Shown here: one piece after another, positions 1 through 64,000 of the stretch
Layout of the letters: each line of letters begins with the position of its first letter
How positions within the stretch are numbered: the stretch's first letter is position 1
Virus record (IMG/VR): IMGVR_UViG_3300044846_002555
Span: 78,860 to 142,859 of that record
Strand: one strand, 5' to 3'
From: a virus
DNA length: 64,000 nucleotides
Made by a program: the position numbers and the translations under genes
Notes under the pieces: model-generated
The model's database searches: none
What the model was told of the DNA's origin: nothing
What the model saw: only the letters and a program-made list of their open reading frames with translations

Positions 1-1
1 A

Positions 2-742
2 ATGACACCAACGCCTACTCAAACAATAACCCCAACAATGACTAAAACTCCAACACCTACACCAACATTAACACCTACACCAACATCTAGTTCGGCTCAA
101 TTATGGTATTTATATTCGTCTTGTTTATTAGTGGATGGAGAGTCACAAGTTATCTTACAACCAATATTAGTATTACCGACATTAACTATTGGTGACGTGT
201 TTGTTTTCAATGTACCGGATAGTAAACCTGAATGTTGGTCATTAATTAATACTTATAATGGTTTACCATCATCAATTCCGTTTGGTGCTTTAGTATTTAA
301 TACTAATTATTTCACATCAGTATCTAACACTATTTACCCATTTAATGAAGGTAGAGAATGTGATGAATGTCAAGAAGGTATAAATAATATTGAACCAATA
401 ACTAATAATTTTTTAGTTACAGTATATAAATCTAATTGTAACATAACAAATATTTCACCACCATTTTACTTTTCTAATGATTCTACATTCCCAATTGATA
501 TTAGTAGTCCATTTGTTGGTGTACATTCAGGTTTTAATGGTGATTTATCCATAACCGTTGTTAGTACATTAAATCAAAGTCAATGTGTTTCCTTGATTGT
601 AGATGGTGTAACTTATTTATCACCACAAACAATAACATTTAACTATCTTGAACCTCAAACTCAAGTTGTTGAGTTTTTAAATGTAAATATATCTGAGAAT
701 TCTACATTTGAAATTAATCTGACCGGAGGGTCTTGTTTATAA
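2..742 (+). CDS. 5'-truncated Pro-Thr-linker protein, probable virion/fibre component
   Basis: ORF runs from the window edge; TPTPT repeats then a Cys-containing beta-rich domain, like neighbouring structural ORFs. Confidence 0.55.
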   Translation: MTPTPTQTITPTMTKTPTPTPTLTPTPTSSSAQLWYLYSSCLLVDGESQVILQPILVLPTLTIGDVFVFNVPDSKPECWSLINTYNGLPSSIPFGALVFNTNYFTSVSNTIYPFNEGRECDECQEGINNIEPITNNFLVTVYKSNCNITNISPPFYFSNDSTFPIDISSPFVGVHSGFNGDLSITVVSTLNQSQCVSLIVDGVTYLSPQTITFNYLEPQTQVVEFLNVNISENSTFEINLTGGSCL

Positions 743-743
743 T

Positions 744-779
744 AAAAAACCCCCTCGTTAAAAGGGGGTTATTTTTTTT
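744..779. terminator. bidirectional intrinsic terminator
   Basis: aaccccct/agggggtt stem flanked by A- and T-tracts between convergent genes. Confidence 0.8.
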
Positions 780-1377
780 ACCATATTTTTTCTTGTTTCA
801 TATGACCTATAACACAACAGTAAGCATCTGTTTGGTCAAAATTTTCTTTTTTCAGGGTATTGTTTCTTGTATATAACCAAGTGATTTGAGGTTCTTTTTT
901 GGCTATTAAATCCCATATAATCATTTTCTTGTCAATGTCTTTAGGAAGTCCTCCGAATAGTACGTATTTACCTTTATCATTTAATTGAGTTAACTCCGGA
1001 AAGGCGAATTTACGAGAATTGTATGTTGATATAAAATCAGGTACGACACCTAATACATCATATATCTCTTTAGTAACTAAAGTATTGAACCTTAATAAAG
1101 TTTGAACTGTGTAAACATTGTTTGAGTTCAATAAAGGTTCTTCAATAATAACTTTAGTAATACCCATGTCTTTATATTCTAAAAGTTTAGTTCTAAAGAT
1201 TTGACCTTTTAGAAGTAATTCTTTTATTTTATTTTCTTCTTTTGGTTTTGGAACGGGTGATATATGAGTTAATTCAAGTAGTTGTTGACTTTGTATATCA
1301 AATAACGCCCAACCAATTGTTTTTGTACTCACATCTAATCCTAAAACTTTAGGACTTTCTTTAAGTGTTTTTTTCAT
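778..1377 (-). CDS. ruvC: RuvC-like Holliday junction resolvase
   Basis: VLGLDVSTKTIGWA, IIEEP and DQTDAY acidic RNase H-fold motifs. Confidence 0.8.
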   Translation of the reverse strand: MKKTLKESPKVLGLDVSTKTIGWALFDIQSQQLLELTHISPVPKPKEENKIKELLLKGQIFRTKLLEYKDMGITKVIIEEPLLNSNNVYTVQTLLRFNTLVTKEIYDVLGVVPDFISTYNSRKFAFPELTQLNDKGKYVLFGGLPKDIDKKMIIWDLIAKKEPQITWLYTRNNTLKKENFDQTDAYCCVIGHMKQEKIW

Positions 1378-1383
1378 AATTTA

Positions 1384-3873
1384 TTAGAAATCAAATTTAA
1401 CCAAAAACTGTTGAATCCCTTGTCTTAACACAGGAGATTGTAGCTTTGATACAATCATAAGATTCATATCAGAATCGTAAAGCCCAATTTCAGTAATATA
1501 TGAACTTGTTCCTTTAGTCCATGTAGGGTTTGATGTTGATTGAAACTCTGCTTGACCAAGATTAATCTTATATTTCATTTCATAAATGGTTGCTTCAATA
1601 TCCGTTTCTAATGAACCGTAGAAATAATATTCATCACCAAAATTTAATGAAGGTGAAGTTGTATTATTATCTACTAATGGAATGAATAGATTTAAGTTAT
1701 AATCATCAGCCGCTGCATAGTTTTCTTCAGTGATTGTAAATGTTGTTCCTGTTAAACTATCTACGGTTAAATAACCATTGATTGTGGTTGCACTTATTTG
1801 AGGTGTAAAATCAATTATTTTCCAATCATTCGGGTCAGGTCTACCTGTACCAATTACTTTTTGACAAATAACTTGGAATGTGTCAGCGTAAAACCCTGTT
1901 ATTAAGTCACAGGAAGGACACAGAGTCGTTGTTGTTGTCGTTGTGGTAGTTGTGGTTGGAATTAACGTTGGTTGGTTTAAACAAGGGAATTCAGCTCCAA
2001 ATCTAATTGAAACGTTTTGTTCAGTTAAACCTCCACAAGAAATGTTTGGTCCTTGAATTTTGGTGTAGTAATTACAATGTAATGAATTCGTAAAAATATC
2101 GGTATTACTAAATCTATAAGTTACGTACATATATTCAGTGTCCGCTGTTAATATACCGTTAACTGTTGGTTGATTATTCTCAACCACACAAGTGTTAGGT
2201 GTTGTTAGACCAACTTTAGGTGCGGGTAATGTCCAGTTACGATTTGACTTGTAAGACATTGCTGCGATAATCTCCTCATCATCAATTATAATAATTTGTG
2301 AATCAGGGAACACTTTACCAACTCTACTTGGTAACCCGTTACTATTTGGATGGGTGTCCCAAAGTTGATAATATCTAATACCCGGCATATTCATATCCGT
2401 ATTTTTAGTAGAATATAAATACTCAACTTCAAATAATGGACTTCCTTCATCAGTTAAGTCATCAAAACCCGGTGGGTCAACCCAAAAAGTTTCACCTTTA
2501 CAACATTCAGGATTTTTATGCCACATTAACCAAGGTAAATGTAATCTAAAGTTACGAGCTTCACCCGTTGTATCTGTAGGATTATTAGGGTCGTAAGGTT
2601 CAAAGGCAAATTTCTCACCATAGAAGAAATCAATTGATTGATTAGTATAGTGAATAATAGCAATAGCTTTTTGCTCACTTGGTTGAACAACAACTTGTTC
2701 ATCAAATGAATTATAATAATAAACAACACTTGTATCGGTTTGTCCACTATCTGACATATATCCAAAATATTCTTTACTACCTAAATAAGACGCTGAACCA
2801 AAATATTGATAACCTTTATAAAATGAATCATACAACCCAGCAGGATTTTCCGACCAAGGAATATTCATATTCCAAATTTTAACATCGGACTCGTCTGTAC
2901 TACATAAAGATTCAAAATTAATAACATTTTGATTCCAATGAGAACTTGGTGTAACACTATCGTATATTGTAGTCATATTTGGTGGGTATACTAATACTCT
3001 AGCAAAACATCCACTTGAAAAGTTTGAAAAATCAGGTGTTGGTCTGTCTAATGTATAATGACCTAAACAAATATCCACAATTTTATAAGTTAATATCGGA
3101 TAACAACTACTCATTGACATCTCACAGTTAGGTGGAGTCGGAGTCGGAGGTAATGGTGTTGTACAACAAGTTGAGGAAGGTGTTGGTGTAGGTGTAGGTG
3201 ACTCACATAAATAAGTTGTTTGAGTTGGTGTTGGTGTAGGGGTTGGTGAAGAATCTATTGATGGTGTTACTGTTGGAGTTGGGGTTGATGTTGGTGTTAC
3301 ACCTGGTTCACAATAACAATTATATTCTCCTTGACCATCATAATATATTGTAACAAAATCACCAATCATTGGTAATCTTACAATATTTGAATTACACCCT
3401 GAATATACTAATTGAATAACACTACCACCTGTTAATGTAGACATATCTACAAGATAGTTAGAGTTAATTGTATATTGGCTATTTGTTAACGCACTCCAAT
3501 TAATTGTAGTTGCGGTTGTATTACCTGTAAAAAATCCTCTCATAGCCGCTCTATTATATACAGTTTGAGGAACTGACGCCATATAAGGGATTCCATATGT
3601 ATTACCGGTTATTCCGTCAACATAATATGGATATTTAACATTTTGTTTGTTAGATTCAGGTTTACCTGTTGAATTTTGAGCATTAAACGCTGGCTCAAGA
3701 ATTTTTGTTGAGGTTTGATTATAAGGTGTTCCGGTTAATGTATTATAAGACACTTCACTATCACCTACTTGAAAATAAGATATGTTAAAACTACCTTCTG
3801 ATAGTTTTTGTCTTGCAGTATCGGTTAGTCTTGTACTAAGTAAACCTTGTGTATTTTTTAATATGTATCCCAT
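1384..3873 (-). CDS. virion structural protein (baseplate/tail-collar-like C-terminus, PT and poly-T linkers)
   Basis: C-terminal ITEIGLYD...IVSKLQSPV resembles phage tail-collar fibre domains; internal PTPT and T-rich linkers; TATTTAT upstream. Confidence 0.6.
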   Translation of the reverse strand: MGYILKNTQGLLSTRLTDTARQKLSEGSFNISYFQVGDSEVSYNTLTGTPYNQTSTKILEPAFNAQNSTGKPESNKQNVKYPYYVDGITGNTYGIPYMASVPQTVYNRAAMRGFFTGNTTATTINWSALTNSQYTINSNYLVDMSTLTGGSVIQLVYSGCNSNIVRLPMIGDFVTIYYDGQGEYNCYCEPGVTPTSTPTPTVTPSIDSSPTPTPTPTQTTYLCESPTPTPTPSSTCCTTPLPPTPTPPNCEMSMSSCYPILTYKIVDICLGHYTLDRPTPDFSNFSSGCFARVLVYPPNMTTIYDSVTPSSHWNQNVINFESLCSTDESDVKIWNMNIPWSENPAGLYDSFYKGYQYFGSASYLGSKEYFGYMSDSGQTDTSVVYYYNSFDEQVVVQPSEQKAIAIIHYTNQSIDFFYGEKFAFEPYDPNNPTDTTGEARNFRLHLPWLMWHKNPECCKGETFWVDPPGFDDLTDEGSPLFEVEYLYSTKNTDMNMPGIRYYQLWDTHPNSNGLPSRVGKVFPDSQIIIIDDEEIIAAMSYKSNRNWTLPAPKVGLTTPNTCVVENNQPTVNGILTADTEYMYVTYRFSNTDIFTNSLHCNYYTKIQGPNISCGGLTEQNVSIRFGAEFPCLNQPTLIPTTTTTTTTTTTLCPSCDLITGFYADTFQVICQKVIGTGRPDPNDWKIIDFTPQISATTINGYLTVDSLTGTTFTITEENYAAADDYNLNLFIPLVDNNTTSPSLNFGDEYYFYGSLETDIEATIYEMKYKINLGQAEFQSTSNPTWTKGTSSYITEIGLYDSDMNLMIVSKLQSPVLRQGIQQFLVKFDF

Positions 3874-3903
3874 GTGATATAAATATTCTTATTTTTTTTA
3901 TTT

Positions 3904-4929
3904 TTAATTGACACTTATTATTTCTACTCTACAACATCCACAACCACTAATACTAGCGTTACCAATTGAGAATAAATCCTGACTTGATGTGTAAGTACAA
4001 GGTGTTAATGGGTCGTTTTGTGTTATTGTCGTTGTTGTGTTTAATATAATATTGTCTGAAGACGTAAAATTTAACGAATTCCAACTTTCGGTATAATAAT
4101 CTAAATAATTAACTAAATTTTGGCAACCTTGTATTGGATTATAATCAGTGTTAGTTGTTGTTAAACCACTTGTTGTTAGTGGAATAGAAACATTATTTTT
4201 AGATAATATAGTATTAGTCGTTAAAGTTGCTGTGGTAGCGCTTGGTGAATAATAAAAAGTGTTATAATGTAATATGTTAAAATTAACCGTAATACCACTT
4301 GGTAATGCCGGAATTACACTAAAAGTTGTTGTGTATTGTTTAGTTAATGTTGTATTTGTGTTAACTGGATTTGTTATTGTTGTATTTAATTTTAATTGAT
4401 ATAATGTCGGAGGTGCCGGCGCATTCAATGTCACGTTATTACTATTAGTATTACCACTCGAATCAATAACCTTAACACTATATATTCCTGAACACAAATT
4501 AGTAAATGTTGGGGAATTAAAATATGTAATACCATTATCAATTGAGTATTGATAAGGTGGATAACCTCCCGACGCGGATACCATTAAATTACCATCACAC
4601 GTACAAATTGGTTGATTAACACTAAAAGTCAATGAGTTAACTCCTAATGGGTTACAAACCCCTTCATTTACTACCACAGTCCCGTTGGCTCCTAATATAT
4701 ACCAAGAGTTAAGCGGGGGTACTGATGATGGTAATGAAGAAAACATCAAATAAGATAAATTACCACCTGTTAGTTTCCATTTATTAATAGAAGTGTCCCA
4801 AGTGATTAAATAAGTATAATCGTCTGACACCCATTGATTGTAATCATTAGAATCAACACCATAAGGGTTAAAATGTATTTGTAAATTATCTATACTTGAA
4901 TTTAAACAAAAATTATATTCTATTTCCAT
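3904..4929 (-). CDS. SprB-repeat-containing virion protein
   Basis: SASGGYPPYQYSIDNG...FTNLCSGIYSVKVIDS SprB-like repeat; start moved to MEIEYN, 2 nt after the upstream stop. Confidence 0.6.
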   Translation of the reverse strand: MEIEYNFCLNSSIDNLQIHFNPYGVDSNDYNQWVSDDYTYLITWDTSINKWKLTGGNLSYLMFSSLPSSVPPLNSWYILGANGTVVVNEGVCNPLGVNSLTFSVNQPICTCDGNLMVSASGGYPPYQYSIDNGITYFNSPTFTNLCSGIYSVKVIDSSGNTNSNNVTLNAPAPPTLYQLKLNTTITNPVNTNTTLTKQYTTTFSVIPALPSGITVNFNILHYNTFYYSPSATTATLTTNTILSKNNVSIPLTTSGLTTTNTDYNPIQGCQNLVNYLDYYTESWNSLNFTSSDNIILNTTTTITQNDPLTPCTYTSSQDLFSIGNASISGCGCCRVEIISVN

Positions 4930-4931
4930 AA

Positions 4932-5492
4932 TTAAGTTGTTGAAGTTAATTGACATATAGTACTTGCTGTAAAATCACCCCAATAATCAACAACAGTCAC
5001 AGGATAAGAACCAACAGGTAAATTCATAACCGCGGGGCTAATATTCCCTAATACAGGACCACCCCAAATATATTTATAAGGTGGTGTACCACCGGTTATT
5101 GAGACAGATACTCTACCATCATTTGATGTTGGGGTTGTTGGGTTAATCGAATCACACTCAATTGTCATTGGGAATACCGTTATTACATCACATTCATTAG
5201 ATTGAATAAAAGTAATTGCTGGTTGTGGTGGAGGTGGGGGAAAACAACTATAAGCATTTTCAATACAATCAGAGCAATCGGGATATAATACGACACTTCC
5301 ATTTCCCGCATCATATATTAATGACCCGGAAAGTATTGGTCCTTGTATTAGAGTTGCACATCCACTGAATGAAGGTATTGTTATTGAATAAACACTACCT
5401 AAAATCGGGAAAGGTAAAGTAAGGTCATTTACTCCGAAAAAATTATCGGATTCATCAAATTTTTCGCAACATTTTTTAAAATAATATATCAT
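4932..5492 (-). CDS. SprB-repeat-containing protein
   Basis: GRVSVSITGGTPPYKYIW...NLPVGSYPVTVVD SprB-like repeat. Confidence 0.6.
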   Translation of the reverse strand: MIYYFKKCCEKFDESDNFFGVNDLTLPFPILGSVYSITIPSFSGCATLIQGPILSGSLIYDAGNGSVVLYPDCSDCIENAYSCFPPPPPQPAITFIQSNECDVITVFPMTIECDSINPTTPTSNDGRVSVSITGGTPPYKYIWGGPVLGNISPAVMNLPVGSYPVTVVDYWGDFTASTICQLTSTT

Positions 5493-5512
5493 TATAATTT
5501 GTTTCAGTTATA

Positions 5513-6493
5513 CTATAAATAATCCTTTATTTGTTTTTTCACCAAAGATTTCATAACTTCCACATATTTTTTTGTTGAACTTTGAGAACTTACATAATCA
5601 AAAAAGTTAATATCCTCTTTTAATTTATCTAATGGGTTAATATTAATAAAATCTCCTTTATAAAATTTATCTTGTTTTTGGTTACCGGTTACTCCTGCCA
5701 TATGAAGAATTGGTTTATCTTCATATATTTTTATTGAGTCAGTTGCCCATGAAAATTCAAACTCGGGTGTAATTCTTGTCTCAATTCCGTGTAACCATAA
5801 GTTCCATAATAATGACCACATTTCTGCGGTCCAAAATTGAATTTCACCGGGACTTATTGGGAATCTTCTTTGATAATCTAACATTTGGTCATATAGTGGA
5901 ACACAATCTGCATAAATTTTTTCCCATAATAACCAATCGGTGTTTTTAATTAGGTATTGACCACCACCTGAATTTTCTTGATTACATTCGATACATTCGA
6001 CTGAAACACCAATAACATCAGCCATTTCGTTAAGTAATTGACCTTTACCGGATGTAGGGTGAGCACTTTCATAACGATTACAACAATCCATAATATAATT
6101 ATATCCGATATAACCTATGGTATCGGATAAGTAAGTAATATCGTCATTAATTAAACTATCAAAATTTGGTAATTTTCTAAATATAATATCAGAGTCGTGT
6201 AAGAAAAAACATTTACCATATTCAGGAAAATCTTTTAACCATTTTGAAATTAAAAAAGGTTTAACTGTTGGTATATAATGTTTTTGAGGTCTATCGTCAA
6301 TATAATGATGTACGTTAACACCCGTATCTTTTAATTTTAAAGATTCTTCAGTTGGTTTACCATCTTCACTTATTATTCCAAGTAATACGTGTATTTGATT
6401 TGGGGGGACACCATGTTCAATAAAGTTATGTATATATACCATTATTTGCCAATGGAAATATGGTACATCAGGTTGAGCTGTAACAAAAATCAT
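5513..6493 (-). CDS. GT-A fold glycosyltransferase, HPAT/SERGT (GT95/GT96)-like
   Basis: YFHWQ, YIPTVKP...WL, LHDSDIIF (DxD) and WTAEMW occur in the order of plant HPAT/SERGT motifs. Confidence 0.7.
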   Translation of the reverse strand: MIFVTAQPDVPYFHWQIMVYIHNFIEHGVPPNQIHVLLGIISEDGKPTEESLKLKDTGVNVHHYIDDRPQKHYIPTVKPFLISKWLKDFPEYGKCFFLHDSDIIFRKLPNFDSLINDDITYLSDTIGYIGYNYIMDCCNRYESAHPTSGKGQLLNEMADVIGVSVECIECNQENSGGGQYLIKNTDWLLWEKIYADCVPLYDQMLDYQRRFPISPGEIQFWTAEMWSLLWNLWLHGIETRITPEFEFSWATDSIKIYEDKPILHMAGVTGNQKQDKFYKGDFININPLDKLKEDINFFDYVSSQSSTKKYVEVMKSLVKKQIKDYL

Positions 6494-6571
6494 AATAATT
6501 AAAACGTTTTTAATTAAATATAAATGACAATCAAATGTAATAAATGGTAAAGATGATGATATTTATATAAT

Positions 6572-6742
6572 ATGAAACTGATTAGAACAATATCAAATTT
6601 GGTTACAGAATCTAAAAGAATTTACGAAGAGGCCTGTGAAAAAGGTGTCAACGAAAAAGAATTAGATAGATTAGAAAAAAACTACAATGAATCTTTAAAA
6701 CTTTTAAAGTTGTACGAAGGTTTAGGTAAAAAAACGGAATAA
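6572..6742 (+). CDS. 56-aa helical protein (not in ORF track)
   Basis: MKLIRTISNLVTESKRIYEE...KKTE*; TATTTAT 5 nt upstream of ATG. Confidence 0.7.
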   Translation: MKLIRTISNLVTESKRIYEEACEKGVNEKELDRLEKNYNESLKLLKLYEGLGKKTE

Positions 6743-6744
6743 TA

Positions 6745-9700
6745 TTACGTTCCGTAAACTATTTCAATACCTTCAATGTGTATAGTCCATCTTAAAGTTT
6801 CTCCAACAACACCGGTTACCTGTATGTCTAAAGCGTCATTAGTATCGTCAGCGGTAATTGCAACGTCATAAGATGAGTTAGTTTCTACATCAGTACCAAT
6901 AGTTGATACAGTACCGATTAAAGAAGTTACTCCACCTACATTCTTAATCGCAACTTTTCTTATATAGTGAGCTCCTCCTGAACCATCTGATTTAATACCA
7001 CCAATATTTACTGTAACAAACATTGCAGTTCCTGCAATTACGGATATAAGTTGAGTTGTTCCATCTAAAAATATATTAACTGGTGTCGCATTTGTTGTTT
7101 TATTTCTACCAACTAAGTCAATTTGTTGTGATGTTCCTTTTATTAAACCATTAAAACTACCTGAAGAAAAAGACCTTTGACCGAAACGAGGTGCACATGA
7201 TAATGTTCCACCAAGAATTGATGAATAACAACCTGTGGTAGTGTTGCCACAACCTCCACCAATAAATGAATGGGTACCACATGAAATATTTGATATACCA
7301 CCAACAATTGCCGAACAACCACTAAACACGACATTTCCATTACCACCACCAACAAAAGAACCTGATGAACAAACCCCATTTACGTTTCCACCAACAATTA
7401 CAGATAGGGTTGTACTTGATAATGCGGGTGTTGCAATACAGTTTGATTGACCACCACCAATAAAGTTAGAATCACCATGAGTTCTATTTGACATACCGCT
7501 AACAATTGCTGAGTATCCATATACCCATTGGCATGTAATACAGTTTCCATTACCCCCACCTATAAATGAAAAACTTAAACGAGTTGTATTATTATTACCC
7601 CCACCAATAAATGAAGAGTTTCCTATAGTAATATTACAATAACCACCACCAATTGTTGAACATCCCCCACTTGAATTATTCTTTTGACCACCACCAATTG
7701 TTGAAGTATCTCCTGATGAGATATTATTATATCCACCACTGATTGTTGAAGTGGCTCCTGATAAACGGTTTTTAGCTCCACCTCCAATTGTTGATATTCT
7801 ACCACATATCACATTACTATAACCACCACTAATTGTTGTGAAATAACATGATGATGATGTATTATCACAACCACCGGCAATTACCGAACAATTTCCACAA
7901 GCGCGATTTTTATATCCACCACCAATTGTTGAGGTAGCACCGGATGAGACATTACATCTACCACCAACAACAGTTGACCAACTACCTGAAGATAAATTAC
8001 AAACCCCACCACCAATTGTTGAACACGCCCCTGATGCGATGTTTCTATAACCTCCACTTATTGTTGATAATTTACCCGCATTAAATGTACAAGTTGGACT
8101 AGTCGTTACAGCTCCTGTTGTAAAGTTAAATGTTCCTCCACTAGTATTATTAAAAATACCACCACCGATAGTTGTACCTAAAGAACAACATTCGTTATTT
8201 GGTGATTGTATTCTATTATTAAGACCACCACCAATTGTTGAAAATCTTGCATTTATTATGTTAATACAACCACCACCAATTGTTGAAGTATAACCTGAAG
8301 AATTATTATTACTACCACCACCAACAGTTCCAAGTATTCCGTAGACACGATTGTCAATACCACCCCCAATTGTTCCACCATCACCAAAAATTCTTTGTGA
8401 TTGACCACCACTAATCGTTGCTCCTAAACAATACACAACATTTAATGCACCTCCTCCAATGGTTGAAGTATTTCCGCTGATTACATTATCAATTCCACCC
8501 CCAATGAATGAATCACTACCCGATACACTATTAGACCTACCACCACCAATTATTGAACATAAACCTGATGCGGTATTCTTACAGCCACCACCAACAAATG
8601 AACAATTTCCTGATGCGGTATTACAAAAACCACCTAAAATTGATGACCTTAAACCTGATGCGGTATTACATTGACCACCACTTACTGTTGAATAATTACA
8701 TGATGATATATTTTTAAAACCACCACCAATTGTTGAACAAACCCCTATGGCTTGATTACAAATTCCTCCGGCAATTGTTGAAGTAGTTCCTGTTGCGATA
8801 TTATTACATCCTCCCCCAATTGTTGAACTATTACCCACAACAAAATTTTTACAACCACCACCAATAAATGAATGGGTACTTGTTATAGTATTTTGACTAC
8901 CACCAACAATACTTGAAGTGGCTCCTGATACTGTATTACCAATACCTCCACCAATAAATCCTTGACAAAATCCACCTGAACTTGTTGTAAAATTTCGTAA
9001 AAATGGTTGTGAGGAAGAAAAAGGACTCACAGAGACAGTTGCACCACTAACATACAAGTTTGTATATGGTGAGGAATATGTTTGTCCTGTAATAACTACG
9101 TTTCTACTACATCCGAAGTTATCATATGTTAATAAAAGGTCGTTTACGCTAAATGATGATAATTGATTCCCGAACAATTGTAATGTACAAGTATTTGCGG
9201 AATATGAACTTATTAGTTGAGAATTGCCTATAAAGTTTAATGTTCCACCTCCAATTATAGAATGTCTTGCGTAACTTACGTTAACGCTTCCACCCCCAAT
9301 AACACCAAATTCTAACACAACTTTATTATTATTACCACTTACAATACCACCACCATAAGAACATTGAGCCAAACAGTTACCACATCCTCCTAAAATTGCT
9401 GCTCTAACTCCATATGTTTTATTAGCTGTTCCACCGGCTATAACACCATCTTCACCAACACCTGTTGTTCCTGATATTAAGTTACCTCTACCTCCACCAA
9501 TAAATCCGAATTCGTTACATATTTTATTATTTGTTCCACCTGCGATTACTGAATTTGATGGGTTCATTGTATTACTAGTTATACAATTGTAAAAACCACC
9601 ACCTATTGTAGAATATGTTCCACAAACGAGATTAAGTCTACCACCGGCAATTGTTGAGTTATTACAACATGTTGTATTACAACAACCACCACCAACAAAT

Positions 9701-11916
9701 GAAAAACATCCTGATGATGTATTTCCTAATCCACCACCAATAAATGAACAAGCACCACATGCACAATTTGATATACCACCACCAATCGTTGAATGACTTC
9801 CACATGATATATTAGACTCACCACCACCAATTGTTGAGTAATTACAATATGTTCTATTATACGAACCTCCGGCTATTGTTGAACAATTACCGTAAGTGCA
9901 ATTGTGATTACCGCCACCAATAAATGAATTATAACCTGACGATAAATTATTAGTACCATTACCAATAAATGAGTATTGACCACTAGCGACATTATAACTT
10001 CCCGCCCCAATAAATGACGAATAATTACTTGATGTATTACTTGAACCACCACCTATAAAAGATTTAATACCGCTAGCAGTATTTTGTTGACCTCCAACAA
10101 CACTTGACGCATTTCCACTTGCGGTGTTTAATACTCCCGCTCCAATAAACGAGCCGTATGAACCACTTGCGTTATTACAATAACCCCCACCGATAAATGA
10201 CCAATTTCCTGTTGATGTATTTTTACAACCACCACCAATAAATGAATGTGTTCCTCCACTAACTATATTTTGTCGTCCACCAACCACAACTGAAAAATCT
10301 GTTGTTGCAGAGTTTGATAAACCACCTAATACTGCACTACAATTTCCTGATGCAAGATTACTAACACCACATCTAACAGATGAGTTAACGCCTGTTCCTG
10401 TAATGATTACGGCTGATGAACCACCTCCACCACCGGCAATAGGTACTAAAAGTCCATTTGTACTAACTCCAACATAACAACCACTACAAGTACTCATAGA
10501 AGTAATAATCATGTCGTTAACAAATGTCGTACAATCTCTATTTGATGTTATATTTGAACCAATAATGAAAGATTCATTATTTGAAACCGTATTATTCACA
10601 CCTCCGGCTATAAAACTTCCAACACCAATGGCGTTATTTGTTCCACCACCAACTATTGATGAAAGAACACCACTTGCGGTATTTGAACCAAACGAATTCC
10701 CACCACCACCTACAAATGAACGATATCCTGATGCGGTATTACCGCAACCTCCACCAACAAAAGAACCATCACACGACGCGGTATTCTTACTACCACCACC
10801 AATTGTTGAGGTAGTACCTGATGCTATATTACAAAAACCACCACCTATTGTTGAATCATTACCTGATGATATGTTAATACGTCCACCACCAATGAATGAA
10901 CAAGTTCCTGATATTGAATTACATTGACCACCGGCAATTGTTGATTTATCACCACAAACGGTATTTGATTGACCACCTCCAATAGTTGAACTATCACAAT
11001 AAGCTTTATTACCACCACCTCCGGCAATTGTTGAGTTGTTGGATAAGGCTTGATTACAATAACCACCACCAACGGTTGCGTCACCATTATTTGGATATGG
11101 TCCGGTAACACAAGCTATATTATATCCACCACCTGCAATAGTATTTCTTGGTCCGACAACAAGATTACAACAACCACCACCTATTGTTGATGTATTTCCT
11201 GATATTCTATTTAAATGACCACCACCAATAAATGAATGAGTTCCTCCGCTAATAACGTTTTGACAACCTCCACCAATTGTTGCTCCGGATGTTGTTAATA
11301 TGTTACAAAATCCACCACTTATAGTTGAATCATTATTTGATACCGTATTACAACGACCACCTCCAATTATTGAGCAACAACCCGATACGACATTACAATA
11401 ACCACCACCAATTGATGAAATAAATCCTGAAACCTCATTTCTACATCCACCACCAATAATTGAGGCATTCCCTGACGCAGTATTTCTAGTACCACCACCA
11501 ACAGTTGAAGCGAAACTTCCTGATATATTACAACGACCACCACTTATTGTTGAATAACAACCTGCGTTATTATTTTTATAACCACCACCAATTAATGAAT
11601 GTGTTCCACCACTAACTATATTTTGTCGTCCACCAACAACCATTGAATAATTTGTTGTTGCTGAATTTGATAACCCTCCTAACGCGCCGGAATTATTACC
11701 ACATGCTAGATTATTAACATCTCTTCTAATTGATGAGTTAACACCTGTTCCACTTACAATTACAACAAATGGTGAACCACTAATTGCTTCGTCAATTGTT
11801 GATTTATATGATGAACCTGCAGGATTCTGAGTCGGGTTATTAGTATCAACAATGTGAATTAATGTTTGATTAGTTGTAAACCCTGATGGTGAATATGTTC
11901 TTTGAGTTAAAATCAT
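6745..11916 (-). CDS. Gly/Cys-rich repeat tail fibre / adhesin (beta-helix-like)
   Basis: dozens of ~14-aa S-x-I-G-G-G-x-x-N repeats; non-repeat C-terminal domain; TATTTAT upstream. Confidence 0.7.
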   Translation of the reverse strand: MILTQRTYSPSGFTTNQTLIHIVDTNNPTQNPAGSSYKSTIDEAISGSPFVVIVSGTGVNSSIRRDVNNLACGNNSGALGGLSNSATTNYSMVVGGRQNIVSGGTHSLIGGGYKNNNAGCYSTISGGRCNISGSFASTVGGGTRNTASGNASIIGGGCRNEVSGFISSIGGGYCNVVSGCCSIIGGGRCNTVSNNDSTISGGFCNILTTSGATIGGGCQNVISGGTHSFIGGGHLNRISGNTSTIGGGCCNLVVGPRNTIAGGGYNIACVTGPYPNNGDATVGGGYCNQALSNNSTIAGGGGNKAYCDSSTIGGGQSNTVCGDKSTIAGGQCNSISGTCSFIGGGRINISSGNDSTIGGGFCNIASGTTSTIGGGSKNTASCDGSFVGGGCGNTASGYRSFVGGGGNSFGSNTASGVLSSIVGGGTNNAIGVGSFIAGGVNNTVSNNESFIIGSNITSNRDCTTFVNDMIITSMSTCSGCYVGVSTNGLLVPIAGGGGGSSAVIITGTGVNSSVRCGVSNLASGNCSAVLGGLSNSATTDFSVVVGGRQNIVSGGTHSFIGGGCKNTSTGNWSFIGGGYCNNASGSYGSFIGAGVLNTASGNASSVVGGQQNTASGIKSFIGGGSSNTSSNYSSFIGAGSYNVASGQYSFIGNGTNNLSSGYNSFIGGGNHNCTYGNCSTIAGGSYNRTYCNYSTIGGGESNISCGSHSTIGGGISNCACGACSFIGGGLGNTSSGCFSFVGGGCCNTTCCNNSTIAGGRLNLVCGTYSTIGGGFYNCITSNTMNPSNSVIAGGTNNKICNEFGFIGGGRGNLISGTTGVGEDGVIAGGTANKTYGVRAAILGGCGNCLAQCSYGGGIVSGNNNKVVLEFGVIGGGSVNVSYARHSIIGGGTLNFIGNSQLISSYSANTCTLQLFGNQLSSFSVNDLLLTYDNFGCSRNVVITGQTYSSPYTNLYVSGATVSVSPFSSSQPFLRNFTTSSGGFCQGFIGGGIGNTVSGATSSIVGGSQNTITSTHSFIGGGCKNFVVGNSSTIGGGCNNIATGTTSTIAGGICNQAIGVCSTIGGGFKNISSCNYSTVSGGQCNTASGLRSSILGGFCNTASGNCSFVGGGCKNTASGLCSIIGGGRSNSVSGSDSFIGGGIDNVISGNTSTIGGGALNVVYCLGATISGGQSQRIFGDGGTIGGGIDNRVYGILGTVGGGSNNNSSGYTSTIGGGCINIINARFSTIGGGLNNRIQSPNNECCSLGTTIGGGIFNNTSGGTFNFTTGAVTTSPTCTFNAGKLSTISGGYRNIASGACSTIGGGVCNLSSGSWSTVVGGRCNVSSGATSTIGGGYKNRACGNCSVIAGGCDNTSSSCYFTTISGGYSNVICGRISTIGGGAKNRLSGATSTISGGYNNISSGDTSTIGGGQKNNSSGGCSTIGGGYCNITIGNSSFIGGGNNNTTRLSFSFIGGGNGNCITCQWVYGYSAIVSGMSNRTHGDSNFIGGGQSNCIATPALSSTTLSVIVGGNVNGVCSSGSFVGGGNGNVVFSGCSAIVGGISNISCGTHSFIGGGCGNTTTGCYSSILGGTLSCAPRFGQRSFSSGSFNGLIKGTSQQIDLVGRNKTTNATPVNIFLDGTTQLISVIAGTAMFVTVNIGGIKSDGSGGAHYIRKVAIKNVGGVTSLIGTVSTIGTDVETNSSYDVAITADDTNDALDIQVTGVVGETLRWTIHIEGIEIVYGT
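10256..11637. repeat. internal duplication in fibre gene (29-nt identical core at 10256-10284 and 11609-11637)
   Basis: ccactaactatattttgtcgtccaccaac occurs twice within ~170-nt similar segments that each start a repeat block. Confidence 0.85.
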
Positions 11917-11946
11917 TGGTTTTTGTTTTATACTATAAATAGTTCA

Positions 11947-12252
11947 TTATTGGAAATCGAATATCTCAAAGTCCATAAATTCAAAATATTCGTAATCTTG
12001 GAATTGTTTTGGAACTGGTGGTAATAAGTTACAATATACCACTTCAAATCTTTCACAACCATCCCCATAAATAACTTTAATACCTACTGCGGCAACATTA
12101 TTAAATTGTGGAGGTAAGACAATAACATTATCCGGAGGTACTGATGTAACAATTGTTGCAATTAATATACATTGGTTACCATAAACATCACACGCATAAA
12201 TTGTATACGGGAAGTTTGAACCTGTAATTGATTGTATGTTAATTGCTGTCAT
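11947..12252 (-). CDS. small virion protein, paralog of 15388-15603
   Basis: shared I-x-x-ITG-x-x-P-Y/F-x-I/V-Y-x-CD pattern. Confidence 0.55.
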   Translation of the reverse strand: MTAINIQSITGSNFPYTIYACDVYGNQCILIATIVTSVPPDNVIVLPPQFNNVAAVGIKVIYGDGCERFEVVYCNLLPPVPKQFQDYEYFEFMDFEIFDFQ

Positions 12253-12255
12253 ATG

Positions 12256-14460
12256 TTAAAAAGCGTATGATGGGTTAAATGATGTAACTACCCCATTAAC
12301 AACTGTTACCGCTGTAACGGGATAGTTTGATGTGGTTATTGCACCATTAACAATTATATTTGAGTTGATTGTGAAAGTGTTACTTGTAACTCCTTGTGTC
12401 ACTTCAAAGTCATAAAGAGTTACCTCTTGACGTTTAGATTGACCTGATGATAATGTTCGTCCTTTAGAACTGTAATCACATGTTTGTGATGATAATGAGG
12501 GTATTTGTATATATGGTGAACTATTACCCGAAAAAGGGATGGTTGAATTATATGTGTCACAAAAATTGTAAAAACCATAAACCCTATATTTTGGATTATT
12601 TTGTGATACTAAATTTATATAACTATATTTAGCAAAAGGGTCAATATATCTTGAACCGGTATTATTGGTTAATACTCTATTATTACTTGTGGCAATTGAT
12701 GAATTATTAATATTAGTTACAATAGAATTTGTAACAAATTCACAACCAACATCACAATTTGTAAAATTTAAATTATTTTGAATTGTTGGCATTGTTATTT
12801 TTAAGGTATAGTTATTAGAGGTCTCACCTGTTTCTACAATACTTGAAAAGTGGATATTATAAGTCAATTCCTCAATATTATCACCACAAGGTTGATTATT
12901 TGGTGTGTTAGGTATTGAAAGTATTGCGTATTGATAATAAAGAATATTTGTTGAGTCATTAATCCATCCAGACGATGATTTTTTCGATTCATAAGATGAT
13001 TTATATGCGATTAAATCACTTAAATTACTAAAAGTCATATTAATAACACCTTCTACTGATGGACCTGGTATATTTTTTATAAATGAAATAGTATTTGTGT
13101 TTTGAAGTGAGCAAGAGATTTGTCCACCAATCGGTTGTAGGTTACATTGAACATAGTTTGTAGTTGTGTAAGCCTCGCGAGTTATTAATGAAGTTGTATT
13201 ATTACAGAAAACTTGTTCAAAATTATTATTAATATTTACTGATGTTTCTGTTGCCATATACTTATAAATGTCAGAGTTTGTAATTGCGGATGTGGTACAT
13301 CCTGATAGATTAAATTTAATAGTGTTTAGACCACAAGAAGCAGGGATGTTTATAATAGATGAAGTATCTATTTTATATGGGCTGTTTAAATAATCATCTA
13401 AACATAATGAACAATCAAAAGTATCTAAACAAGTAAAATAAAAATCCCAATTGGTTTGTTGATTATTTGGATTCGGAATCACTTCTAAAATTAAATAATC
13501 GCCAGGATTTCTAGATAATGATGTTAATGAAGTCACTTTAGATAAATAAGTACTATCTGGAATCCCGGAATTAATAAATGAACGCGTTGATGCTGATTTA
13601 GGTAATGTTAATAAATTTAAATTTGTAACGGTATCAACACCTATCGTTATAAATTCTAAAATAATTGGTTCACTATATGATGAACCATAAAAAGTGATTT
13701 TAAGAGTGTCAGGGACATTATTACCTTTAAACTTCCATGCAAAATAATCAGTTGTTGCTGATAATTCAAATGTTGAATTTATTGCTAATGGGATTACACC
13801 TGCCGCGGCACCGGCAAAATTAACTCTATGAGTATAATCCCCCTCTTCAGTTCCATTATCACATCTAAATGGTGCAACATTAACAGTTATTGCGTTAAAA
13901 CAATCTAACTCGGCTTGTATATAATTAGTACCACCTGTTTGAGAGAAATTAAGACCATCTAATTTAACTTTATCGATTATTGGAATATAATTTCCGGCTG
14001 GTTGCATTAGATTGGATAGTGGGTGTGTATTTTCGTAGGGTGAAAATTCACTACCATAACCTGATGTAAACGCTAATTGATTAGGGTTATCAGGTCCGTA
14101 CCAAAATATTCTATAATCAGATATTGTGTTTTGACAGCTACCGGTTAATTCTCCCGCAACTATTACTCCAACAGTATTAGTTTCATAATCCTCAAATCCT
14201 AATTCACACGTTTCACATAAATCGTTAGATAATATATCAATAGTAACACAACATTTTGATAATGTATCAATAATTTTAATAATTGTTGTCCCGTCAGGTA
14301 CATTACCCATAATGTATGGACAGTTGTTAAATAATTGAGAATAAGTTACGTTTGATTGGAACTCATTAAAAAATTGGTCAACATTAGAATAAATGTTGAA
14401 TAACCCTCCTAATGGTATTGTACCGGAATTTGTTAAACAAGTTGATGCTGAAAATGACAT
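12256..14460 (-). CDS. beta-rich putative virion protein
   Basis: 734-aa N/T/S/C-rich ORF in the structural operon. Confidence 0.5.
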   Translation of the reverse strand: MSFSASTCLTNSGTIPLGGLFNIYSNVDQFFNEFQSNVTYSQLFNNCPYIMGNVPDGTTIIKIIDTLSKCCVTIDILSNDLCETCELGFEDYETNTVGVIVAGELTGSCQNTISDYRIFWYGPDNPNQLAFTSGYGSEFSPYENTHPLSNLMQPAGNYIPIIDKVKLDGLNFSQTGGTNYIQAELDCFNAITVNVAPFRCDNGTEEGDYTHRVNFAGAAAGVIPLAINSTFELSATTDYFAWKFKGNNVPDTLKITFYGSSYSEPIILEFITIGVDTVTNLNLLTLPKSASTRSFINSGIPDSTYLSKVTSLTSLSRNPGDYLILEVIPNPNNQQTNWDFYFTCLDTFDCSLCLDDYLNSPYKIDTSSIINIPASCGLNTIKFNLSGCTTSAITNSDIYKYMATETSVNINNNFEQVFCNNTTSLITREAYTTTNYVQCNLQPIGGQISCSLQNTNTISFIKNIPGPSVEGVINMTFSNLSDLIAYKSSYESKKSSSGWINDSTNILYYQYAILSIPNTPNNQPCGDNIEELTYNIHFSSIVETGETSNNYTLKITMPTIQNNLNFTNCDVGCEFVTNSIVTNINNSSIATSNNRVLTNNTGSRYIDPFAKYSYINLVSQNNPKYRVYGFYNFCDTYNSTIPFSGNSSPYIQIPSLSSQTCDYSSKGRTLSSGQSKRQEVTLYDFEVTQGVTSNTFTINSNIIVNGAITTSNYPVTAVTVVNGVVTSFNPSYAF

Positions 14461-14474
14461 ATATATTTTAAATT

Positions 14475-15386
14475 TTAAGTTTTAGTATAAGCATAACCTT
14501 CTAATCCACAAGTAGTGATACATTCTGAAGGCATTCCTGATGGAGTTACTGTTGGTGTCGGTGATGGTGTTGGTACAATTGATTCAGAACAGAAAATACA
14601 ATCCGCACCTATTTGACTTCCATAAGGTCCAATTAGTAATGTAATGTTATCAATACCAATTGTGTTATTATTTATACCCATATAACTGATACAAATAATT
14701 TCACCATTAACATTCGCTTGATAAACTTCAAATTGTGTGATAGTATTACCGGTAGGTGTTATAATTTGATTAGTTGTGAATAACATCTTACCTGTACCAT
14801 AACACTCTTGGAATTGATAACTATAAGGACATACTATATTGTCGTCTATAGTGTTAAATGTTACCCCACCTTCAAAAGTACAATCACGACTAATCACCGG
14901 TGACGATGATGGTGTTATTGTTGGAGTTGGAGTTGGTGTTGGTGACACACTTTGAATTGTTGCGCTTATAATAACATTACATAAGTTAGTTGGTGTCGGA
15001 GTTGGTGTTGGTGTTGAGGTTGTTGTTGGAGTTGGAGTAGGTGTAGGTGTTGCGGGAAAATCACAATCAAAAATAGCTGAAAAATTTAAACTTGAACAAT
15101 TTTGAGTTGGACTAGGTGTGGGTGTTGGACACGCTCCACTTGAGAAATAAACATCATCTAAATCCGGACATGGGTTAAAACAAGGTGACTGACCTGATAA
15201 ATCACAAGTTCCGTCTAAAGCGGTTGATAAACACCATTGAGTTGACCCTGTGTTATAATAAATAAATAATCCATTTGTTTGACCGGTCCAATATAGTTCG
15301 GAGTTATGTGTCCCGGCACTAAAATAGATATCATCAAATGTTGGGTAACCAGTGTTTGAAAGGCAATATATTGAACTACACGGCAT
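14475..15386 (-). CDS. Pro-Thr-linker, Cys-rich putative virion protein
   Basis: four PTPT tracts separating Cys-rich modules. Confidence 0.55.
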   Translation of the reverse strand: MPCSSIYCLSNTGYPTFDDIYFSAGTHNSELYWTGQTNGLFIYYNTGSTQWCLSTALDGTCDLSGQSPCFNPCPDLDDVYFSSGACPTPTPSPTQNCSSLNFSAIFDCDFPATPTPTPTPTTTSTPTPTPTPTNLCNVIISATIQSVSPTPTPTPTITPSSSPVISRDCTFEGGVTFNTIDDNIVCPYSYQFQECYGTGKMLFTTNQIITPTGNTITQFEVYQANVNGEIICISYMGINNNTIGIDNITLLIGPYGSQIGADCIFCSESIVPTPSPTPTVTPSGMPSECITTCGLEGYAYTKT

Positions 15387-15387
15387 A

Positions 15388-15603
15388 TTATAATGTTAAA
15401 TTTAAAATTGATTCACAATTATTGTCATCAATAACTTTTATGTTAAAAGATGTTAACGAACTCCAAATAGGTGGTATTGTTACATTATATGGAAACGTTG
15501 AAATTGTGTCTATATATATTGATAAAGTAATAGGGTTATCGCATAGATACACTTGAAAAGGCGATGCTCCGGTAATATTACTTATAGTTATTTGTGTGCT
15601 CAT
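15388..15603 (-). CDS. small virion protein
   Basis: first gene of the minus-strand operon; TATTTAT (ATAAATA at 15621-15627) upstream. Confidence 0.55.
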   Translation of the reverse strand: MSTQITISNITGASPFQVYLCDNPITLSIYIDTISTFPYNVTIPPIWSSLTSFNIKVIDDNNCESILNLTL

Positions 15604-15652
15604 TTCTTTAGGTTATCTCAATAAATATAATGGGAATGAAAAACTTGTGAAG

Positions 15653-15684
15653 ATTGACAGTTATATTATTTTTTCTTATCTTTG
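15653..15684 (+). promoter_or_regulatory. Bacteroidota-type promoter (ATTG-N20-TATCTTTG)
   Basis: -7 box TATCTTTG at 15677-15684, 4 nt before the primase ATG. Confidence 0.7.
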
Positions 15685-15688
15685 CTGT

Positions 15689-16588
15689 ATGTCAGATGAT
15701 GCGGAAATTTTATTAGAAATACTACACGATATTCTTGGAGATGAAAAACTCCACTATGAATCAAAAGGTCAAATATCTTTTGACTGTCCGATATGCGATG
15801 AAGACCAACATAAAGGAAACCTCGAGGTAAATTACTTTGAACACGTATATAAGTGTTGGAGTTGTGGTGATGAGAATAACACAAAAGGCCCTCTTGGTAA
15901 ACTTATAGATAACTTTGGAGACAAGAAACAAAAGAAAATATATAACTTACTTCAACCTGAAAACCATAAACCAAAAGAGAAACGTAAGGATTATTTAAAG
16001 TTACCGACAGGATTTACATTATTTAAAGATAGTAGTTTGGTTTATCCGGTTCGTCGTCAAGCTTACAATTACCTTAAACAACGTGGTATTACTGATGAGA
16101 TTATTGAGAAGTATGGTATTGGGTTCTGTGATACGGGAGCATTCTCGGGTAGAATTATTATACCGTCTTATGATAATAAGGGTGTTTTAAATTATTTTAT
16201 TGCAAGAAGTTGGGACCCAAACTCAAGGGCAAAATATAAAAATCCTGAAGCGTCCAAAGATGAGATAATATTTTTTGAGAACACAATAAATTGGAATGAA
16301 GATATCCATCTTTGTGAAGGTGCGTTTGATGCTATATTCCTACCTAATAGTATTGCTATGTTAGGGAAACATATGTCCGAGTTATTACTTAACACGTTGT
16401 ATGAGAAAGCTAATGGTAATATAATTATATGTCTCGATTCAGATGCTTGGGCAGATGCTGTTAAGTTATACCACAATTTAAATGGTGGTAGATTATATGG
16501 TAAGGTTAAAATAATAAAATTAACGGGTGATGCTGATGTTGCCGATTTAAGGGGTAACATCAGTGATTACTATTATAAAATGAAATAG
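15689..16588 (+). CDS. DNA primase (DnaG-like)
   Basis: CPIC...CWSC Zn finger, GRIIIP, TOPRIM EGAFDAI and DSDA; start MSDDAE. Confidence 0.9.
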   Translation: MSDDAEILLEILHDILGDEKLHYESKGQISFDCPICDEDQHKGNLEVNYFEHVYKCWSCGDENNTKGPLGKLIDNFGDKKQKKIYNLLQPENHKPKEKRKDYLKLPTGFTLFKDSSLVYPVRRQAYNYLKQRGITDEIIEKYGIGFCDTGAFSGRIIIPSYDNKGVLNYFIARSWDPNSRAKYKNPEASKDEIIFFENTINWNEDIHLCEGAFDAIFLPNSIAMLGKHMSELLLNTLYEKANGNIIICLDSDAWADAVKLYHNLNGGRLYGKVKIIKLTGDADVADLRGNISDYYYKMK

Positions 16589-17452
16589 ATGATTGATTTA
16601 AATGAAGTTGCAAAAGAAATAAGAGGGTTATTAGATAAACGAAGAGAAGAACTTGAACTAACATTCGTTGAGGACACCCACACTTATTATATGAAGGATG
16701 AGACCGGAGTTATTAGAAGTGATTATCCATCAGTTAGTAAGGTAATGAAATACTTCTATGAAGAGTTTGATACTGAAGGGATATCATTCAAGAAAGCCAA
16801 AGGTGACGTGTTTGTCCAACAACAATTATTAGATGAGTGGAAAGCTGCTGGGGATTATTCAACTAATATGGGTAGTAGGGTTCACTATATGTTAGAGAAG
16901 AAAACCATTGAAATGTTTGGAAATTACAAAGAAGTAAGACAACCAATATTTGAATGTGACTTCACCCAAATATTAAAAGGTGATAGTATGATATCTGCCG
17001 GAACAGCATACTTAAACCTTATGATTGAGAGAGGTGCGGTGTTATTAGATACTGAGATTGTATTGGGTGACCCTGAATTAAAATATACCGGGCAACCCGA
17101 TAAGGTATGGTTGATAATGAATAAGGAACAAACCGAGTTTGGATTAGTGATAACCGATTGGAAATCAAATAAACCAAAGAACTTTGAGGAGAGTCATTTT
17201 ACCAAAAAAATGTATTATCCATTTGATAAATTACCAAACAACGCATTGGGTCACTACTTTACTCAATTACCATTTTATGGGAAACTCCTTATTAAAATGT
17301 TACAAGGAACAAAATATGAGAACATAAAATTGTATGGGTGTATTATAGTTCTTGTTAAAGAAATTGGGGAGTATGAAGAATTCCGTGTTCCAAAAGGAGT
17401 TCAAGAAACAATATTACAAATGGATATGTCGAAGTATTTGACTAAAAAATAA
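16589..17452 (+). CDS. PD-(D/E)XK exonuclease
   Basis: HTYY, SVS, GSRVH, GQPDKV, ITDWKSN, QLPFY motifs. Confidence 0.8.
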   Translation: MIDLNEVAKEIRGLLDKRREELELTFVEDTHTYYMKDETGVIRSDYPSVSKVMKYFYEEFDTEGISFKKAKGDVFVQQQLLDEWKAAGDYSTNMGSRVHYMLEKKTIEMFGNYKEVRQPIFECDFTQILKGDSMISAGTAYLNLMIERGAVLLDTEIVLGDPELKYTGQPDKVWLIMNKEQTEFGLVITDWKSNKPKNFEESHFTKKMYYPFDKLPNNALGHYFTQLPFYGKLLIKMLQGTKYENIKLYGCIIVLVKEIGEYEEFRVPKGVQETILQMDMSKYLTKK

Positions 17453-17480
17453 AAATTAACTAAATTTAAAATAAAAACAT

Positions 17481-17696
17481 ATGGACGATTTATTAAAACC
17501 AAAAATTGATTTAAAACAACAACCGACATTAGTGTGTGAGGAATGTAGTGGTATCTACTTCAAAGAAGTTGTGATGATAAAAAAAGTTAACAAATTGTTA
17601 ACAGGAAGTCAGGAAGATACTATCGTTCCGTTTCCAACTTACAGATGCGATGATTGTGGTCACGTAAATGAAGAATTTAAATTATTTGATAAGTAA
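17481..17696 (+). CDS. small zinc-ribbon protein
   Basis: CEEC...CDDCGH. Confidence 0.7.
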   Translation: MDDLLKPKIDLKQQPTLVCEECSGIYFKEVVMIKKVNKLLTGSQEDTIVPFPTYRCDDCGHVNEEFKLFDK

Positions 17697-17884
17697 TGAG
17701 ATTAATTAAACGACCTGAAGTTTGTGGTATTTGTACCGCATCATTGTGGTGGATACCAACAATGACTTACTTCATTATGAAAATGAATGGTGTTATTGCT
17801 CCGAGTAAAGAATGGGTGTGGTGGGTAGCAATTCCTGTTATGTTTTTAATTTGGGTATTATTAAATTGGAAAATAAAAAAATAA
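17696..17884 (+). CDS. small membrane protein
   Basis: two hydrophobic Trp-rich segments; overlapping stop/start. Confidence 0.55.
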   Translation: MRLIKRPEVCGICTASLWWIPTMTYFIMKMNGVIAPSKEWVWWVAIPVMFLIWVLLNWKIKK

Positions 17885-17885
17885 G

Positions 17886-18674
17886 ATGATAAAAAAATTA
17901 GTTCACTTTAGTGACTTACATATAAGATTATTTAAAGACCACGACTTATATCGTGGAATCTTGAATAATATGTTGGAACAATTCAGAGAGATTGCTCCGG
18001 ACAGAATTGTCTTTACCGGAGACCTAGTTCATTCCAAAAACCAAATGACACCGGAACTTATTGAGTTTGTTGCTTGGATTCTTACGGAATGTTCTCAAAT
18101 AGCAAAAACGATTATTATAATTGGAAACCACGACTTCTTGGAGAGTAACTCTTCAAGGTTGGATGCTCTTACACCAGTGATTGATTCGTTGAAGAACGAC
18201 AACATCGTGTATTTGAAGAACAGAGGTGAATATGAGGACGATAATGTTGATTGGGTAGTGTATTCATTACTTGACCATAACATTCCACCTGAGATTGAAA
18301 AAACCGGTAGATTGAAGATTGGTTTATTTCACGGGCCAGTTCAGGGATTAACAACCGACATTGGATATAAGTTTGAAACCGGATTTGAAACAGATAAATT
18401 TAACGGATGTGATTTGGTTTTATGTGGGGATATTCACAAAAGACAAATCTTTAATATTCCGGGTGGAAAGAAAGCATATATGGTGGGTTCGACAATTCAA
18501 CAGAACTATGGTGAGACCATAACCAAACACGGGTTTGGTATCTACAATCTTGAGACAGATGATTATTCATTTGTTGATTTGGATAATCCAAAACCTTTCT
18601 TATCATTTAAGATGAAATCATTTGATGATATAATAAACGGAACTGAAAAATTAGTTAATAGTGGGAAATCTTAG
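17886..18674 (+). CDS. Mre11/SbcD-like nuclease (gp47-like)
   Basis: DLH, GDLVH, GNHD, FHG, GDIH metallophosphoesterase motifs. Confidence 0.88.
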   Translation: MIKKLVHFSDLHIRLFKDHDLYRGILNNMLEQFREIAPDRIVFTGDLVHSKNQMTPELIEFVAWILTECSQIAKTIIIIGNHDFLESNSSRLDALTPVIDSLKNDNIVYLKNRGEYEDDNVDWVVYSLLDHNIPPEIEKTGRLKIGLFHGPVQGLTTDIGYKFETGFETDKFNGCDLVLCGDIHKRQIFNIPGGKKAYMVGSTIQQNYGETITKHGFGIYNLETDDYSFVDLDNPKPFLSFKMKSFDDIINGTEKLVNSGKS

Positions 18675-18918
18675 AGACAAATATACTGATGAAGAGTGGG
18701 ATGAACTTGAAAGAGAGATTGAACACGAAAAAAAATTGGGACAACCCGATGATAGGTATTTAACAATTTTTGTTGATAATTTAACTAAAGACCAATTAAT
18801 TCAACTCAAAAATAAATTAATTGAATGTGATACACCAAGACATCAATATTGGAGAATTGATGATTGGATAAAGTATAGAGAAAATAAAGAACGTGAGACA
18901 AATACAATTAACGACTAG
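18661..18918 (+). CDS. hypothetical protein
   Basis: ORF overlapping neighbours in the operon. Confidence 0.5.
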   Translation: MGNLRDKYTDEEWDELEREIEHEKKLGQPDDRYLTIFVDNLTKDQLIQLKNKLIECDTPRHQYWRIDDWIKYRENKERETNTIND

Positions 18919-19582
18919 TCAATTAAAATCTGTACAAGAATATTGTAAATTAAATAAAATTGAAGATGTCGACAATTTTATCACAAAATGTTTTGCGTCC
19001 GGATTTAGTATTGAAAAGTACGGGTTACTTGGTGAAGATTCGGAAAAACCGGTAGAGATTGAAATTATCAAAGAAATACGGGTTGAAGTTCCGGTTGAAG
19101 TCATCAAGGAGGTTGAAAAAATTGTTGAAGTTGTTAAGGAAGTTCCGGTCGAAACCATCAAAGAAGTTGAGGTCATCAAATATGTTGATAGAGAGGTGGT
19201 TAAGGAGGTTAAAGTGGAAGTTCCTGTCGAAAAAATAGTATATATTCACGACAAAAAAGAAGAAGAAAGTGTCACAAATTTAGACAATATTTGTGACAAA
19301 CCTGAACCAATAATAGTTGAAAAAATAGTTGAAATTATTAAGGAAGTTCCGGTTGAAAAAATAGTAGAGAAAATTGTAGAAGTTGAAAAGATTGTTGAGG
19401 TAGAAAAACCAAATGATAAGGTATTACTTCTTCAAGAAACTTTACAGACATTAAAAAAAGAATTATCTTTAAAAAACACAAAGATTGAAGAACTTGAAAA
19501 TAAAAATAAACAATTAGAATCTAATATCACAAATCAAAAAGCGGTGTATTTGAAAGGTTCTAACTTAAATGAAACAATGTAA
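18893..19582 (+). CDS. EVPVEKIV-repeat coiled-coil protein
   Basis: multiple (E/K)VPVE(K/V)I(V/K) repeats then a coiled coil. Confidence 0.65.
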   Translation: MRQIQLTTSQLKSVQEYCKLNKIEDVDNFITKCFASGFSIEKYGLLGEDSEKPVEIEIIKEIRVEVPVEVIKEVEKIVEVVKEVPVETIKEVEVIKYVDREVVKEVKVEVPVEKIVYIHDKKEEESVTNLDNICDKPEPIIVEKIVEIIKEVPVEKIVEKIVEVEKIVEVEKPNDKVLLLQETLQTLKKELSLKNTKIEELENKNKQLESNITNQKAVYLKGSNLNETM

Positions 19583-19928
19583 TATGGTATTATTAATTTG
19601 GTTACTAGCGGCATACGGAATGTCAAACATATTGGTCTATGGGTCAATATTTCAAGGATTAAGAAATTTTATAAAAGCGTGGGGTGAATCGGTATTACCT
19701 TTCAATGGGTTAGCTAAATTCATTGGGGATTTACTATCTTGTATGATGTGTACAAGTGCGTGGGTTGGTTTTTTCTTTGGAATTGCTTATTATTCACCAT
19801 CAACATCTTTGATTGGAACACCAACTTGGATTGGATGGTTCTTTGATGGGTTGATTGCGTCAGGGTTTGTTTGGGCATTCAACTCGATGGTAGAATGGTT
19901 TGAAGAAAATAGACCAACAAAGAATTAG
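19569..19928 (+). CDS. DUF1360-like membrane protein
   Basis: LLSCMMCTSAWVG motif, three hydrophobic helices. Confidence 0.65.
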   Translation: MKQCNMVLLIWLLAAYGMSNILVYGSIFQGLRNFIKAWGESVLPFNGLAKFIGDLLSCMMCTSAWVGFFFGIAYYSPSTSLIGTPTWIGWFFDGLIASGFVWAFNSMVEWFEENRPTKN

Positions 19929-19931
19929 AAT

Positions 19932-20447
19932 ATGGAAAAAAGTTTAGGTGAATTTGTAATTAAGTTTTTACAAGACAAAACTCAAACAAGAAAGATTATT
20001 AAGTGTGATGATTTTTTCCAATTGATTGAGGATATGGGTATTACTGATGAAAGTGACGATGTTATAAGTATTATAAATTATTTAGAAGAAAATAATACGG
20101 ATATTAACTTTCACGGAGCAAACACTCAAAATTTTTACACTAGATATCGAAATATTGAAAGAAAAGTTCAGATGTCTAAAATGTTAAAAGGGTCTAAACC
20201 GGAAGTACAAAAACTAATTGAAAAAGTTGAAAGTATAACAGTTAAAGAAAGACCAGATTGGTTAGAAACGTATAGAAATGATGATGAGGGTGAATCACCT
20301 GTCGCTTATACAGATAAAGATAATAATTTAGGTAAAAGTATTCTTGATAGATTAACTAATGAAATTAGAGAACGAGTTGAAAATGAACCGGGGATTACTT
20401 TAGATGAAATACAAGAACAAATGAATAACGAAATAAATAACAATTAA
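19932..20447 (+). CDS. hypothetical protein
   Basis: 171-aa ORF in the operon. Confidence 0.55.
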   Translation: MEKSLGEFVIKFLQDKTQTRKIIKCDDFFQLIEDMGITDESDDVISIINYLEENNTDINFHGANTQNFYTRYRNIERKVQMSKMLKGSKPEVQKLIEKVESITVKERPDWLETYRNDDEGESPVAYTDKDNNLGKSILDRLTNEIRERVENEPGITLDEIQEQMNNEINNN

Positions 20448-20463
20448 ATAAATAAATACAATT

Positions 20464-20727
20464 ATGCCAAAGTCAAAATTACGTGGTGGAGCAAAGGCTC
20501 ACAACAAAAGAGTTACAACAAGAAACAACACTCTTAGAGGATTAAGAAAGAAAGCTCAAGCGGAGTATCAAGAAATGTTTGAGAAACAAATGGAAGCGTT
20601 AAAAGTTCAATACCAAAATGAAAATGGTGAAACTACTGAATTAAATGCTGAGGTTCTTGGTGACGCAAATGATATTAACGTAACGGATGTTGAAGTTGTA
20701 ACTCCTGAAGTAACTGATGAGAACTAA
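20464..20727 (+). CDS. hypothetical protein (basic N-terminus, acidic C-terminus)
   Basis: MPKSKLRGGAKAHNKRV... Confidence 0.6.
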   Translation: MPKSKLRGGAKAHNKRVTTRNNTLRGLRKKAQAEYQEMFEKQMEALKVQYQNENGETTELNAEVLGDANDINVTDVEVVTPEVTDEN

Positions 20728-21226
20728 GATAGTATCAGCATTTCCCGGAGTAGGGAAAACAACTTTTCATAAAAATAATCCGGAAACAACTTTGGATTCT
20801 GATTCAAGTGGGTTTAGTTGGGTTATAAATGAAAATGGTGAAAAGATAAGAAATCCTGAGTTCCCACAGAACTATATTACCCATATCAAAGAGAATATTG
20901 GTAAATACAAATACATCTTTGTTTCTTCACATAAAGAAGTTAGAGATGCGTTATTGGATAATTGTCTATATTTCTATTTGGTTTATCCGGATGATAACCG
21001 AAAAGATGAGTTTATTCAACGATATAGAGATAGAGGTAACGACGAGAACTTTATTAAGTTGGTTGATTCTAAATGGAATGAATGGATGTCAGAATACTAT
21101 TGGATGGATAGAGGTTGTGAAAAACTAACCGCATACGATGATTGGAATTTAGATACCGTGTTGGAAGCTCAAGATAGGAGAGACGGTGGTGATGTCATTG
21201 AAGAAGATGTAGAAGAACTGAATTAA
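20717..21226 (+). CDS. P-loop nucleotide-kinase-like protein
   Basis: IVSAFPGVGKT Walker A, DSDSS, RYRDRGN. Confidence 0.7.
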   Translation: MRTKIVSAFPGVGKTTFHKNNPETTLDSDSSGFSWVINENGEKIRNPEFPQNYITHIKENIGKYKYIFVSSHKEVRDALLDNCLYFYLVYPDDNRKDEFIQRYRDRGNDENFIKLVDSKWNEWMSEYYWMDRGCEKLTAYDDWNLDTVLEAQDRRDGGDVIEEDVEELN

Positions 21227-21231
21227 AACAA

Positions 21232-23601
21232 ATGGATTTATTTAATCCCCCAATCGAATTTAATTACACAATAATGATAAAAGATTTAGATATCACAAGT
21301 TTTGATAATCCTTACCTACAGATTGTATGGGAGGACTATGCTGAAAACTTTACACAAGAAAAAATAAAAAGTGTTCGTCATTACTTCCAAAAGAAGTACA
21401 ACACAACCAATGTTAATGTTATTACAAAGACAAAGGTTGCTGACGACACCACACATACCGTAGACATATCCTTTAACATCTTGGATGAGAACTATCAATT
21501 AGAATTAGTTCGTTCATTCTTGGAGTCAAAAGGGAATATGGAACACTACGATGATATCTACCAACTTAATAGTATTGTAGATAACAAATTATTACAAGAC
21601 CAAACCGATGTCACTCCGTTTAAGAGATGGTACATTAAGAACATTGAGTTCTCAAACTTTTTATCCTATGGTGAGAATCAGAAGATAGATTTTGAGAAGT
21701 GTGATGGGATTACGGTTGTAGAGTCAAACCCACCTAACTTTGGGGGTAAGACAGTTCTTACTGTGGATTTACTTATGTTCTTATTTTTTAATGAGACAAC
21801 CAAGACATCAAAAGCTGAGGAGATATTCAACAGATTTACTGAAAGAAACAAAGTTGCCGTAAAAGGTGAGATAACAATCGATGGTGAGGAGTACATCATA
21901 TTGAGAAATATTGAGAGAAAGTTATCAAAGAAAAATGAATGGAACGTTAAAACCGAGTTGGACTTTTATAAAAGATTGTCTGATGGTAGTTTACAGAACT
22001 TCACCGGAGAACAACGAAGAGAGACCGAGGCGTTTATTAAAACGTCAATCGGGACTAAAGAGGACTTCTTAATGACCATTTTAACAACTGCCACCAACTT
22101 GGAAGAACTAATTGATGCCAAACCTACGGCGAGGGGTCAAGTTCTTTCAAGATTTATGGGGTTGGATTTCCTTAAACGAAAAGAAGAAGCTGCCAAAGAA
22201 ATTTATAGTGATTTCTCAAAAGGAATGTTATCAAACATTTATAACTCGGAACAACTTAAAACTGACAACCAAACTAATCAAGAAACCATTGATACTCTAA
22301 CGGAAACTAATGTTACGTTGGACACTCAATTGGAAGACGTTAAAGGTAGAATTGTTAAGGGTCAGGAGTATCGTGATGGATTATTAAAATCCAAACACAA
22401 CATTGATAAGGAATTGACAATGGTATCTCCGGACAAAGTTCAAGAGGAGATTAATGGATTGGATTTACAAAAGGGTAAAGCCATTTCCGATAGAGATGGG
22501 GTTAAGGTTATTGAACCATCTGAATTTTACCACGAGGACAAACACGATGAGGTAAAACAAGAGATTAAGGACTTGATTACCAAACAAGCGGAGAACAACG
22601 CAAAGATTAAAAGTATTGAAGAACTTAAGAGTTCGGTTGATGGTGGAATCAAATGTGAACATTGTGGTATTGAACTTATGAATGCAGCTATAACCAACGC
22701 AAAAATTGGTGAACTTGCCGGGTTTATCACGCACAAAGAGGAATTGGAGGGGTTAATGAGTGAATTAACCAGCAAAGAAGAAGGTTTTGTCAATCTTAAA
22801 AAAGAGTTTGATGAGTATGAAAAAAACAAACTTATCAAAGAGAAATATGAATTAAGTGTTGAACGTTTCCAATTGATGATTGACTCATTGAAAACCAAAT
22901 TGGAAAGATATTCTGAAGTTCAGGATAAGATTGTGGAAAACAATAAGACAGACGGATTATTGATTAAAGCGGGAATCAGAATTGATGAACTTGAGGGTGA
23001 GAAAAAAACCATTGAAACTAGTATCTCAAACAATAAGTTCACCATTAAAACTCTAACCGATAAAATTAATTCTAACTTGGAAACAATTAGAAAAATCGCA
23101 GAAGAGGCCGAAAGAGAAAGAATTTATAAAATCTATTTGGAAATCTTTGGTAAGAATGGGGTAACCAAACTTATAATGAAAACTATGATGCCACTTATTA
23201 ATAGTGAACTTCAAAGATTGTTGGAAGATAGTTGTCACTTCAGATTAGAGGTTAAGATTAATGATAAGAATGAAGTTGACTTCCTTATGATTGATAATAA
23301 CACTCAAGTTGAAAAACCAATGTCTTCCGGTTCAGGGTATGAAAGAACAATTGCCTCACTAGCGTTAAGAGCGGTATTAAGTAAAATCTGTTCATTACCA
23401 AGAGCAAATGTTGTTGTGTTTGATGAGGTATTCGGAAAAATATCCAACGACAACTTGGAGATGGTATCGGAGTTCTTCACAAAAATTAAAGAATACTTTG
23501 AAAAGATATTTGTAATCACACATAATCCACTAGTAACGAATTGGTCGGATAATGTGGTGAGGATTAGAAAAGAAGAAAATATTAGTTATGTTTCCCAATA
23601 A
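21232..23601 (+). CDS. Rad50/SbcC-like ATPase (gp46-like)
   Basis: NFLSYG, NFGGKT Walker A, CEHC zinc hook, SGYE signature, FDEVFG Walker B, ITH. Confidence 0.9.
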   Translation: MDLFNPPIEFNYTIMIKDLDITSFDNPYLQIVWEDYAENFTQEKIKSVRHYFQKKYNTTNVNVITKTKVADDTTHTVDISFNILDENYQLELVRSFLESKGNMEHYDDIYQLNSIVDNKLLQDQTDVTPFKRWYIKNIEFSNFLSYGENQKIDFEKCDGITVVESNPPNFGGKTVLTVDLLMFLFFNETTKTSKAEEIFNRFTERNKVAVKGEITIDGEEYIILRNIERKLSKKNEWNVKTELDFYKRLSDGSLQNFTGEQRRETEAFIKTSIGTKEDFLMTILTTATNLEELIDAKPTARGQVLSRFMGLDFLKRKEEAAKEIYSDFSKGMLSNIYNSEQLKTDNQTNQETIDTLTETNVTLDTQLEDVKGRIVKGQEYRDGLLKSKHNIDKELTMVSPDKVQEEINGLDLQKGKAISDRDGVKVIEPSEFYHEDKHDEVKQEIKDLITKQAENNAKIKSIEELKSSVDGGIKCEHCGIELMNAAITNAKIGELAGFITHKEELEGLMSELTSKEEGFVNLKKEFDEYEKNKLIKEKYELSVERFQLMIDSLKTKLERYSEVQDKIVENNKTDGLLIKAGIRIDELEGEKKTIETSISNNKFTIKTLTDKINSNLETIRKIAEEAERERIYKIYLEIFGKNGVTKLIMKTMMPLINSELQRLLEDSCHFRLEVKINDKNEVDFLMIDNNTQVEKPMSSGSGYERTIASLALRAVLSKICSLPRANVVVFDEVFGKISNDNLEMVSEFFTKIKEYFEKIFVITHNPLVTNWSDNVVRIRKEENISYVSQ

Positions 23602-23635
23602 AAGTTTGGGGAACATAATTTTTTTATTATCTTTG
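23586..23635 (+). promoter_or_regulatory. terminator hairpin overlapping a Bacteroidota promoter (TTTG 23605, TATCTTTG 23628)
   Basis: ttatgtttccca/tggggaacataa stem plus T-tract; 19-nt spacer. Confidence 0.75.
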
Positions 23636-23672
23636 TAACCTAATATGGAATTTAAAAACAAAACTATAGACT

Positions 23673-26129
23673 ATGACAAACACTGATAAAAGATTATCAT
23701 CAATTTTAGTTGAGAAAGACGTTGAAAATATTTATCGACAATATTTAACCAAAAAGTTTGGGGATATTATTTTTAACTCACCATTTAAATGCGATGGATA
23801 TGGGGAATCCAAAAAACACAATATTAGACTTATTTGTGAATTCAAAGATATACTTGATTTAACCCTCAGAATAAATCAAATTAAATCATTGTGTCAAGCA
23901 TTATATTATATTAAAAAATTTGAAATTTCAGGTAAAATTTTACCTTCAGTTATTTTTATTGGTGACCGAAGTAAATGTTTTGCGATTCACACTAATGAAA
24001 TATTTAATTATTTAGGGATGGATTTTGATTGGTCTATTGCACCATCTAAATCTTATACTAATATTGAATTAGTTAATTTAATGATGGTGGATGAGAAAAT
24101 TAATCCACACATATTTGGTATTAAAGATATTGCAAATTGTGTTGATAAGATTAAAGACCTTAATGATGGTGTTAAGAGATTAATACCAATTACCCCACAT
24201 AATGTTACCGAAGTATTTAAACACTTTGAAGATAATGTTATTGGTACTCACAAATTAGATACTAATCAATTGGCTAATTTATTTGTACAGTTATTAGTAA
24301 ATCCTGATGAAAATTATCTTCATCCAGTTGTTCGTAGAAAAACTGTTGTGACTAAATCATTTCGTGAAGTAAATCTTAAAAATAGAGAAGTTTTTGTATC
24401 ATTTTTTTCACATTTTTCTCGTGAATATACCCCAAGTCAAAAAGAACATTTAACAGCTGTTGTTGACCGTTTAGTACAAGATATAACTCGTCGTAAACAA
24501 GGTGAGTTTTTTACCCCGACTATTTGGGTAAATAAAGCTCACGAATATATTGAGTCAGTTTATGGGGAAGATTGGAAAGAAAAATATGTGGTATGGGACC
24601 CAGCGTGGGGGACCGGTAATTTAACTCGTGATTATAGATTTAAAGAACTTTATGTGTCAACATTAAATTATAGTGATATTCAAACGGCAGAACAAATGGG
24701 TTTTAACCCGGAATCAATTAAGTTTCAGTCAGATTTTTTAAATGATGATTACAGTTATTTACCTAAAAAATTAAAAGACTCTATAGAAGGGGGTAAACCA
24801 ATTTTTATTTTATTAAATCCGCCCTATGTTGCATCAGCTAATTTTGGGGAAAGTGATAAAAAAGGTGCGTCACAAACAGTTACAAGTATTAATATGGTTA
24901 AAGATGGGTTTGGTAAATCGTCTCAAAATTTATACGCTCAGTTCCTTTATCAAATTTATAAATTAAAGGAAAAAAATAATAATATTAATATTGGGATTTT
25001 TTCACCTTCATTATTTTTTACAGGTTCAAGTTTTAAAATGTTTAGAAAAAAATTTTTTAATGAGTTCAAATATGAAAAAGGGTTTTTATTTGATGCGTCT
25101 AATTTTGACGATGTTTCAAAAGATTGGGGGATAAATTTTGTTTTATTCAGTAGTGGTATTAATGATTCAAATATTTTTAATTTAGATACAATTAAAAAAA
25201 ATAAAAATGATTTTTCATCTGAATTTAATGGTGATGAATATTCATTAGAAGTTATTGGTGATAAGACTTTATATAATTGTGACTCAAATGTTGCGGCATC
25301 TGAGTGGGTTAGGTCTGAAATAAAAAATATTAAAACAGATTCTTCTTTACCACAATTTCAAAACGCAACTAAATTAAGAACGCAAGGAAAACTTAGTGGT
25401 GGATATATTGAAGACTCGTTAGGTTATTTTTATAATAATTCAAATAATATTGACAAGAACAGTCAGAATGTTGCTATGTGGTCGGCAGGATTTTATGCTG
25501 GTCACGGAGTATCGGTTATTAATGAAAATTTTTATAAGTGTGTTTCATTATTCGCAGCAAGAAAATTAATATCTAAAAATTGGGAAAATTCTAAAGATGA
25601 ATATCTTTCACCAAATGAGAATTCGGACAATTATTTTCAATTCAAAATTGACTCTATAGTTCATTCTTTATTTCATATACATTCTTATCAATCTAGTTTA
25701 AGACAAGTAGCACATAATGACCAATTATGGGATATTAAAAATGAATTTTTTTGGATGAGTAAAAACGAAATGACAGGTTTTGCGAATCAAAATAATTACA
25801 CTGAGTTATACAATGATGTGAGAACTGATTCGGACCGTTATGTACACACTTTATTGTTTGGGGAAGATGGTGTTTATGAACAACTTTCAAACGAGGCTAA
25901 GGAAGTTTTAGATGCTGCGACTAATTTAGTTAGACTATCATTCGGAATGAGAAGAAATTTTGCTGATAACACAAATTATCTTAATAGTTGGGATGCTGGT
26001 TATGCTCAACTAAAGTTACTTTGGAAAGAATATTTTCCTGAACAATTTAAAGACTTTAGGGTAAAATATAAATTACTTGAAGATAAAATGAGACCAATGG
26101 TTTATGAATTAGGATTTTTATTACCATAA
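23673..26129 (+). CDS. type IIG-like fused endonuclease / N6-adenine methyltransferase
   Basis: N-terminal CDG...ICEFK PD-(D/E)XK-like motif; GEFFTP, DPAWGTGNL (motif I), NPPY (motif IV), NLYAQF. Confidence 0.75.
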   Translation: MTNTDKRLSSILVEKDVENIYRQYLTKKFGDIIFNSPFKCDGYGESKKHNIRLICEFKDILDLTLRINQIKSLCQALYYIKKFEISGKILPSVIFIGDRSKCFAIHTNEIFNYLGMDFDWSIAPSKSYTNIELVNLMMVDEKINPHIFGIKDIANCVDKIKDLNDGVKRLIPITPHNVTEVFKHFEDNVIGTHKLDTNQLANLFVQLLVNPDENYLHPVVRRKTVVTKSFREVNLKNREVFVSFFSHFSREYTPSQKEHLTAVVDRLVQDITRRKQGEFFTPTIWVNKAHEYIESVYGEDWKEKYVVWDPAWGTGNLTRDYRFKELYVSTLNYSDIQTAEQMGFNPESIKFQSDFLNDDYSYLPKKLKDSIEGGKPIFILLNPPYVASANFGESDKKGASQTVTSINMVKDGFGKSSQNLYAQFLYQIYKLKEKNNNINIGIFSPSLFFTGSSFKMFRKKFFNEFKYEKGFLFDASNFDDVSKDWGINFVLFSSGINDSNIFNLDTIKKNKNDFSSEFNGDEYSLEVIGDKTLYNCDSNVAASEWVRSEIKNIKTDSSLPQFQNATKLRTQGKLSGGYIEDSLGYFYNNSNNIDKNSQNVAMWSAGFYAGHGVSVINENFYKCVSLFAARKLISKNWENSKDEYLSPNENSDNYFQFKIDSIVHSLFHIHSYQSSLRQVAHNDQLWDIKNEFFWMSKNEMTGFANQNNYTELYNDVRTDSDRYVHTLLFGEDGVYEQLSNEAKEVLDAATNLVRLSFGMRRNFADNTNYLNSWDAGYAQLKLLWKEYFPEQFKDFRVKYKLLEDKMRPMVYELGFLLP

Positions 26130-26132
26130 TTA

Positions 26133-26660
26133 ATGAAACAACTAACATATAATAGAAAAGGGGTGTTACACACACCCCTCCTTTACTGGCAAACCGACGA
26201 CAAAACTACAATCGCGATATATCAAGGAATGAGGGGTGAAAATCCGGAACTTGATTTTATTGTAAAATATAAGGAGGATGGTAAACGATTAAGAATGCCC
26301 TCACACACTCATTGGATTGTGGATTTATTGGTTAAAGCGGAACACAATAAAGAATTATTATTATCTTATGTTAATAATTTGATTTTAATTTATGAAAACT
26401 CTGAACCATTTAATTGTGTTGAAGAAAGAGATACTTATGAATTAAGACATAATTATGTTATGGATTTAAGATATAATGAGTTAAATGGTTGTGGGTATTA
26501 TAGTATTTCTACTTTGACGGCATTTATTGAGTTATTTTCAATTTGTGAAAAACAAACAAGTGGGGCGTTTATGTTCAAAGGGTTACTTGAAATGGTTAAA
26601 GAATATTGTCAAGGAAAAAAAGATTTTTACCAAATAGTTGGTTATTCCAAAAGAGTTTAG
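26133..26660 (+). CDS. hypothetical protein co-transcribed with the R-M enzyme
   Basis: 3-nt gap after the R-M gene; SHTHWIVDLL motif. Confidence 0.6.
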   Translation: MKQLTYNRKGVLHTPLLYWQTDDKTTIAIYQGMRGENPELDFIVKYKEDGKRLRMPSHTHWIVDLLVKAEHNKELLLSYVNNLILIYENSEPFNCVEERDTYELRHNYVMDLRYNELNGCGYYSISTLTAFIELFSICEKQTSGAFMFKGLLEMVKEYCQGKKDFYQIVGYSKRV

Positions 26661-26698
26661 TACTTTTGTAACATAATTTAAATTTAAACGTATAACGT

Positions 26699-27274
26699 AT
26701 GGATGGTTTAACCAAATACATTTTATTTGTCTTTGCAAAAAATGACAACCCAAAAGAATTTACAGAACAAATCGCAGAAGAATTATGTGTCATTTCCGAC
26801 ACACCCAATCTTAATTATTATTTCGGACCGGAGTCATCCGTGTTTACCATTTCAACATTAGATTCATATGAGGATGTAAAAGATTTTGTTGATATGATTT
26901 TAGGTGTGGGTGAAATTATGTATATATTACTACCTTTTACTCCTGACAAAATGTCATATGGATTACCTAAAAAAATATCTGAACATCTGTTTAATGATGG
27001 GATTAGTGACTTTATGTCAGGAAAATCTAACAATTCAGAGCCAAATGAATTTGAGGTACGAAAAATGATACAAGACAAAATCCGTGATACATTTAATTTA
27101 AACATTGAAAACTTTGACTTTGAATATGATGAAGATGAATGGTCTGACATTGATGAAATTAAAAATAAACAACGTAGTCCATCTTTAGATGAATTATTAG
27201 AAAAGATTAAAGAAAAGGGTTTAAATTCGCTAACTGAAAAAGAATTAATATTTTTAAACAAATACTCAAATTAA
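26699..27274 (+). CDS. hypothetical protein with DUF6576-like C-terminus
   Basis: LDELLEKIKEKGLNSLTEKELIFL; TACTTTTG -7 box at 26661. Confidence 0.6.
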   Translation: MDGLTKYILFVFAKNDNPKEFTEQIAEELCVISDTPNLNYYFGPESSVFTISTLDSYEDVKDFVDMILGVGEIMYILLPFTPDKMSYGLPKKISEHLFNDGISDFMSGKSNNSEPNEFEVRKMIQDKIRDTFNLNIENFDFEYDEDEWSDIDEIKNKQRSPSLDELLEKIKEKGLNSLTEKELIFLNKYSN

Positions 27275-27275
27275 T

Positions 27276-28076
27276 ATGAAAGAAAAAAATTCCGGTATTC
27301 CGATTAATCAAGAAGAGATTCAATTATATCTTAAAGATATTCGTAAGATTAAAGTGATGACCCCTGAAAGAGAACGTGAGTTATCTAAATTGATTACCTC
27401 GGGTACTCTAACAGAGAACGAGATTAAGGAGATTAATAAAGAATTATTAGAAGGTAATTTACGTTTTGTAATTACCGTGGCGAAACAATATCAAAATCAA
27501 GGGTTGGATTTCCCTGATTTAATCGCTGAAGGTAATCTAGGATTGATGAAAGCCATCAACAATTTTGATTGGTCAAAGAATTTACGTTTCATTTCTTATG
27601 CGGTGTGGTGGGTTAAACAATCAATCCTTCAATCGTTGAATGACAATGCTCGTACAATCCGACTACCGGTTAATGTGGTTCAAGATTTACATAGAGCCAA
27701 AAAAGAAATTGAATCTAATGGTGGTAAGTTAGATGATAAGTTTCAAAACCTACCTTCAATGATTGATTTAGATATGAATATCAATGAAGATGGTGATACC
27801 CTTGTTGACGTGATTAAAAATGAAGGTGCCGATATGCCTGATGAAGCATTTAATGGTAAAGATTTGTTGAAAGCAAAATTAATTTCATTGTTAAATGTTT
27901 TAGATGAACGTGAAAAAGTTATTGTTGAGGACTATTTCGGATTAACCGGAACACAGAGAACCCTTGAAGATATTGGTAGTGATTTTAATCTAACCAAAGA
28001 AAGGGTTAGACAAATTAAAGAGAAAGCCTTACGAAAATTAAGGAACGACTGTTCGGTATTGTTTGATTATATGTAA
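27276..28076 (+). CDS. RNA polymerase sigma-70 factor, Bacteroidota RpoD-like (no region 1.1)
   Basis: NLRFVITVAKQYQNQG, DLIAEGNLGL, FISYAVWW, TKERVRQIKEKALRKL. Confidence 0.93.
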   Translation: MKEKNSGIPINQEEIQLYLKDIRKIKVMTPERERELSKLITSGTLTENEIKEINKELLEGNLRFVITVAKQYQNQGLDFPDLIAEGNLGLMKAINNFDWSKNLRFISYAVWWVKQSILQSLNDNARTIRLPVNVVQDLHRAKKEIESNGGKLDDKFQNLPSMIDLDMNINEDGDTLVDVIKNEGADMPDEAFNGKDLLKAKLISLLNVLDEREKVIVEDYFGLTGTQRTLEDIGSDFNLTKERVRQIKEKALRKLRNDCSVLFDYM

Positions 28077-28085
28077 AAATTTTAG

Positions 28086-28117
28086 AACCTTCTATTTATT
28101 ATAATAGAAGGTTTTTT
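28086..28117 (+). terminator. intrinsic terminator containing the TATTTAT motif
   Basis: aaccttctatt/aatagaaggtt 11-bp stem plus T-tract. Confidence 0.75.
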
Positions 28118-28146
28118 ACTTTTATGATAAAACTAAAACAAAAATT

Positions 28147-28419
28147 ATGAAAGCAATATTAAATTTTATTGATGTGTGGGGAAACAGAATCATGTTTTTC
28201 TTAATTATTATCGTGTTCTTTAAAACTTGTACCACTAATGGTAGAGTAGATAAAGTGACAAAAAAAGTTGATACTTTAGAAGTTAAAATGACTAAAGAAA
28301 TCAAAATTGAAGGATTAAAATCTGAAAAAAGAATGATTCAAGCAACAGACAGAAAAATCATGGATGTTAACAGACAGACAGAAATTGATAAAGAGATAAC
28401 TAAAATCACAAATGATTAA
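28147..28419 (+). CDS. membrane-anchored coiled-coil protein (possible lipoprotein/spanin-like)
   Basis: hydrophobic segment ending FKTC, then a coiled coil. Confidence 0.45.
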   Translation: MKAILNFIDVWGNRIMFFLIIIVFFKTCTTNGRVDKVTKKVDTLEVKMTKEIKIEGLKSEKRMIQATDRKIMDVNRQTEIDKEITKITND

Positions 28420-29200
28420 GTCAATTATAAATTGGGTTAAAGAACATCCTGTAAGAGCAATGTTCTTAATCCCGATACTTTTAGTTGCGGGTATCTCAAT
28501 ATCTCACGTTGTGTCTTGGTACGACTTAACAAATCCAATTAGTTGGGCGATTTACCTATCAATAGCTATTGAAGTTGGTGCTATGACCGCATTGGTTGCT
28601 GCTACAAACAGAATTAAAGGTGGTGTATGGTTTATGTTTGGATTAGTGACCTTTATACAAATGATTGGTAATATCTTCTTTTCATTTAAAGAAATTGATG
28701 TTAACGGAGATTTATTTAAATCTTGGGTTGAACTAACGTCACCTGTTTGGGAAATGTTAGGGTCTGATATTAATGACGTGGTTTCACAAAAAAGATGGTT
28801 AGCGTTTTTAGGAGGAGGATTACTTCCAATTATTTCACTAACATCATTACACTTTTTTGTAAAATATGACGAATTAACTAAAGAAGGTGACGACGAAGTT
28901 AAAACCGTTGAGGTTGAAGTCATTAAGGAAGTTGAAAAAATTGTTGAAGTTCCGGTAGAAGTTATCAAGGAAGTTGAAAAAATAGTTGAGGTCATCAAAG
29001 AAGTTGAAGTCCCGGTAGAAGTTATCAAGGAAGTTGAAAAAATAGTTGAGGTTGAGAAGATTGTTGAAGTACCTGTTGAGGTTGTTAAAGAGATTATAGT
29101 AACCAATCAACAACCAATGAATGTTAATTACGCGGACTCGACAACTACAACAACAACCAATGATGGTCTTGTTAGATTAAGTTATGTAAAAAACACCTAA
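28412..29200 (+). CDS. multi-pass membrane protein with EVPVEVIK repeats
   Basis: about four TM helices then ~60-nt tandem DNA repeats. Confidence 0.6.
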   Translation: MIKSIINWVKEHPVRAMFLIPILLVAGISISHVVSWYDLTNPISWAIYLSIAIEVGAMTALVAATNRIKGGVWFMFGLVTFIQMIGNIFFSFKEIDVNGDLFKSWVELTSPVWEMLGSDINDVVSQKRWLAFLGGGLLPIISLTSLHFFVKYDELTKEGDDEVKTVEVEVIKEVEKIVEVPVEVIKEVEKIVEVIKEVEVPVEVIKEVEKIVEVEKIVEVPVEVVKEIIVTNQQPMNVNYADSTTTTTTNDGLVRLSYVKNT

Positions 29201-29231
29201 CATAATCAAATAAACTTTAAAGTTATAGATT

Positions 29232-29831
29232 ATGATAGACATAATAGATGGTTTTAAACCATGTGGAAAACAAAAGAAAAAAAATCAAATAATCCTCACA
29301 CATTCTTCAAGAAGTGTTGGGGATTATTTGCAATCATTAAAACTTAGATTTAATGGTAAATTTAAACGAATACCTAATTACATCGTTACTCGAGATGGAC
29401 AAATACTTCAATTATTAGGTAATAATGAACATTCAAATTATTTTACTTCAGAGAACATAAATAGAAATTCTATCATCGTTTGTTTGGAAAATTTAGGGTG
29501 GTTAGAAAAAGAACCACTAACTAATCATTACGTTAACTGGATTGGTGATATTTATAAAGGTAATGTGTTTGAAAAAAAATGGAGAGATTATTATTTTTGG
29601 CAACCTTACACATCCATTCAAGTTGAAAACACTTCTATTTTGTGTAGTGAGTTACTAAAAGAAATGAAAATTAAAAACCAAGTAATTGGACATAATACAA
29701 AAATAAATGGTATAGAAAGATATGACGGAATAGTTAGTAAAAGTAACTTTGACACTGATTATACAGATGTTAGTCCGGCATTTAATTTTGAAGAATTTTT
29801 AAAAAAAATAGAGCATGAGCAATTCACATGA
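29232..29831 (+). CDS. N-acetylmuramoyl-L-alanine amidase (Amidase_2)-like protein, apparently degenerate
   Basis: QIILTHS, YIVTRDGQILQL, NSIIVCLEN, PYTSIQ, DVSPAF fold pattern. Confidence 0.65.
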   Translation: MIDIIDGFKPCGKQKKKNQIILTHSSRSVGDYLQSLKLRFNGKFKRIPNYIVTRDGQILQLLGNNEHSNYFTSENINRNSIIVCLENLGWLEKEPLTNHYVNWIGDIYKGNVFEKKWRDYYFWQPYTSIQVENTSILCSELLKEMKIKNQVIGHNTKINGIERYDGIVSKSNFDTDYTDVSPAFNFEEFLKKIEHEQFT

Positions 29832-30417
29832 TGAAATAAAAAGATTGGTAGAGGCATCTAGAAAGATGTTATCTAATAGTACAATTAACGAGGACATTAA
29901 TCGTATTAGACAAAAACACGGTATCATAAACGAACAAGTCGATTTAGCAGACGACAATGTTACCTCAAAATTAAATGTGACAAAAAATGTTGAGGATAAA
30001 ATTGATGATGATACAGATAGTCCGGAAGATAAATCACAAGGATATAGAGTTGTAGGTGGTATTATTGTCTTACACGGTAAAGATAATAATGATTTAGATT
30101 TAACCACAGATGAAAAGATTGCTTTCCAAGAAACAATGAATGAATTTGTTGAGCAAGTTTCGGATTTAGTGGATTTCAATAAATTAAACGTATATCCAAA
30201 TAACGTGGAGTGGTCAGGTAGAATTATTGATTTTGATTTGGACTTCTTTTTTACTATTGGAGAAGAAAACGGTGTTTACATTAACGGTGAGATGTTAAAA
30301 ACTGATGACGATTTTTTAGAAATGATTAATAAATTAAAAGTTTTCTACGAAAAATTTAAATCAAAATGGGCAAAAGTTTTAGCATCAAGAAAACAAACAA
30401 GTAATACTGAAGAGTAA
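29815..30417 (+). CDS. hypothetical protein
   Basis: 200-aa ORF with INE motifs in the N-terminal part. Confidence 0.55.
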   Translation: MSNSHDEIKRLVEASRKMLSNSTINEDINRIRQKHGIINEQVDLADDNVTSKLNVTKNVEDKIDDDTDSPEDKSQGYRVVGGIIVLHGKDNNDLDLTTDEKIAFQETMNEFVEQVSDLVDFNKLNVYPNNVEWSGRIIDFDLDFFFTIGEENGVYINGEMLKTDDDFLEMINKLKVFYEKFKSKWAKVLASRKQTSNTEE

Positions 30418-30776
30418 TGAAAAATATTGTAACTAATAACAAACAAAATATATTATTAATCATCGTTATTGTATTGGCGGCTTGGAACATATTCACTACC
30501 AATGGAATTAAAACAGATGTTAAATCATATAAAGATAAAATAAATTCAATTCAAACTGAAATTGATTCGGCTAAAGCGATTAACGAAGGAATTGATGTTA
30601 AGATTGATTCAGTAAAAGGTAATGTGGTTAAAATTACAAAAGAAATTCATCACATAGATAATAACATAACAATAATTAAAAAACAAACAGATGAGAAAGT
30701 TAATAGTGTTGACACTCTTACTGCTAACGAGCTTGAGCAGTTTTTCACAAACAGATACGATAAAACCTCAAACTAA
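30417..30776 (+). CDS. N-terminal TM plus coiled coil (i-spanin-like)
   Basis: ILLIIVIVLAAW then heptads; overlaps next gene. Confidence 0.5.
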   Translation: MKNIVTNNKQNILLIIVIVLAAWNIFTTNGIKTDVKSYKDKINSIQTEIDSAKAINEGIDVKIDSVKGNVVKITKEIHHIDNNITIIKKQTDEKVNSVDTLTANELEQFFTNRYDKTSN

Positions 30777-31137
30777 TATACCTACAACTCAAAGTGATAC
30801 CACTAAGATTAGGTTAAAAGTTCCGGTTGCTAAGTTAGTTATTAAGGATATTCTTAAAGGTGATGGGTGTCAGTTGGAATTGAAAGAAACGCAGGTGAAA
30901 GTTATTAAATTAGAGACTAGGGAAAAAGAGAAAGATTCCCATATTGTTTTTCTTGAAGAAAAAGATAAGAATAATAATTTTATGTTAGGTAAAAAAGACG
31001 AACAATTAAAAGTTTCTGAAGACCTAACAAAAAGTTTACATAAAGAATTAAAAGGACAAAGAACAAAAACTTTCTTATGGAAAGTTGGTACTTTCGCTGG
31101 TATATTGGCATCAACATATCTTATTATAACAAAATAG
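30691..31137 (+). CDS. secreted coiled-coil protein with C-terminal TM (spanin-like)
   Basis: signal peptide ending SFS|Q, coiled coil, C-terminal hydrophobic helix. Confidence 0.5.
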   Translation: MRKLIVLTLLLLTSLSSFSQTDTIKPQTNIPTTQSDTTKIRLKVPVAKLVIKDILKGDGCQLELKETQVKVIKLETREKEKDSHIVFLEEKDKNNNFMLGKKDEQLKVSEDLTKSLHKELKGQRTKTFLWKVGTFAGILASTYLIITK

Positions 31138-31144
31138 AATAATT

Positions 31145-32026
31145 ATGAAAACTAAAGAAAGTATGTCAGCTGACTTAATAAATAAAGTTGAGGATGAAAT
31201 GAGTAAAGCCGGAGTTTATAGTAAAGGTATTGAAGGGATGATGGCAGTTAATGATTTTAAAAATTCATTAGGTGAGGAAAGTGAAATTGATGAAAAATGG
31301 TCAAAAAAATATAAAGACAGTATAGATTGTAAAAACCCTAAAGGTTTCTCACAAAAAGCTCATTGTCAAGGAAAAAATAAAAAAACTGAAACTGATGAAT
31401 CAACTGGTTCAGGTTCTGCAGGTGGGTTTTCCGCTCCATTATTCTCAACAACTAAACAAGAAATGCAAGAAAAATGTTGGCCGGGGTATCAACAAAAAGG
31501 TATGAAAAAAAAAGGTGGAAGGATGGTGCCTAATTGTGTGAACGAAAGTAAAGAAGAGTATTGTGATTCTTGTGATAGAGTTAAATCTAAATGTGTTTGT
31601 GGTGAGAAAAAAACTAAAGAAAAAAAATATTTAGATATTGAAGATATGATTCCTGAATTAAGAAAACAACTTAATAAAGGGACTAGATTAGACAAAGACA
31701 CAAAAAAAGTTGAAGCAACTGAAGCAACAGGTTCAGGGTCATCAGGACAATATTCAACGACGGCAGCTTGGGCTAAATCAACAAATAAAAAAGATTGGAT
31801 GGGTAAATCTAAACCTCAAATACCTGGTGGTAAATTTGTCCAAGTTAAGAAAAAATGTAAAAAATTCCCATACTGTAATCAAGGTGACATTAAAGCCCTT
31901 AAGATATATGAGAATGAGACGGTTAAGAAAGCTATTAAAAATATTAGTGAAAAACACAATATTAGTGAGAATGTAATCAAATCAATTATTTCATATGAGT
32001 ACGAAAAATTAAAATCAAATAAATAA
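31145..32026 (+). CDS. modular basic protein, putative head-internal
   Basis: short modules KWSKKYKDSIDCKNPKGFSQKAHC and CWPGYQQKGMKKKGGRMVPNCV separated by x-x-E sites. Confidence 0.55.
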   Translation: MKTKESMSADLINKVEDEMSKAGVYSKGIEGMMAVNDFKNSLGEESEIDEKWSKKYKDSIDCKNPKGFSQKAHCQGKNKKTETDESTGSGSAGGFSAPLFSTTKQEMQEKCWPGYQQKGMKKKGGRMVPNCVNESKEEYCDSCDRVKSKCVCGEKKTKEKKYLDIEDMIPELRKQLNKGTRLDKDTKKVEATEATGSGSSGQYSTTAAWAKSTNKKDWMGKSKPQIPGGKFVQVKKKCKKFPYCNQGDIKALKIYENETVKKAIKNISEKHNISENVIKSIISYEYEKLKSNK

Positions 32027-32063
32027 AGTAAAAAACTAATATATTTATAATAAAAAAACAACA

Positions 32064-33584
32064 ATGAAAAAATTAAATATAACTTATTTAGAAAAAATGA
32101 TTTCTAAAGTATTGAAAGAAAACTTAGGTGAAAAGGCGGAAACTTTAGTATCTAAAATTAAATCGTCTATTAAAGAAAATTCAGAAGTTTGTGAACAGTG
32201 TGGTGGTAATATGAATGAAGACGTTTGTGAACAGTGTGGTGGAAAAATGATGGATGAAGGGATTTATGATGTAGAAGACATCAATAATAAAGATGAATTT
32301 GATTATGTTCAAGAAGAAGAAGATATCGAAACAAATATGGAGAATGAGGAATCTTGTAAATACCATATGGATAACTTTGGTCCGGAGGATGAAAGAACTA
32401 AACAATTTTGTGGTGACTCAATGAATGAGGGGTTAAAAGGTCGTCAAAAAAAATTAGATAAAAACAAAAACAATAAAATTGATTCGGAGGACTTTAAACT
32501 TTTACGTAAAGAAAAAAAAGGAAATAGCATGAAATTTAAGGATAGACATGGTATGGAAGAAGGTAAACATTTTGGTTCATTTGATGACAACGAATGGATA
32601 GATGATAAAGACAGAATTTTTAACAATGATTTTGACTTTGATTATGATGAGGAAGAATTTAACGATTACCCATCATTCAAAGAAAAACATCCGGATTCTA
32701 AATGGTTTGGTGGTAAAGATTATTTTGACACTTACAAAAAACATCACAACCGTCCATTAAAAGTTAGAAGTAGAAAATTTGAAACAGATGAAGGTAATGC
32801 GTTTTCAGGAGCTTTAGCTGACGCTAAAAAAAGTAGTAGAGATTCTTTTGAAGTTGATGGTAAAAAATATCCGGTTAAAGAATCGGTTAGAATGACTGAA
32901 ACTGAGTTAGTTAATTTGATTGAAAAAATTATTTCAGAACAAAAATCAACAGATGTTAAAGACCCTGCGGAGAAAAATAATCTAAAAACTATTGGAAGTG
33001 CACCAGGGTTAGACAAATACAAACAAGTCCATAAAAAAGACGGTAAAGAAAATGAAGATAACCTTAAAGCTGTTGCTCAAAAAATGAAAGATTATTTGAA
33101 AGATGGGTCTAAAGGTGAATACGATACAAATCCAAAAATTTTCCCTAAAGGAAACGGGGAGTTAGCAAAAATGAGTAAGAAGGCGTATGTTCCATCAGGA
33201 GCGGTTGAAGATTATATTGATAACTTTACAGCGGCAGCTTTAGAGAATTTGGATTATGATGGTATAGAACCTAATGAAGAATGGGTGACTAATAACATAG
33301 AAGGTTCTTCAAAAACAGGTAATAATCCTGATTGGGCAAACACTGGCGAATCTGATGTTAATAAAAAACGTAATAAAATTAGAAAAGATAATTTATTAGG
33401 TAAACTTAAAAGAAAGGCTTATAACAAATCTCCTCAACCGGTTATCAATGATAAGTCGGGTGAAGATAAAGGAAGTGAGATTATGACTAAATTAGAATCG
33501 GTTAACGATAAAAAAACAAAACAAATTAATGAAGAGTTTGACAGAATGAAATCTTTAATGGGTTACAATCAAAAAACTCAATAA
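32064..33584 (+). CDS. modular protein, putative head-internal/scaffold-like
   Basis: repeated (L/I/M/V)-x-E sites, duplicated VCEQCGG, LDKNKNNKIDSEDF module; TATTTAT upstream. Confidence 0.55.
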   Translation: MKKLNITYLEKMISKVLKENLGEKAETLVSKIKSSIKENSEVCEQCGGNMNEDVCEQCGGKMMDEGIYDVEDINNKDEFDYVQEEEDIETNMENEESCKYHMDNFGPEDERTKQFCGDSMNEGLKGRQKKLDKNKNNKIDSEDFKLLRKEKKGNSMKFKDRHGMEEGKHFGSFDDNEWIDDKDRIFNNDFDFDYDEEEFNDYPSFKEKHPDSKWFGGKDYFDTYKKHHNRPLKVRSRKFETDEGNAFSGALADAKKSSRDSFEVDGKKYPVKESVRMTETELVNLIEKIISEQKSTDVKDPAEKNNLKTIGSAPGLDKYKQVHKKDGKENEDNLKAVAQKMKDYLKDGSKGEYDTNPKIFPKGNGELAKMSKKAYVPSGAVEDYIDNFTAAALENLDYDGIEPNEEWVTNNIEGSSKTGNNPDWANTGESDVNKKRNKIRKDNLLGKLKRKAYNKSPQPVINDKSGEDKGSEIMTKLESVNDKKTKQINEEFDRMKSLMGYNQKTQ

Positions 33585-33632
33585 TTTACAAACAAATTAA
33601 ATCAATTATATTTTCTCCATAGACAAACATCT

Positions 33633-34100
33633 ATGGAGAATTTTTTTAACTACATAACGAAACCATTAAAACCTGAAGATATTGATATATGGTTTAAGAT
33701 GAATAATATAATTTCTGAAAAAATGGAATTATATTCTGACTTCTGCCATACATTATATATTTTAATATACGACACGTATTTAGGTCAAGATGATGTGTCC
33801 ACCGAAACTAAAATTAAATTAACGGAAGATGATAATTTAAAACACTTTGAATGGTGTTGGATGAAAGTCATAAATAATTTTGGTAAAGAAAATATTAACT
33901 TCAATAAAAAAGGTGACCATTTCGATTATTTTTATTCATTCTTCAGTGAAATATATTATCTCCAAGTTGAAGATAAAGTTAAAAACTCTATTAATAGTTT
34001 TTTTACAGACCTATTTAATACTAAAAAAACTTTCACAAAATCAGATTTAGATATGGTTTTAACCATTTATAAAATATTAGACAAAAATCTTAAAAAATAA
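33633..34100 (+). CDS. hypothetical protein
   Basis: 155-aa ORF. Confidence 0.6.
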   Translation: MENFFNYITKPLKPEDIDIWFKMNNIISEKMELYSDFCHTLYILIYDTYLGQDDVSTETKIKLTEDDNLKHFEWCWMKVINNFGKENINFNKKGDHFDYFYSFFSEIYYLQVEDKVKNSINSFFTDLFNTKKTFTKSDLDMVLTIYKILDKNLKK

Positions 34101-34182
34101 AAAAATCCTTTATAGTGTTTACTATAGGATAAAAAAAATTATTTTATAAGTATTAAAAATAAATTAATTAACACAATTTGAA

Positions 34183-34359
34183 ATGGAAACATTAGAACAA
34201 ATTAAATCTTTAACCGAAGAGTTATCAGTTGATACTTCAAAATTTTTTGGAGGTAATAAAAGTGCAGGAACAAGAGCAAGAAAATCAGCACAAGATTTGA
34301 AAAAATTATTAGATAGCTTAAGAAAAGAGATTTTATCTGAAAGAAAAAAAGAAGAGTAA
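34183..34359 (+). CDS. histone H1-like Hc1 family protein (58 aa, not in ORF track)
   Basis: FFGGNKSAGTRARKSAQDLKK matches the GNKxAGTRARK signature. Confidence 0.8.
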   Translation: METLEQIKSLTEELSVDTSKFFGGNKSAGTRARKSAQDLKKLLDSLRKEILSERKKEE

Positions 34360-34547
34360 TGGATAGTATTGATACAATTTTTTTATTTGTATTTATCTTT
34401 TCAGTTTTAACCGTTTTTAGAACGGTTACTAGATTGGTAAGTTCCCTGTTCTCAAACCCACCAAAGAGATTCCAATGGAATAGAGGGGAACTTATTTATC
34501 TTGGATTGGCAATATCGTATTGTTTAACCTACATTATTAAAAATTAA
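34359..34547 (+). CDS. small membrane protein
   Basis: two hydrophobic helices. Confidence 0.55.
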   Translation: MDSIDTIFLFVFIFSVLTVFRTVTRLVSSLFSNPPKRFQWNRGELIYLGLAISYCLTYIIKN

Positions 34548-34549
34548 TT

Positions 34550-34996
34550 ATGAGTTTGTATAAAGAATTTTCGGAATTATTACCGTACATTCAATCAGTA
34601 AGAAAGATTGAAAAATATTTATCGTTTGATATTAGTTTTCCAACATCGTGGAAACTACCTAAAAAATATGTCCAAGAAGATAAAGTAATGGAGCAGGAGA
34701 ATAAAATACCTGGTAACCGTACATTTTCTTTTGTTGCGGAAATTAACGAAAGTGATGTAGAACAAGTGACTGAAAATTTACAAAACATTATAAAATATAA
34801 TCTTGAGAGAGAAGAAAAAGATAGATTATTTCAAAATAAAGTTGACGAGTTAAAATCTATTTTTGAAAAACAAAATTTAGAGAGTTTACAGAATTTAAAA
34901 TTTGATTTAAAATCTAAAACATTAAGTAAATTAAAACTTGACGATAATGAAGAAGAACTTACAACAACTAGAGTGGTTGCAGAACGAGATAATTAA
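34550..34996 (+). CDS. hypothetical protein
   Basis: 148-aa ORF. Confidence 0.6.
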   Translation: MSLYKEFSELLPYIQSVRKIEKYLSFDISFPTSWKLPKKYVQEDKVMEQENKIPGNRTFSFVAEINESDVEQVTENLQNIIKYNLEREEKDRLFQNKVDELKSIFEKQNLESLQNLKFDLKSKTLSKLKLDDNEEELTTTRVVAERDN

Positions 34997-35132
34997 AGAT
35001 AAAATTATTCTTGACCAAGAAAAGTCAAAATTAATCGATAATATTAAAAAATTAAAAAAGGAAGATATTCTTCCAAAACCTCCGGAAAAATTAACATTAT
35101 GGCAGAGAATCAAAAAAGTATTGATGGGATAA
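34938..35132 (+). CDS. hypothetical protein
   Basis: coiled coil ending LTLWQRIKKVL. Confidence 0.5.
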   Translation: MTIMKKNLQQLEWLQNEIIKDKIILDQEKSKLIDNIKKLKKEDILPKPPEKLTLWQRIKKVLMG

Positions 35133-35335
35133 TTGAAAAGTTAGCAATGATTGTTGACGCTGCAGATGAATTATTTCCCGATGGAAAAATGTTATTAGCG
35201 TTTGAATTAAAAGAAACTGAATTTAAAAAAGTTCAAGGAAACTTTAGAGAAATCGATAAATCTTTTAAACAGTTTAAAATAGAAATGTCGGGTAATGATA
35301 TTATGTTTTTGTTGGATGAGTCGTCGAATGTCTAA
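35099..35335 (+). CDS. hypothetical protein
   Basis: 78-aa ORF. Confidence 0.5.
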   Translation: MAENQKSIDGIIEKLAMIVDAADELFPDGKMLLAFELKETEFKKVQGNFREIDKSFKQFKIEMSGNDIMFLLDESSNV

Positions 35336-35942
35336 TTAAATAATTTTTAGGAAATCCGTTTTCTTCTAATAAATTATATAGGTATTTTCTTTGTGAGGTA
35401 CTATAATCTTTAACAAACATACAATCGTATCGTTTTTCATTTATGAAGTGTTCCGACACATTATCAATAAATCTTAAACTATCATCATCATTTTTAAATG
35501 TTAATAAATTAAATTTATCATCATTTTGAATGATGATTTTATTATTTAATTTAGATATTAATTTAAGACCGTCTACTTTTAAATAAGTTTTTAATAATTC
35601 ACCTAACCCTATTTTTTTATTTTTTGAATAATCTAAAAACAATTCTTCAATTTTAAATTTCATAATTTTTAAAATTGTAAAGTCATCGTCATCTAAATTT
35701 ACTTTAACTTTTCTCCCGTATTCGTCTTTCAAAAATATAGGTAAAAAAGTTCCCGATGTTTTTTCTAATAACGCTAATTCGTAACTACACTCCACACCAT
35801 TTTCATATTTCTTATCAAATATAACTGAATCACTTTCATCCATAAGTGAATCAAAATAATTATTTGCCCTTTTATGGGTTATAAATTTCTTGATTATTTT
35901 CTTTTTTGTTTTATTTTTAAACAATACTATCTGATAGTTCAT
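35301..35942 (-). CDS. hypothetical protein
   Basis: 213-aa ORF; ATAAATA at 35958-35964. Confidence 0.6.
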   Translation of the reverse strand: MNYQIVLFKNKTKKKIIKKFITHKRANNYFDSLMDESDSVIFDKKYENGVECSYELALLEKTSGTFLPIFLKDEYGRKVKVNLDDDDFTILKIMKFKIEELFLDYSKNKKIGLGELLKTYLKVDGLKLISKLNNKIIIQNDDKFNLLTFKNDDDSLRFIDNVSEHFINEKRYDCMFVKDYSTSQRKYLYNLLEENGFPKNYLIRHSTTHPTKT

Positions 35943-35997
35943 ATTGGGTGTGTATTAATAAATAAGTTAGTTTTATATTAAATATAAGTAAATAAGT

Positions 35998-36915
35998 ATG
36001 GAGAATTTTTATCAAACACTAGGTGTAAATGAAAACGCAACTCAAGATGAGATTAAGAAAGCATATCGTAAATTAGCGGTAGAACATCATCCGGACAAAG
36101 GTGGGAATGAAGATACTTTTAAAAAAATATCGCAAGCTTATGATACCGTAGGTGACGAAAGTAAAAGAAAACAATACGATAACCAAAGAAGTAACCCATT
36201 TTCTAATATGGGTGGAGGAGGGTTTAATCCTTTTGAAGATATGTTTCAAAATGGTTTTTACCAACAAAGAAGAAGAGCCGCTCCTGATAAAATTATTGAA
36301 GTTACCGTTGGTACAATACAATCTTATAATGGTTCAGAAAAAAGTTTTACGTATAATAGAAAACATAAATGTGAACCGTGTAATGGTAATGGTGGTGAAA
36401 GAATAAACTGTAATTCGTGTGGAGGTGAAGGATTTATTACACAAAGAGTTGGTTCAGGATTATTTGTTCAACTTGTAAGACAAACTTGTAATTCGTGTGG
36501 TGGTAAAGGATTTTCGTATAAAACAGTTTGTGGTTCGTGTAATGGTGAGACAACAGTAACTAAACCTGAGACAATTACTATTAAACTTCCTCACGGTATA
36601 GATGAAGGTCAATTTTTAAAACTACAGGGTAAAGGTGACTATGTGAATGGTGTTTATGGTAATTTAGTTATCAAAGTTAAAGTAACGTCAGAAGATAATT
36701 TTGAAAAATCAGGTGATGATTTAATATATAATGCGTATTTTGATTTGAATACGATTAAGAATGAAAAGTTAGATATTAAACATCCAAAAGGTACGATGTC
36801 TATAAAATTACCTGAAGAGTTTGATACAGAAAAACCCCTTCGAGTAAAATCAAAAGGGTTTCATAATACGGGGGATTTATTTGTTAAGTTACACGTTAAA
36901 TTTAAACGAACTTAA
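35998..36915 (+). CDS. dnaJ: DnaJ chaperone
   Basis: HPD J-domain, G/F linker, four CxxCxGxG-type repeats. Confidence 0.93.
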
Positions 36916-37115
36916 AAAAAATTAATTAGTTCTTTTACTAATTTGATTGTACCGTAAATTGATGAGAATAAAACATATGTTGATATAATCACCATAACCC
37001 AATGTGATTTAGATAATGACTTACGTTTACATGTTTTACATTCTTTTTTAGGTTGTTCAGGGGTGTCGTAGATAATATCCTTTTCTTCGATAATTTGTCC
37101 TTCAAGTTGTTCCAT
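36912..37115 (-). CDS. small CxxC membrane protein
   Basis: CKTC plus TM; ATAAATA at 37131-37137. Confidence 0.55.
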
Positions 37116-37208
37116 AGTAATATATTTTAAATAAATATAATAAAAAATATTTGAAAGAGAAACTTGCTTTTTAACTTTTTATTTCTTATACTTAAAAAAA
37201 AGAAAATT

Positions 37209-38057
37209 ATGGCATTATCGTACATCGGAGGTAAATCAAAAATAGGTAAATGGATTGTTCCATTCATACCTCAAGATATTGAAACATACATTGAACCATT
37301 TTCAGGTATGTTTTGGGTATTTTTTAATATGGACTTAACAAAGTACCCAAACTTAAAGAACGTTGTTTACAACGACTTTAATCCACTAAACTACAATTTA
37401 TTTCAATGTCTTCAGAATCCGGAAAGATTATTAGAAGAAGTGAATAATATTCCTTGTCAACAAAGGAATGAGTTTCCGACACCGGAGATATATAAAGAAC
37501 AATTTATCAGGTTCCAAGCTGAAATATTTGAAACCAATTTCAGCGTACAAGCTTACGATTATGTGGTTGCTGCTAAATACGCTTATGTATTGGCTCAGGT
37601 ATTCTCAGGGTCTAAACCTGAAACAAGTTCATTTATTGATTTGAAAGGTAAGTATAAATCAAAGTATCTTACATTCAGAGATAAATTATCTAAACCGGAT
37701 TGGGTAGAACACTTTTTAAAAATTACTCACGTTGAGAATATGGACTTCCAAGACGTTATCCAAAAATATGATGGACCATCAACATATGTTTATGCTGACC
37801 CCCCATATTGGAAGACAGAGAACTATTACAACAACCACGACTTTGATAGTAAAGACCATGAGAGATTGGCGGATTGTCTAAAAGGTATTCAGGGTAAGTT
37901 TTCATTATCCTATTATGATTTCCCACAATTACATACTTGGTTTCCACCTCTTCAGTATGTTTGGGAGAAGAAAGAATTTGCTAAGGCGGCGGCTGCGAAG
38001 AAAGGTAAAACACAAAATATGGGGGAAGAACTCCTTATTATGAATTACCAAAAATAA
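37209..38057 (+). CDS. D12-class (Dam-like) N6-adenine DNA methyltransferase
   Basis: YIGGKS, YIEPFSG, YND, DPPY; start MALSY. Confidence 0.85.
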   Translation: MALSYIGGKSKIGKWIVPFIPQDIETYIEPFSGMFWVFFNMDLTKYPNLKNVVYNDFNPLNYNLFQCLQNPERLLEEVNNIPCQQRNEFPTPEIYKEQFIRFQAEIFETNFSVQAYDYVVAAKYAYVLAQVFSGSKPETSSFIDLKGKYKSKYLTFRDKLSKPDWVEHFLKITHVENMDFQDVIQKYDGPSTYVYADPPYWKTENYYNNHDFDSKDHERLADCLKGIQGKFSLSYYDFPQLHTWFPPLQYVWEKKEFAKAAAAKKGKTQNMGEELLIMNYQK

Positions 38058-38088
38058 TTTGTAATTTAAAAAATAAGTGTTATCTTTG
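38058..38088 (+). promoter_or_regulatory. Bacteroidota-type promoter
   Basis: TTTG-N19-TATCTTTG. Confidence 0.75.
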
Positions 38089-38163
38089 TCCTCGTTAAAG
38101 AAAAGTAAATGGATTTAACGAATTATTTACAAAATTCAAATATTTATATTAAAAACGTTTAAA

Positions 38164-39540
38164 ATGAGACTAACTAACACATTATCAACTTTAATTACAG
38201 AACAATCGCGTTTCCAAGTGTTATATGACAAATTGGTGAAACCTTCTGACAAGCCAACAAGACCGGGTGAAAAACCTAAAGGTGCGATGGATTTTGAAAC
38301 ATTAAAGGCCATTATACTTGCTGACCCGACTACAATCGTTCCTGAAGGAATGGACATTGATACAATTTCTTTAGAGGATATGGAAAAAGTTAAAGTTGGG
38401 AAATACTCTCAATGGCTACTTAAAAACTTCATAAAACCGGTATTTACCGATGAGAAAGCTGGTTTAGAACCGGGAACACCTGAATATAAAAAGGCGGCTC
38501 AAGAGTATAGAAGATTATTCTTGGAGGATTTATATAAGGTAACTTCTGACTTAAGAAAATACGAAAAAGTTAAACAATACTTACCTCAAGAGGCAAGAGA
38601 TATTAACAAAGTAACTGCGGCTGAGTTATTCAAATTATTGGATGAGTTTGTAATGCCGGAGAAAAAACAAAAAGAATTAGAGAAGAAGGTAGCTAAGAAG
38701 ACCCGAGAAGGATTTAATCACGCAGGTGGTGAGATTGTATGGGAAGGTCCAAATTGGACTATGATTAGAATCTCTGATAAAGGTGAGGTAGGGAAAGACG
38801 CTGCGGTTTATTACGGTGGATTCCACGAATATGACCAAGGAGAATCAAGATGGTGTACATCATCACCTGGTTTAACATACTTCAATGGGTATATCAAAGA
38901 TGGTCCATTATATGTTGTATTCCCTAATGACGATAAAGGTGAGGTTGGGTTAAAAACCGGTTTACCAAAAGAAAGATATCAATTCCACTTCCCATCTAAC
39001 CAATATATGGATAGAACGGATAGACAAATTAACTTGGTTGAATACTTGAATGGTCCTATGTCGGAACTTAAAGATTTCTTCAAACCTGAATTTGCTAAAG
39101 GATTGGTTAAAGCGGGGACAAGTGATGTTGTAGATATTTCTTATCCTGATAACGCAGCTGGTAAATTCGTTGCATTATATGGTTTTGATGAATTGTTTGA
39201 AAGTTTACCTGATACTATTGTTAGATTATTAATCAGTAATAAATCAAATGAGAATATTGCTTTAGATGTTCCGGAATCAATCGGTAGATTTAAAAACTTA
39301 CAAGCGTTAAAATTAGAGAAAATTTGTAGAACTATTCCAAGTTCAGTTTGTGAATTAAAAGAATTGAATTTCTTGGCTCTACCAAATAACAAAGATTTAA
39401 AATCTTTACCTGAATGTTTAATCAACTTAACTGATTTAGCGTTTATCAATTTAAAAGATAGTAACCCAAATGTTGAAATCCCACCAAAATTAAAGGAGAG
39501 ATTGACAGACGAAGGAATGGGATTCTATTATTTTGACTAG
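38164..39540 (+). CDS. protein with WCT motif domain and C-terminal leucine-rich repeats
   Basis: SRWCTSS...GPLYV...YQFHF; LRRs VPESIGRFKNLQAL, IPSSVCELKELNFL, LPECLINLTDL. Confidence 0.65.
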   Translation: MRLTNTLSTLITEQSRFQVLYDKLVKPSDKPTRPGEKPKGAMDFETLKAIILADPTTIVPEGMDIDTISLEDMEKVKVGKYSQWLLKNFIKPVFTDEKAGLEPGTPEYKKAAQEYRRLFLEDLYKVTSDLRKYEKVKQYLPQEARDINKVTAAELFKLLDEFVMPEKKQKELEKKVAKKTREGFNHAGGEIVWEGPNWTMIRISDKGEVGKDAAVYYGGFHEYDQGESRWCTSSPGLTYFNGYIKDGPLYVVFPNDDKGEVGLKTGLPKERYQFHFPSNQYMDRTDRQINLVEYLNGPMSELKDFFKPEFAKGLVKAGTSDVVDISYPDNAAGKFVALYGFDELFESLPDTIVRLLISNKSNENIALDVPESIGRFKNLQALKLEKICRTIPSSVCELKELNFLALPNNKDLKSLPECLINLTDLAFINLKDSNPNVEIPPKLKERLTDEGMGFYYFD

Positions 39541-39565
39541 TATTAATATTTAAACACCATACAAA

Positions 39566-39856
39566 ATGAAAAATGTTGACGTTGAAATCTACATTAATCA
39601 ATTTAAAACTTTCTTTAACAACAACCCCAACGACTTAATTCAGTTGATTGGGGATGTTTTAAAGGACGACTTCTACGACAGAGTAAAACAACAATCATTA
39701 GATAATTTTGAGAACGGAGAGGACGTTTCCTTAACTCAAAAACAAATCATCTCTATTGTTGTGTCACTTAAACAATCTCAAAACGATGAGGTTGATATGG
39801 ATAAGATTAAGTCCATAATTTATCACACAGAATTTGCTCACTTTTCTCTTAACTAA
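39566..39856 (+). CDS. hypothetical protein
   Basis: 96-aa ORF. Confidence 0.55.
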   Translation: MKNVDVEIYINQFKTFFNNNPNDLIQLIGDVLKDDFYDRVKQQSLDNFENGEDVSLTQKQIISIVVSLKQSQNDEVDMDKIKSIIYHTEFAHFSLN

Positions 39857-39888
39857 TTTGTATAATTAAACTTATTGTACTATCTTTG
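39857..39888 (+). promoter_or_regulatory. Bacteroidota-type promoter
   Basis: TTTG-N20-TATCTTTG. Confidence 0.75.
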
Positions 39889-39897
39889 TACAATTAA

Positions 39898-41643
39898 TTG
39901 TATGTTATGAGAGAAGAACTATTTAATCTTACTAGAAAAGAATATCGGGTACACGAACACTCCGACACAAATAGTGTTATCTATAAAAAAAACGAGAAAG
40001 AAATAGATATTTTTGGAGGTAGTGTAACTGAATTTCGTAGTAGTGCTCCTTGGGGACATTTTAGTTTTAAAACTGAACATACTTCTGAAGAAAAGTTTAC
40101 CGAACATTACGGGAATCCGTTGGCGACTGTTGATATGACAAGAAGGATAATGTGTATTACCAAAGAGGGTGATAAGATTACCTTTAAAATGTTTTGGTAC
40201 AACAGACGAAGAAGAGTTGCGTCAAAATGGTTTAAGACTAGTACTCAATGTAAATTCGTTACCTTCAATTATAAAACCAATGCGTTGTATACTGGTTCAT
40301 TGGATAACTACCATTTGAAAAGAAATTGTCGTAAAAGAATTAGAAGAGTTTTATTCAATAGTGACCCAATAAATAAAATTAGACATTGGGTTAGAGATAG
40401 TTTTAGTTCGGAAGATAAAAAAACAATAGATGTACCAACGATTGTAAATCAAGTGGTGTCGGTCTTTGTTAACTCCATTCCCGGAACTGAAAAATATCCT
40501 GAATTATTACCGGAACAAAAAATATACAGACGTTATTTGGACGCTCAAGGTGTTAAGTATCCGAACAATTGGTTTGAACTTATTGACGCATATCCTCAAC
40601 CAAAGAAAAAAGATTTGGTTAAGTGTGATTACAAGTATGTTGATGCTTTAATGAGAGCTCATAACTTAAAGGGTGATAAAATTAAAAAATCATTACATAC
40701 TATTAATAGGTTTGTTGATGCAAATCATTTCAATACAACTTGTAAGATTTTTGGTGAGAAATTTATATTAAATCAACCTGATGAGGTGATTAATCTTTTT
40801 TTAAGCACGTGGGATATAACTATTTTATCTGAAAATGTTATACGTATGTCAGGTTTAACCAAATCTGAAAAATTAAACTTTTTTGAAATTTATAAATTAT
40901 ATTATAAAAAGTTAATTAATTACCATACTATTTCTGACCACATTAGATTTTATGGGTTATTAAAAAATTTAGAACCGGTTAAATGGAAATCAAAAACTCA
41001 CGATGAATTTACTCAAGAACATTACGATTGGTCTGAAAAATATAATTATTATACCAATGGTGACTTTACACGAATTTACAATCCAACTTTTGTTGAGAAA
41101 ATAAATGAGGTAATATTAACCAAAGATGGGCCGTACTATCCTGAAGTATTGTTAACATCCAAACGATATAACAATGAGTCGTTCTTCCAGTCTAATTGTG
41201 TAAAGACATATGTTAAACGAATAGATTCTCTATTAATCTCTATGAGACGAGGTCAAGGTGAAACTGAAGAGAGAGCGTCAATCGAGTATCGTATTAATTT
41301 AAATCTAAAACATAATACTTTTGATTTAGAGAGAGTTCAAACTTTGGGTAAACGTAACGAAAGATTAGACAATAGTTGGACAGACGCTTTGGTTAAATTG
41401 GATAGTAGAGTATTTGAATATGAAGATTTATTCGATACTTTACAGATTGAAGGTGATTTTGGTAACAGAAAAGTATTTTCTGATTGGGGGACTAAAGAAG
41501 TTGTAAGATATTCTGTAACTAAAACCGGAAAAGACATCACTGAACAACAATTATGTTGGAAAAACGATTCAATTATGAAATTAAATTCATATAATTATAA
41601 CATCGTCGAGGTTCGAGCATGGGACGATGAACTAGGATTTTAA
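39898..41643 (+). CDS. PcfJ-like domain protein
   Basis: C-terminal ESFFQSNCVKTY...ASIEY...QTLGKRN pattern. Confidence 0.6.
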   Translation: MYVMREELFNLTRKEYRVHEHSDTNSVIYKKNEKEIDIFGGSVTEFRSSAPWGHFSFKTEHTSEEKFTEHYGNPLATVDMTRRIMCITKEGDKITFKMFWYNRRRRVASKWFKTSTQCKFVTFNYKTNALYTGSLDNYHLKRNCRKRIRRVLFNSDPINKIRHWVRDSFSSEDKKTIDVPTIVNQVVSVFVNSIPGTEKYPELLPEQKIYRRYLDAQGVKYPNNWFELIDAYPQPKKKDLVKCDYKYVDALMRAHNLKGDKIKKSLHTINRFVDANHFNTTCKIFGEKFILNQPDEVINLFLSTWDITILSENVIRMSGLTKSEKLNFFEIYKLYYKKLINYHTISDHIRFYGLLKNLEPVKWKSKTHDEFTQEHYDWSEKYNYYTNGDFTRIYNPTFVEKINEVILTKDGPYYPEVLLTSKRYNNESFFQSNCVKTYVKRIDSLLISMRRGQGETEERASIEYRINLNLKHNTFDLERVQTLGKRNERLDNSWTDALVKLDSRVFEYEDLFDTLQIEGDFGNRKVFSDWGTKEVVRYSVTKTGKDITEQQLCWKNDSIMKLNSYNYNIVEVRAWDDELGF

Positions 41644-41644
41644 T

Positions 41645-41965
41645 ATGAAAGAAATACCACAACATTGTATTGATACCTTCAAGGAAAGGTTCGGAGCACA
41701 TCCTAGTATTGTTGAGTTAACACCTACAATGTCTAGTGAAGACACAGATAAGTTTTTAAGTAAAGCTCATTTGTTATGGTTTGAAAATTTTGTGAATGAT
41801 GAATATAAGATTGTTCCTATGGACAGATTATATGAATATGACTCTAGTGGTATTTTAATACTCCGAAAGTCACATACCAAGATATTTATTTTAACAAAGG
41901 TGGATAAACAAAATGTGGTAGATTTTATATTACTACAATTAAAAAGATTAACAAAAAAAGATTAA
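41645..41965 (+). CDS. hypothetical protein
   Basis: 106-aa ORF. Confidence 0.55.
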   Translation: MKEIPQHCIDTFKERFGAHPSIVELTPTMSSEDTDKFLSKAHLLWFENFVNDEYKIVPMDRLYEYDSSGILILRKSHTKIFILTKVDKQNVVDFILLQLKRLTKKD

Positions 41966-41968
41966 AAA

Positions 41969-42292
41969 ATGGAAATTACACAAGAATTATTACAAGAAAA
42001 AATTAACAATGGTGAAAAATTAGTAGTTGACTTTTGGGCTCCATGGTGTGGGCCTTGTAAAGTTATGAAACCGGCTTTTGAAAAAGTTTCTGAAGAATTT
42101 AGAAACGAAAACTCTGAAGTTCAATTGTTCACCTTAAATGTTGAAGAAAATAAAGAATTTGCTGCATCATTAGGTATTAGAGCAATCCCTACGGTTAAAT
42201 CATTTTCAGATGGTAAAGAAGTTTATTCTCAACCGGGAATGCAAATGGAAAGTCAAATTAAACAATTAGTGACTAACCTAATCAATGGATAA
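41969..42292 (+). CDS. trxA: thioredoxin
   Basis: VDFWAPWCGPCK, IRAIPT. Confidence 0.93.
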   Translation: MEITQELLQEKINNGEKLVVDFWAPWCGPCKVMKPAFEKVSEEFRNENSEVQLFTLNVEENKEFAASLGIRAIPTVKSFSDGKEVYSQPGMQMESQIKQLVTNLING

Positions 42293-42569
42293 GTTATTAA
42301 TTCTTTTCACTATGAAAGGTTGTCCTTATTGTGATATGATGAAGGAACAACTTATTAAAAATGATATTGGATTTGTTATAAGAGATATTGATGAACATAA
42401 AGATGAATATGATATGTTTGTCGAAGTAACTGAAAACGAATTTGTCCCAGCTTTTATGATTGTTGAATCTCCGGATGAATCACCTAAAAGTTATTTATAC
42501 GCACCTGAAAGAGATTTTGATGAAATTGATGAAGGTGTTGAAATAATTAAAGAACATTTTAAAAAATAA
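42285..42569 (+). CDS. glutaredoxin-like protein
   Basis: GCPYC, FVPAF. Confidence 0.82.
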   Translation: MDKLLILFTMKGCPYCDMMKEQLIKNDIGFVIRDIDEHKDEYDMFVEVTENEFVPAFMIVESPDESPKSYLYAPERDFDEIDEGVEIIKEHFKK

Positions 42570-42570
42570 A

Positions 42571-42594
42571 AAAATCCCCTTAATTGGGGATTTT
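42571..42594. terminator. bidirectional terminator
   Basis: aaaatcccc/ggggatttt stem between convergent genes. Confidence 0.75.
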
Positions 42595-42598
42595 CTAT

Positions 42599-43423
42599 TT
42601 AGAATAGTATAAGGTCTTTTATTTTATCTTTAATTAACCAAGGTTTGATATCTAAGGGTTTTAGTAAGTCATCCAAAATATTATAATCTTTAATGGTGTT
42701 ATTAAATTTTAACATATCAAAATCAAATACATCCAAAATCATTGAGGTAATATTTTTTGTCGGGTGTATGCTATTAGAAACTATCTTGATGTTATAATCC
42801 TCTGTTTCATCAAGAACTACCGAAGAGTATTCAAATGTTATTTGATTTGTTAATAGGGTATCAAATAATTGATTACAAATATATTCTGAATAGTATAATT
42901 CTTGTCTTCCCATACTCAAACTATACCCGTGAGGAAATTCCGAAGATATATTCAATGGTGAATAGGTGTAGAAACTTAAATTAGAAGTGTTGTCTTCAGA
43001 ATAATCTAATTCATATTCCATTCTGTTGGTGTAGGAGATGGTATTATATTTTGGTTGAATTGGGTCGTTGATTGCATCAATAATTGACTGATGATATATT
43101 GGTCTTGATGAGTTGTAAAAGTCAAACATGTGATAAAACTTTTTAACCAACTCTTGTTCATACATTATTAAATCAATAATGTTAATGTGTGAGTAACCAA
43201 AATCGGTTAATAGTGTTTCGTATTCACTTACAAAGTTATCTTTAACTTGGACCATGTCCAAAATTTTGGAAGATGAGGTCATTCCGTTAACCACCAAAAA
43301 TTTACCACAATCGGTAACTTCAATAACAACATCGTGTTGATTGGTTTTGTTTATCTCTTTTACTAAAAAGTCCGAGAATAGATTTACAATCCCTTTGTTT
43401 GATTTTTCATTAAAGTATTTCAT
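42599..43423 (-). CDS. degenerate S-adenosylmethionine synthetase (MetK)-like protein
   Basis: manual alignment to MetK N- and C-terminal domains; catalytic motifs absent. Confidence 0.55.
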   Translation of the reverse strand: MKYFNEKSNKGIVNLFSDFLVKEINKTNQHDVVIEVTDCGKFLVVNGMTSSSKILDMVQVKDNFVSEYETLLTDFGYSHINIIDLIMYEQELVKKFYHMFDFYNSSRPIYHQSIIDAINDPIQPKYNTISYTNRMEYELDYSEDNTSNLSFYTYSPLNISSEFPHGYSLSMGRQELYYSEYICNQLFDTLLTNQITFEYSSVVLDETEDYNIKIVSNSIHPTKNITSMILDVFDFDMLKFNNTIKDYNILDDLLKPLDIKPWLIKDKIKDLILF

Positions 43424-43471
43424 ATTTTTAAATTATACGAAATGATATGTAAAATAAAATTAATTATAAAT

Positions 43472-43495
43472 AAAAAAGGGACAAAAAGTCCCTTT
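43472..43495 (-). terminator. intrinsic terminator
   Basis: aaagggac/gtcccttt stem with an A-tract on the plus strand. Confidence 0.65.
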
Positions 43496-43515
43496 ATTTT
43501 TTTAAACACAAAATA

Positions 43516-43674
43516 TTATTTTTTAGTGTAATATCTCTCAACAACTTTACGGATAGATTCTTGTATTGGCTGAGTTTTTGGAGCTTGAGCCTGAACCTGC
43601 TGTAGAGTTTGAGATTGACTTGATTGTTGTGTCGTTTGTGTTTGTTGTGCTTTGTTTTTACATCCGCAACCCAT
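43516..43674 (-). CDS. 52-aa MGCGCK, Gln-rich protein (not in ORF track)
   Basis: MGCGCKNKAQQTQ...IQESIRKVVERYYTKK*; own TATTTAT (43703-43709) and terminator. Confidence 0.7.
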   Translation of the reverse strand: MGCGCKNKAQQTQTTQQSSQSQTLQQVQAQAPKTQPIQESIRKVVERYYTKK

Positions 43675-43765
43675 GATTATTTTTATTTAAACGTTTATAA
43701 CCATAAATATCATATATAATGATAATATGTAAATATATTTTATATCTTTGTGTATATTTATTGAT

Positions 43766-45130
43766 ATGAGTGGTAAAATAATTTTAACGAATAAAGATTT
43801 ACATCAGATTGTAAAACAAATCAAAGAACAAGTTGAGGGTGATTATTATAAGATATCGCCTGAAGAATATATACAATTAATGTCTTTAGGTAGTTATCAC
43901 GGAAAAGCGATAACTAAAATGAGAAAGTTTCAAGGTAAACCATTATGGATAACCGGGGACTTAAATCTATCTAGTACTCCAACAGATAGTTTAGGTAATG
44001 TCGGTTATGTTGATGGAAGTTTAAATATCTCATATACTAAAGTGTCTAGCATAGAAGGAACTAATGTTAAAGGGTGGGTTGCTGATTCTAATTCACCTCG
44101 TGAAAGAATTAGAGAGAAACAAGAACTCAATGCTAAATTAGCTCAACAGGATATACTTCGTGATAATAATGAATGGGATTTTAAAAATGGTGATGAGACC
44201 GGAGAAAAGGCTCAAGCGTTATTTGAAAATTTAATTAATAATGGTGAGATTGACCTGTTATCCGACGAGGACAAAGAAAAATTAACAATTTTGAGACGTA
44301 AACTTCAAGATTTGGAACAAGAGTATGAGGGGCTTGATGATAATGATGATAGAGCATATGAAGTTCAAGAAGCTATTGATGAAACTCAATCGGAAATTGA
44401 TGAGTTAGAAGAAAATGATGCGGATGTTTATATGATGTATCCACAACCAAGATATACTCATTATGGGTTAACACAATTTGAGGTTTTAATACCTGGTTTC
44501 AAAAATAATGAATATACTGTTGGAACTGAAGAAGAGATGGATGATGCGGCATTACAATATGCTAAAAATTATGTTGATGATGTGGGGGCGGATGGATTTA
44601 ATGAATCATTTATTGAAGATTATTTAGATGTTGATGCTATTGTTAATATGGCTGAAGAGGATTATGATTATCAAGTTAGAGATTATCCTGATAGTTATTT
44701 CAGTGATAGTGATTATGAGTTGACCTATGAACAAGAACAAAGAATAGAACAACTTGAATCTCAAATAGAAGATTTAGAACAACAAAAACTTGAATTGGAT
44801 TCAGATGACGAAAATTATTATGACTACGAAGAGGATTTAGATAATCAAATTGAAGCTCTTCAAGAAGAGTTAGATAGTATTGAAGTTGATACCGAACCAA
44901 CTGAAGAAATGATTGAGAATAAAGTTAATGAATTAGTCAGAGACGTAAGAAGAGACCCGTTAGATTATCTTAAAAACTATGGTTTAGATATTAAAGAATA
45001 TATTGATGAAGATGCTTTAGCTCAAGGGTTAGTTGATTCTGATGGTTGGGGTGTTATGAATAGTTATGACGGTCAATACGATAGTGAAGAAGTTAATGGT
45101 GTGACATATTATATAATGAGAACTAACTAA
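43766..45130 (+). CDS. acidic coiled-coil protein
   Basis: start MSGKIIL just after TATTTAT; ITGDLNLS/VDGSLNIS LRR-like units; very D/E-rich. Confidence 0.6.
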   Translation: MSGKIILTNKDLHQIVKQIKEQVEGDYYKISPEEYIQLMSLGSYHGKAITKMRKFQGKPLWITGDLNLSSTPTDSLGNVGYVDGSLNISYTKVSSIEGTNVKGWVADSNSPRERIREKQELNAKLAQQDILRDNNEWDFKNGDETGEKAQALFENLINNGEIDLLSDEDKEKLTILRRKLQDLEQEYEGLDDNDDRAYEVQEAIDETQSEIDELEENDADVYMMYPQPRYTHYGLTQFEVLIPGFKNNEYTVGTEEEMDDAALQYAKNYVDDVGADGFNESFIEDYLDVDAIVNMAEEDYDYQVRDYPDSYFSDSDYELTYEQEQRIEQLESQIEDLEQQKLELDSDDENYYDYEEDLDNQIEALQEELDSIEVDTEPTEEMIENKVNELVRDVRRDPLDYLKNYGLDIKEYIDEDALAQGLVDSDGWGVMNSYDGQYDSEEVNGVTYYIMRTN

Positions 45131-45178
45131 AACTATTCCTTTTTCCAATCTTTTCCCGTATATTTTAAATAATAGAAT

Positions 45179-45946
45179 ATGGAAATGAAACAGAAAAATA
45201 AGAATAGATTCATAATGGACACCGATTGGTTATTTGACGGTATTTTAGATGCCGAACAAAAACAATATGTGTTATTAGATTACTTCCAAAAGATGAACAA
45301 ACATCTTGAAAGAATGGAAGTATACCCAATGTTCATAGAACTTTCATTACATTTGGGAAATATACAAACATTACTTACTCAAAATAAAATCTTATACGTA
45401 GATAGAAAATTAACATCCAATGACGATGAACTAGTGTTATCCGATTTGAAGGTTAAAGACATCCCCATTTTAGATGATGAGGAAGTAATTGAATATCATA
45501 AAATATTGAAAAATAGTCAACCACAACTACACGACTATTTTAATTTTGCAAAATCAATATGGAGTATTGTTTATGACTCTATAGAGGTTGTTGTGAAAAA
45601 AAACAAAAACAATCTACAAAGTAAATCCGGATTCTTTTATTACAAGCAACCCGATAATTTATACATTTGGCAATACACTACAAGAAAAGTGTATAAGACC
45701 AAAGGACAAACAAAAACCTCTCTAAAATTAATTTTTAAAGGACAACAGGATAGTTTGACAATCCCGGAAATTATCTCTACATTTTCTAAAACCTATGAAA
45801 AAAACAATGAAGTTGATTATCCAATTTTTGAAGTATTTTGTAGTGATGTGTTTCCATTAGAACAAACATTGGTACCAATTTTTAAAAGAAAAATATTATC
45901 ATATATTAATCAAAGCGTTAAAATAACAAGAAAATTATTATCATAA
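45179..45946 (+). CDS. hypothetical protein
   Basis: 255-aa ORF. Confidence 0.6.
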   Translation: MEMKQKNKNRFIMDTDWLFDGILDAEQKQYVLLDYFQKMNKHLERMEVYPMFIELSLHLGNIQTLLTQNKILYVDRKLTSNDDELVLSDLKVKDIPILDDEEVIEYHKILKNSQPQLHDYFNFAKSIWSIVYDSIEVVVKKNKNNLQSKSGFFYYKQPDNLYIWQYTTRKVYKTKGQTKTSLKLIFKGQQDSLTIPEIISTFSKTYEKNNEVDYPIFEVFCSDVFPLEQTLVPIFKRKILSYINQSVKITRKLLS

Positions 45947-46128
45947 TGGACAAAAGACAGATTAAATCGTTAATGGATAAGTTAAGACAACCAATCCATA
46001 TTAATTATATCTCCAAATACATCCTTAAAAAAGATATAGATGAGACAAAACAACAATTAGATATTTTAATATCTGAAGGTTATATTAAAGAAAGTAAATT
46101 AAGTCAAGGATATTATGTGGCTGTCTAA
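45946..46128 (+). CDS. small winged-helix-like protein
   Basis: PIHINYIS...LISEGYIKE...GYY pattern. Confidence 0.45.
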   Translation: MDKRQIKSLMDKLRQPIHINYISKYILKKDIDETKQQLDILISEGYIKESKLSQGYYVAV

Positions 46129-46336
46129 AAAAACATATAACATTGGTTATCGTTGTAGTCAGACCGTGATTAAGTTTTTTAAGTACTCAATTTTATATAG
46201 TACGTCACCGTCCGGATGGTCTATAAGGTTTAATAATGGGATTGGTGTTAATGTTACAACAAAACCTTTATTCTCGGTTAGAAATGGCTATAAAAAAAGC
46301 ATTAAATTAGGAAAATATTATATAGTAAAATTATGA
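46115..46336 (+). CDS. hypothetical protein
   Basis: LFSVRNGYKK; fills the operon. Confidence 0.5.
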   Translation: MWLSKKTYNIGYRCSQTVIKFFKYSILYSTSPSGWSIRFNNGIGVNVTTKPLFSVRNGYKKSIKLGKYYIVKL

Positions 46337-46569
46337 GTGAAAACAAAGAAATGGTAAACCACCCGGAACATTACGGTGGTCAGGACAATCCATATGAGGT
46401 TGTAAAAGTTTGTGAAGCTTGGGGTCTTGATAAAGACGCTTATATCTTCAATGTTGTGAAATATGTTGCAAGAGCAGGTAAGAAAGACACGGATAAAGAA
46501 CTTCAGGATATGAAGAAAGCGTTGTGGTATTTGAATCGTAAAATTGAACGTCTTGAGAGTAACAGTTGA
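46333..46569 (+). CDS. DUF3310-like protein
   Basis: VNHPEHY, NVVKYVARAGKK, DMKKALWYL. Confidence 0.85.
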   Translation: MSENKEMVNHPEHYGGQDNPYEVVKVCEAWGLDKDAYIFNVVKYVARAGKKDTDKELQDMKKALWYLNRKIERLESNS

Positions 46570-46855
46570 TATTGATGAATACGCGGAAGGCGCGGTTCTA
46601 TTGGATGGATTAGAAAGTGCAATCGTTGGGATTGTAGAGGACTTTGGTTCTCCGGGAAGAAAGATGTTATATTCAAAACAAAGAATATTAGACATTCTAC
46701 AAGAGAGAGACCTAATGACCATGGGTGAGGCTGAAGAGTTTTACGACTATAATATATTAGGATTACACGCTAGTGACCAAAACGCAGTGTTTTTAGATTT
46801 AGAAATAACACCAATAAAAAAAGAAGATGGTTGGGAATACCAATTAAAAGAATAA
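46544..46855 (+). CDS. conserved phage hypothetical protein
   Basis: DGLESAIVG...EAEEFYDYNILG. Confidence 0.6.
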   Translation: MNVLRVTVDIDEYAEGAVLLDGLESAIVGIVEDFGSPGRKMLYSKQRILDILQERDLMTMGEAEEFYDYNILGLHASDQNAVFLDLEITPIKKEDGWEYQLKE

Positions 46856-46856
46856 T

Positions 46857-47429
46857 ATGGCAAATGTAATGACAACATATGTTAAGATTGTTAATCTTAA
46901 CGAAGAAACGTTTTTAAAATTTATTGATTTATTTAAAACTGAAAATGACAATAGTTCTTATGTAGAATTAGTAAATCATTTTAATAAATTATTTGATGAG
47001 AAATTTAGTGAACCGGATAATGTTATGAACCGAGAATGGATGGAACAAAACATTGGTTCAAAGTGGATTACCGTTGAATTTGGCGATGATGGATATACAC
47101 CTGAAGTTGATGTGATAATCGAAAGTGCTTGGAGTGTTCCTACGGAATATATTCAAAAAGTGGTTGAGGTTTTAAATCGGATGAATAAAGATATTGTCGC
47201 TTATGGTACATACGAAGATGAAGGATTCTCACCTATCGGAGCGTTTGTTTACGGATATGATTATGATGATATTGAAGATTACGATGAAGAAGTTGATTTT
47301 GATGAAATGATGAATGACGACGAGTATCATGAAAAAACATATGATGAACTATATTCATTAAGAGATAGTTTATATAATTCATATCTTGAAGCAAAAAAAG
47401 AAAGAGAAGAAGATGATAGAAACGGGTAA
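46857..47429 (+). CDS. hypothetical protein (ferredoxin-like-fold candidate)
   Basis: NIGSKW, ESAWSVP, YEDEG. Confidence 0.55.
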   Translation: MANVMTTYVKIVNLNEETFLKFIDLFKTENDNSSYVELVNHFNKLFDEKFSEPDNVMNREWMEQNIGSKWITVEFGDDGYTPEVDVIIESAWSVPTEYIQKVVEVLNRMNKDIVAYGTYEDEGFSPIGAFVYGYDYDDIEDYDEEVDFDEMMNDDEYHEKTYDELYSLRDSLYNSYLEAKKEREEDDRNG

Positions 47430-48276
47430 AATTATTAATGGGGATTGTATTGAGGTAATGAAAACTTTTCCGGAAGGTTCAATTGATTTATTGGTAACCT
47501 CACCGCCATATAACGTAAATATTGCTTATGATGTTCATAAGGATGATTTATCAATGGATGAGTATTATGAATGGACGAAAAACTGGTTGAGAGAAGCGTT
47601 ACGAGTATTAAAAGATGATGGTAGAATTGCTGTTAATGTTCCAAATGAATTGAATGTTCAAGAAAGAGGTGGTAGAATTTTATTCGTTGCTGAGTTTTGG
47701 ATGATGATGAAAGAAGTTGGGTTTAAGTTTAGTGGGTTAGTTGACCTTACAGAAAATAGTCCACACAGAGTTAGACAAACGGCTTGGGGTTCTTGGATGA
47801 GTGCGTCGGCACCTTATGTGTACAATCCAAAAGAATGTGTGATTATTGCTTATAAGAAAAGTAGTAAGAAATTAACTAAAGGAATATCACAATGGTTGGG
47901 AACACCAACTGAAGTTACTAATGAAGATGGTAAAGTTAGAACCAAGATGGTTTATCAGGACGAAGACAAGAAAGAGTTTATGAATTTGGTGTTTGGACGA
48001 TGGGAATATTTTGCGGATACTAGGTCATTAACAAAGGCTACATTCTCAATGGATATTCCTGCAAAGGCGATTAAGATATTGTCATATAAGAACGACATTG
48101 TTCTTGACCCATTTATGGGTAGCGGAACTTCAGCGTTCGCTGCGGAATTATTGGACCGAAGATGGTTGGGAATCGAGTTATCACCGGCTTATACGGAAAT
48201 TGCGAGAAAAAGAGTCCAAGCATTAATTGATGAACGGAAACAAATGAAATTAGAATTAAAAGAAGAGGAGGTTTAA
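47413..48276 (+). CDS. beta-class N4-C/N6-A DNA methyltransferase
   Basis: GDCIE, TSPPYN before DPFMGSGT, GIELS. Confidence 0.9.
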   Translation: MIETGKIINGDCIEVMKTFPEGSIDLLVTSPPYNVNIAYDVHKDDLSMDEYYEWTKNWLREALRVLKDDGRIAVNVPNELNVQERGGRILFVAEFWMMMKEVGFKFSGLVDLTENSPHRVRQTAWGSWMSASAPYVYNPKECVIIAYKKSSKKLTKGISQWLGTPTEVTNEDGKVRTKMVYQDEDKKEFMNLVFGRWEYFADTRSLTKATFSMDIPAKAIKILSYKNDIVLDPFMGSGTSAFAAELLDRRWLGIELSPAYTEIARKRVQALIDERKQMKLELKEEEV

Positions 48277-48896
48277 TCCTCTTTTTTTATGTCATAATAG
48301 AATGAATTAGTGTCTTCACTAACCCATCGGTCTGATTGATTTTCAACTGATGGAAGGTCAGTATCAACTTTAAATTGTTTTAAATTGTCAGGTAATTTTT
48401 TTGTTACCCAATTACTATCTTTCCAAAAGATTCTATTGTTTGGTTGACATAAAAGATATCCATCATCACCACTAAATATGTGACCACATTTATAATCGGA
48501 TGGTTCATCACTATATGGGTTATTAAACCAATCTACAGTAAACATATATGTTCCCCACACTTTAGTTCCGTCTCTCAATACTATTTCTGCTCTATGATAA
48601 GCTAAAAAGTCATATTCAGTTATTGTAACATTTTCTGAAAAACAATCCCAAAGTTGTTTATAGTTAAACGGAATGTCGTTGGTAGGTTCTTTTGTATATA
48701 TTTCAGAGATTGGGACTCGACTTCTAACCATACCGTCATCGGTCATTACATGAAAAGTTAAAATAACTCCTGATACTGATTGAATACCAAAACAATATAT
48801 GTTAAGGAAAAAATTTTTATCTTCTTCATTTTTGGTAAAATGGTATTTTCTTACTAACGCTTTAAAGCTCGGGATGTTTGAATTTAATGTACTCAT
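48273..48896 (-). CDS. conserved T4-like phage hypothetical protein
   Basis: LNSNIP, WDCFS, YMFTVDW, QPNNRI. Confidence 0.6.
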   Translation of the reverse strand: MSTLNSNIPSFKALVRKYHFTKNEEDKNFFLNIYCFGIQSVSGVILTFHVMTDDGMVRSRVPISEIYTKEPTNDIPFNYKQLWDCFSENVTITEYDFLAYHRAEIVLRDGTKVWGTYMFTVDWFNNPYSDEPSDYKCGHIFSGDDGYLLCQPNNRIFWKDSNWVTKKLPDNLKQFKVDTDLPSVENQSDRWVSEDTNSFYYDIKKED

Positions 48897-48973
48897 ATTA
48901 CAAAAATAATTGAAGTTAATACAAAGAGAAGTGTTTAAATCTTTTGTGTTATATTTATATATAAATATTTATT

Positions 48974-49327
48974 ATGGCAAAAAGATTTATAATTACTGAA
49001 GAAGAAAAAGGCGATATCCTTTCTAAATATGGTTTAGTTAGTGAGCAAATGAACCAACAAAAGGCGGTTGATACTCAAATGGAAAAAATTAAACCTGAAA
49101 CTGGTGGTAAATATTGTTTTGGTGACCCAAAACGACTTCAATCGGCTTATGGTTATAATGTTAAATTATATAAAGTTAAATCAGGTGATACGTTAAGTGA
49201 TATCGCTTCAAAACATCCTGGTGTTACTGACGTTGATGACCTTATTAGAATCAATAAAGGTTGTTCGGTAAGTAAAGGGTTGAAAAGTGGTGATGTAATT
49301 GCGATTGTGATGATGCCTTCAATGTAA
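48974..49327 (+). CDS. LysM domain protein
   Basis: YKVKSGDTLSDIA...LIRIN...LKSGDVI. Confidence 0.8.
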   Translation: MAKRFIITEEEKGDILSKYGLVSEQMNQQKAVDTQMEKIKPETGGKYCFGDPKRLQSAYGYNVKLYKVKSGDTLSDIASKHPGVTDVDDLIRINKGCSVSKGLKSGDVIAIVMMPSM

Positions 49328-49328
49328 T

Positions 49329-50732
49329 ATGAAAAAACTTATAAAAGAAAGTGGGATAAGAGATATTAATGCTCTTGCAAAACGATACCCCAAAGCGGAA
49401 ATATATTTTCACCAAGATTTAGATGGGGTGACTACGGCTATTGCTATGAGAGAATATCTTGAAAACAATGGTATTAAAGTAGTGGGTGCTCACGTCATTC
49501 AATATGGTGATAAAGAATTTGCAGTAAAGAAGAATGATGCTAAAGGTGATGTGATGCCGGTCTTGGTTGACTTTGCTCACGGAAAACCAATGTTTGTTAT
49601 TCATACTGACCACCACGATAGACAAGCTGGTGCGGAAGACACAAAATCAACTTCTTTTAGACAATCTCGTTCCAATGTTGAAACCATCTCACAGGTTGTT
49701 TCACCAAAGGAATTATTTCCATCTTCAGATATTTTATTGATATCAACTGTGGATTCTGCAAATTATGCGGTAAACAATATTACGGTTGACCAAGTTATTT
49801 CTTATTTATTTAAATTAGATAAGGATAAATCATTGGAGAAAAATAAAATGTTAATGGGTTTAGTTGTTAACAAATTATTATTGGCGTTTAAAAACAAGCC
49901 AGGGTTTTTAGAAACATTGGTTATGGAATGTTCACCATCATTATTGAATATCTTAAACACCATTAAAAGAATAATGGTTGAAAAAGGTTATGCAAAACCG
50001 GAGGAACTTGAAAAGAACAAAGAGGATTACGTTAAGTCAATGCAGACCAACCCAAATGTTAAAGTAATGGATAACGTTATTGTTCAATATGGTGGTGGGT
50101 CAATGTTTAAACCGGGTTCTTATGATAGATATACGCCATTTAAAAACAATCCTGAAGCTGATTTTATTGTGATTGCTTGGCCGTTAGGGTTAGTTCAAGC
50201 GTCTTGTAATCCATTCAAAGGCGAGAGACAATTAAAAGGTGTGAATTTAGGTGAGATTGCTCAAGAAGTATTATCTAAATGGGAGGACCAATTAAAACAA
50301 AGAGAGATACCATTGTCAACTATTAAATGGGTTTCTGAATCTTCAAAAGATTTTAATCAGGAATCGACAGGGTTTACATTTAAAGATTTTGTTGCTTTAT
50401 ATGGTAAAGAATATAAGACAATGGAAGATGGTAGAGAAAAATTATATCACATTGGTGAAATGATGGAAATGCCTTTTTCTGAATTACCTGAAGAACATAG
50501 AAAAATGTTGGATGACATTAAAGTTAATGCTTGGGATTTCATTCAATCAAATAGTGGTGGACACAAATGTATCACAAACATATCAGGTTTAAACTTTATG
50601 GGTAGAAGTACTAGACCACCAAAAGGTAGTACTAGATATAATGAAGCCGAAGATTCACCTTCAGTTAAGTTTACCAAAATGATTCAGAATGAGTTTGTGA
50701 AAGTATTACAGGAAAAGATAAATCAATCGTAA
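49329..50732 (+). CDS. DHH-family phosphoesterase
   Basis: HQDLDG, VDF, TDHH, SGGH. Confidence 0.75.
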   Translation: MKKLIKESGIRDINALAKRYPKAEIYFHQDLDGVTTAIAMREYLENNGIKVVGAHVIQYGDKEFAVKKNDAKGDVMPVLVDFAHGKPMFVIHTDHHDRQAGAEDTKSTSFRQSRSNVETISQVVSPKELFPSSDILLISTVDSANYAVNNITVDQVISYLFKLDKDKSLEKNKMLMGLVVNKLLLAFKNKPGFLETLVMECSPSLLNILNTIKRIMVEKGYAKPEELEKNKEDYVKSMQTNPNVKVMDNVIVQYGGGSMFKPGSYDRYTPFKNNPEADFIVIAWPLGLVQASCNPFKGERQLKGVNLGEIAQEVLSKWEDQLKQREIPLSTIKWVSESSKDFNQESTGFTFKDFVALYGKEYKTMEDGREKLYHIGEMMEMPFSELPEEHRKMLDDIKVNAWDFIQSNSGGHKCITNISGLNFMGRSTRPPKGSTRYNEAEDSPSVKFTKMIQNEFVKVLQEKINQS

Positions 50733-51070
50733 TGAACGATTGTATCACCGGATTTAATACCTAACTTTTTGCAAGTTCCACCTTGGACTTCAAGTATCAT
50801 ATCACCTTCACCACAATAATTTTCACAATCCTTTGTTTTACAAGGGGGACAGTTGTGGTGAATTTTTGTTATAACATCATCTTCAATAAAGATTATATCC
50901 AAATTTACTAAACAATTTTTCATCCAAAAGCAGTGTTGACCTTCAGACATAATAAATAACATACCATTAAAGGTATCGTCAAATTTTTTGTTCATCATCC
51001 CTTCACTAGTGTCTTTGGATGACATAACAGTTTTGACTTTAAATTTATTTTTGTTTATAGTTAAATTCAT
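50723..51070 (-). CDS. DUF192-like protein
   Basis: GMLF, FWMKNC, LDIIFI, ILEV; start 6 nt after TATTTAT. Confidence 0.8.
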   Translation of the reverse strand: MNLTINKNKFKVKTVMSSKDTSEGMMNKKFDDTFNGMLFIMSEGQHCFWMKNCLVNLDIIFIEDDVITKIHHNCPPCKTKDCENYCGEGDMILEVQGGTCKKLGIKSGDTIVHYD

Positions 51071-51099
51071 ATACTTATAAATACGCAAAAAAATATAAA

Positions 51100-51525
51100 A
51101 TGAAAGAAGTAAAAAGATATTCCGGTGTAATTGTTAAATGTGGTGACGAAGTGTTACTATGTAAAAGAAATGCTACTGATTCTTTACCGGGTCAATGGAG
51201 TATACCTTGTGGACACTTGGAAAAAGGCGAGCATCCAATGAATGGTGTTAAGAGAGAATTTGAAGAGGAAACAAATTATACTTTAGATAATAAATTAAAA
51301 TTAGTTGGATTTGTAAAAAGATACAATCGTGATGGCTCAGAGGTGAAAGGGTTGATGTATGTGTTTATGATGGAAACCGATGAAAAAATAAATCCGGATT
51401 TAGAAAACGCTAAAGATGGTGAAGAACACACAGAATGTGGGTATTTTGACCTTGAAAACCTACCATTTGATAAAAAAGATGACCAATTATGTAAATTAAT
51501 TACGAGAATCTTAAAAAAAGATTGA
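51100..51525 (+). CDS. Nudix hydrolase
   Basis: GHLEKGE...KREFEEET Nudix box. Confidence 0.88.
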   Translation: MKEVKRYSGVIVKCGDEVLLCKRNATDSLPGQWSIPCGHLEKGEHPMNGVKREFEEETNYTLDNKLKLVGFVKRYNRDGSEVKGLMYVFMMETDEKINPDLENAKDGEEHTECGYFDLENLPFDKKDDQLCKLITRILKKD

Positions 51526-51550
51526 TTTTTGTAATTTTATAATGTATTTA

Positions 51551-51635
51551 TTAATTCATTACGCCAACAACCCCCTTTCTTATTGGTTGGACACATTGAA
51601 ACCTCAACAGAGTAAATTTTGTTGAGGTTTTTTTT
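51551..51635 (+). ncRNA. candidate small RNA with an anti-SD-like loop
   Basis: TATTTAT at 51545, CCAAC/GTTGG stem around ACCCCCTTTCT, strong terminator 51598-51635, no ORF. Confidence 0.45.
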
Positions 51636-51663
51636 GTTTATAACAAAAATAGTATTATCTTTG
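51633..51663 (+). promoter_or_regulatory. Bacteroidota-type promoter
   Basis: TTTG-N19-TATCTTTG. Confidence 0.8.
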
Positions 51664-51687
51664 TCGGGAATTTAATTATTAAATAAG

Positions 51688-51879
51688 ATGATAACAAGAC
51701 AAGATGTTTTAGAAATTGCTGTAATGATAGGGGTTGACCCTACTGAAATTGAAATTGATGAGGTTTTATCTCAATATCCGACAGCTCAAGATGACGATTT
51801 AAGTGCGACTTGGGACTTAGTTGTTGAGAATTTATTATGGAGTGTTGTTAGTGAAAGTGACGGAAGAGTTGAATTATAA
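51688..51879 (+). CDS. hypothetical protein
   Basis: first ORF after the promoter. Confidence 0.55.
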   Translation: MITRQDVLEIAVMIGVDPTEIEIDEVLSQYPTAQDDDLSATWDLVVENLLWSVVSESDGRVEL

Positions 51880-51890
51880 AAAATATTATT

Positions 51891-52394
51891 ATGATAGTAT
51901 TAGGAATTATTTTAGGTTTTATCTTGTTAATATTGGCAATGATAGGTGTTGGGGGTTCTATCCAAGACAAAAATAGAAAGAAAAGATGTCAATCTTGGAA
52001 AGTTGGTGACAAATTAGCTTTGTGTAGAGGTAAATATAATGACATTTTAGAACACAGAAAAAAAGAATATGCTATTCTTAAAGGGTGGGATTTAGAAAAC
52101 CTTTATATTGATTGTGGGGATGATATGGTTTATCAGGTTAATTGGTCTGTAATGAATTTCAACAAATCCTCAATTTGGAGAAAAAATTATGAAAACGCTA
52201 AAAAAGTTATGGGTTGTGACCCGGCTTTTAGTGGTGGTGTTGGAGATAGTAATCCTATTGGTAGAATCTATGATGGTAAACCAATTGATACTATGAATGA
52301 GATTGAGTGTGAGGTATATTTGAAAAAAGCTTTGGGTGAAGAAGATTACGACACTGCTGAGTTGATTAAAAAAAGAATGGAAAAATTTAGATAA
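51891..52394 (+). CDS. membrane protein with C-terminal UVR-like motif
   Basis: N-terminal TM; LKKALGEEDYDTAELIK. Confidence 0.6.
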   Translation: MIVLGIILGFILLILAMIGVGGSIQDKNRKKRCQSWKVGDKLALCRGKYNDILEHRKKEYAILKGWDLENLYIDCGDDMVYQVNWSVMNFNKSSIWRKNYENAKKVMGCDPAFSGGVGDSNPIGRIYDGKPIDTMNEIECEVYLKKALGEEDYDTAELIKKRMEKFR

Positions 52395-52395
52395 G

Positions 52396-53133
52396 ATGAA
52401 AAATATGTTTAAAATGTATGAGGTCGGAGGGAAAGTTAGAGACGAGATTTTAGGTCTTGAATCTAAGGACGTGGATTACGTTGCCGTTCCAAACGATAAA
52501 TTATTACAGGACTTTGATACTGTGGAATCTATGTTCTCTATGTTGGAACAATACCTGAAGGATGAGAAGTTTGAAATCTTCTTGGTTACTCCGGATTGTT
52601 TTACCATCAGAGCTAAGTTTCCAAAGGACCACAAGTATAGTGGTGTTGCTGACTTTGTAATGGCTCGTAAAGAGGTGGGTTACATTCCGGGAACAAGAAC
52701 ACCAATCGTTAAACCGGGGTCTCTATATGATGATTTGGAGAGACGTGACTTCACATTGAACGCGTTGGCAAAAGATGAAGATGGAACTATCATTGACTAT
52801 TTTGAAGGGTTGAGAGATTTGGCGGATGGTAGATTAGTTACACCATTGGAGACAAAGAAAACATTTGACGATGACCCATTAAGAATTTTGAGAGCGGTAC
52901 GTTTCTCAATTACAAAGGGTTTTAGAATGGGTTACATTATGGACGACATTCAAGAATACGATTACGAATCTAAAATGGGTGTAGTTTCAACTGAAAGAAT
53001 CAGAGAAGAATTGTTAAAGTGTTTCAAATACGACACATTAAAAACTTTGGAAATTTTAGATAACATTCCAAGATTAAAAAGATACATATTTAAAAACAAT
53101 CTGTTGTGGTTAAAACCAACGATGGAACAATAA
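52396..53133 (+). CDS. tRNA nucleotidyltransferase (CCA-adding / polyA polymerase family)
   Basis: VGGKVRD, KDVDY, DLERRDFTLNALA, DDPLRILRAVRF, ERIREEL. Confidence 0.9.
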   Translation: MKNMFKMYEVGGKVRDEILGLESKDVDYVAVPNDKLLQDFDTVESMFSMLEQYLKDEKFEIFLVTPDCFTIRAKFPKDHKYSGVADFVMARKEVGYIPGTRTPIVKPGSLYDDLERRDFTLNALAKDEDGTIIDYFEGLRDLADGRLVTPLETKKTFDDDPLRILRAVRFSITKGFRMGYIMDDIQEYDYESKMGVVSTERIREELLKCFKYDTLKTLEILDNIPRLKRYIFKNNLLWLKPTMEQ

Positions 53134-53140
53134 TAGACAT

Positions 53141-53401
53141 ATGGTAAAATTAATATACAGATACGATTGGGGTGGAGAACCTTGTGGTGGAACAGAATAC
53201 ATACCTTTTGAATATAAAGGTAAAGATGAGTTTGTGTATGATGTTCTAAAAAGATTCAATAAAAAATACTTCAAAGAACATCATTACGCCGAAATCTTGG
53301 GTCAAGACTTAAATGAGGGTGATATAAATGATATTGAACATAATGTTTTAACATTAGAGGAGTGGTTTATTAAAAGAAAAGAAGTTACATTTGCATTGTA
53401 A
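53141..53401 (+). CDS. hypothetical protein
   Basis: 86-aa ORF. Confidence 0.5.
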   Translation: MVKLIYRYDWGGEPCGGTEYIPFEYKGKDEFVYDVLKRFNKKYFKEHHYAEILGQDLNEGDINDIEHNVLTLEEWFIKRKEVTFAL

Positions 53402-53413
53402 ATAGAAATAATT

Positions 53414-53596
53414 ATGGGAAAAACAGGATATGGTCATGGAGACACAAAACCAACATTAAAATTGGATGGTAAAAAAGTAATTGTAGAAAATGTTTCGGTT
53501 TATGATGGTAGTGTTCCTACCTCATATAGACGAGAAGTTATCTATCATTTCAGTGATGAAGATACCGCAGCTGAGTATTATTATAAAAAAAGATAA
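53414..53596 (+). CDS. hypothetical protein
   Basis: 60-aa ORF. Confidence 0.5.
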   Translation: MGKTGYGHGDTKPTLKLDGKKVIVENVSVYDGSVPTSYRREVIYHFSDEDTAAEYYYKKR

Positions 53597-53604
53597 ATAA
53601 AATT

Positions 53605-53811
53605 ATGGGAGAAAAATTTGAAGCATTCGCAATAACAATATTATCGTTGATAGTATTAGGAATTTTTATGGCTTGGCCAGTTCAATTATTATGGAACGGA
53701 TGTTTAATCCAAGCGGTAGATGGGTTAAATCCAATTACCTTTTGGCAAGCGTTAGGGGTTAATATTTTATGTGGTATATTATTTAAAAATTCGTCAAGTT
53801 CTAAAGATTAA
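53605..53811 (+). CDS. small membrane protein
   Basis: LWN...ITFWQALG...ILF. Confidence 0.65.
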   Translation: MGEKFEAFAITILSLIVLGIFMAWPVQLLWNGCLIQAVDGLNPITFWQALGVNILCGILFKNSSSSKD

Positions 53812-53812
53812 T

Positions 53813-53854
53813 TTTGTATATTAAAAAAATAGTATTATCTTTGTACTCACAAAA
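53813..53854 (+). promoter_or_regulatory. Bacteroidota-type promoter/leader, 24 nt identical to 57586-57609
   Basis: TTTG-N19-TATCTTTG; agtattatctttgtactcacaaaa repeated. Confidence 0.8.
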
Positions 53855-53863
53855 CATATAGAT

Positions 53864-54139
53864 ATGACTACATCAAATTACACAATCAGAATTGAGAACG
53901 AGAAGTTTGGGAAACTATTAAATGAAACATTCGTGGATGCCATCCAATTCAAGTTATTCTTGAAGATGGTTCAGGGTTGTCTTGAACTGAAGAATGATTT
54001 GACTTTCTTCAACGGGAGTGACTTCTTAATTCATGTTCCATTCAAATATTTGGTGGATTCAGTTATTGTTACATCAACATTTGATATGACATTGGCTGAC
54101 CATATGAGAAGTAAAGTAGAAGCGTTAGTAACTAAATAA
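53864..54139 (+). CDS. hypothetical protein
   Basis: 91-aa ORF after the promoter. Confidence 0.6.
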   Translation: MTTSNYTIRIENEKFGKLLNETFVDAIQFKLFLKMVQGCLELKNDLTFFNGSDFLIHVPFKYLVDSVIVTSTFDMTLADHMRSKVEALVTK

Positions 54140-54149
54140 TTAGAAAAAT

Positions 54150-54440
54150 ATGGATAATTTAGGATTATTATTTTTAGCGGTTGTGATATGTTATTTTTTT
54201 TACAAATTTTGGAAAAAAATTATAGCACTGATTGTTCTTGGGTTTGTGTTTGGGTTTATGTTTATGGCATCAAGTGTTAATGATTTTATCACGGATGTAA
54301 AAAAGATAGGTTTTAAACAAGAAACATCTCAAACCGATATGGTTTATGAAGATACTATAACACAACAATATGTTCACACAAATATTGAGGCGGATTCGAC
54401 TAAGTTTGATTATGAAATAGATGATTCAAAAAAAGAATAA
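54150..54440 (+). CDS. membrane protein
   Basis: two N-terminal TM segments. Confidence 0.55.
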   Translation: MDNLGLLFLAVVICYFFYKFWKKIIALIVLGFVFGFMFMASSVNDFITDVKKIGFKQETSQTDMVYEDTITQQYVHTNIEADSTKFDYEIDDSKKE

Positions 54441-54948
54441 AGATATGAGCACAAATTACTACAGAATACCGAAACAAAAAGTTGTTAGAGAGAAATACCT
54501 TGAATTGGTTGAACAAATCAGTTATATGGATATATTCTCACCGGAACAAATTTACAATGAATTTAGAACCATTGAAAAAGGTTTTGAACGTTGGAGTCCG
54601 TGGGACAATTTTATCGATGGATTAAACATTCATATTGGTAAACGTTCAGGTGGTTCGAAATTCCTATGGAACTTTCAAGATGGTAAATTCTATACTAATA
54701 AGGAAGAACTATTAAAGTTCATCCGTTCAGGTAGAATTGTTGATGAGTATGGTGAATTACAAGACACCGAAGAGTTCATTAAGATGGCTTTAGAGTGGTG
54801 TCAACCGGATGGTTATGTGTTGGATGAAAATTATATTGCCGAACAACGTAAGCAACCTAATTACCGACCAAGTTTTATTAATATGTCAAATTATTATGAC
54901 AAAGAGATTGATGGTCTTCGAGTATCATCATCTGTAGAGTTTTCCTAG
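54421..54948 (+). CDS. conserved phage hypothetical protein
   Basis: MSTNYY, IHIGKRSGG, IVDEYGE, EFS* pattern. Confidence 0.6.
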   Translation: MIQKKNKDMSTNYYRIPKQKVVREKYLELVEQISYMDIFSPEQIYNEFRTIEKGFERWSPWDNFIDGLNIHIGKRSGGSKFLWNFQDGKFYTNKEELLKFIRSGRIVDEYGELQDTEEFIKMALEWCQPDGYVLDENYIAEQRKQPNYRPSFINMSNYYDKEIDGLRVSSSVEFS

Positions 54949-54961
54949 TTCTCTTTAAAGA

Positions 54962-55030
54962 TAGGATGGTGGAGTCGCCGACATCTCAGTCGGCCCTAAA
55001 ATTAACCCTCACATAAAGTGGGGGTTTTTT
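54962..55030 (+). other. GC-rich structured element followed by an intrinsic terminator
   Basis: GCCGAC/GTCGGC hairpin inside TAGG/CCTA; then aaccctcac/gtgggggtt stem plus T-tract. Confidence 0.5.
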
Positions 55031-55061
55031 ATTTAGTTAGATATTTATAAATAAAAGAATT

Positions 55062-55379
55062 ATGGGTAACGTTATACTAACAGAAAAACAACTTGAAAAG
55101 TTGATTAATAAAATGAAGACCGTTAATGAGAATCATAGTGAAGGTTCTTATATGGCTAAACAACAATTATTTACTATAGCAACATTGGCTCACGCTATGT
55201 GGGAGAAAATGGAAGACGGTGAACAACTTGAGGATTGGATGGAATCTAAGATATCTCAAGCGGAACAAAGTATTGTGGGTGTTGTTAAAACTTTTATGTA
55301 TGATGAGTTTAAAGACGAATCTCAATCTAATGACGGTATGGGAAAACTTAATTATGATGAAATTATAATTGGTAAATAA
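55062..55379 (+). CDS. putative head-internal protein
   Basis: ILTEKQL leader; EGSYMAKQQL...LEDWMESKISQA module; TATTTAT upstream. Confidence 0.55.
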   Translation: MGNVILTEKQLEKLINKMKTVNENHSEGSYMAKQQLFTIATLAHAMWEKMEDGEQLEDWMESKISQAEQSIVGVVKTFMYDEFKDESQSNDGMGKLNYDEIIIGK

Positions 55380-55401
55380 TAAAATAACTTTTACATTTTA
55401 C

Positions 55402-55436
55402 AAACCTTTGTTTATTATTAGACAAAGGTTTTTTTT
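55402..55436 (+). terminator. intrinsic terminator
   Basis: aaacctttgt/acaaaggttt stem plus T-tract. Confidence 0.75.
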
Positions 55437-55466
55437 ATCAATAAATTATATAAATAACGAAATAAT

Positions 55467-55976
55467 ATGTCAGGAGGTTTATTTACAAGAAAAAAAGTGT
55501 TTCCGGATAATAGAGGTGTGTTTACACCATTATCTTTGAAGGTTGGAGGATTGGATTGGATTCAAAGCAATATCAGTTTTAATCCTAAAAAATATACGTT
55601 AAGGGGTTTACACTTCCAAGTTGGAGAGTTTGCTCAAACAAAATTAATCAAAGTTATTAATGGTGAGATTTTAGATTTTATTGTTGATATCCGTGAGGGT
55701 TCTGAAGATTATATGATGTTATATATGTATCATATGGAAAGTGGTGATGAATTACTAGTACCAAAAGGTTTTGCTCATGGGTTTATTACGTTAAGAGATA
55801 ATACAATAGTCCAATATTTGGTTGATAATGATTATTCGCCTGAAAGTGAAGGGTCAATTGTTTGGACCAACTTTGAACAAATTAAAGTTAAGATTGAAAA
55901 TTTGGTGGGTAATTTTGATGAGAATGATATAACAATATCGGATAAAGATTTAATTACTAAAAATTTTAAATTATGA
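55467..55976 (+). CDS. rmlC: dTDP-4-dehydrorhamnose 3,5-epimerase
   Basis: DNRGVF, TLRGLHFQ, VPKGFAHGF, YLVDNDY, ISDKD. Confidence 0.9.
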   Translation: MSGGLFTRKKVFPDNRGVFTPLSLKVGGLDWIQSNISFNPKKYTLRGLHFQVGEFAQTKLIKVINGEILDFIVDIREGSEDYMMLYMYHMESGDELLVPKGFAHGFITLRDNTIVQYLVDNDYSPESEGSIVWTNFEQIKVKIENLVGNFDENDITISDKDLITKNFKL

Positions 55977-56110
55977 GTGAAGAAACAAACGAATATGAAT
56001 TAGATTTGATTGATTTGATTAAAAATACTCCAAATGATATGGAGTTAGGTCATAAATTACGTTTATATTATATTAAATACGGAAAAGGTCTTAAGGTTTT
56101 AGTAAAGTAG
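55973..56110 (+). CDS. 45-aa phage protein (not in ORF track)
   Basis: MSEETNEY...NTPNDMELGHKLR; ATGA overlap with the rmlC stop. Confidence 0.55.
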   Translation: MSEETNEYELDLIDLIKNTPNDMELGHKLRLYYIKYGKGLKVLVK

Positions 56111-56134
56111 TATATTTATATATAAAACTTTATT

Positions 56135-56596
56135 ATGGGGGCAAACAATATATTATTAGAAGTTAAGAAAAAAAACTTAATGAGAGAGCAAAAAGAAGAT
56201 AACGAAACAGAAGTGAAAGAAACTAAAACCGGTTCAGGGTTTAAAGATATGGTTTCAATCTTACTACACTCACAAACTCAAGTACATATCTTTCATTTAC
56301 AAACTAAATCTTATGCTGAACACAAAGCTTTACAAAAATATTATGAAGGTATTGATGCTCTTGTAGATGGGCTTATTGAAAGTTATCAAGGTAAATATGA
56401 TGTAATCACTCAATATAATTCTGTTAAAAACGAGGATTATAAAAGTAATGAACAAGTTATTAAATATTTTAAAACGTTAGACGGTATGATTGAAAAAAAT
56501 AGAAAAGAAGTTAAAGAATCTTTCATTCAAAATCAAATTGATACTGTTCAAGAATTGATTAATTCTACAGTATATAAATTAAGATTCTTAAAATAA
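56135..56596 (+). CDS. ferritin/Dps-like protein (DUF5856-like)
   Basis: HIFHLQTKSYAEHKAL...DGLIESYQG. Confidence 0.7.
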   Translation: MGANNILLEVKKKNLMREQKEDNETEVKETKTGSGFKDMVSILLHSQTQVHIFHLQTKSYAEHKALQKYYEGIDALVDGLIESYQGKYDVITQYNSVKNEDYKSNEQVIKYFKTLDGMIEKNRKEVKESFIQNQIDTVQELINSTVYKLRFLK

Positions 56597-56600
56597 TATT

Positions 56601-57542
56601 GTGAAAGAATTAATTAAGAAATTTTTAAAAGAACAACTTGAAGGTGGTGAGGGAGGTAATCCTTTATCACGTAAAGAGATTATTCTATTTAAGTATCTTA
56701 ACAAAAACCGAAAAGACGCTGGTACCCAAAAAGAATTATTGAACTTGGTAAGAGGTATGATGTCTTTCATTGGTCGTCCTGAATCTGATGCTAAATTTTA
56801 CTATGAAGTATACACGGCAAATTTTAGACCGGATGGTGATTATGAGAATTTAGACCAACAAAGTTTCAGAGATTTTAGACAATTCAAACAAAGAAAAACA
56901 CCTAATAACGGAGCGTATGAATATACTGCGGCTAAGATACCTTTCAAAGGTTCAAACCTTGAAGGTTATTGGGATGTTAATGGTAAAAACGAATGGTATT
57001 ATGTTGTAGTTTCTTACGGATGGTATCCATTATTTTTATTCATTAATAATATGTGGTACAGAGTTATGGATAGTTATTCTTCTTCAACCGCAAAACAAAT
57101 ATCACATTCCAATCCTGTAAGATATAATTCAGGTTTAAAAGCTGATGTTATGTCTGTTACACCAAGTGAAATGAAAAGTTTGATTGCCGGTAAAGATGTT
57201 ACCGATATCAAAACAAGTAGAGTTTCTAATTTTACTACAAATAACGAAGTAAAACGTAAAATAATTGGTCTTAAAAAATTAGTTAGTGGTGGTTATGGTG
57301 AAAATGCTCACAAAGTTAGTTTTACAATAGATGATGTTAATGAAGATGGTGGTAAAGTTAAGATAAAAGTTAAAGTGAATAAAGCCGGTAAAATGGTTGA
57401 TAGAAAAATGGTTGCGGACCCCAACTTTAAAGACAACCCTGAATTATTAAGTGATATTGGAAAAACAATTAAACAAGAAATGTTGATGACTTATCCAAAT
57501 TACTTAACGGATGACAATACAGAAATAGAATTAGTATATTAA
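56601..57542 (+). CDS. hypothetical protein
   Basis: GTG start, FLKEQ leader, YSSSTAKQ motif. Confidence 0.6.
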   Translation: MKELIKKFLKEQLEGGEGGNPLSRKEIILFKYLNKNRKDAGTQKELLNLVRGMMSFIGRPESDAKFYYEVYTANFRPDGDYENLDQQSFRDFRQFKQRKTPNNGAYEYTAAKIPFKGSNLEGYWDVNGKNEWYYVVVSYGWYPLFLFINNMWYRVMDSYSSSTAKQISHSNPVRYNSGLKADVMSVTPSEMKSLIAGKDVTDIKTSRVSNFTTNNEVKRKIIGLKKLVSGGYGENAHKVSFTIDDVNEDGGKVKIKVKVNKAGKMVDRKMVADPNFKDNPELLSDIGKTIKQEMLMTYPNYLTDDNTEIELVY

Positions 57543-57546
57543 AAAG

Positions 57547-57598
57547 AGGAACATTTTGTTCCTTTTTTTTGTTTATATAAAATAAAGTATTATCTTTG
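57547..57598 (+). promoter_or_regulatory. terminator plus Bacteroidota-type promoter
   Basis: aggaaca/tgttcct hairpin; T-tract supplies TTTG 57568; N19; TATCTTTG 57591. Confidence 0.8.
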
Positions 57599-57620
57599 TA
57601 CTCACAAAAACAGAGATATT

Positions 57621-58364
57621 ATGACAACTACCACTACTACAACCATTTCAAGAGTTAGAAATTACGAAGGTTCTGACAAATTTTTATTAAATCTTAAATC
57701 ATCTTTACAAAAATGGGGTAATTTAACTCCAAAACAACTTGAATTCGCTGAAAAAGCACTTAAAAGTGTTCAAACTGTAAATGTTGAGACTATGTCTGAA
57801 GATTTACAAAAGATTGCGAAATACGATGGTCCAAGTGAATTTGTTAATGATATCAAAAGTAAATTAATGAAGTACGGAACTTTGTCTGATAAACAGGTTA
57901 ACGCGTCTCTTAATCAAATTCAAAAAGATATTGATAAGGCGAACACTCACAAAATGAGAATTCCTACTCCGGGAGAGACTATTACTGTTGGACGTAAGAT
58001 TGGACAACAAATGAAGGAAACTTATGGTTTAGAGTTTAACCCAATGATTATTGATATCACTAAGTTGTTAGCGGTTTCACCAAAGGCGGTTAAGTTCTCA
58101 GGGAAGATGACAACAGGAAGAAGTAAAGTTTGTAGATGTTGTGCTAAAACATTGACTGATGAGTTCTCAATGTTAACCGGAGTTGGAAAAACTTGTGCAA
58201 CACATATGAGAATCCCTTACATCACTGATGTAACTCAAGCTGACAGATTCCGTGAGGATTACTTGAGAAGAGTAGATGAGATTGGTGAAATGGAGTTTTG
58301 GGTGCCAAAAGCACAATTGAAAAAATGGGAAGGTAAAACAGAAGTAGTATTACAAATGATATAA
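57621..58364 (+). CDS. DUF6011-like zinc-finger protein
   Basis: CRCCAKTLTDEFSMLTGVGKTCA; duplicated LTPKQ/LSDKQ modules. Confidence 0.65.
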   Translation: MTTTTTTTISRVRNYEGSDKFLLNLKSSLQKWGNLTPKQLEFAEKALKSVQTVNVETMSEDLQKIAKYDGPSEFVNDIKSKLMKYGTLSDKQVNASLNQIQKDIDKANTHKMRIPTPGETITVGRKIGQQMKETYGLEFNPMIIDITKLLAVSPKAVKFSGKMTTGRSKVCRCCAKTLTDEFSMLTGVGKTCATHMRIPYITDVTQADRFREDYLRRVDEIGEMEFWVPKAQLKKWEGKTEVVLQMI

Positions 58365-58366
58365 AG

Positions 58367-58702
58367 ATGAATCCGTATCCAAAACCTTTACAGTTATTAT
58401 TAACAGAGATATATAAGGAGTTTCCTCACATGAGGAGACATCCTGAATATCGTTTTTATTATCTTCATTATGGTTATCCTAAAAATAGGGAGTATTTTAT
58501 TGTTTTAACAAATTCAATACCGGAATCTGAAGATGATGAATTCGTATCTTATGTAAGTCAAATGGGTTCTGTTTTTGGTTTTATTGAAGGGGTGCTTATG
58601 AAACCTGATGATTTTGAAAAACATATTATGAAACCAATCAATGAAAGTATAAATGAATTACGTGGTAGTGAGTTCAAAACTTTCGGATATGAGGTGTGGT
58701 AA
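58367..58702 (+). CDS. hypothetical protein
   Basis: 111-aa ORF. Confidence 0.5.
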   Translation: MNPYPKPLQLLLTEIYKEFPHMRRHPEYRFYYLHYGYPKNREYFIVLTNSIPESEDDEFVSYVSQMGSVFGFIEGVLMKPDDFEKHIMKPINESINELRGSEFKTFGYEVW

Positions 58703-58757
58703 TTTGACTTTTGAAAAAAAATGACTATAATATACAAACAAACAATAAAACAAATTT

Positions 58758-59195
58758 ATGAACGTTAAAAAAGCTCTTAAAGAAAAAAACCGATTGGTTA
58801 AAGAAATCCAAGAACTTTATGTTAGATTGTCTCAGTACAATTCAGTTGAGGTTGGAAATGTGAGACCATATTCTCCTAAAGATATGCTTGAGCAAATCAA
58901 TGAGAAAAGTAATGAGTTAGTGGAACTTAAAACCAAAATCCACAAGGCTAACACTCCGGTGTATGATAAAATATTCAGATTGTCTGAATTAAAATCTACA
59001 ATCTCAAGATTAAAATCTTTGGATTGTTCTGAAGGTGTGAGTAATGATTACTATTCAAGAAATAGAGAGAATCCACCGGTAAAAACTGCTGAGGTATCAG
59101 TGGTTGATAGAGATGAAATGGTTAAAGTAATGGAAGGAATGATTGAAGACCTTCAGGATATTTTGGATAACCATAATCAGAATACCGAAATATAA
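58758..59195 (+). CDS. DIP1984/DUF6847-like coiled-coil protein
   Basis: KKALKEKNRL...YNSVEVG...LVELKTKIHKAN...LQDILDNHN pattern. Confidence 0.65.
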   Translation: MNVKKALKEKNRLVKEIQELYVRLSQYNSVEVGNVRPYSPKDMLEQINEKSNELVELKTKIHKANTPVYDKIFRLSELKSTISRLKSLDCSEGVSNDYYSRNRENPPVKTAEVSVVDRDEMVKVMEGMIEDLQDILDNHNQNTEI

Positions 59196-59196
59196 T

Positions 59197-59385
59197 ATGG
59201 GTGGGGATGTAGAATTTGATAAATGTGATTTTTGTCAAATTGAAAAACCGGTAGGTAGAACATATTTACGACCAAGTAAGTATGTTAAACCTGAAAATCC
59301 GGAGGAATATCTAAAATTAGATAATGAAGGAAATTATTTCATCATCGTTAAAACTTGTTTTGATTGTGGTGAACCTAAAATATAG
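59197..59385 (+). CDS. small zinc-finger protein
   Basis: CDFC...CFDC; ATG 1 nt after the upstream stop. Confidence 0.55.
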   Translation: MGGDVEFDKCDFCQIEKPVGRTYLRPSKYVKPENPEEYLKLDNEGNYFIIVKTCFDCGEPKI

Positions 59386-59576
59386 TTCAGAGTTCGGGAG
59401 AAATTTAATAAGACAAGATGGTAACTACCATTTCCTTACAAATTATTCAGAGAGCATTGATAAATGATTGTGATAAAGACGGACATTAAAACCTCAAGAT
59501 TCAAATTTTCAAACCTAAACGGTCAAAACTTAAAACTCTTTTAGTATTTTATTATTGAACTTCCAACCTGACTATA
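59381..59576 (+). ncRNA. candidate ~195-nt structured ncRNA
   Basis: ~25-bp end-to-end helix, internal hairpin, periodic YAAA tract, terminator immediately 3'. Confidence 0.6.
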
Positions 59577-59578
59577 AA

Positions 59579-59606
59579 AAAACCCCTTGAGAAATCAGGG
59601 GGTTTT
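59579..59606. terminator. bidirectional terminator
   Basis: aaaaccccttga-gaaa-tcagggggtttt. Confidence 0.85.
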
Positions 59607-59612
59607 GTATTT

Positions 59613-60311
59613 TTAGAATCTTATTTCGTAATTTAAGTCAACACTTTGTTCCTCTTCGGTGTTATAATTAAAGTCAAAGAATATTGTTTTATTACCTGAA
59701 TTAAATTCCCAACTTCCTTGAGCACCTTCATTATTTTCCCATCCTGCGTGATTACCATTTAAAATTGAATATAATAATTCTTCAATAGGTTTTGGTATGT
59801 CTTCTTGTTCTCCATCAACAGTCATATCATCTTCAATATAACCATCGTCACCACCACCACTAAAATCAACTCTTGCATCTCTACCATCTAAATAAGTAAA
59901 TAATTCTTCAACGGCTTTTGCGGCATCTTCACCATATTCGTCTTCAATATTTTCTAAAGTATATTCATTACCATATGGGTCAGTTCCATAGATAGTTTCA
60001 TAAGCGTTGATAATTAAACTTTTTTCTTTACAATCAATCTCAACTTCAATTCTTTGTGAACCATCACATTCATTAAAATGATTTATAATTGATTCGTCAT
60101 CAACTAATTTTTCAATAAGTTCATCTATTCTATCATAACCTTCTATACCTCCATTTACATCACGGGAATACCATCTATCATCTTCCCAATCTTTGTCACA
60201 AGCTGATAAATAATATGTTTTATAAACACTATCGGCTCCGTATGAGCGACAATAGTATGCGAATAGTTGTAAGGTTTTTAATTCATCCGGTGTTAATTGT
60301 GGTATATTCAT
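59613..60311 (-). CDS. DUF6878-like protein
   Basis: VDFSGGGDDGYIE...GWENNEGAQG. Confidence 0.65.
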   Translation of the reverse strand: MNIPQLTPDELKTLQLFAYYCRSYGADSVYKTYYLSACDKDWEDDRWYSRDVNGGIEGYDRIDELIEKLVDDESIINHFNECDGSQRIEVEIDCKEKSLIINAYETIYGTDPYGNEYTLENIEDEYGEDAAKAVEELFTYLDGRDARVDFSGGGDDGYIEDDMTVDGEQEDIPKPIEELLYSILNGNHAGWENNEGAQGSWEFNSGNKTIFFDFNYNTEEEQSVDLNYEIRF

Positions 60312-60334
60312 AAATCTTTTTTACTATAAATATA

Positions 60335-60685
60335 TTAATCTACGTTTATGTCCATAGTTCGGGTCATCCAAACAGGTTTTTCTTTTGCATCCATTGCTAA
60401 TATCCATTCACGAGGTGTTGGAACGTAATTGAAACAATCTTCTTTTATATGGTCGGTTAATATATAACGTGTATAAACAACTTTCCCATCTGAGTTGGTA
60501 AAGTGACTACCAAACCTTTGTTCTGCTTCGTGAATACCCATACTATGATGTCTGAACATTCTGTGTATTGAGTGTGGCACCCAAAGTTTGCTTTCGTCTA
60601 GCCATTCGTGAAGGAATAGATAGTCGGTGTATAGTCCGCCATATTTTTTTACGGATGATTTTGCGTGAATTACTGCGTGTGACAT
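60335..60685 (-). CDS. DUF6915-like His-rich protein
   Basis: HAKSSVKKYGG, HEWLDESK, HRMFRHH, HIKED. Confidence 0.75.
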   Translation of the reverse strand: MSHAVIHAKSSVKKYGGLYTDYLFLHEWLDESKLWVPHSIHRMFRHHSMGIHEAEQRFGSHFTNSDGKVVYTRYILTDHIKEDCFNYVPTPREWILAMDAKEKPVWMTRTMDINVD

Positions 60686-60735
60686 TTCTATAGTTTTAAC
60701 TATTTATAATTATAATTTAACAAACGAAATAATAA

Positions 60736-61266
60736 ATGAAACTTATATTAACAGAATCTAAATACAAAAATATATTATTTAAATATTGGGACAAAACCGG
60801 TGGTAAAGTTGATAAAAATTTTATTTCTTTGTTTGGAGTAGGTGGTGGTGGTAGTGATATTACATATAACCAAGCATATAAGTACCTTATCCAATGGAGA
60901 GGTGAAAAACAATCTAAAGAACTTGCAAAAACTTTATTACTTCAGAACCCACACCACGTAGATAATTTTGGGTCATATGATTTTTTCTTTGAGGTTACAG
61001 ATATTAAAAATTGGAGATTAAATGAGGATGAACCAAATGTTGTGGTTAAAGTAAAGGTTGATGATTTGGGTGGTCATCTTGATATAGACGGTGACCATAA
61101 AACATTAGAAGATGCTTTGGATAATGATGATTACGGATGGGAGATTGATGATGAGGTTAATTGGGGTGTTAATGATTACTTCAAGGATAATATCACATCA
61201 CAAACAGGAATAAATATTATATTTGATAGACCAAAATATAGTAGTAGAATTTTTAATTTAAGTTAA
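60736..61266 (+). CDS. hypothetical protein with ILTES leader
   Basis: TATTTAT at 60701. Confidence 0.6.
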   Translation: MKLILTESKYKNILFKYWDKTGGKVDKNFISLFGVGGGGSDITYNQAYKYLIQWRGEKQSKELAKTLLLQNPHHVDNFGSYDFFFEVTDIKNWRLNEDEPNVVVKVKVDDLGGHLDIDGDHKTLEDALDNDDYGWEIDDEVNWGVNDYFKDNITSQTGINIIFDRPKYSSRIFNLS

Positions 61267-61268
61267 TT

Positions 61269-62306
61269 ATGAGTGAAAAATATTTAAAATACGTAAACGA
61301 CTTTATTACAGGTGATATTGACCATCTGATTGATATGTTTGATAGTATGGAAAACATATTAAGGTTTTTCCATAAAAAAGATTTATTACAATACATTGAC
61401 CCATTTGATACTGACGTAGAAGATTATCAGTTAGAGATATTAAATTATTTACTAAATGTGGTAAATGATAAAAAAACATTAGAGTATTGTGTTGCTCAAC
61501 TATCTGATGTAATACCTACAGATGATGGTTATTACATGAGAGTCCAAGATAGAGAGGACTTTGCTGAGTTATTTAATGATAGAGGTCGTGACACCACAGC
61601 TAAAGATGTTGCCAAAGCGGTGTTAGGTGAAGATAATGATATATTTGATAGGTGGGGTAATACAACAGATGATATCTATAGAGATGTTATTGAAGAACTT
61701 AATCCGGAAAATATAGAACGATTAAAAAAACATATGTTGGATATATTAACCAATTGGAAAATTGAGGTTGATGATGAGACGCCTGATTTATTTAACAATT
61801 ATTCTGAAGATGGTGTTTTTTATTTAACACCTGAAAATGTAGGTGATGTAATTGGGGATAAGGAATCGTTTATGTATTTAATTGATAATGATTATTTAGA
61901 TGATTTAGAAAGTGATTTAGCTAATGTTCATTCAAATGCTTATAATAGTGCGTATGAGACAGAAATATATAATGATGTTACTAGTGAATTGGAAACATTC
62001 TTTGATATGAAAAGTGCTAAATGGGAGGCGTCTCCTTCATTTAAAGGTTCTCAAAAATTAACAGAATTTTACTATGTTAAATTTAATCCGGGTGAGGTTG
62101 TTAATTCTATTCACAAATATGTTGAGGACAAAAATAATTGGGGGTATTATGATTATAATCTTAATAGTGTTAATACTTGGATAAATATGATGAATACTTT
62201 TATGGAAAATGGGGATGAACCATATCTTGACTTTAGAATTCCGGATTACCCTGATTTTCGTTTAGTAGATAAATATATAAATGAGTTTTTACCTGATTAT
62301 ATATAA
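61269..62306 (+). CDS. acidic hypothetical protein
   Basis: 345-aa D/E-rich ORF. Confidence 0.6.
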   Translation: MSEKYLKYVNDFITGDIDHLIDMFDSMENILRFFHKKDLLQYIDPFDTDVEDYQLEILNYLLNVVNDKKTLEYCVAQLSDVIPTDDGYYMRVQDREDFAELFNDRGRDTTAKDVAKAVLGEDNDIFDRWGNTTDDIYRDVIEELNPENIERLKKHMLDILTNWKIEVDDETPDLFNNYSEDGVFYLTPENVGDVIGDKESFMYLIDNDYLDDLESDLANVHSNAYNSAYETEIYNDVTSELETFFDMKSAKWEASPSFKGSQKLTEFYYVKFNPGEVVNSIHKYVEDKNNWGYYDYNLNSVNTWINMMNTFMENGDEPYLDFRIPDYPDFRLVDKYINEFLPDYI

Positions 62307-62671
62307 TGGACACTGAAGATAAAATAAATAAGTTAGCTGAATTAATCCGTCAAATTGTTGATAAAGACAACAAAATGGAAGGACAATACAGCATGCCTTA
62401 TTCAACATCAGAAGATGATTATGCTGATTGGAAAGTGACGTTTAAAGTAATCCGTGTAAGTTTATGGGAAAGTAAAAAATATAACCAATGTAAATATGGA
62501 GCGTCTGTTTATCTTAAAGCAGATGTTATGGTTGGATTTAATGGTGATTGGGAAGGTAAATTTAACATATGGGATTTACCAAGTTGGGTTAAAGATGATG
62601 TTGAAGATAAAATATTAGATAATATTGACCAATTTTTACCTATGGTCTGTTCTGATTTAACTTTTGTTTAA
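62306..62671 (+). CDS. hypothetical protein
   Basis: 121-aa ORF. Confidence 0.55.
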   Translation: MDTEDKINKLAELIRQIVDKDNKMEGQYSMPYSTSEDDYADWKVTFKVIRVSLWESKKYNQCKYGASVYLKADVMVGFNGDWEGKFNIWDLPSWVKDDVEDKILDNIDQFLPMVCSDLTFV

Positions 62672-63339
62672 GTTAAACCATTGCCAAAAGTATCGAAATA
62701 TCCAATTATTGGTGAGATAAACATATAATCGTGGTCAAGAAGATTTGGTTCATCATAGATTACTCTCATCACATCTGAAATAATGTCTTGTTCTTGTTCA
62801 TTAGAGTCGTCATCATATATAAAACTTTGAATAAAATCCTGCAATTCGTCGTCATCAACGTCAACACCATCAATTTTAGGATTAAATAATTCTAAATCTA
62901 AATGGAAGTAAAGTGCTTCGGTGTCCGGATATTCTAAAGACCAATTTTTTACAACACATTCAGAATCTAAAATAACACTACCATCCGCTAATTTTATTTT
63001 ATCAAGATTTTCTAATGCGTTATTTATCTTATTTCTAGTATTTTTACTAACATATACATCTTCTTTACTTAATCTACAATAATCTTTAGATAGTTGTGAC
63101 CAATCAAGACCATTGTTTGCGTTAGTGATAGTAGCTAAACCGGCTAATGACAAAAACTCGTGTAACATTTCTTCAAGATGACCTTCAACGACATTTGTTG
63201 CAAATGAAACATCGTTAGGGTTTTCATATTCCCATCTTATCTTATCATCAATCATAAATGGATGTAACACTAATCCATAAATAATAGTTGGTTTTTTAAG
63301 TTTGTTGTAGTATAATTTTATTAATCTTTGTGATACCAT
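62668..63339 (-). CDS. hypothetical protein
   Basis: 223-aa ORF; ATAAATA 63344-63350. Confidence 0.6.
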   Translation of the reverse strand: MVSQRLIKLYYNKLKKPTIIYGLVLHPFMIDDKIRWEYENPNDVSFATNVVEGHLEEMLHEFLSLAGLATITNANNGLDWSQLSKDYCRLSKEDVYVSKNTRNKINNALENLDKIKLADGSVILDSECVVKNWSLEYPDTEALYFHLDLELFNPKIDGVDVDDDELQDFIQSFIYDDDSNEQEQDIISDVMRVIYDEPNLLDHDYMFISPIIGYFDTFGNGLT

Positions 63340-63379
63340 AACAATAAATATACATATTTATCAAATATATAACAAGAAT

Positions 63380-63868
63380 ATGAAGGACAGAAAAAAAATA
63401 TTGAATGATTTAATAACTAAAGGTGGTTTATCTTCCGCGGCTAATTTGACCGGATTGTCCAACCTTGAATTAATTAAACGAAGTGATTGTTATATTGATA
63501 CAAAAATGGCGAACGATATTATTCCTGATTTAATTAGAGAGAAAATATTTCCAAAAAAATACAAAAATTGTGAAATAACTTTTGATAGAATGAGTGGTGT
63601 AGTTGAGTGGATTTGTGTTTGGGATAAAGAAACTACATATACATATGCGACACCTTTTTGGGATGTTGAGTTAGGAATACCTGTCGATACTACTGCTTAT
63701 ATGGATGGTTTAGGTAATGAATTTAATGATAATCAATTTACTAATATAAAATGGGGTGAGGGGTTTGATAATCTTGCTTTATACGATAGATGGATAAGAA
63801 GATTTTATTTACCGCAGGTTCACAATGTAATTCAAAAACATTTGGAAGAATATCGTATTAATTCATAG
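63380..63868 (+). CDS. hypothetical protein
   Basis: YATPFWD motif; TATTTAT 63355. Confidence 0.6.
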   Translation: MKDRKKILNDLITKGGLSSAANLTGLSNLELIKRSDCYIDTKMANDIIPDLIREKIFPKKYKNCEITFDRMSGVVEWICVWDKETTYTYATPFWDVELGIPVDTTAYMDGLGNEFNDNQFTNIKWGEGFDNLALYDRWIRRFYLPQVHNVIQKHLEEYRINS

Positions 63869-63869
63869 T

Positions 63870-64000
63870 TTAGATTCTAACAACTCCGTTACTATCTCTA
63901 TTAATTAATTCAGGGTTTTCATTCATATGAAATAAAAATGTATCACCATTTTCATAACCTTCATACTCTTCTGATATTTCATAATATTCTCTCATGATTA
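63870..64000 (-). CDS. 3' end of a truncated CDS
   Basis: open frame ...REYYEISEEYEGYENGDTFLFHMNENPELINRDSNGVVRI* running off the window. Confidence 0.45.
   Translation of the reverse strand, partial: IMREYYEISEEYEGYENGDTFLFHMNENPELINRDSNGVVRI

Follow-up and report, generated by a model that had tools for sequence, protein, structure and literature searches.

The 274-aa protein encoded by a minus-strand gene in a 64,000-nucleotide stretch of viral DNA (the whole stretch is referred to here as the window) belongs, according to its predicted fold, to the superfamily of SAM synthetases (MetK, or methionine adenosyltransferases, MATs), from which it differs in the loss of catalytic machinery and of about 110 residues. 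Its identity as a viral, non-catalytic, trimmed MetK is solid and unusual. The initial annotation, made by eye against E. coli MetK, had proposed a shortened, catalytically dead relative of this enzyme, and the profile, HMM, and fold evidence presented below fully supports that description. The window was taken from a 142.9 kb IMG/VR virus record with a CheckV completeness of 46% and a G+C content of 31%.

The predicted fold is that of a SAM synthetase

AlphaFold2, supplied with an alignment of 59 family sequences, returned a model with a pLDDT of 94.6 and a pTM of 0.91. Foldseek comparison of this model with the PDB, a check that the initial annotation had itself put forward, gave 151 matches at E ≤ 1e-3, and every listed one was a MetK/MAT (best E 1.2e-11, probability 1.0). 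Alignment to 48,161 chains with VIA-align yielded two bacterial MATs at Z scores of 16.7 and 16.6, with 263–268 of the 274 residues aligned, and an archaeal MAT at Z 9.9, all other folds remaining at Z ≤ 5.0. The nearest model in the ESM Atlas was likewise a MAT (TM 0.71), and a feature search of the same atlas gave no usable match; the fold search of BFVD produced one match only, to an uncharacterised member of the family. The shortest and most divergent member (229 aa, 22% identical) was modelled with a pLDDT of 90, and its fold matches were again MATs only. We regard these searches as decisive: as modelled, the protein is a member of the MetK/MAT fold superfamily.

Sequence profiles detect the same kinship

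For comparison at the sequence level, a profile of 59 diverse family members was aligned to a MetK profile of 29 sequences (E. coli K-12 MetK and 28 MetKs from viral contigs). The viral MetKs were used because a homologue search with E. coli MetK recovered, apart from one sequence at 63%, no MetK below 87% identity, which was too narrow a set. Over the whole protein, hhalign matched the two profiles at P = 5e-4, and a permissive realignment placed family residues 10–271 collinearly with MetK 17–377. The C-terminal half carried the stronger signal (P = 2e-4, with a score of 34.1 where the highest of 40 column shuffles reached 18.3; MetK 251–377), whereas the N-terminal half alone was marginal (P = 0.03; 19.8 against a shuffle maximum of 19.3) and fell in the expected register (MetK 16–139). 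All the segment pairs previously aligned by eye were reproduced in this profile comparison. The hhalign pairings include IVNLFSD.. with IADQISD.., FLVVNGMT with MVLVGGEI, RQELYYSEYICNQL with RSAAYAARYVAKNI, ILDVFDF with VREFFDL, and PWL with PWE.

Reciprocal HMM searches found the same two blocks in dozens of members, linking family residues 15–90 to MetK 20–95 and 164–240 to MetK 271–347, with full-sequence E-values down to 1e-6 (29-sequence target set). The only recurrent library matches of the family were PF02773 and TIGR01034. PF02773, the C-terminal domain of MetK, was the sole recurrent Pfam family, weakly matched by 6 of the 59 members (best E 0.003); TIGR01034 was the sole NCBIfam match of two divergent members, one per block (E 8e-5, in P0130, and 0.012), the match in member P0159 spanning residues 16–92. 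When the genomes of five relatives were scanned with PF02773 in six frames, the only matches, weak and confined to two genomes, were the MetK-like genes themselves. Curated cut-offs were missed by a wide distance, the best member scoring 21.7 bits against the 309 of TIGR01034, and PF02773 scores staying at or below 14.5 bits against 25. The 274-aa protein alone matched nothing significantly in Pfam, PHROGs, NCBIfam, or PDB sequences, BLASTP against E. coli MetK was not significant, and the family profiles found no match among PDB sequences. Read at the level of the family profile, collinear homology to the N- and C-terminal Pfam domains of MetK is detectable.

Three repeats without the active site

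The secondary structure of the predicted model resolves into three repeats, whose positions are given in Table 1 together with those of the other features. The first is complete and is the best-conserved part of the family; the GHPDK motif of MetK is replaced there by S-(R/K)-x-G-x-V-N. The middle repeat, at ~65 residues, has lost its second helix and contains neither the GAGDQG loop nor the hairpin formed by MetK 229–250. It is variable, with gaps in 26–42% of the family at residues 121–150, is partly deleted in shorter members, and is more eroded still in the 229-aa member. The third repeat is complete. Near its start lies SEFPHGYS, the motif that the family conserves most strongly (S 96%, F 89%, P 100%, G 98%, S 86%), in which hhalign pairs H165/G166 with MetK H258/G259; shortly downstream, R173 is paired with R273.

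The lengths given in the initial annotation were right (274 aa, where E. coli MetK has 384 aa). The size loss is confirmed, with the correction, from secondary structure and alignment, that the middle repeat has been pared down and is not wholly missing. The missing parts are active-site loops and helices: relative to E. coli MetK, the deleted segments are 105–118 (GAGDQG), 142–160, 187–212, 229–250 (with Phe230, Asp238, Arg244, and Lys245), 262–268 (FSGKDP, with Lys265), and 356–363.

Table 1 Features of the MetK-like gene and of the surrounding window (positions in the window; residue numbers refer to the 274-aa protein)
Feature	Position	Strand	Details
CDS of the predicted MetK-fold pseudoenzyme	42599..43423	-	274 aa, ATG start; stop codon 42599-42601
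Residues 1-90, first beta-alpha-beta-beta-alpha-beta repeat	43154..43423	-	Equivalent of Pfam S-AdoMet_synt_N; from hhalign, HMM, and secondary structure
Residues 91-157, shrunken middle repeat, beta-alpha-beta-beta-beta	42953..43153	-	From secondary structure, gap profile, and VIA-align
Residues 158-274, complete third repeat	42602..42952	-	Equivalent of Pfam S-AdoMet_synt_C; from hhalign, PF02773, and TIGR01034
SEFPHGYS, residues 161-168	42920..42943	-	Remnant of the MetK HGGGAFSGKD triphosphate loop; 7 residues including Lys265 lost
Terminator-like hairpin directly 3' of the stop codon	42569..42596	-	Pattern scan; 11-bp stem, then T run
TATTTAT promoter-like motif	43466..43472	-	49 nt 5' of the ATG, immediately past the intergenic hairpin
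Symmetric hairpin, terminator-like on both strands	43475..43495	.	Pattern scan; separates the 52-aa upstream ORF from the MetK-like gene
Conserved upstream ORF, 52 aa	43516..43674	-	MGCGCK..., Q/T/P-rich linker, ...IQESIRKVVEKYY
Eco57I-type SAM-dependent DNA methylase	23673-26129		
DnaJ	35998-36915		
Dam-type SAM-dependent DNA methylase	37164-38057		
N6_N4 SAM-dependent DNA methylase	47386-48276		

A residue table built on the hhalign alignment covered 15 catalytic or substrate-binding residues of MetK (among them His14, Asp16, Lys165, Asp238, Arg244, Lys245, Lys265, Lys269, and Asp271). Six are deleted, eight carry substitutions to residues that vary within the family, and Glu42 survives in only some of the members (Q/E). 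The table and the alignment bear out the absence of GHPDK, GAGDQG, and GGGAFSGKD already noted from the letters. Only 8 of 88 MetK-invariant positions are retained (S24, D25, G55, F124, H258, G259, R273, and Y277), all of them plausibly structural. Because the 15 catalytic and substrate-binding residues have been deleted or replaced, no SAM synthesis by the MetK mechanism is to be expected. An active SAM synthetase was accordingly rejected on the grounds that the catalytic residues and motifs are gone, the curated cut-offs are missed, and the middle domain is undersized; judged by its sequence, the protein is not a methionine adenosyltransferase (EC 2.5.1.6).

The gene and its flanking signals

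The ORF list and its translation place the gene exactly where the initial annotation had it. Of 146 genes, 42 have the promoter-like TATTTAT motif in the 120 nt that precede them, against ~8 expected by chance, with a peak at 20–29 nt upstream. Since the copy in front of the MetK-like gene follows directly on the intergenic hairpin, and the motif is enriched genome-wide, the gene is probably driven by a promoter of its own, of a class common in the phage. The 52-aa ORF on the other side of the hairpin has no NCBIfam match and, at 77 of the 80 related loci, lies next to the MetK-like gene (tblastn synteny).

A large family under purifying selection

Relatives number 414 at the 90% cluster level, all ~272 aa long and none of them named. 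With hmmsearch against 1.84 billion representatives, we obtained 228 clusters at 50% identity (E ≤ 0.001); the 150 matches listed of these 228 measure 47–277 aa (full-length members ~220–277 aa), and none of the 150 is a protein of MetK length. As the listed matches comprise the family itself only, its kinship with MetK lies beyond the reach of a database-wide HMMER search. Neither Pfam, PHROG, nor NCBIfam holds a model dedicated to the family, and a PHROG scan of the 59 members found no recurrent family. The gene and two of its neighbours gave zero matches, by megablast and tblastn, to 50,697 deposited phage records, from which it follows that the family has no cultured relative among them. 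Longer or fused forms were sought and none was found, which is weak evidence, and the literature searched contained no described MetK-like or MAT pseudoenzyme. The family is thus absent from the libraries and from the literature searched.

Substitutions within the family point to purifying selection, with a median dN/dS of 0.115 over 165 informative pairs. On this sequence evidence the ORF is a real gene, old and strongly selected.

A syntenic core gene of giant phages, probably of Bacteroidota

The same neighbourhood was recovered in 80 related viral loci by tblastn synteny. It runs through an LRR protein, o96, o581, o106, thioredoxin (Trx), and glutaredoxin (Grx), all directed at the MetK-like gene, which lies beyond glutaredoxin on the opposite strand together with the 52-aa ORF; a hyper-acidic 460-aa protein and then o255 come next. 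An operon with thioredoxin and glutaredoxin was rejected, as the genes are convergent. Members of just 22–26% identity retain these convergent neighbours, and the MetK-like gene is a syntenic core gene, not an accessory one, in this phage lineage. Some relatives carry a GIY-YIG homing endonuclease gene inserted between the 52-aa ORF and the MetK-like gene.

Complete relatives have genomes of 282–322 kb, two of them with terminal repeats. A six-frame Pfam scan of the genomes of five relatives, 96–100% complete, detected no genuine MetK. Within the window lie genes for three SAM-dependent DNA methylases and for DnaJ (Table 1); glutaredoxin and SbcC-like exonuclease genes are also present. Shine-Dalgarno motifs precede 3 of 125 genes, fewer than in the background, and leaders are A-rich. 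Near-absence of Shine-Dalgarno motifs combined with A-rich leaders is typical of Bacteroidota and their phages.

These features (relatives of 282–322 kb, DnaJ, glutaredoxin, an SbcC-like gene, and translation signals of the Bacteroidota type) recall the moraphages, described as freshwater phages of 200–307 kb that have Bacteroidota hosts and carry DnaJ/DnaK, a core glutaredoxin, and an SbcC-like exonuclease (PMC12619734). That paper does not mention a MetK-like gene. The lineage is one of uncultured giant phages of ~280–320 kb, probably 'moraphage'-like and infecting Flavobacteriia/Bacteroidota; a freshwater source is apparent and is assumed here.

Conservation concentrates on a presumed former active-site face

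Across the family, conserved residues cluster in the first repeat, on both faces of its sheet, as well as in the SxFPxGxS loop, at R173/Y177/Y178, and in the segment S227–F235. The sheet of the third repeat has an outer face that is polar and varies among members. The conserved polar residues are N14, D18, D84, Y88, S161, S168, R173, S227, D231, and D234, and they might just as well make up a new catalytic or small-molecule site. Faces were assigned from strand alternation and from the published domain layout of MetK. Under that layout, the first Pfam domain and the segment before the third helix form the structural central domain of MetK, a domain that lies at the heart of the dimer interface and also supplies the floor of the active-site cleft.

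The proteins are acidic (pI 4.5–5.8), which argues against nucleic-acid binding. A nucleic-acid-binding protein of the KH/OsmC-like kind was rejected on this ground and on Z scores of only 4–5, obtained over one repeat only.

A candidate binding module, and its alternatives

MetK functions only as a dimer, and its active sites are shared between the subunits. Because the conserved first repeat and SxFPxGxS loop correspond to the core of the MetK dimer interface, we infer that the protein acts by binding, through that face. The account that we consider somewhat better than an even bet starts from a SAM synthetase ancestor whose three-repeat alpha/beta fold would have been kept while ~110 residues were shed. 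Its descendant would work without catalysis, as a binding module; the ex-active-site face, made of the first repeat and the SxFPxGxS loop, would do the binding, and the partner would be either a second copy of the protein or the MetK of the host.

Several other readings were weighed against this one. That the resemblance to MetK arose by chance is scarcely credible. The failure of the 274-aa protein alone to match MetK in Pfam, PDB sequences, or BLASTP, and the lack of any MetK-length protein among the 150 listed of 228 profile-search matches, would sit well with it; for practical purposes, however, it is refuted by the fold, profile, and HMM matches, given a Z of 16.7 and an E of 1e-11 that are exclusive to MATs, two independent models, and collinear profile and HMM matches in both halves. 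Exaptation of the MetK fold as a building block, in a virion structural or assembly protein, is improbable, although the initial annotation had named an exapted structural protein as its second option: core-gene status would suit such a role, as would a TATTTAT motif shared with many large genes that are possibly structural, but the gene sits among DNA-metabolism and redox genes, outside any recognisable morphogenesis block, and the matches to baseplate and needle folds are weak (Z about 4 in VIA-align, over one repeat only). An unlikely alternative, though one deserving serious thought, is that of a neofunctionalised enzyme or small-molecule binder whose remodelled cleft takes a ligand unrelated to SAM synthesis. 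The putative cleft would consist of the SxFPxGxS loop with D84, Y88, R173, S227, D231, and D234, and the strong purifying selection, the polar character of the most conserved residues, their placement in the triphosphate-loop remnant and adjacent elements, and the neighbouring genes of nucleotide and redox metabolism (Trx, Grx) all agree with this reading. It has to contend with the small number of conserved charged residues, including not a single conserved Lys, His, or Glu, with the convergent transcription of those neighbours, hence not an operon, and, as weak evidence, with the failure to find fusions that would indicate a pathway.

The remaining two readings turn on host MetK. As the active sites of MetK are built from both subunits, a mixed dimer would be inactive, and a dominant-negative poison might thus pair with host MetK by way of the flat face of the sheet, so that SAM falls and type I R-M and BREX fail. 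Such a poison, the main idea of the initial annotation, is rather unlikely. The predicted model has the MetK fold across its whole length, its conserved part coincides, under the published domain layout, with the centre of the dimer face of MetK, the phages have no MetK of their own, and there is a precedent in the T3 SAMase, whose binding to MetK inhibits the enzyme and so overcomes BREX (bioRxiv 10.1101/2023.02.27.530186). Simple SAM starvation is nevertheless argued against by the three SAM-dependent DNA methylases of the window, which would themselves suffer from it, by the status of a syntenic core gene, retained in members of only 22% identity, which is not how accessory counter-defence genes typically behave, and by the erosion of MetK-invariant and interface-loop residues, 8 of the 88 invariants being left and the loops 105–118, 229–250, and 262–268, which carry active-site residues, being deleted. 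The family is, moreover, very divergent, whereas MetKs are highly conserved (those in the profile from diverse viral contigs are 54–84% identical to E. coli MetK). The opposite effect, a dead homologue whose binding to host MetK increases SAM output or frees it from control, for instance by relieving product inhibition, and so feeds the methylases, would make sense of a plausible SAM demand from three DNA methylases in the window, and dead activating paralogues are known in the T. brucei AdoMetDC prozyme (PMC5201418) and deoxyhypusine synthase (PMC3663545). We consider it very improbable, given that phages in need of more SAM commonly bring a working MetK with them (MetK-encoding stretches in IMG/VR number at least 547), that each active site of a mixed dimer would miss the half normally supplied by the partner subunit, and that the interface erosion weighs here just as it does on the poison.

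The favoured binding module leaves room for either partner. Its boldest version, in which the protein would be the first viral 'MetK pseudoenzyme', forming a heterodimer with the host SAM synthetase through the central-domain face and controlling SAM supply in infection, is possible, if on the unlikely side. Through the heterodimer, SAM-dependent defences would be poisoned or, in the manner of a prozyme, the three phage DNA methylases would be given a boost.

Relation to known SAM enzymes and pseudoenzymes

To our knowledge, the MetK fold has so far been described in active SAM synthetases only. With the bacterial and eukaryotic MetK/MAT enzymes (PF00438 + PF02772 + PF02773; TIGR01034), the phage protein shares the three-repeat fold along the whole chain and a collinear register, but it has only ~12% identity to them, is 110 residues shorter, has a shrunken middle repeat, and lacks the motifs. 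The archaeal-type MAT of M. jannaschii (PDB 7p82; 237 residues aligned) is of the same fold class; it is more distant than bacterial MetK and, unlike the phage protein, is an active enzyme. Full-length MetKs encoded by phages as auxiliary metabolic genes are also viral genes of MetK descent, yet they measure ~360–420 aa, are 50–84% identical to E. coli MetK, and keep all motifs, whereas the members of the MetK-like family are dead, trimmed, and found in phages without an active MetK. What is shared with the T3 SAMase (SAM lyase, gp0.3; PDB 8bb1) is only the hypothesised outcome, interference with host SAM synthesis: the SAMase has an unrelated fold and is an active, SAM-cleaving enzyme from a small phage, in which its gene is early and accessory. 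The SAM lyase fold is absent from the MetK-like protein, and the 8bb1 chain that it matched is the MetK chain. With the T. brucei AdoMetDC prozyme and deoxyhypusine synthase it has a concept in common, that of a pseudoenzyme keeping the fold and the oligomerisation surface of an enzyme from SAM/polyamine metabolism that is obligately oligomeric (PMC5201418, PMC3663545); those proteins, however, are cellular paralogues, much closer to a partner encoded in the same genome, whereas the only possible enzyme partner of the phage protein is that of the host.

Implications

Hundreds of metagenomic 'hypothetical proteins', unnamed in the libraries, gain an annotation from this analysis as 'MetK-fold pseudoenzyme, non-catalytic'. 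They make up a large and deeply diverged family in which the fold has been kept and the chemistry discarded, and which offers a clean model of the viral exaptation of an essential enzyme fold. If the protein does touch host MetK, it would open a new way to act on phage DNA methylation and on the defences against phages that depend on SAM. Should the heterodimer reading be true, it would represent a new form of viral control over a central metabolite and the first non-catalytic function of the MetK fold.

Variation immediately upstream of the MetK-like gene

The gene for the 274-aa MetK-fold pseudoenzyme (window 42599–43423, − strand) is preceded by a 52-aa ORF found in 77 of the 80 viral loci sharing its neighbourhood. 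Its product, which had no match in an NCBIfam search, begins with an invariant MGCGCK, continues through a low-complexity linker rich in Q, T and P, and has a conserved helix at its C-terminus (...IQESI(R/K)KVVEKYY). Some relatives have an inserted homing endonuclease gene of the GIY-YIG type (~195 aa) that separates the small ORF from the MetK-like gene, marking this junction as a mobile-element insertion site. In a divergent sub-clade, the small ORF is replaced by a ~273-aa protein with an HExxH-like motif, reading YHE(L/I)(L/M/T)H. The divergently oriented hyper-acidic protein is conserved in all 80 loci, with only weak, SMC-like coiled-coil matches.

Elsewhere, a full-length MetK homologue on the viral contig L010 (1501–2640) carries one in-frame stop codon, and could be a pseudogene, contain a recoded codon or reflect a sequencing error.

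Features of the window and of related viral loci
Feature	Position	Strand	Remarks
TATTTAT(A) motif (example stretches)	6745–11916; 32064–33584; 38164–39540		
DNA methyltransferase	23673–26129	+	SAM-dependent; Eco57I-type
DnaJ, full	35998–36915	+	J domain, CXXCXGXG zinc domain, C-terminal domain
DNA methyltransferase	37164–38057	+	SAM-dependent; Dam/D12 class
52-aa ORF, conserved	43516–43674	−	Upstream of MetK-like gene
Hyper-acidic 460-aa protein	43748–45130	+	Coiled-coil-like; divergent from 52-aa ORF
DNA methyltransferase	47386–48276	+	SAM-dependent; N6_N4 class
467-aa protein	49329–50732	+	Weak DHH-family phosphoesterase N-terminal domain match
GIY-YIG-type insertion	~260 nt upstream of MetK-like gene		L082, L088, L093, L103–L106, L129, L137, L156
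~273-aa HExxH-like protein	Directly upstream of MetK-like gene		L151–L153, L155, L158

Expression signals and genomic context

Across the whole genome record, a TATTTAT(A) heptamer was enriched ahead of start codons, at a distance of 20–29 nt (42 of 146 genes), and is probably a phage-specific promoter element giving very short leaders. Shine–Dalgarno motifs were depleted upstream of genes (3/125, against 8% in the background), and the sequences ahead of genes were A-rich; together these constitute a Bacteroidota-type translation initiation signature.

The phage-encoded DnaJ, also a neighbour in the relative L165, agrees with the recently named freshwater 'moraphage' lineage infecting Bacteroidota, a likeness drawn from its published description (PMC12619734). 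The DHH-family match of the 467-aa protein (E = 1e−4) fell under the cut-off. The presence of three SAM-dependent DNA methyltransferases within 64 kb implies that self-methylation of the phage and its demand for SAM would both be heavy.

Follow-up and report, generated by a model that had tools for sequence, protein, structure and literature searches.

Ro60 (Rsr) and its bacterial Y RNAs (YrlA/Yrn1) are encoded in rsr-yrlBA-rtcBA RNA-repair operons (PMC7790460; bioRxiv 10.1101/312249). The phage locus described here resembles them in the side-by-side placement of a protein and a cognate RNA of ~100–200 nt whose ends form a closing stem, but its RNA has no tRNA-like module and the protein folds are unrelated. 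Further likenesses, a tRNA-like T-loop hairpin and, at few loci, a position beside rtcB/rtcR, are confined to the canonical (bacterial, plasmid and metagenome) DIP1984 loci. The TROVE domain (PF05731) was absent from G000 and four related phage records (three complete), with control genomes positive; RtcB was absent from the phage genomes searched, and the Rfam Y RNA/YrlA models matched neither the phage nor the canonical loci.

HutP and TRAP are oligomeric proteins that read evenly spaced triplets, HutP recognizing UAG plus 4 nt with a 7-nt period. Here YAA plus 4 nt recurs 6–7 times, a resemblance to the HutP–hut mRNA and TRAP–trp leader complexes that is a mechanistic analogy only, limited to the triplet spacing of the RNA and with binding putative on our side. 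Their folds are not among the listed structural matches of the phage protein's AF2 model, and their RNAs are 5′ termination-control leaders, not clamped 3′ elements. In type III toxin-antitoxin (TA) systems (ToxIN, CptIN, TenpIN), tandem RNA units of ~34–36 nt lie upstream of an endoRNase toxin. The phage locus likewise places a small protein gene beside a repetitive ncRNA, as is often seen on mobile elements and phages, but its RNA follows the gene as one folded unit with 7-nt periodicity, and the protein is a helical bundle. 3′-UTR-derived bacterial sRNAs, usually 50–100 nt long, base-pair via short seeds. Like them, the phage RNA is encoded at an mRNA 3′ end and shares the terminator; unlike them, it is ~195 nt long, is closed by a long covarying helix and is tied to a single protein family across phyla. 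Structured RNA classes with a fixed partner and hundreds of members are rare, and Ro–Y RNA, 6S, tracrRNA/omega RNAs and retron RNAs each opened a field.

Layout of the locus and architecture of the RNA

The window, the whole 64,000-nt stretch of DNA analyzed here, comes from a giant lake-water phage (IMG/VR record IMGVR_UViG_3300044846_002555). In window coordinates, the module runs from a sigma-70-like promoter through a gene for a 145-aa protein of predicted DIP1984 fold, a 62-aa CxxC ORF and the RNA to a terminator:

58704–58731, + strand: promoter, with TTGACT at 58704–58709, a 16-nt spacer and TATAAT at 58726–58731 (11 of 12 sigma-70 consensus matches)
58758–59195, + strand: gene for the 145-aa helical protein of predicted DIP1984 fold (DUF6847-like; profile matches, AF2 model)
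59197–59385, + strand: 62-aa CxxC...CxxC ORF (motifs CDFC and CFDC), an optional passenger between gene and RNA
59381–59577, + strand: full extent of the structured RNA (182.5 bits against the covariance model)
59383–59400, + strand: 5′ arm of P1 (TAGT, CAG, GTT and GGGAG, with single-nt bulges), beginning on the stop codon of the ORF before it
59416–59433, + strand: P2 hairpin, AGATGGT-aact-ACCATTT (RNAfold; covariation)
59457–59482, + strand: UGAU-rich conserved segment UUGAUAAAUGAUUGUGAUAAAGACGG (near-invariant GAU/UGAU columns in a 40-sequence alignment)
59486–59538, + strand: G-poor, mostly unpaired tract with 6–7 YAA triplets at ~7-nt spacing
59560–59576, + strand: 3′ arm of P1 (CTTCC, AAC, CTG, ACTA, TA)
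59579–59606, + strand: intrinsic terminator (12-bp stem, then a T run), closing the transcription unit

Promoter and terminator both belong to the module itself. The original prediction, made from the letters of the window, had proposed a promoter, two ORFs, a non-coding stretch and a terminator, and each was recovered at the same coordinates. TTTG occupies 58703–58706 and TATAATAT 58726–58733, and the leader that follows is A/C-rich and has no Shine-Dalgarno sequence. Most relatives carry a TTGAC(T/A)...TATAAT-like pair 45–55 nt 5′ of the start codon, and relatives have GC-rich hairpins with compensatory changes at the position of the terminator, which in the window also faces a convergent gene at 59613–60311. 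A blastn search of the locus DNA against 50,697 GenBank phages gave no match.

The ORF-free stretch spans 59386–59578. The RNA, ~195 nt long, begins on the stop codon of the ORF before it; neither the window nor the 142.9-kb record has a second copy. RNAfold pairs 59381–59400 with 59560–59576 and forms the hairpin at 59416–59433, both of which had been predicted. An inner 8-bp helix had also been proposed at 59404–59411/59552–59559: this AU-rich extension does pair in the window fold, but its register varies within the family. A conserved motif, UACAAAUU (59437–59444), lies 3′ of P2. The tract at 59486–59538 ends in a near-invariant 17-nt box, GTCAAAACTTAAAACTC (59522–59538), the near-invariant GUCAAAACUUAAAACUC box of the G-poor 3′ half. 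Across 40 relatives, G content in the tract is 10.5%, and YAA autocorrelation is elevated 5.8x at lag 7, 2.3x at lag 8, 2.9–3.8x at lags 14–15 and 2.1x at lag 21; TRF reports a period-22 array of 2.3 copies at 59486–59536 in the window. A column-pair scan for inner helices or a pseudoknot returned only a possible 3-bp contact between GAU and GUC (in the box), with little covariation. A reading of the P2 loop as an anticodon mimic, considered for the 7-nt CUGCAAA loop of some relatives, was rejected as a general feature, loop size and sequence being inconsistent across clusters.

Conservation, covariation and linkage to the gene

The same element is found directly 3′ of the homologous gene in ~40 sequence-distinct giant-phage contig clusters, among which protein identity is 45–95% and the flanking genes differ. 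In the closing helix P1, pairing is kept while the sequence changes completely, all 15 modelled pairs showing changes on both sides in relatives. In P2, whose hairpin sequence varies between clusters, all four modelled pairs show double changes. An alignment-free cognate-arm test gave −22.7 kcal/mol for cognate arms versus −13.0 ± 4.1 kcal/mol for non-cognate ones, and among the 40 arms the cognate one ranked first in 22 cases and within the top three in 36. This test complements the covariance model (CM), which was built from a hand-set structure. In the CM alignment, which is fitted to the model and so favours pairing, 79.7% of cells are paired versus 30–47% with slid partners, 19 of 19 pairs have double changes, and none of 500 shuffles reaches the observed values. 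Given mixed MAFFT alignments of the phage RNA, RNAalifold recovers the outer 7 pairs only, since the arms have no sequence in common. Of the 39 informative cases, 37 fold better as the + strand than as the − strand, and G-U pairs number 99.

Folding energy was also compared with dinucleotide shuffles, as the original prediction had suggested. The window RNA (MFE −35.1 kcal/mol) folds only moderately better than they do (z = −2.29; 6 of 200 shuffles fold as well), and the 40 cluster representatives have a mean MFE z of −1.79, with 20 below −2 and three above 0. For the structure, the comparative evidence is decisive over single-sequence energy. The predicted structured ncRNA after the gene was thus borne out, together with its closing helix, as conserved, covarying and tied to the DIP1984-like gene.

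The suggested search against known families returned no match: Rfam 15 at the gathering threshold over the whole window had no hit (6S, Y RNA/YrlA, tmRNA, tRNA and metagenome-derived motifs included), a relaxed search of 59150–59700 at E up to 10 gave terminator-driven noise only, and ARAGORN found no tRNA or tmRNA. A coding role was ruled out, there being stops in every frame, a median longest ORF of 21.5 aa and lengths that are evenly spread modulo 3. The downstream stretch is a real, conserved, covarying and uncatalogued RNA on the gene strand.

Gene and RNA are strictly linked, with one copy of each. A protein-blind 17-mer scan of IMG/VR recovered 33 true elements (plus one truncated), all right after the gene, the remaining matches being chance occurrences within coding genes. 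Five giant-phage records searched whole (three complete, 287–318 kb) each carry a single gene. In four of them the model detects one RNA, adjacent to the gene; in the fifth (G706, locus L014), where the downstream stretch is divergent, it detects none.

The 62-aa CxxC ORF had been predicted as part of the operon, a placement that did not hold up. Five close relatives (L002–L006) lack it by a precise indel, so that the RNA abuts the stop codon of the gene. CxxC homologues occur in 20 viral loci, in 11 between gene and RNA and in 9 elsewhere without either. Because it is missing in close relatives that keep the RNA and present elsewhere without gene or RNA, the ORF is a sporadic passenger outside the gene–RNA system. 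It had no family match in Pfam, PHROGs or NCBIfam-type profile searches. In some relatives, duplicated 3′ ends flank inserted cassettes.

The DIP1984-fold protein and the canonical loci

The predicted relationship of the 145-aa protein to the DIP1984/DUF6847 family was supported at the level of predicted structure, with profile scores below curated thresholds. It matches Pfam DUF6847 (PF20935) at E 1.7e-5 and 25.2 bits (gathering threshold 27 bits), over profile positions 2–60 of 141 only, and NCBIfam DIP1984_fam (NF038048) at E 1.3e-8 and 35.2 bits (curated cut-off 70); relatives L010, L009 and L016 score 14–26 bits against NF038048. In ESM-Atlas neighbour clusters, PF20935 is annotated on 19–23% of members. 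The AF2 model (pLDDT 91.6) matches 3KDQ, the crystal structure of a Corynebacterium diphtheriae DIP1984-family member, in both Foldseek (E 8e-4, probability 1.0, TM 0.69–0.78) and VIA (Z 13.2, rmsd 2.8 Å over 140 of 145 residues; next-best Z 8.0). The protein is accordingly predicted to have the DIP1984 fold. It has the same size and the same four-helix plus β-hairpin fold as the family, with which it shares an N-terminal xKxALxxKNxL, a central I..AN turn and a C-terminal Q...N, and it is a divergent viral sister group of DIP1984/DUF6847.

Overall, the protein carries no excess of basic residues (23 K+R versus 25 D+E), its positive parts being only the N-terminal helix and the LKTKIHKAN turn. 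Sequence and profile searches of the PDB returned coiled-coil and uL29 noise only, and PHROGs gave one weak match of unknown function (phrog_31998; E 0.002, 19.7 bits). PADLOC gave two noise-level matches, to the tails of AbiA and LmuB, neither present in relatives; the former covers the C-terminal end of AbiA at E 0.0016 and 15 bits, the level of coiled-coil noise. A search for fused or longer forms of the protein yielded one match, a dubious 496-aa call. The mentions of the DIP1984/DUF6847 family found in the literature were annotation labels only and gave no function. The family is widespread, with 368 plasmid records, 489 relatives from metagenomes and over 200 viral contigs counted here; members on Acinetobacter plasmids are often labelled “septicolysin”.

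Canonical DIP1984 (“septicolysin”) genes also have a conserved, covarying RNA of ~220 nt on their 3′ side, with a phage-like topology and a different sequence. RNAalifold finds 26 pairs in it, 24 with compensatory changes; a cognate-arm test, crude in its use of regex anchors, gave −15.7 versus −12.8 kcal/mol. Its unpaired tract shows ACA/CAC periodicity at lags 7, 14 and 21, ~9x over shuffles. Canonical and phage genes are alike in being followed by a structured RNA that contains an unpaired heptad tract, but the canonical RNA carries a GCGAGCACAA box, a T-loop-like GGGUUCGAAUCCC hairpin and a GAGGGYGGGnnnGGGGA tail, all three missing from the phage RNA. The phage CM matched none of 75 canonical loci, so the case for homology between the two classes of RNA is one of topology and position, not of sequence; Rfam had no match at the canonical loci either. 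With its closing helix near the stop codon and its 7-nt-periodic unpaired 3′ tract, the phage element belongs with the DIP1984-associated downstream RNAs, a feature defined in the present analysis and not a curated family. The canonical counterpart also occurs on small plasmids with their own replicons, and ~5 of 80 canonical loci lie in an rtcB/rtcR neighbourhood, a link seen in no phage genome searched.

Readings of the gene–RNA pair

Since gene and RNA are found together and the RNA belongs to no catalogued family, they are probably the two halves of an undescribed protein–RNA particle. We give a probability of roughly 60% to a dedicated protein–RNA pair that would come from a single transcript, with the protein binding the heptad tract. 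The DIP1984-fold protein and the ~195-nt RNA would then form a self-contained two-part module on a common transcript. The long irregular P1 helix would clamp both ends of the RNA, with the variable P2 hairpin and the UGAU-rich segment in the 5′ half, and the 3′ half would present 6–7 YAA triplets at 7-nt spacing on a largely single-stranded tract ending in GUCAAAACUUAAAACUC. A ribonucleoprotein (RNP) would arise from binding of the protein to the tract, probably with each heptad unit occupied by one protomer of an oligomer. The long P1 duplex could allow excision of the RNA from the tail of the mRNA. Direct binding is suggested by the adjacency of gene and RNA; co-transcription, processing, oligomeric read-out and the function of the pair are likewise putative.

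The element spans stop codon to terminator and is therefore part of the mRNA, and it always lies on the same strand, adjoining the same gene. These facts would suit a cis-acting 3′-UTR element without any trans-acting RNA, one that serves the upstream mRNA only by protecting it from 3′ exonucleases, supporting termination or offering an autoregulatory protein site. Yet simple stabilizers need neither a ~55-nt conserved single-stranded tract of periodic triplets nor a near-invariant 17-nt box, and the topology is common to very distant bacterial relatives. Several lineages moreover tolerate an entire additional ORF that separates gene from RNA, so the RNA need not be closely coupled to the stop codon of the gene, and we regard the cis-acting reading as unlikely. 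A stand-alone regulatory or decoy RNA strikes us as improbable too. Its heptad tract would sponge a host RNA-binding protein (e.g. a hexameric reader of YC-/A-rich repeats) or a nuclease, with the neighbouring protein a helper or merely co-regulated. The G-poor, unpaired, repeated tract does resemble known protein-sponge RNAs, the adjacent protein is not strongly basic, and tRNA-repair-type functions in related phages (three of five have an Rnl1-like ligase) suggest a conflict over host RNA-targeting systems. Against this, the RNA is tied one-to-one to one protein family across phages, plasmids and several bacterial phyla, and a host-specific target is hard to reconcile with linkage across such different hosts; the repeat unit also changes with the protein subfamily (YAA in phages, ACA/CAC in canonical loci), which fits co-evolution with the adjacent protein.

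An RNA antitoxin of the type III kind had been among the options originally proposed, and a small protein with a repetitive RNA in one unit, plus the weak PADLOC match to the AbiA end, would be in keeping with a TA or abortive-infection pair in which the RNA neutralizes a toxic protein. The option was not sustained and is very improbable: the RNA is downstream of the gene, not upstream of it behind a terminator, and its repeats are 7 nt long, with no processed ~34–36-nt units or ~36-nt tandem array upstream, the PADLOC matches are coiled-coil noise absent from relatives, and the AF2 model of the protein is a four-helix bundle whose only clear structural relative is 3KDQ and whose listed structural matches include no ToxN-like chain. 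Least credible is a purely DNA-level element (an iteron replication origin, a recombination site or a MITE-like inverted repeat), which inverted terminal arms around short AT-rich repeats, one copy per genome and duplicated 3′ ends beside inserted cassettes in some relatives might call to mind. The arms keep many G-T (G-U) pairs that are A-C mismatches on the other strand, the + strand is the better folder in nearly all informative cases, bulges sit at fixed arm positions, the element lies within a promoter-to-terminator unit, and the plasmids that carry the canonical counterpart already have replicons.

Beyond the dedicated protein–RNA pair, the occasional placement of canonical members beside rtcB/rtcR is a weak hint at a role in RNA damage, RNA surveillance or counter-defence. 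Tentatively, DIP1984-fold proteins and their downstream heptad RNAs may form a widespread, so far undescribed RNP class in bacteria, plasmids and giant phages, in which an oligomer would read 6–7 triplets at 7-nt spacing on a stem-clamped RNA excised from the tail of the protein's mRNA; in phages, a streamlined form would act at infection time, e.g. for RNA protection or repair against host RNA-cutting defences. A cognate folded RNA turns an anonymous DUF, long mislabelled “septicolysin”, into a testable RNP hypothesis, and the phage version, compact and AU-rich, is well suited to biochemistry and structure work. To our knowledge, very few non-coding RNAs are known in giant-phage genomes, to which this element adds a conserved one.

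The DIP1984-like gene and its surroundings

The window, AT-rich at ~30% G+C, makes up the right-hand portion of a 142.9-kb viral record. Because the contigs nearest to it in IMG/VR are 214-318 kb long, several being complete and one having direct terminal repeats, the source is a giant phage of freshwater metagenomes. The locus and its flanks comprise the following features.

57621-58364, flanking gene, 247-aa protein with a DUF6011 zinc-ribbon-like motif (E 1.5e-6)
58704-58731, near-consensus promoter TTGACT-16-TATAAT, overlapping the originally predicted TTTG-N19-TATAATAT
58758-59195, 145-aa ORF, DIP1984-like
59197-59385, 62-aa ORF with two CxxC motifs
directly 3' of the 62-aa ORF, ORF-free gap of ~195 nt
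59579-59606, terminator with a 12-bp stem
59613-60311, convergent gene ending at 59613, 232-aa protein with a DUF6878 C-terminal domain (E 2.3e-12)

Both flanking proteins (247 and 232 aa) are uncharacterised, and neither is conserved beside the module in distant relatives.

Two profiles place the 145-aa protein near the DIP1984 family and under their curated thresholds: Pfam DUF6847 gives 25.2 bits (cut-off 27) and NCBIfam DIP1984_fam 35.2 bits (cut-off 70). An AlphaFold2 model from 41 relatives (pLDDT 91.6) has four long helices and a beta-hairpin, and its sole clear structural match is 3KDQ (Foldseek probability 1.0, TM 0.69-0.78; VIA Z 13.2, rmsd 2.8 Å over 140 residues), titled 'functionally unknown conserved protein from Corynebacterium diphtheriae'; the VIA runner-up chain, with Z 8.0, is at generic helical-bundle level. 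Sub-threshold profile scores combined with this single match indicate that the protein belongs, on its predicted structure, to the DIP1984 fold as a divergent viral member, in agreement with the DIP1984/DUF6847 assignment of the original prediction. We found no literature on the function of the family, only annotation labels on Acinetobacter plasmids ('DIP1984 family protein', formerly 'septicolysin'), and no meaningful fused forms of the protein. On a contig binned with a Polynucleobacter MAG (L098, G001:C61:6596-7249), a DIP1984-like ORF of 221-233 aa has profile matches at positions 1-96 and 32-144, the overlap of which indicates an internal partial duplication.

The 62-aa gene had been counted as part of the module, a claim that did not hold: it is absent from relatives that keep the RNA, and its homologues occur elsewhere without gene or RNA. 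In loci L002-L006 (90-95% protein identity) it is missing owing to a clean indel between short AATAT repeats, so that the RNA abuts the DIP1984-like stop codon; it is present in some relatives at 72% identity and absent in others at 74%. Among 20 viral loci encoding the CxxC protein, the homologue lies between gene and RNA in 11 and elsewhere in nine; none of these nine has the gene or the RNA within 900 nt. The CxxC ORF, which has no family assignment, is a passenger. Other giant-phage contigs (L293-L301) carry homologues (60-87% identity) away from the DIP1984-like gene and the heptad RNA, which suggests a small, independently moving zinc-ribbon gene.

A conserved RNA downstream of the phage gene

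IMG/VR was scanned with the protein and then with the protein alignment, yielding >200 relatives; 96 loci and three MAG contigs were examined, whose downstream regions formed 42 k-mer clusters. One cluster (L001) merely collects loci whose first downstream nucleotides are the CxxC ORF. In 40 of the 41 others, an ORF-free 150-220 nt directly 3' of the gene has a common layout: a 5' arm with its first bases at or within the stop codon, in many cases a hairpin, then (C)UACAA(A/C)UU, a segment rich in GAUG/UGAU, a run of UCAA-type units poor in G, the near-invariant GUCAAAACUUAAAACUC (the 17-mer box), a 3' arm and usually a terminator. The leftover cluster (L099) is a variant, with closing arms and UCAA units as in the others. 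Because neighbouring genes vary from cluster to cluster and, in most clusters, the unit has a sigma-70-like promoter of its own, gene and RNA behave as an autonomous unit.

In a protein-blind test, scanning IMG/VR for the box gave 79 hits. These included 33 full elements and one truncated locus, every one just 3' of the gene, and two duplicated 3' ends; the remainder are chance matches in unrelated coding genes without any other element feature. Five giant-phage records searched whole (three complete) contain exactly one gene each, and in four of them the RNA model locates a single adjacent RNA. The fifth, G706 (locus L014), gives no model match and shows only a divergent downstream stretch. 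The RNA is thus linked one-to-one with one protein family. Some contigs carry a second, partial copy of the RNA 3' end (box, 3' arm and terminator) 1-2 kb downstream (L127:7114-7200 and L154:12321-12400, contigs of L002 and L007; L001 ~4770-4836; L007 5700-5797). These copies lie just past an inserted cassette, which encodes either a 280-aa lipoprotein-like protein or a sugar epimerase/dehydratase-like one; duplication or recombination at the element's end therefore seems to have accompanied the insertion.

For the window, RNAfold reproduces exactly both the end pairing and the 59416-59433 hairpin of the original prediction, and the element folds moderately better than dinucleotide shuffles (z = -2.29). 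Because the arms share no sequence between clusters, MAFFT with RNAalifold recovers outer pairs only, and the fold was assessed by two independent approaches, an alignment-free cognate-arm test and a covariance model, R1. Across 40 cluster representatives with the common layout, the duplex energy of the 5' arm averaged -22.7 kcal/mol with its own 3' arm vs -13.0 ± 4.1 with those of the other 39; 22 cognate arms ranked first among the 40 and 36 within the top three, with exceptions confined to close relatives that have arms in common. Of 39 informative cases, 37 fold better as the plus strand than as its reverse complement, and G-U accounts for 99 of 1045 pairs; the structure therefore forms in RNA of the gene strand rather than as a DNA palindrome.

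R1, seeded with 16 sequences and a hand-set structure of 15 pairs in the closing helix (P1) and four in the inner hairpin (P2), retrieves 35 elements, most outside the seed, with a single match in the window (59381-59577, 182.5 bits). In its alignment, which is fitted to the model, 79.7% of cells pair vs 30-47% with partners slid by 1-3 columns, each of the 19 modelled pairs varies on both sides, the covariation score reaches 0.295 vs 0.03-0.10 for slid partners, and none of 500 shuffles reaches any observed measure. The predicted closing helix is therefore conserved and covarying downstream of homologues, and the RNA fold is under selection; the locus is one promoter-to-terminator unit. The MFE z over the 40 representatives averages -1.79 (20 below -2, three above 0), which is reasonable if the 3' half of the RNA is to stay open. 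Coding potential is absent from the element, as is any match to an Rfam family, tRNA or tmRNA.

In the 70 nt ending at the box (10.5% G), YAA recurs above shuffled expectation at lag 7 (5.8x), lag 8 (2.3x), lags 14-15 (2.9-3.8x) and lag 21 (2.1x). The window tract (59493-59538) reads CUCAAGA|UUCAAAU|UUUCAAA|CCUAAAC|GGUCAAA|ACUUAAA|ACUC and is reported by TRF as a period-22 array; its mean unpaired probability is 0.61 vs 0.33 for the rest of the element.

RNAs of the canonical bacterial family

Canonical DIP1984 genes (above the NCBIfam cut-off) were taken from GTDB genomes (present in 1 of 301 and 4 of 401 sampled, two phyla), plasmids (368 records, mostly Acinetobacter, with Enterococcus, Picosynechococcus and actinomycetes) and metagenomes (489 relatives, 80 kept). 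Past the stop codon, every locus inspected carries at least 200-320 nt of unannotated sequence, with conserved motifs GGUAGC, GCGAGCACAA, a GGGUUCGAAUCCC hairpin resembling a tRNA T-arm (31 of 88), AUGCCCAGCA..GUCACAA..UACUACC..GUGCUGA and a GAGGGYGGGnnnGGGGA tail, and no Rfam match. Without a prior model, RNAalifold on 19 diverse examples predicts 26 pairs, 24 with compensatory changes, forming a three-part closing helix, an inner hairpin and a T-loop hairpin, and leaves ~75 nt of the 3' half unpaired. This unpaired stretch shows ACA and CAC at lags of 7, 14 and 21 nt, ~9-fold over shuffles, a figure inflated by the shared ancestry of the sequences.

Both RNA classes thus have the same topology: a helix closes the element, the 5' half forms hairpins and the 3' half holds the open heptad tract. 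This periodic tract is displayed single-stranded, and its repeat unit differs between protein subfamilies. The classes are analogous in position and architecture and probably homologous, although homology is not demonstrable, since the phage covariance model does not detect canonical RNAs.

The G-tract tail, near-invariant 3' of the closing helix (L215-L281; columns 289-306 of A8, the canonical RNA alignment), is found in bacterial DIP1984-associated RNAs but not in the phage class, although some phage 5' arms are G-rich (e.g. GGUUGGGGGAGAGGGGAGG in L076); a G-quadruplex and a tertiary contact are possibilities. At L182 (1211-1422 and 1498-2300), gene and RNA, the latter with the T-arm-like hairpin GUGGGUUCGAUCCCCAC, directly follow tRNA-Gly(CCC) and tRNA-Val(UAC); sites just after tRNA genes are typical for island insertion. 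In one metagenome locus (L257:1457-1560), an insert of GGGTTCAGAGTTCAGGGTTC-type repeats, ~90 nt in length, separates the start of the RNA from the DIP1984 stop codon.

Proposed function and RNA-repair neighbours

We favour, with a probability of roughly 60%, a dedicated ribonucleoprotein formed by gene product and RNA. The whole unit would be transcribed as one RNA, the 3' part of which would fold so that P1 sequesters the stop-codon region; the irregular 20-30-bp duplex may then be cut, for example by RNase III, releasing the RNA. The protein would bind the heptad units, perhaps via a conserved basic end (candidates are K4, K8, K10 and N11 of helix 1, the LKTKIHKAN turn and C-terminal N140/T143), conceivably with one protomer per unit by analogy with HutP or TRAP.

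A purely cis-acting 3'-UTR element, with the fold serving its own transcript, is an unlikely alternative reading of the same conserved structure, and a sponge or decoy for a host factor, in which the open tract would be the bait, ranks next to it as similarly doubtful. A type III toxin-antitoxin pair, also raised originally, seems very improbable, and a DNA element, given pairing specific to the gene strand, is the least credible reading. Rfam 15, Pfam, NCBIfam, PHROGs, PADLOC, PDB and the searchable literature hold no description of the RNA or function for the protein; the gene-RNA system appears to be undescribed, and the window offers a compact and clean example of it from a phage.

Around the 80 metagenome loci, the flanking ORFs (n=132) are diverse and include RtcB three times and RtcR twice, far above chance for single-copy genes, which hints at a link to the described RNA-repair operon (PMC7790460). 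RtcB and Ro60 are absent from the five phage genomes searched. Three of the five encode a T4 Rnl1-like RNA ligase far from the module (PF09511, E 1e-19 to 1e-22; G704:C1:303951-304448, G705:C1:77634-78200, G707:C1:70267-70776), which fits related giant phages dealing with cleaved tRNAs.
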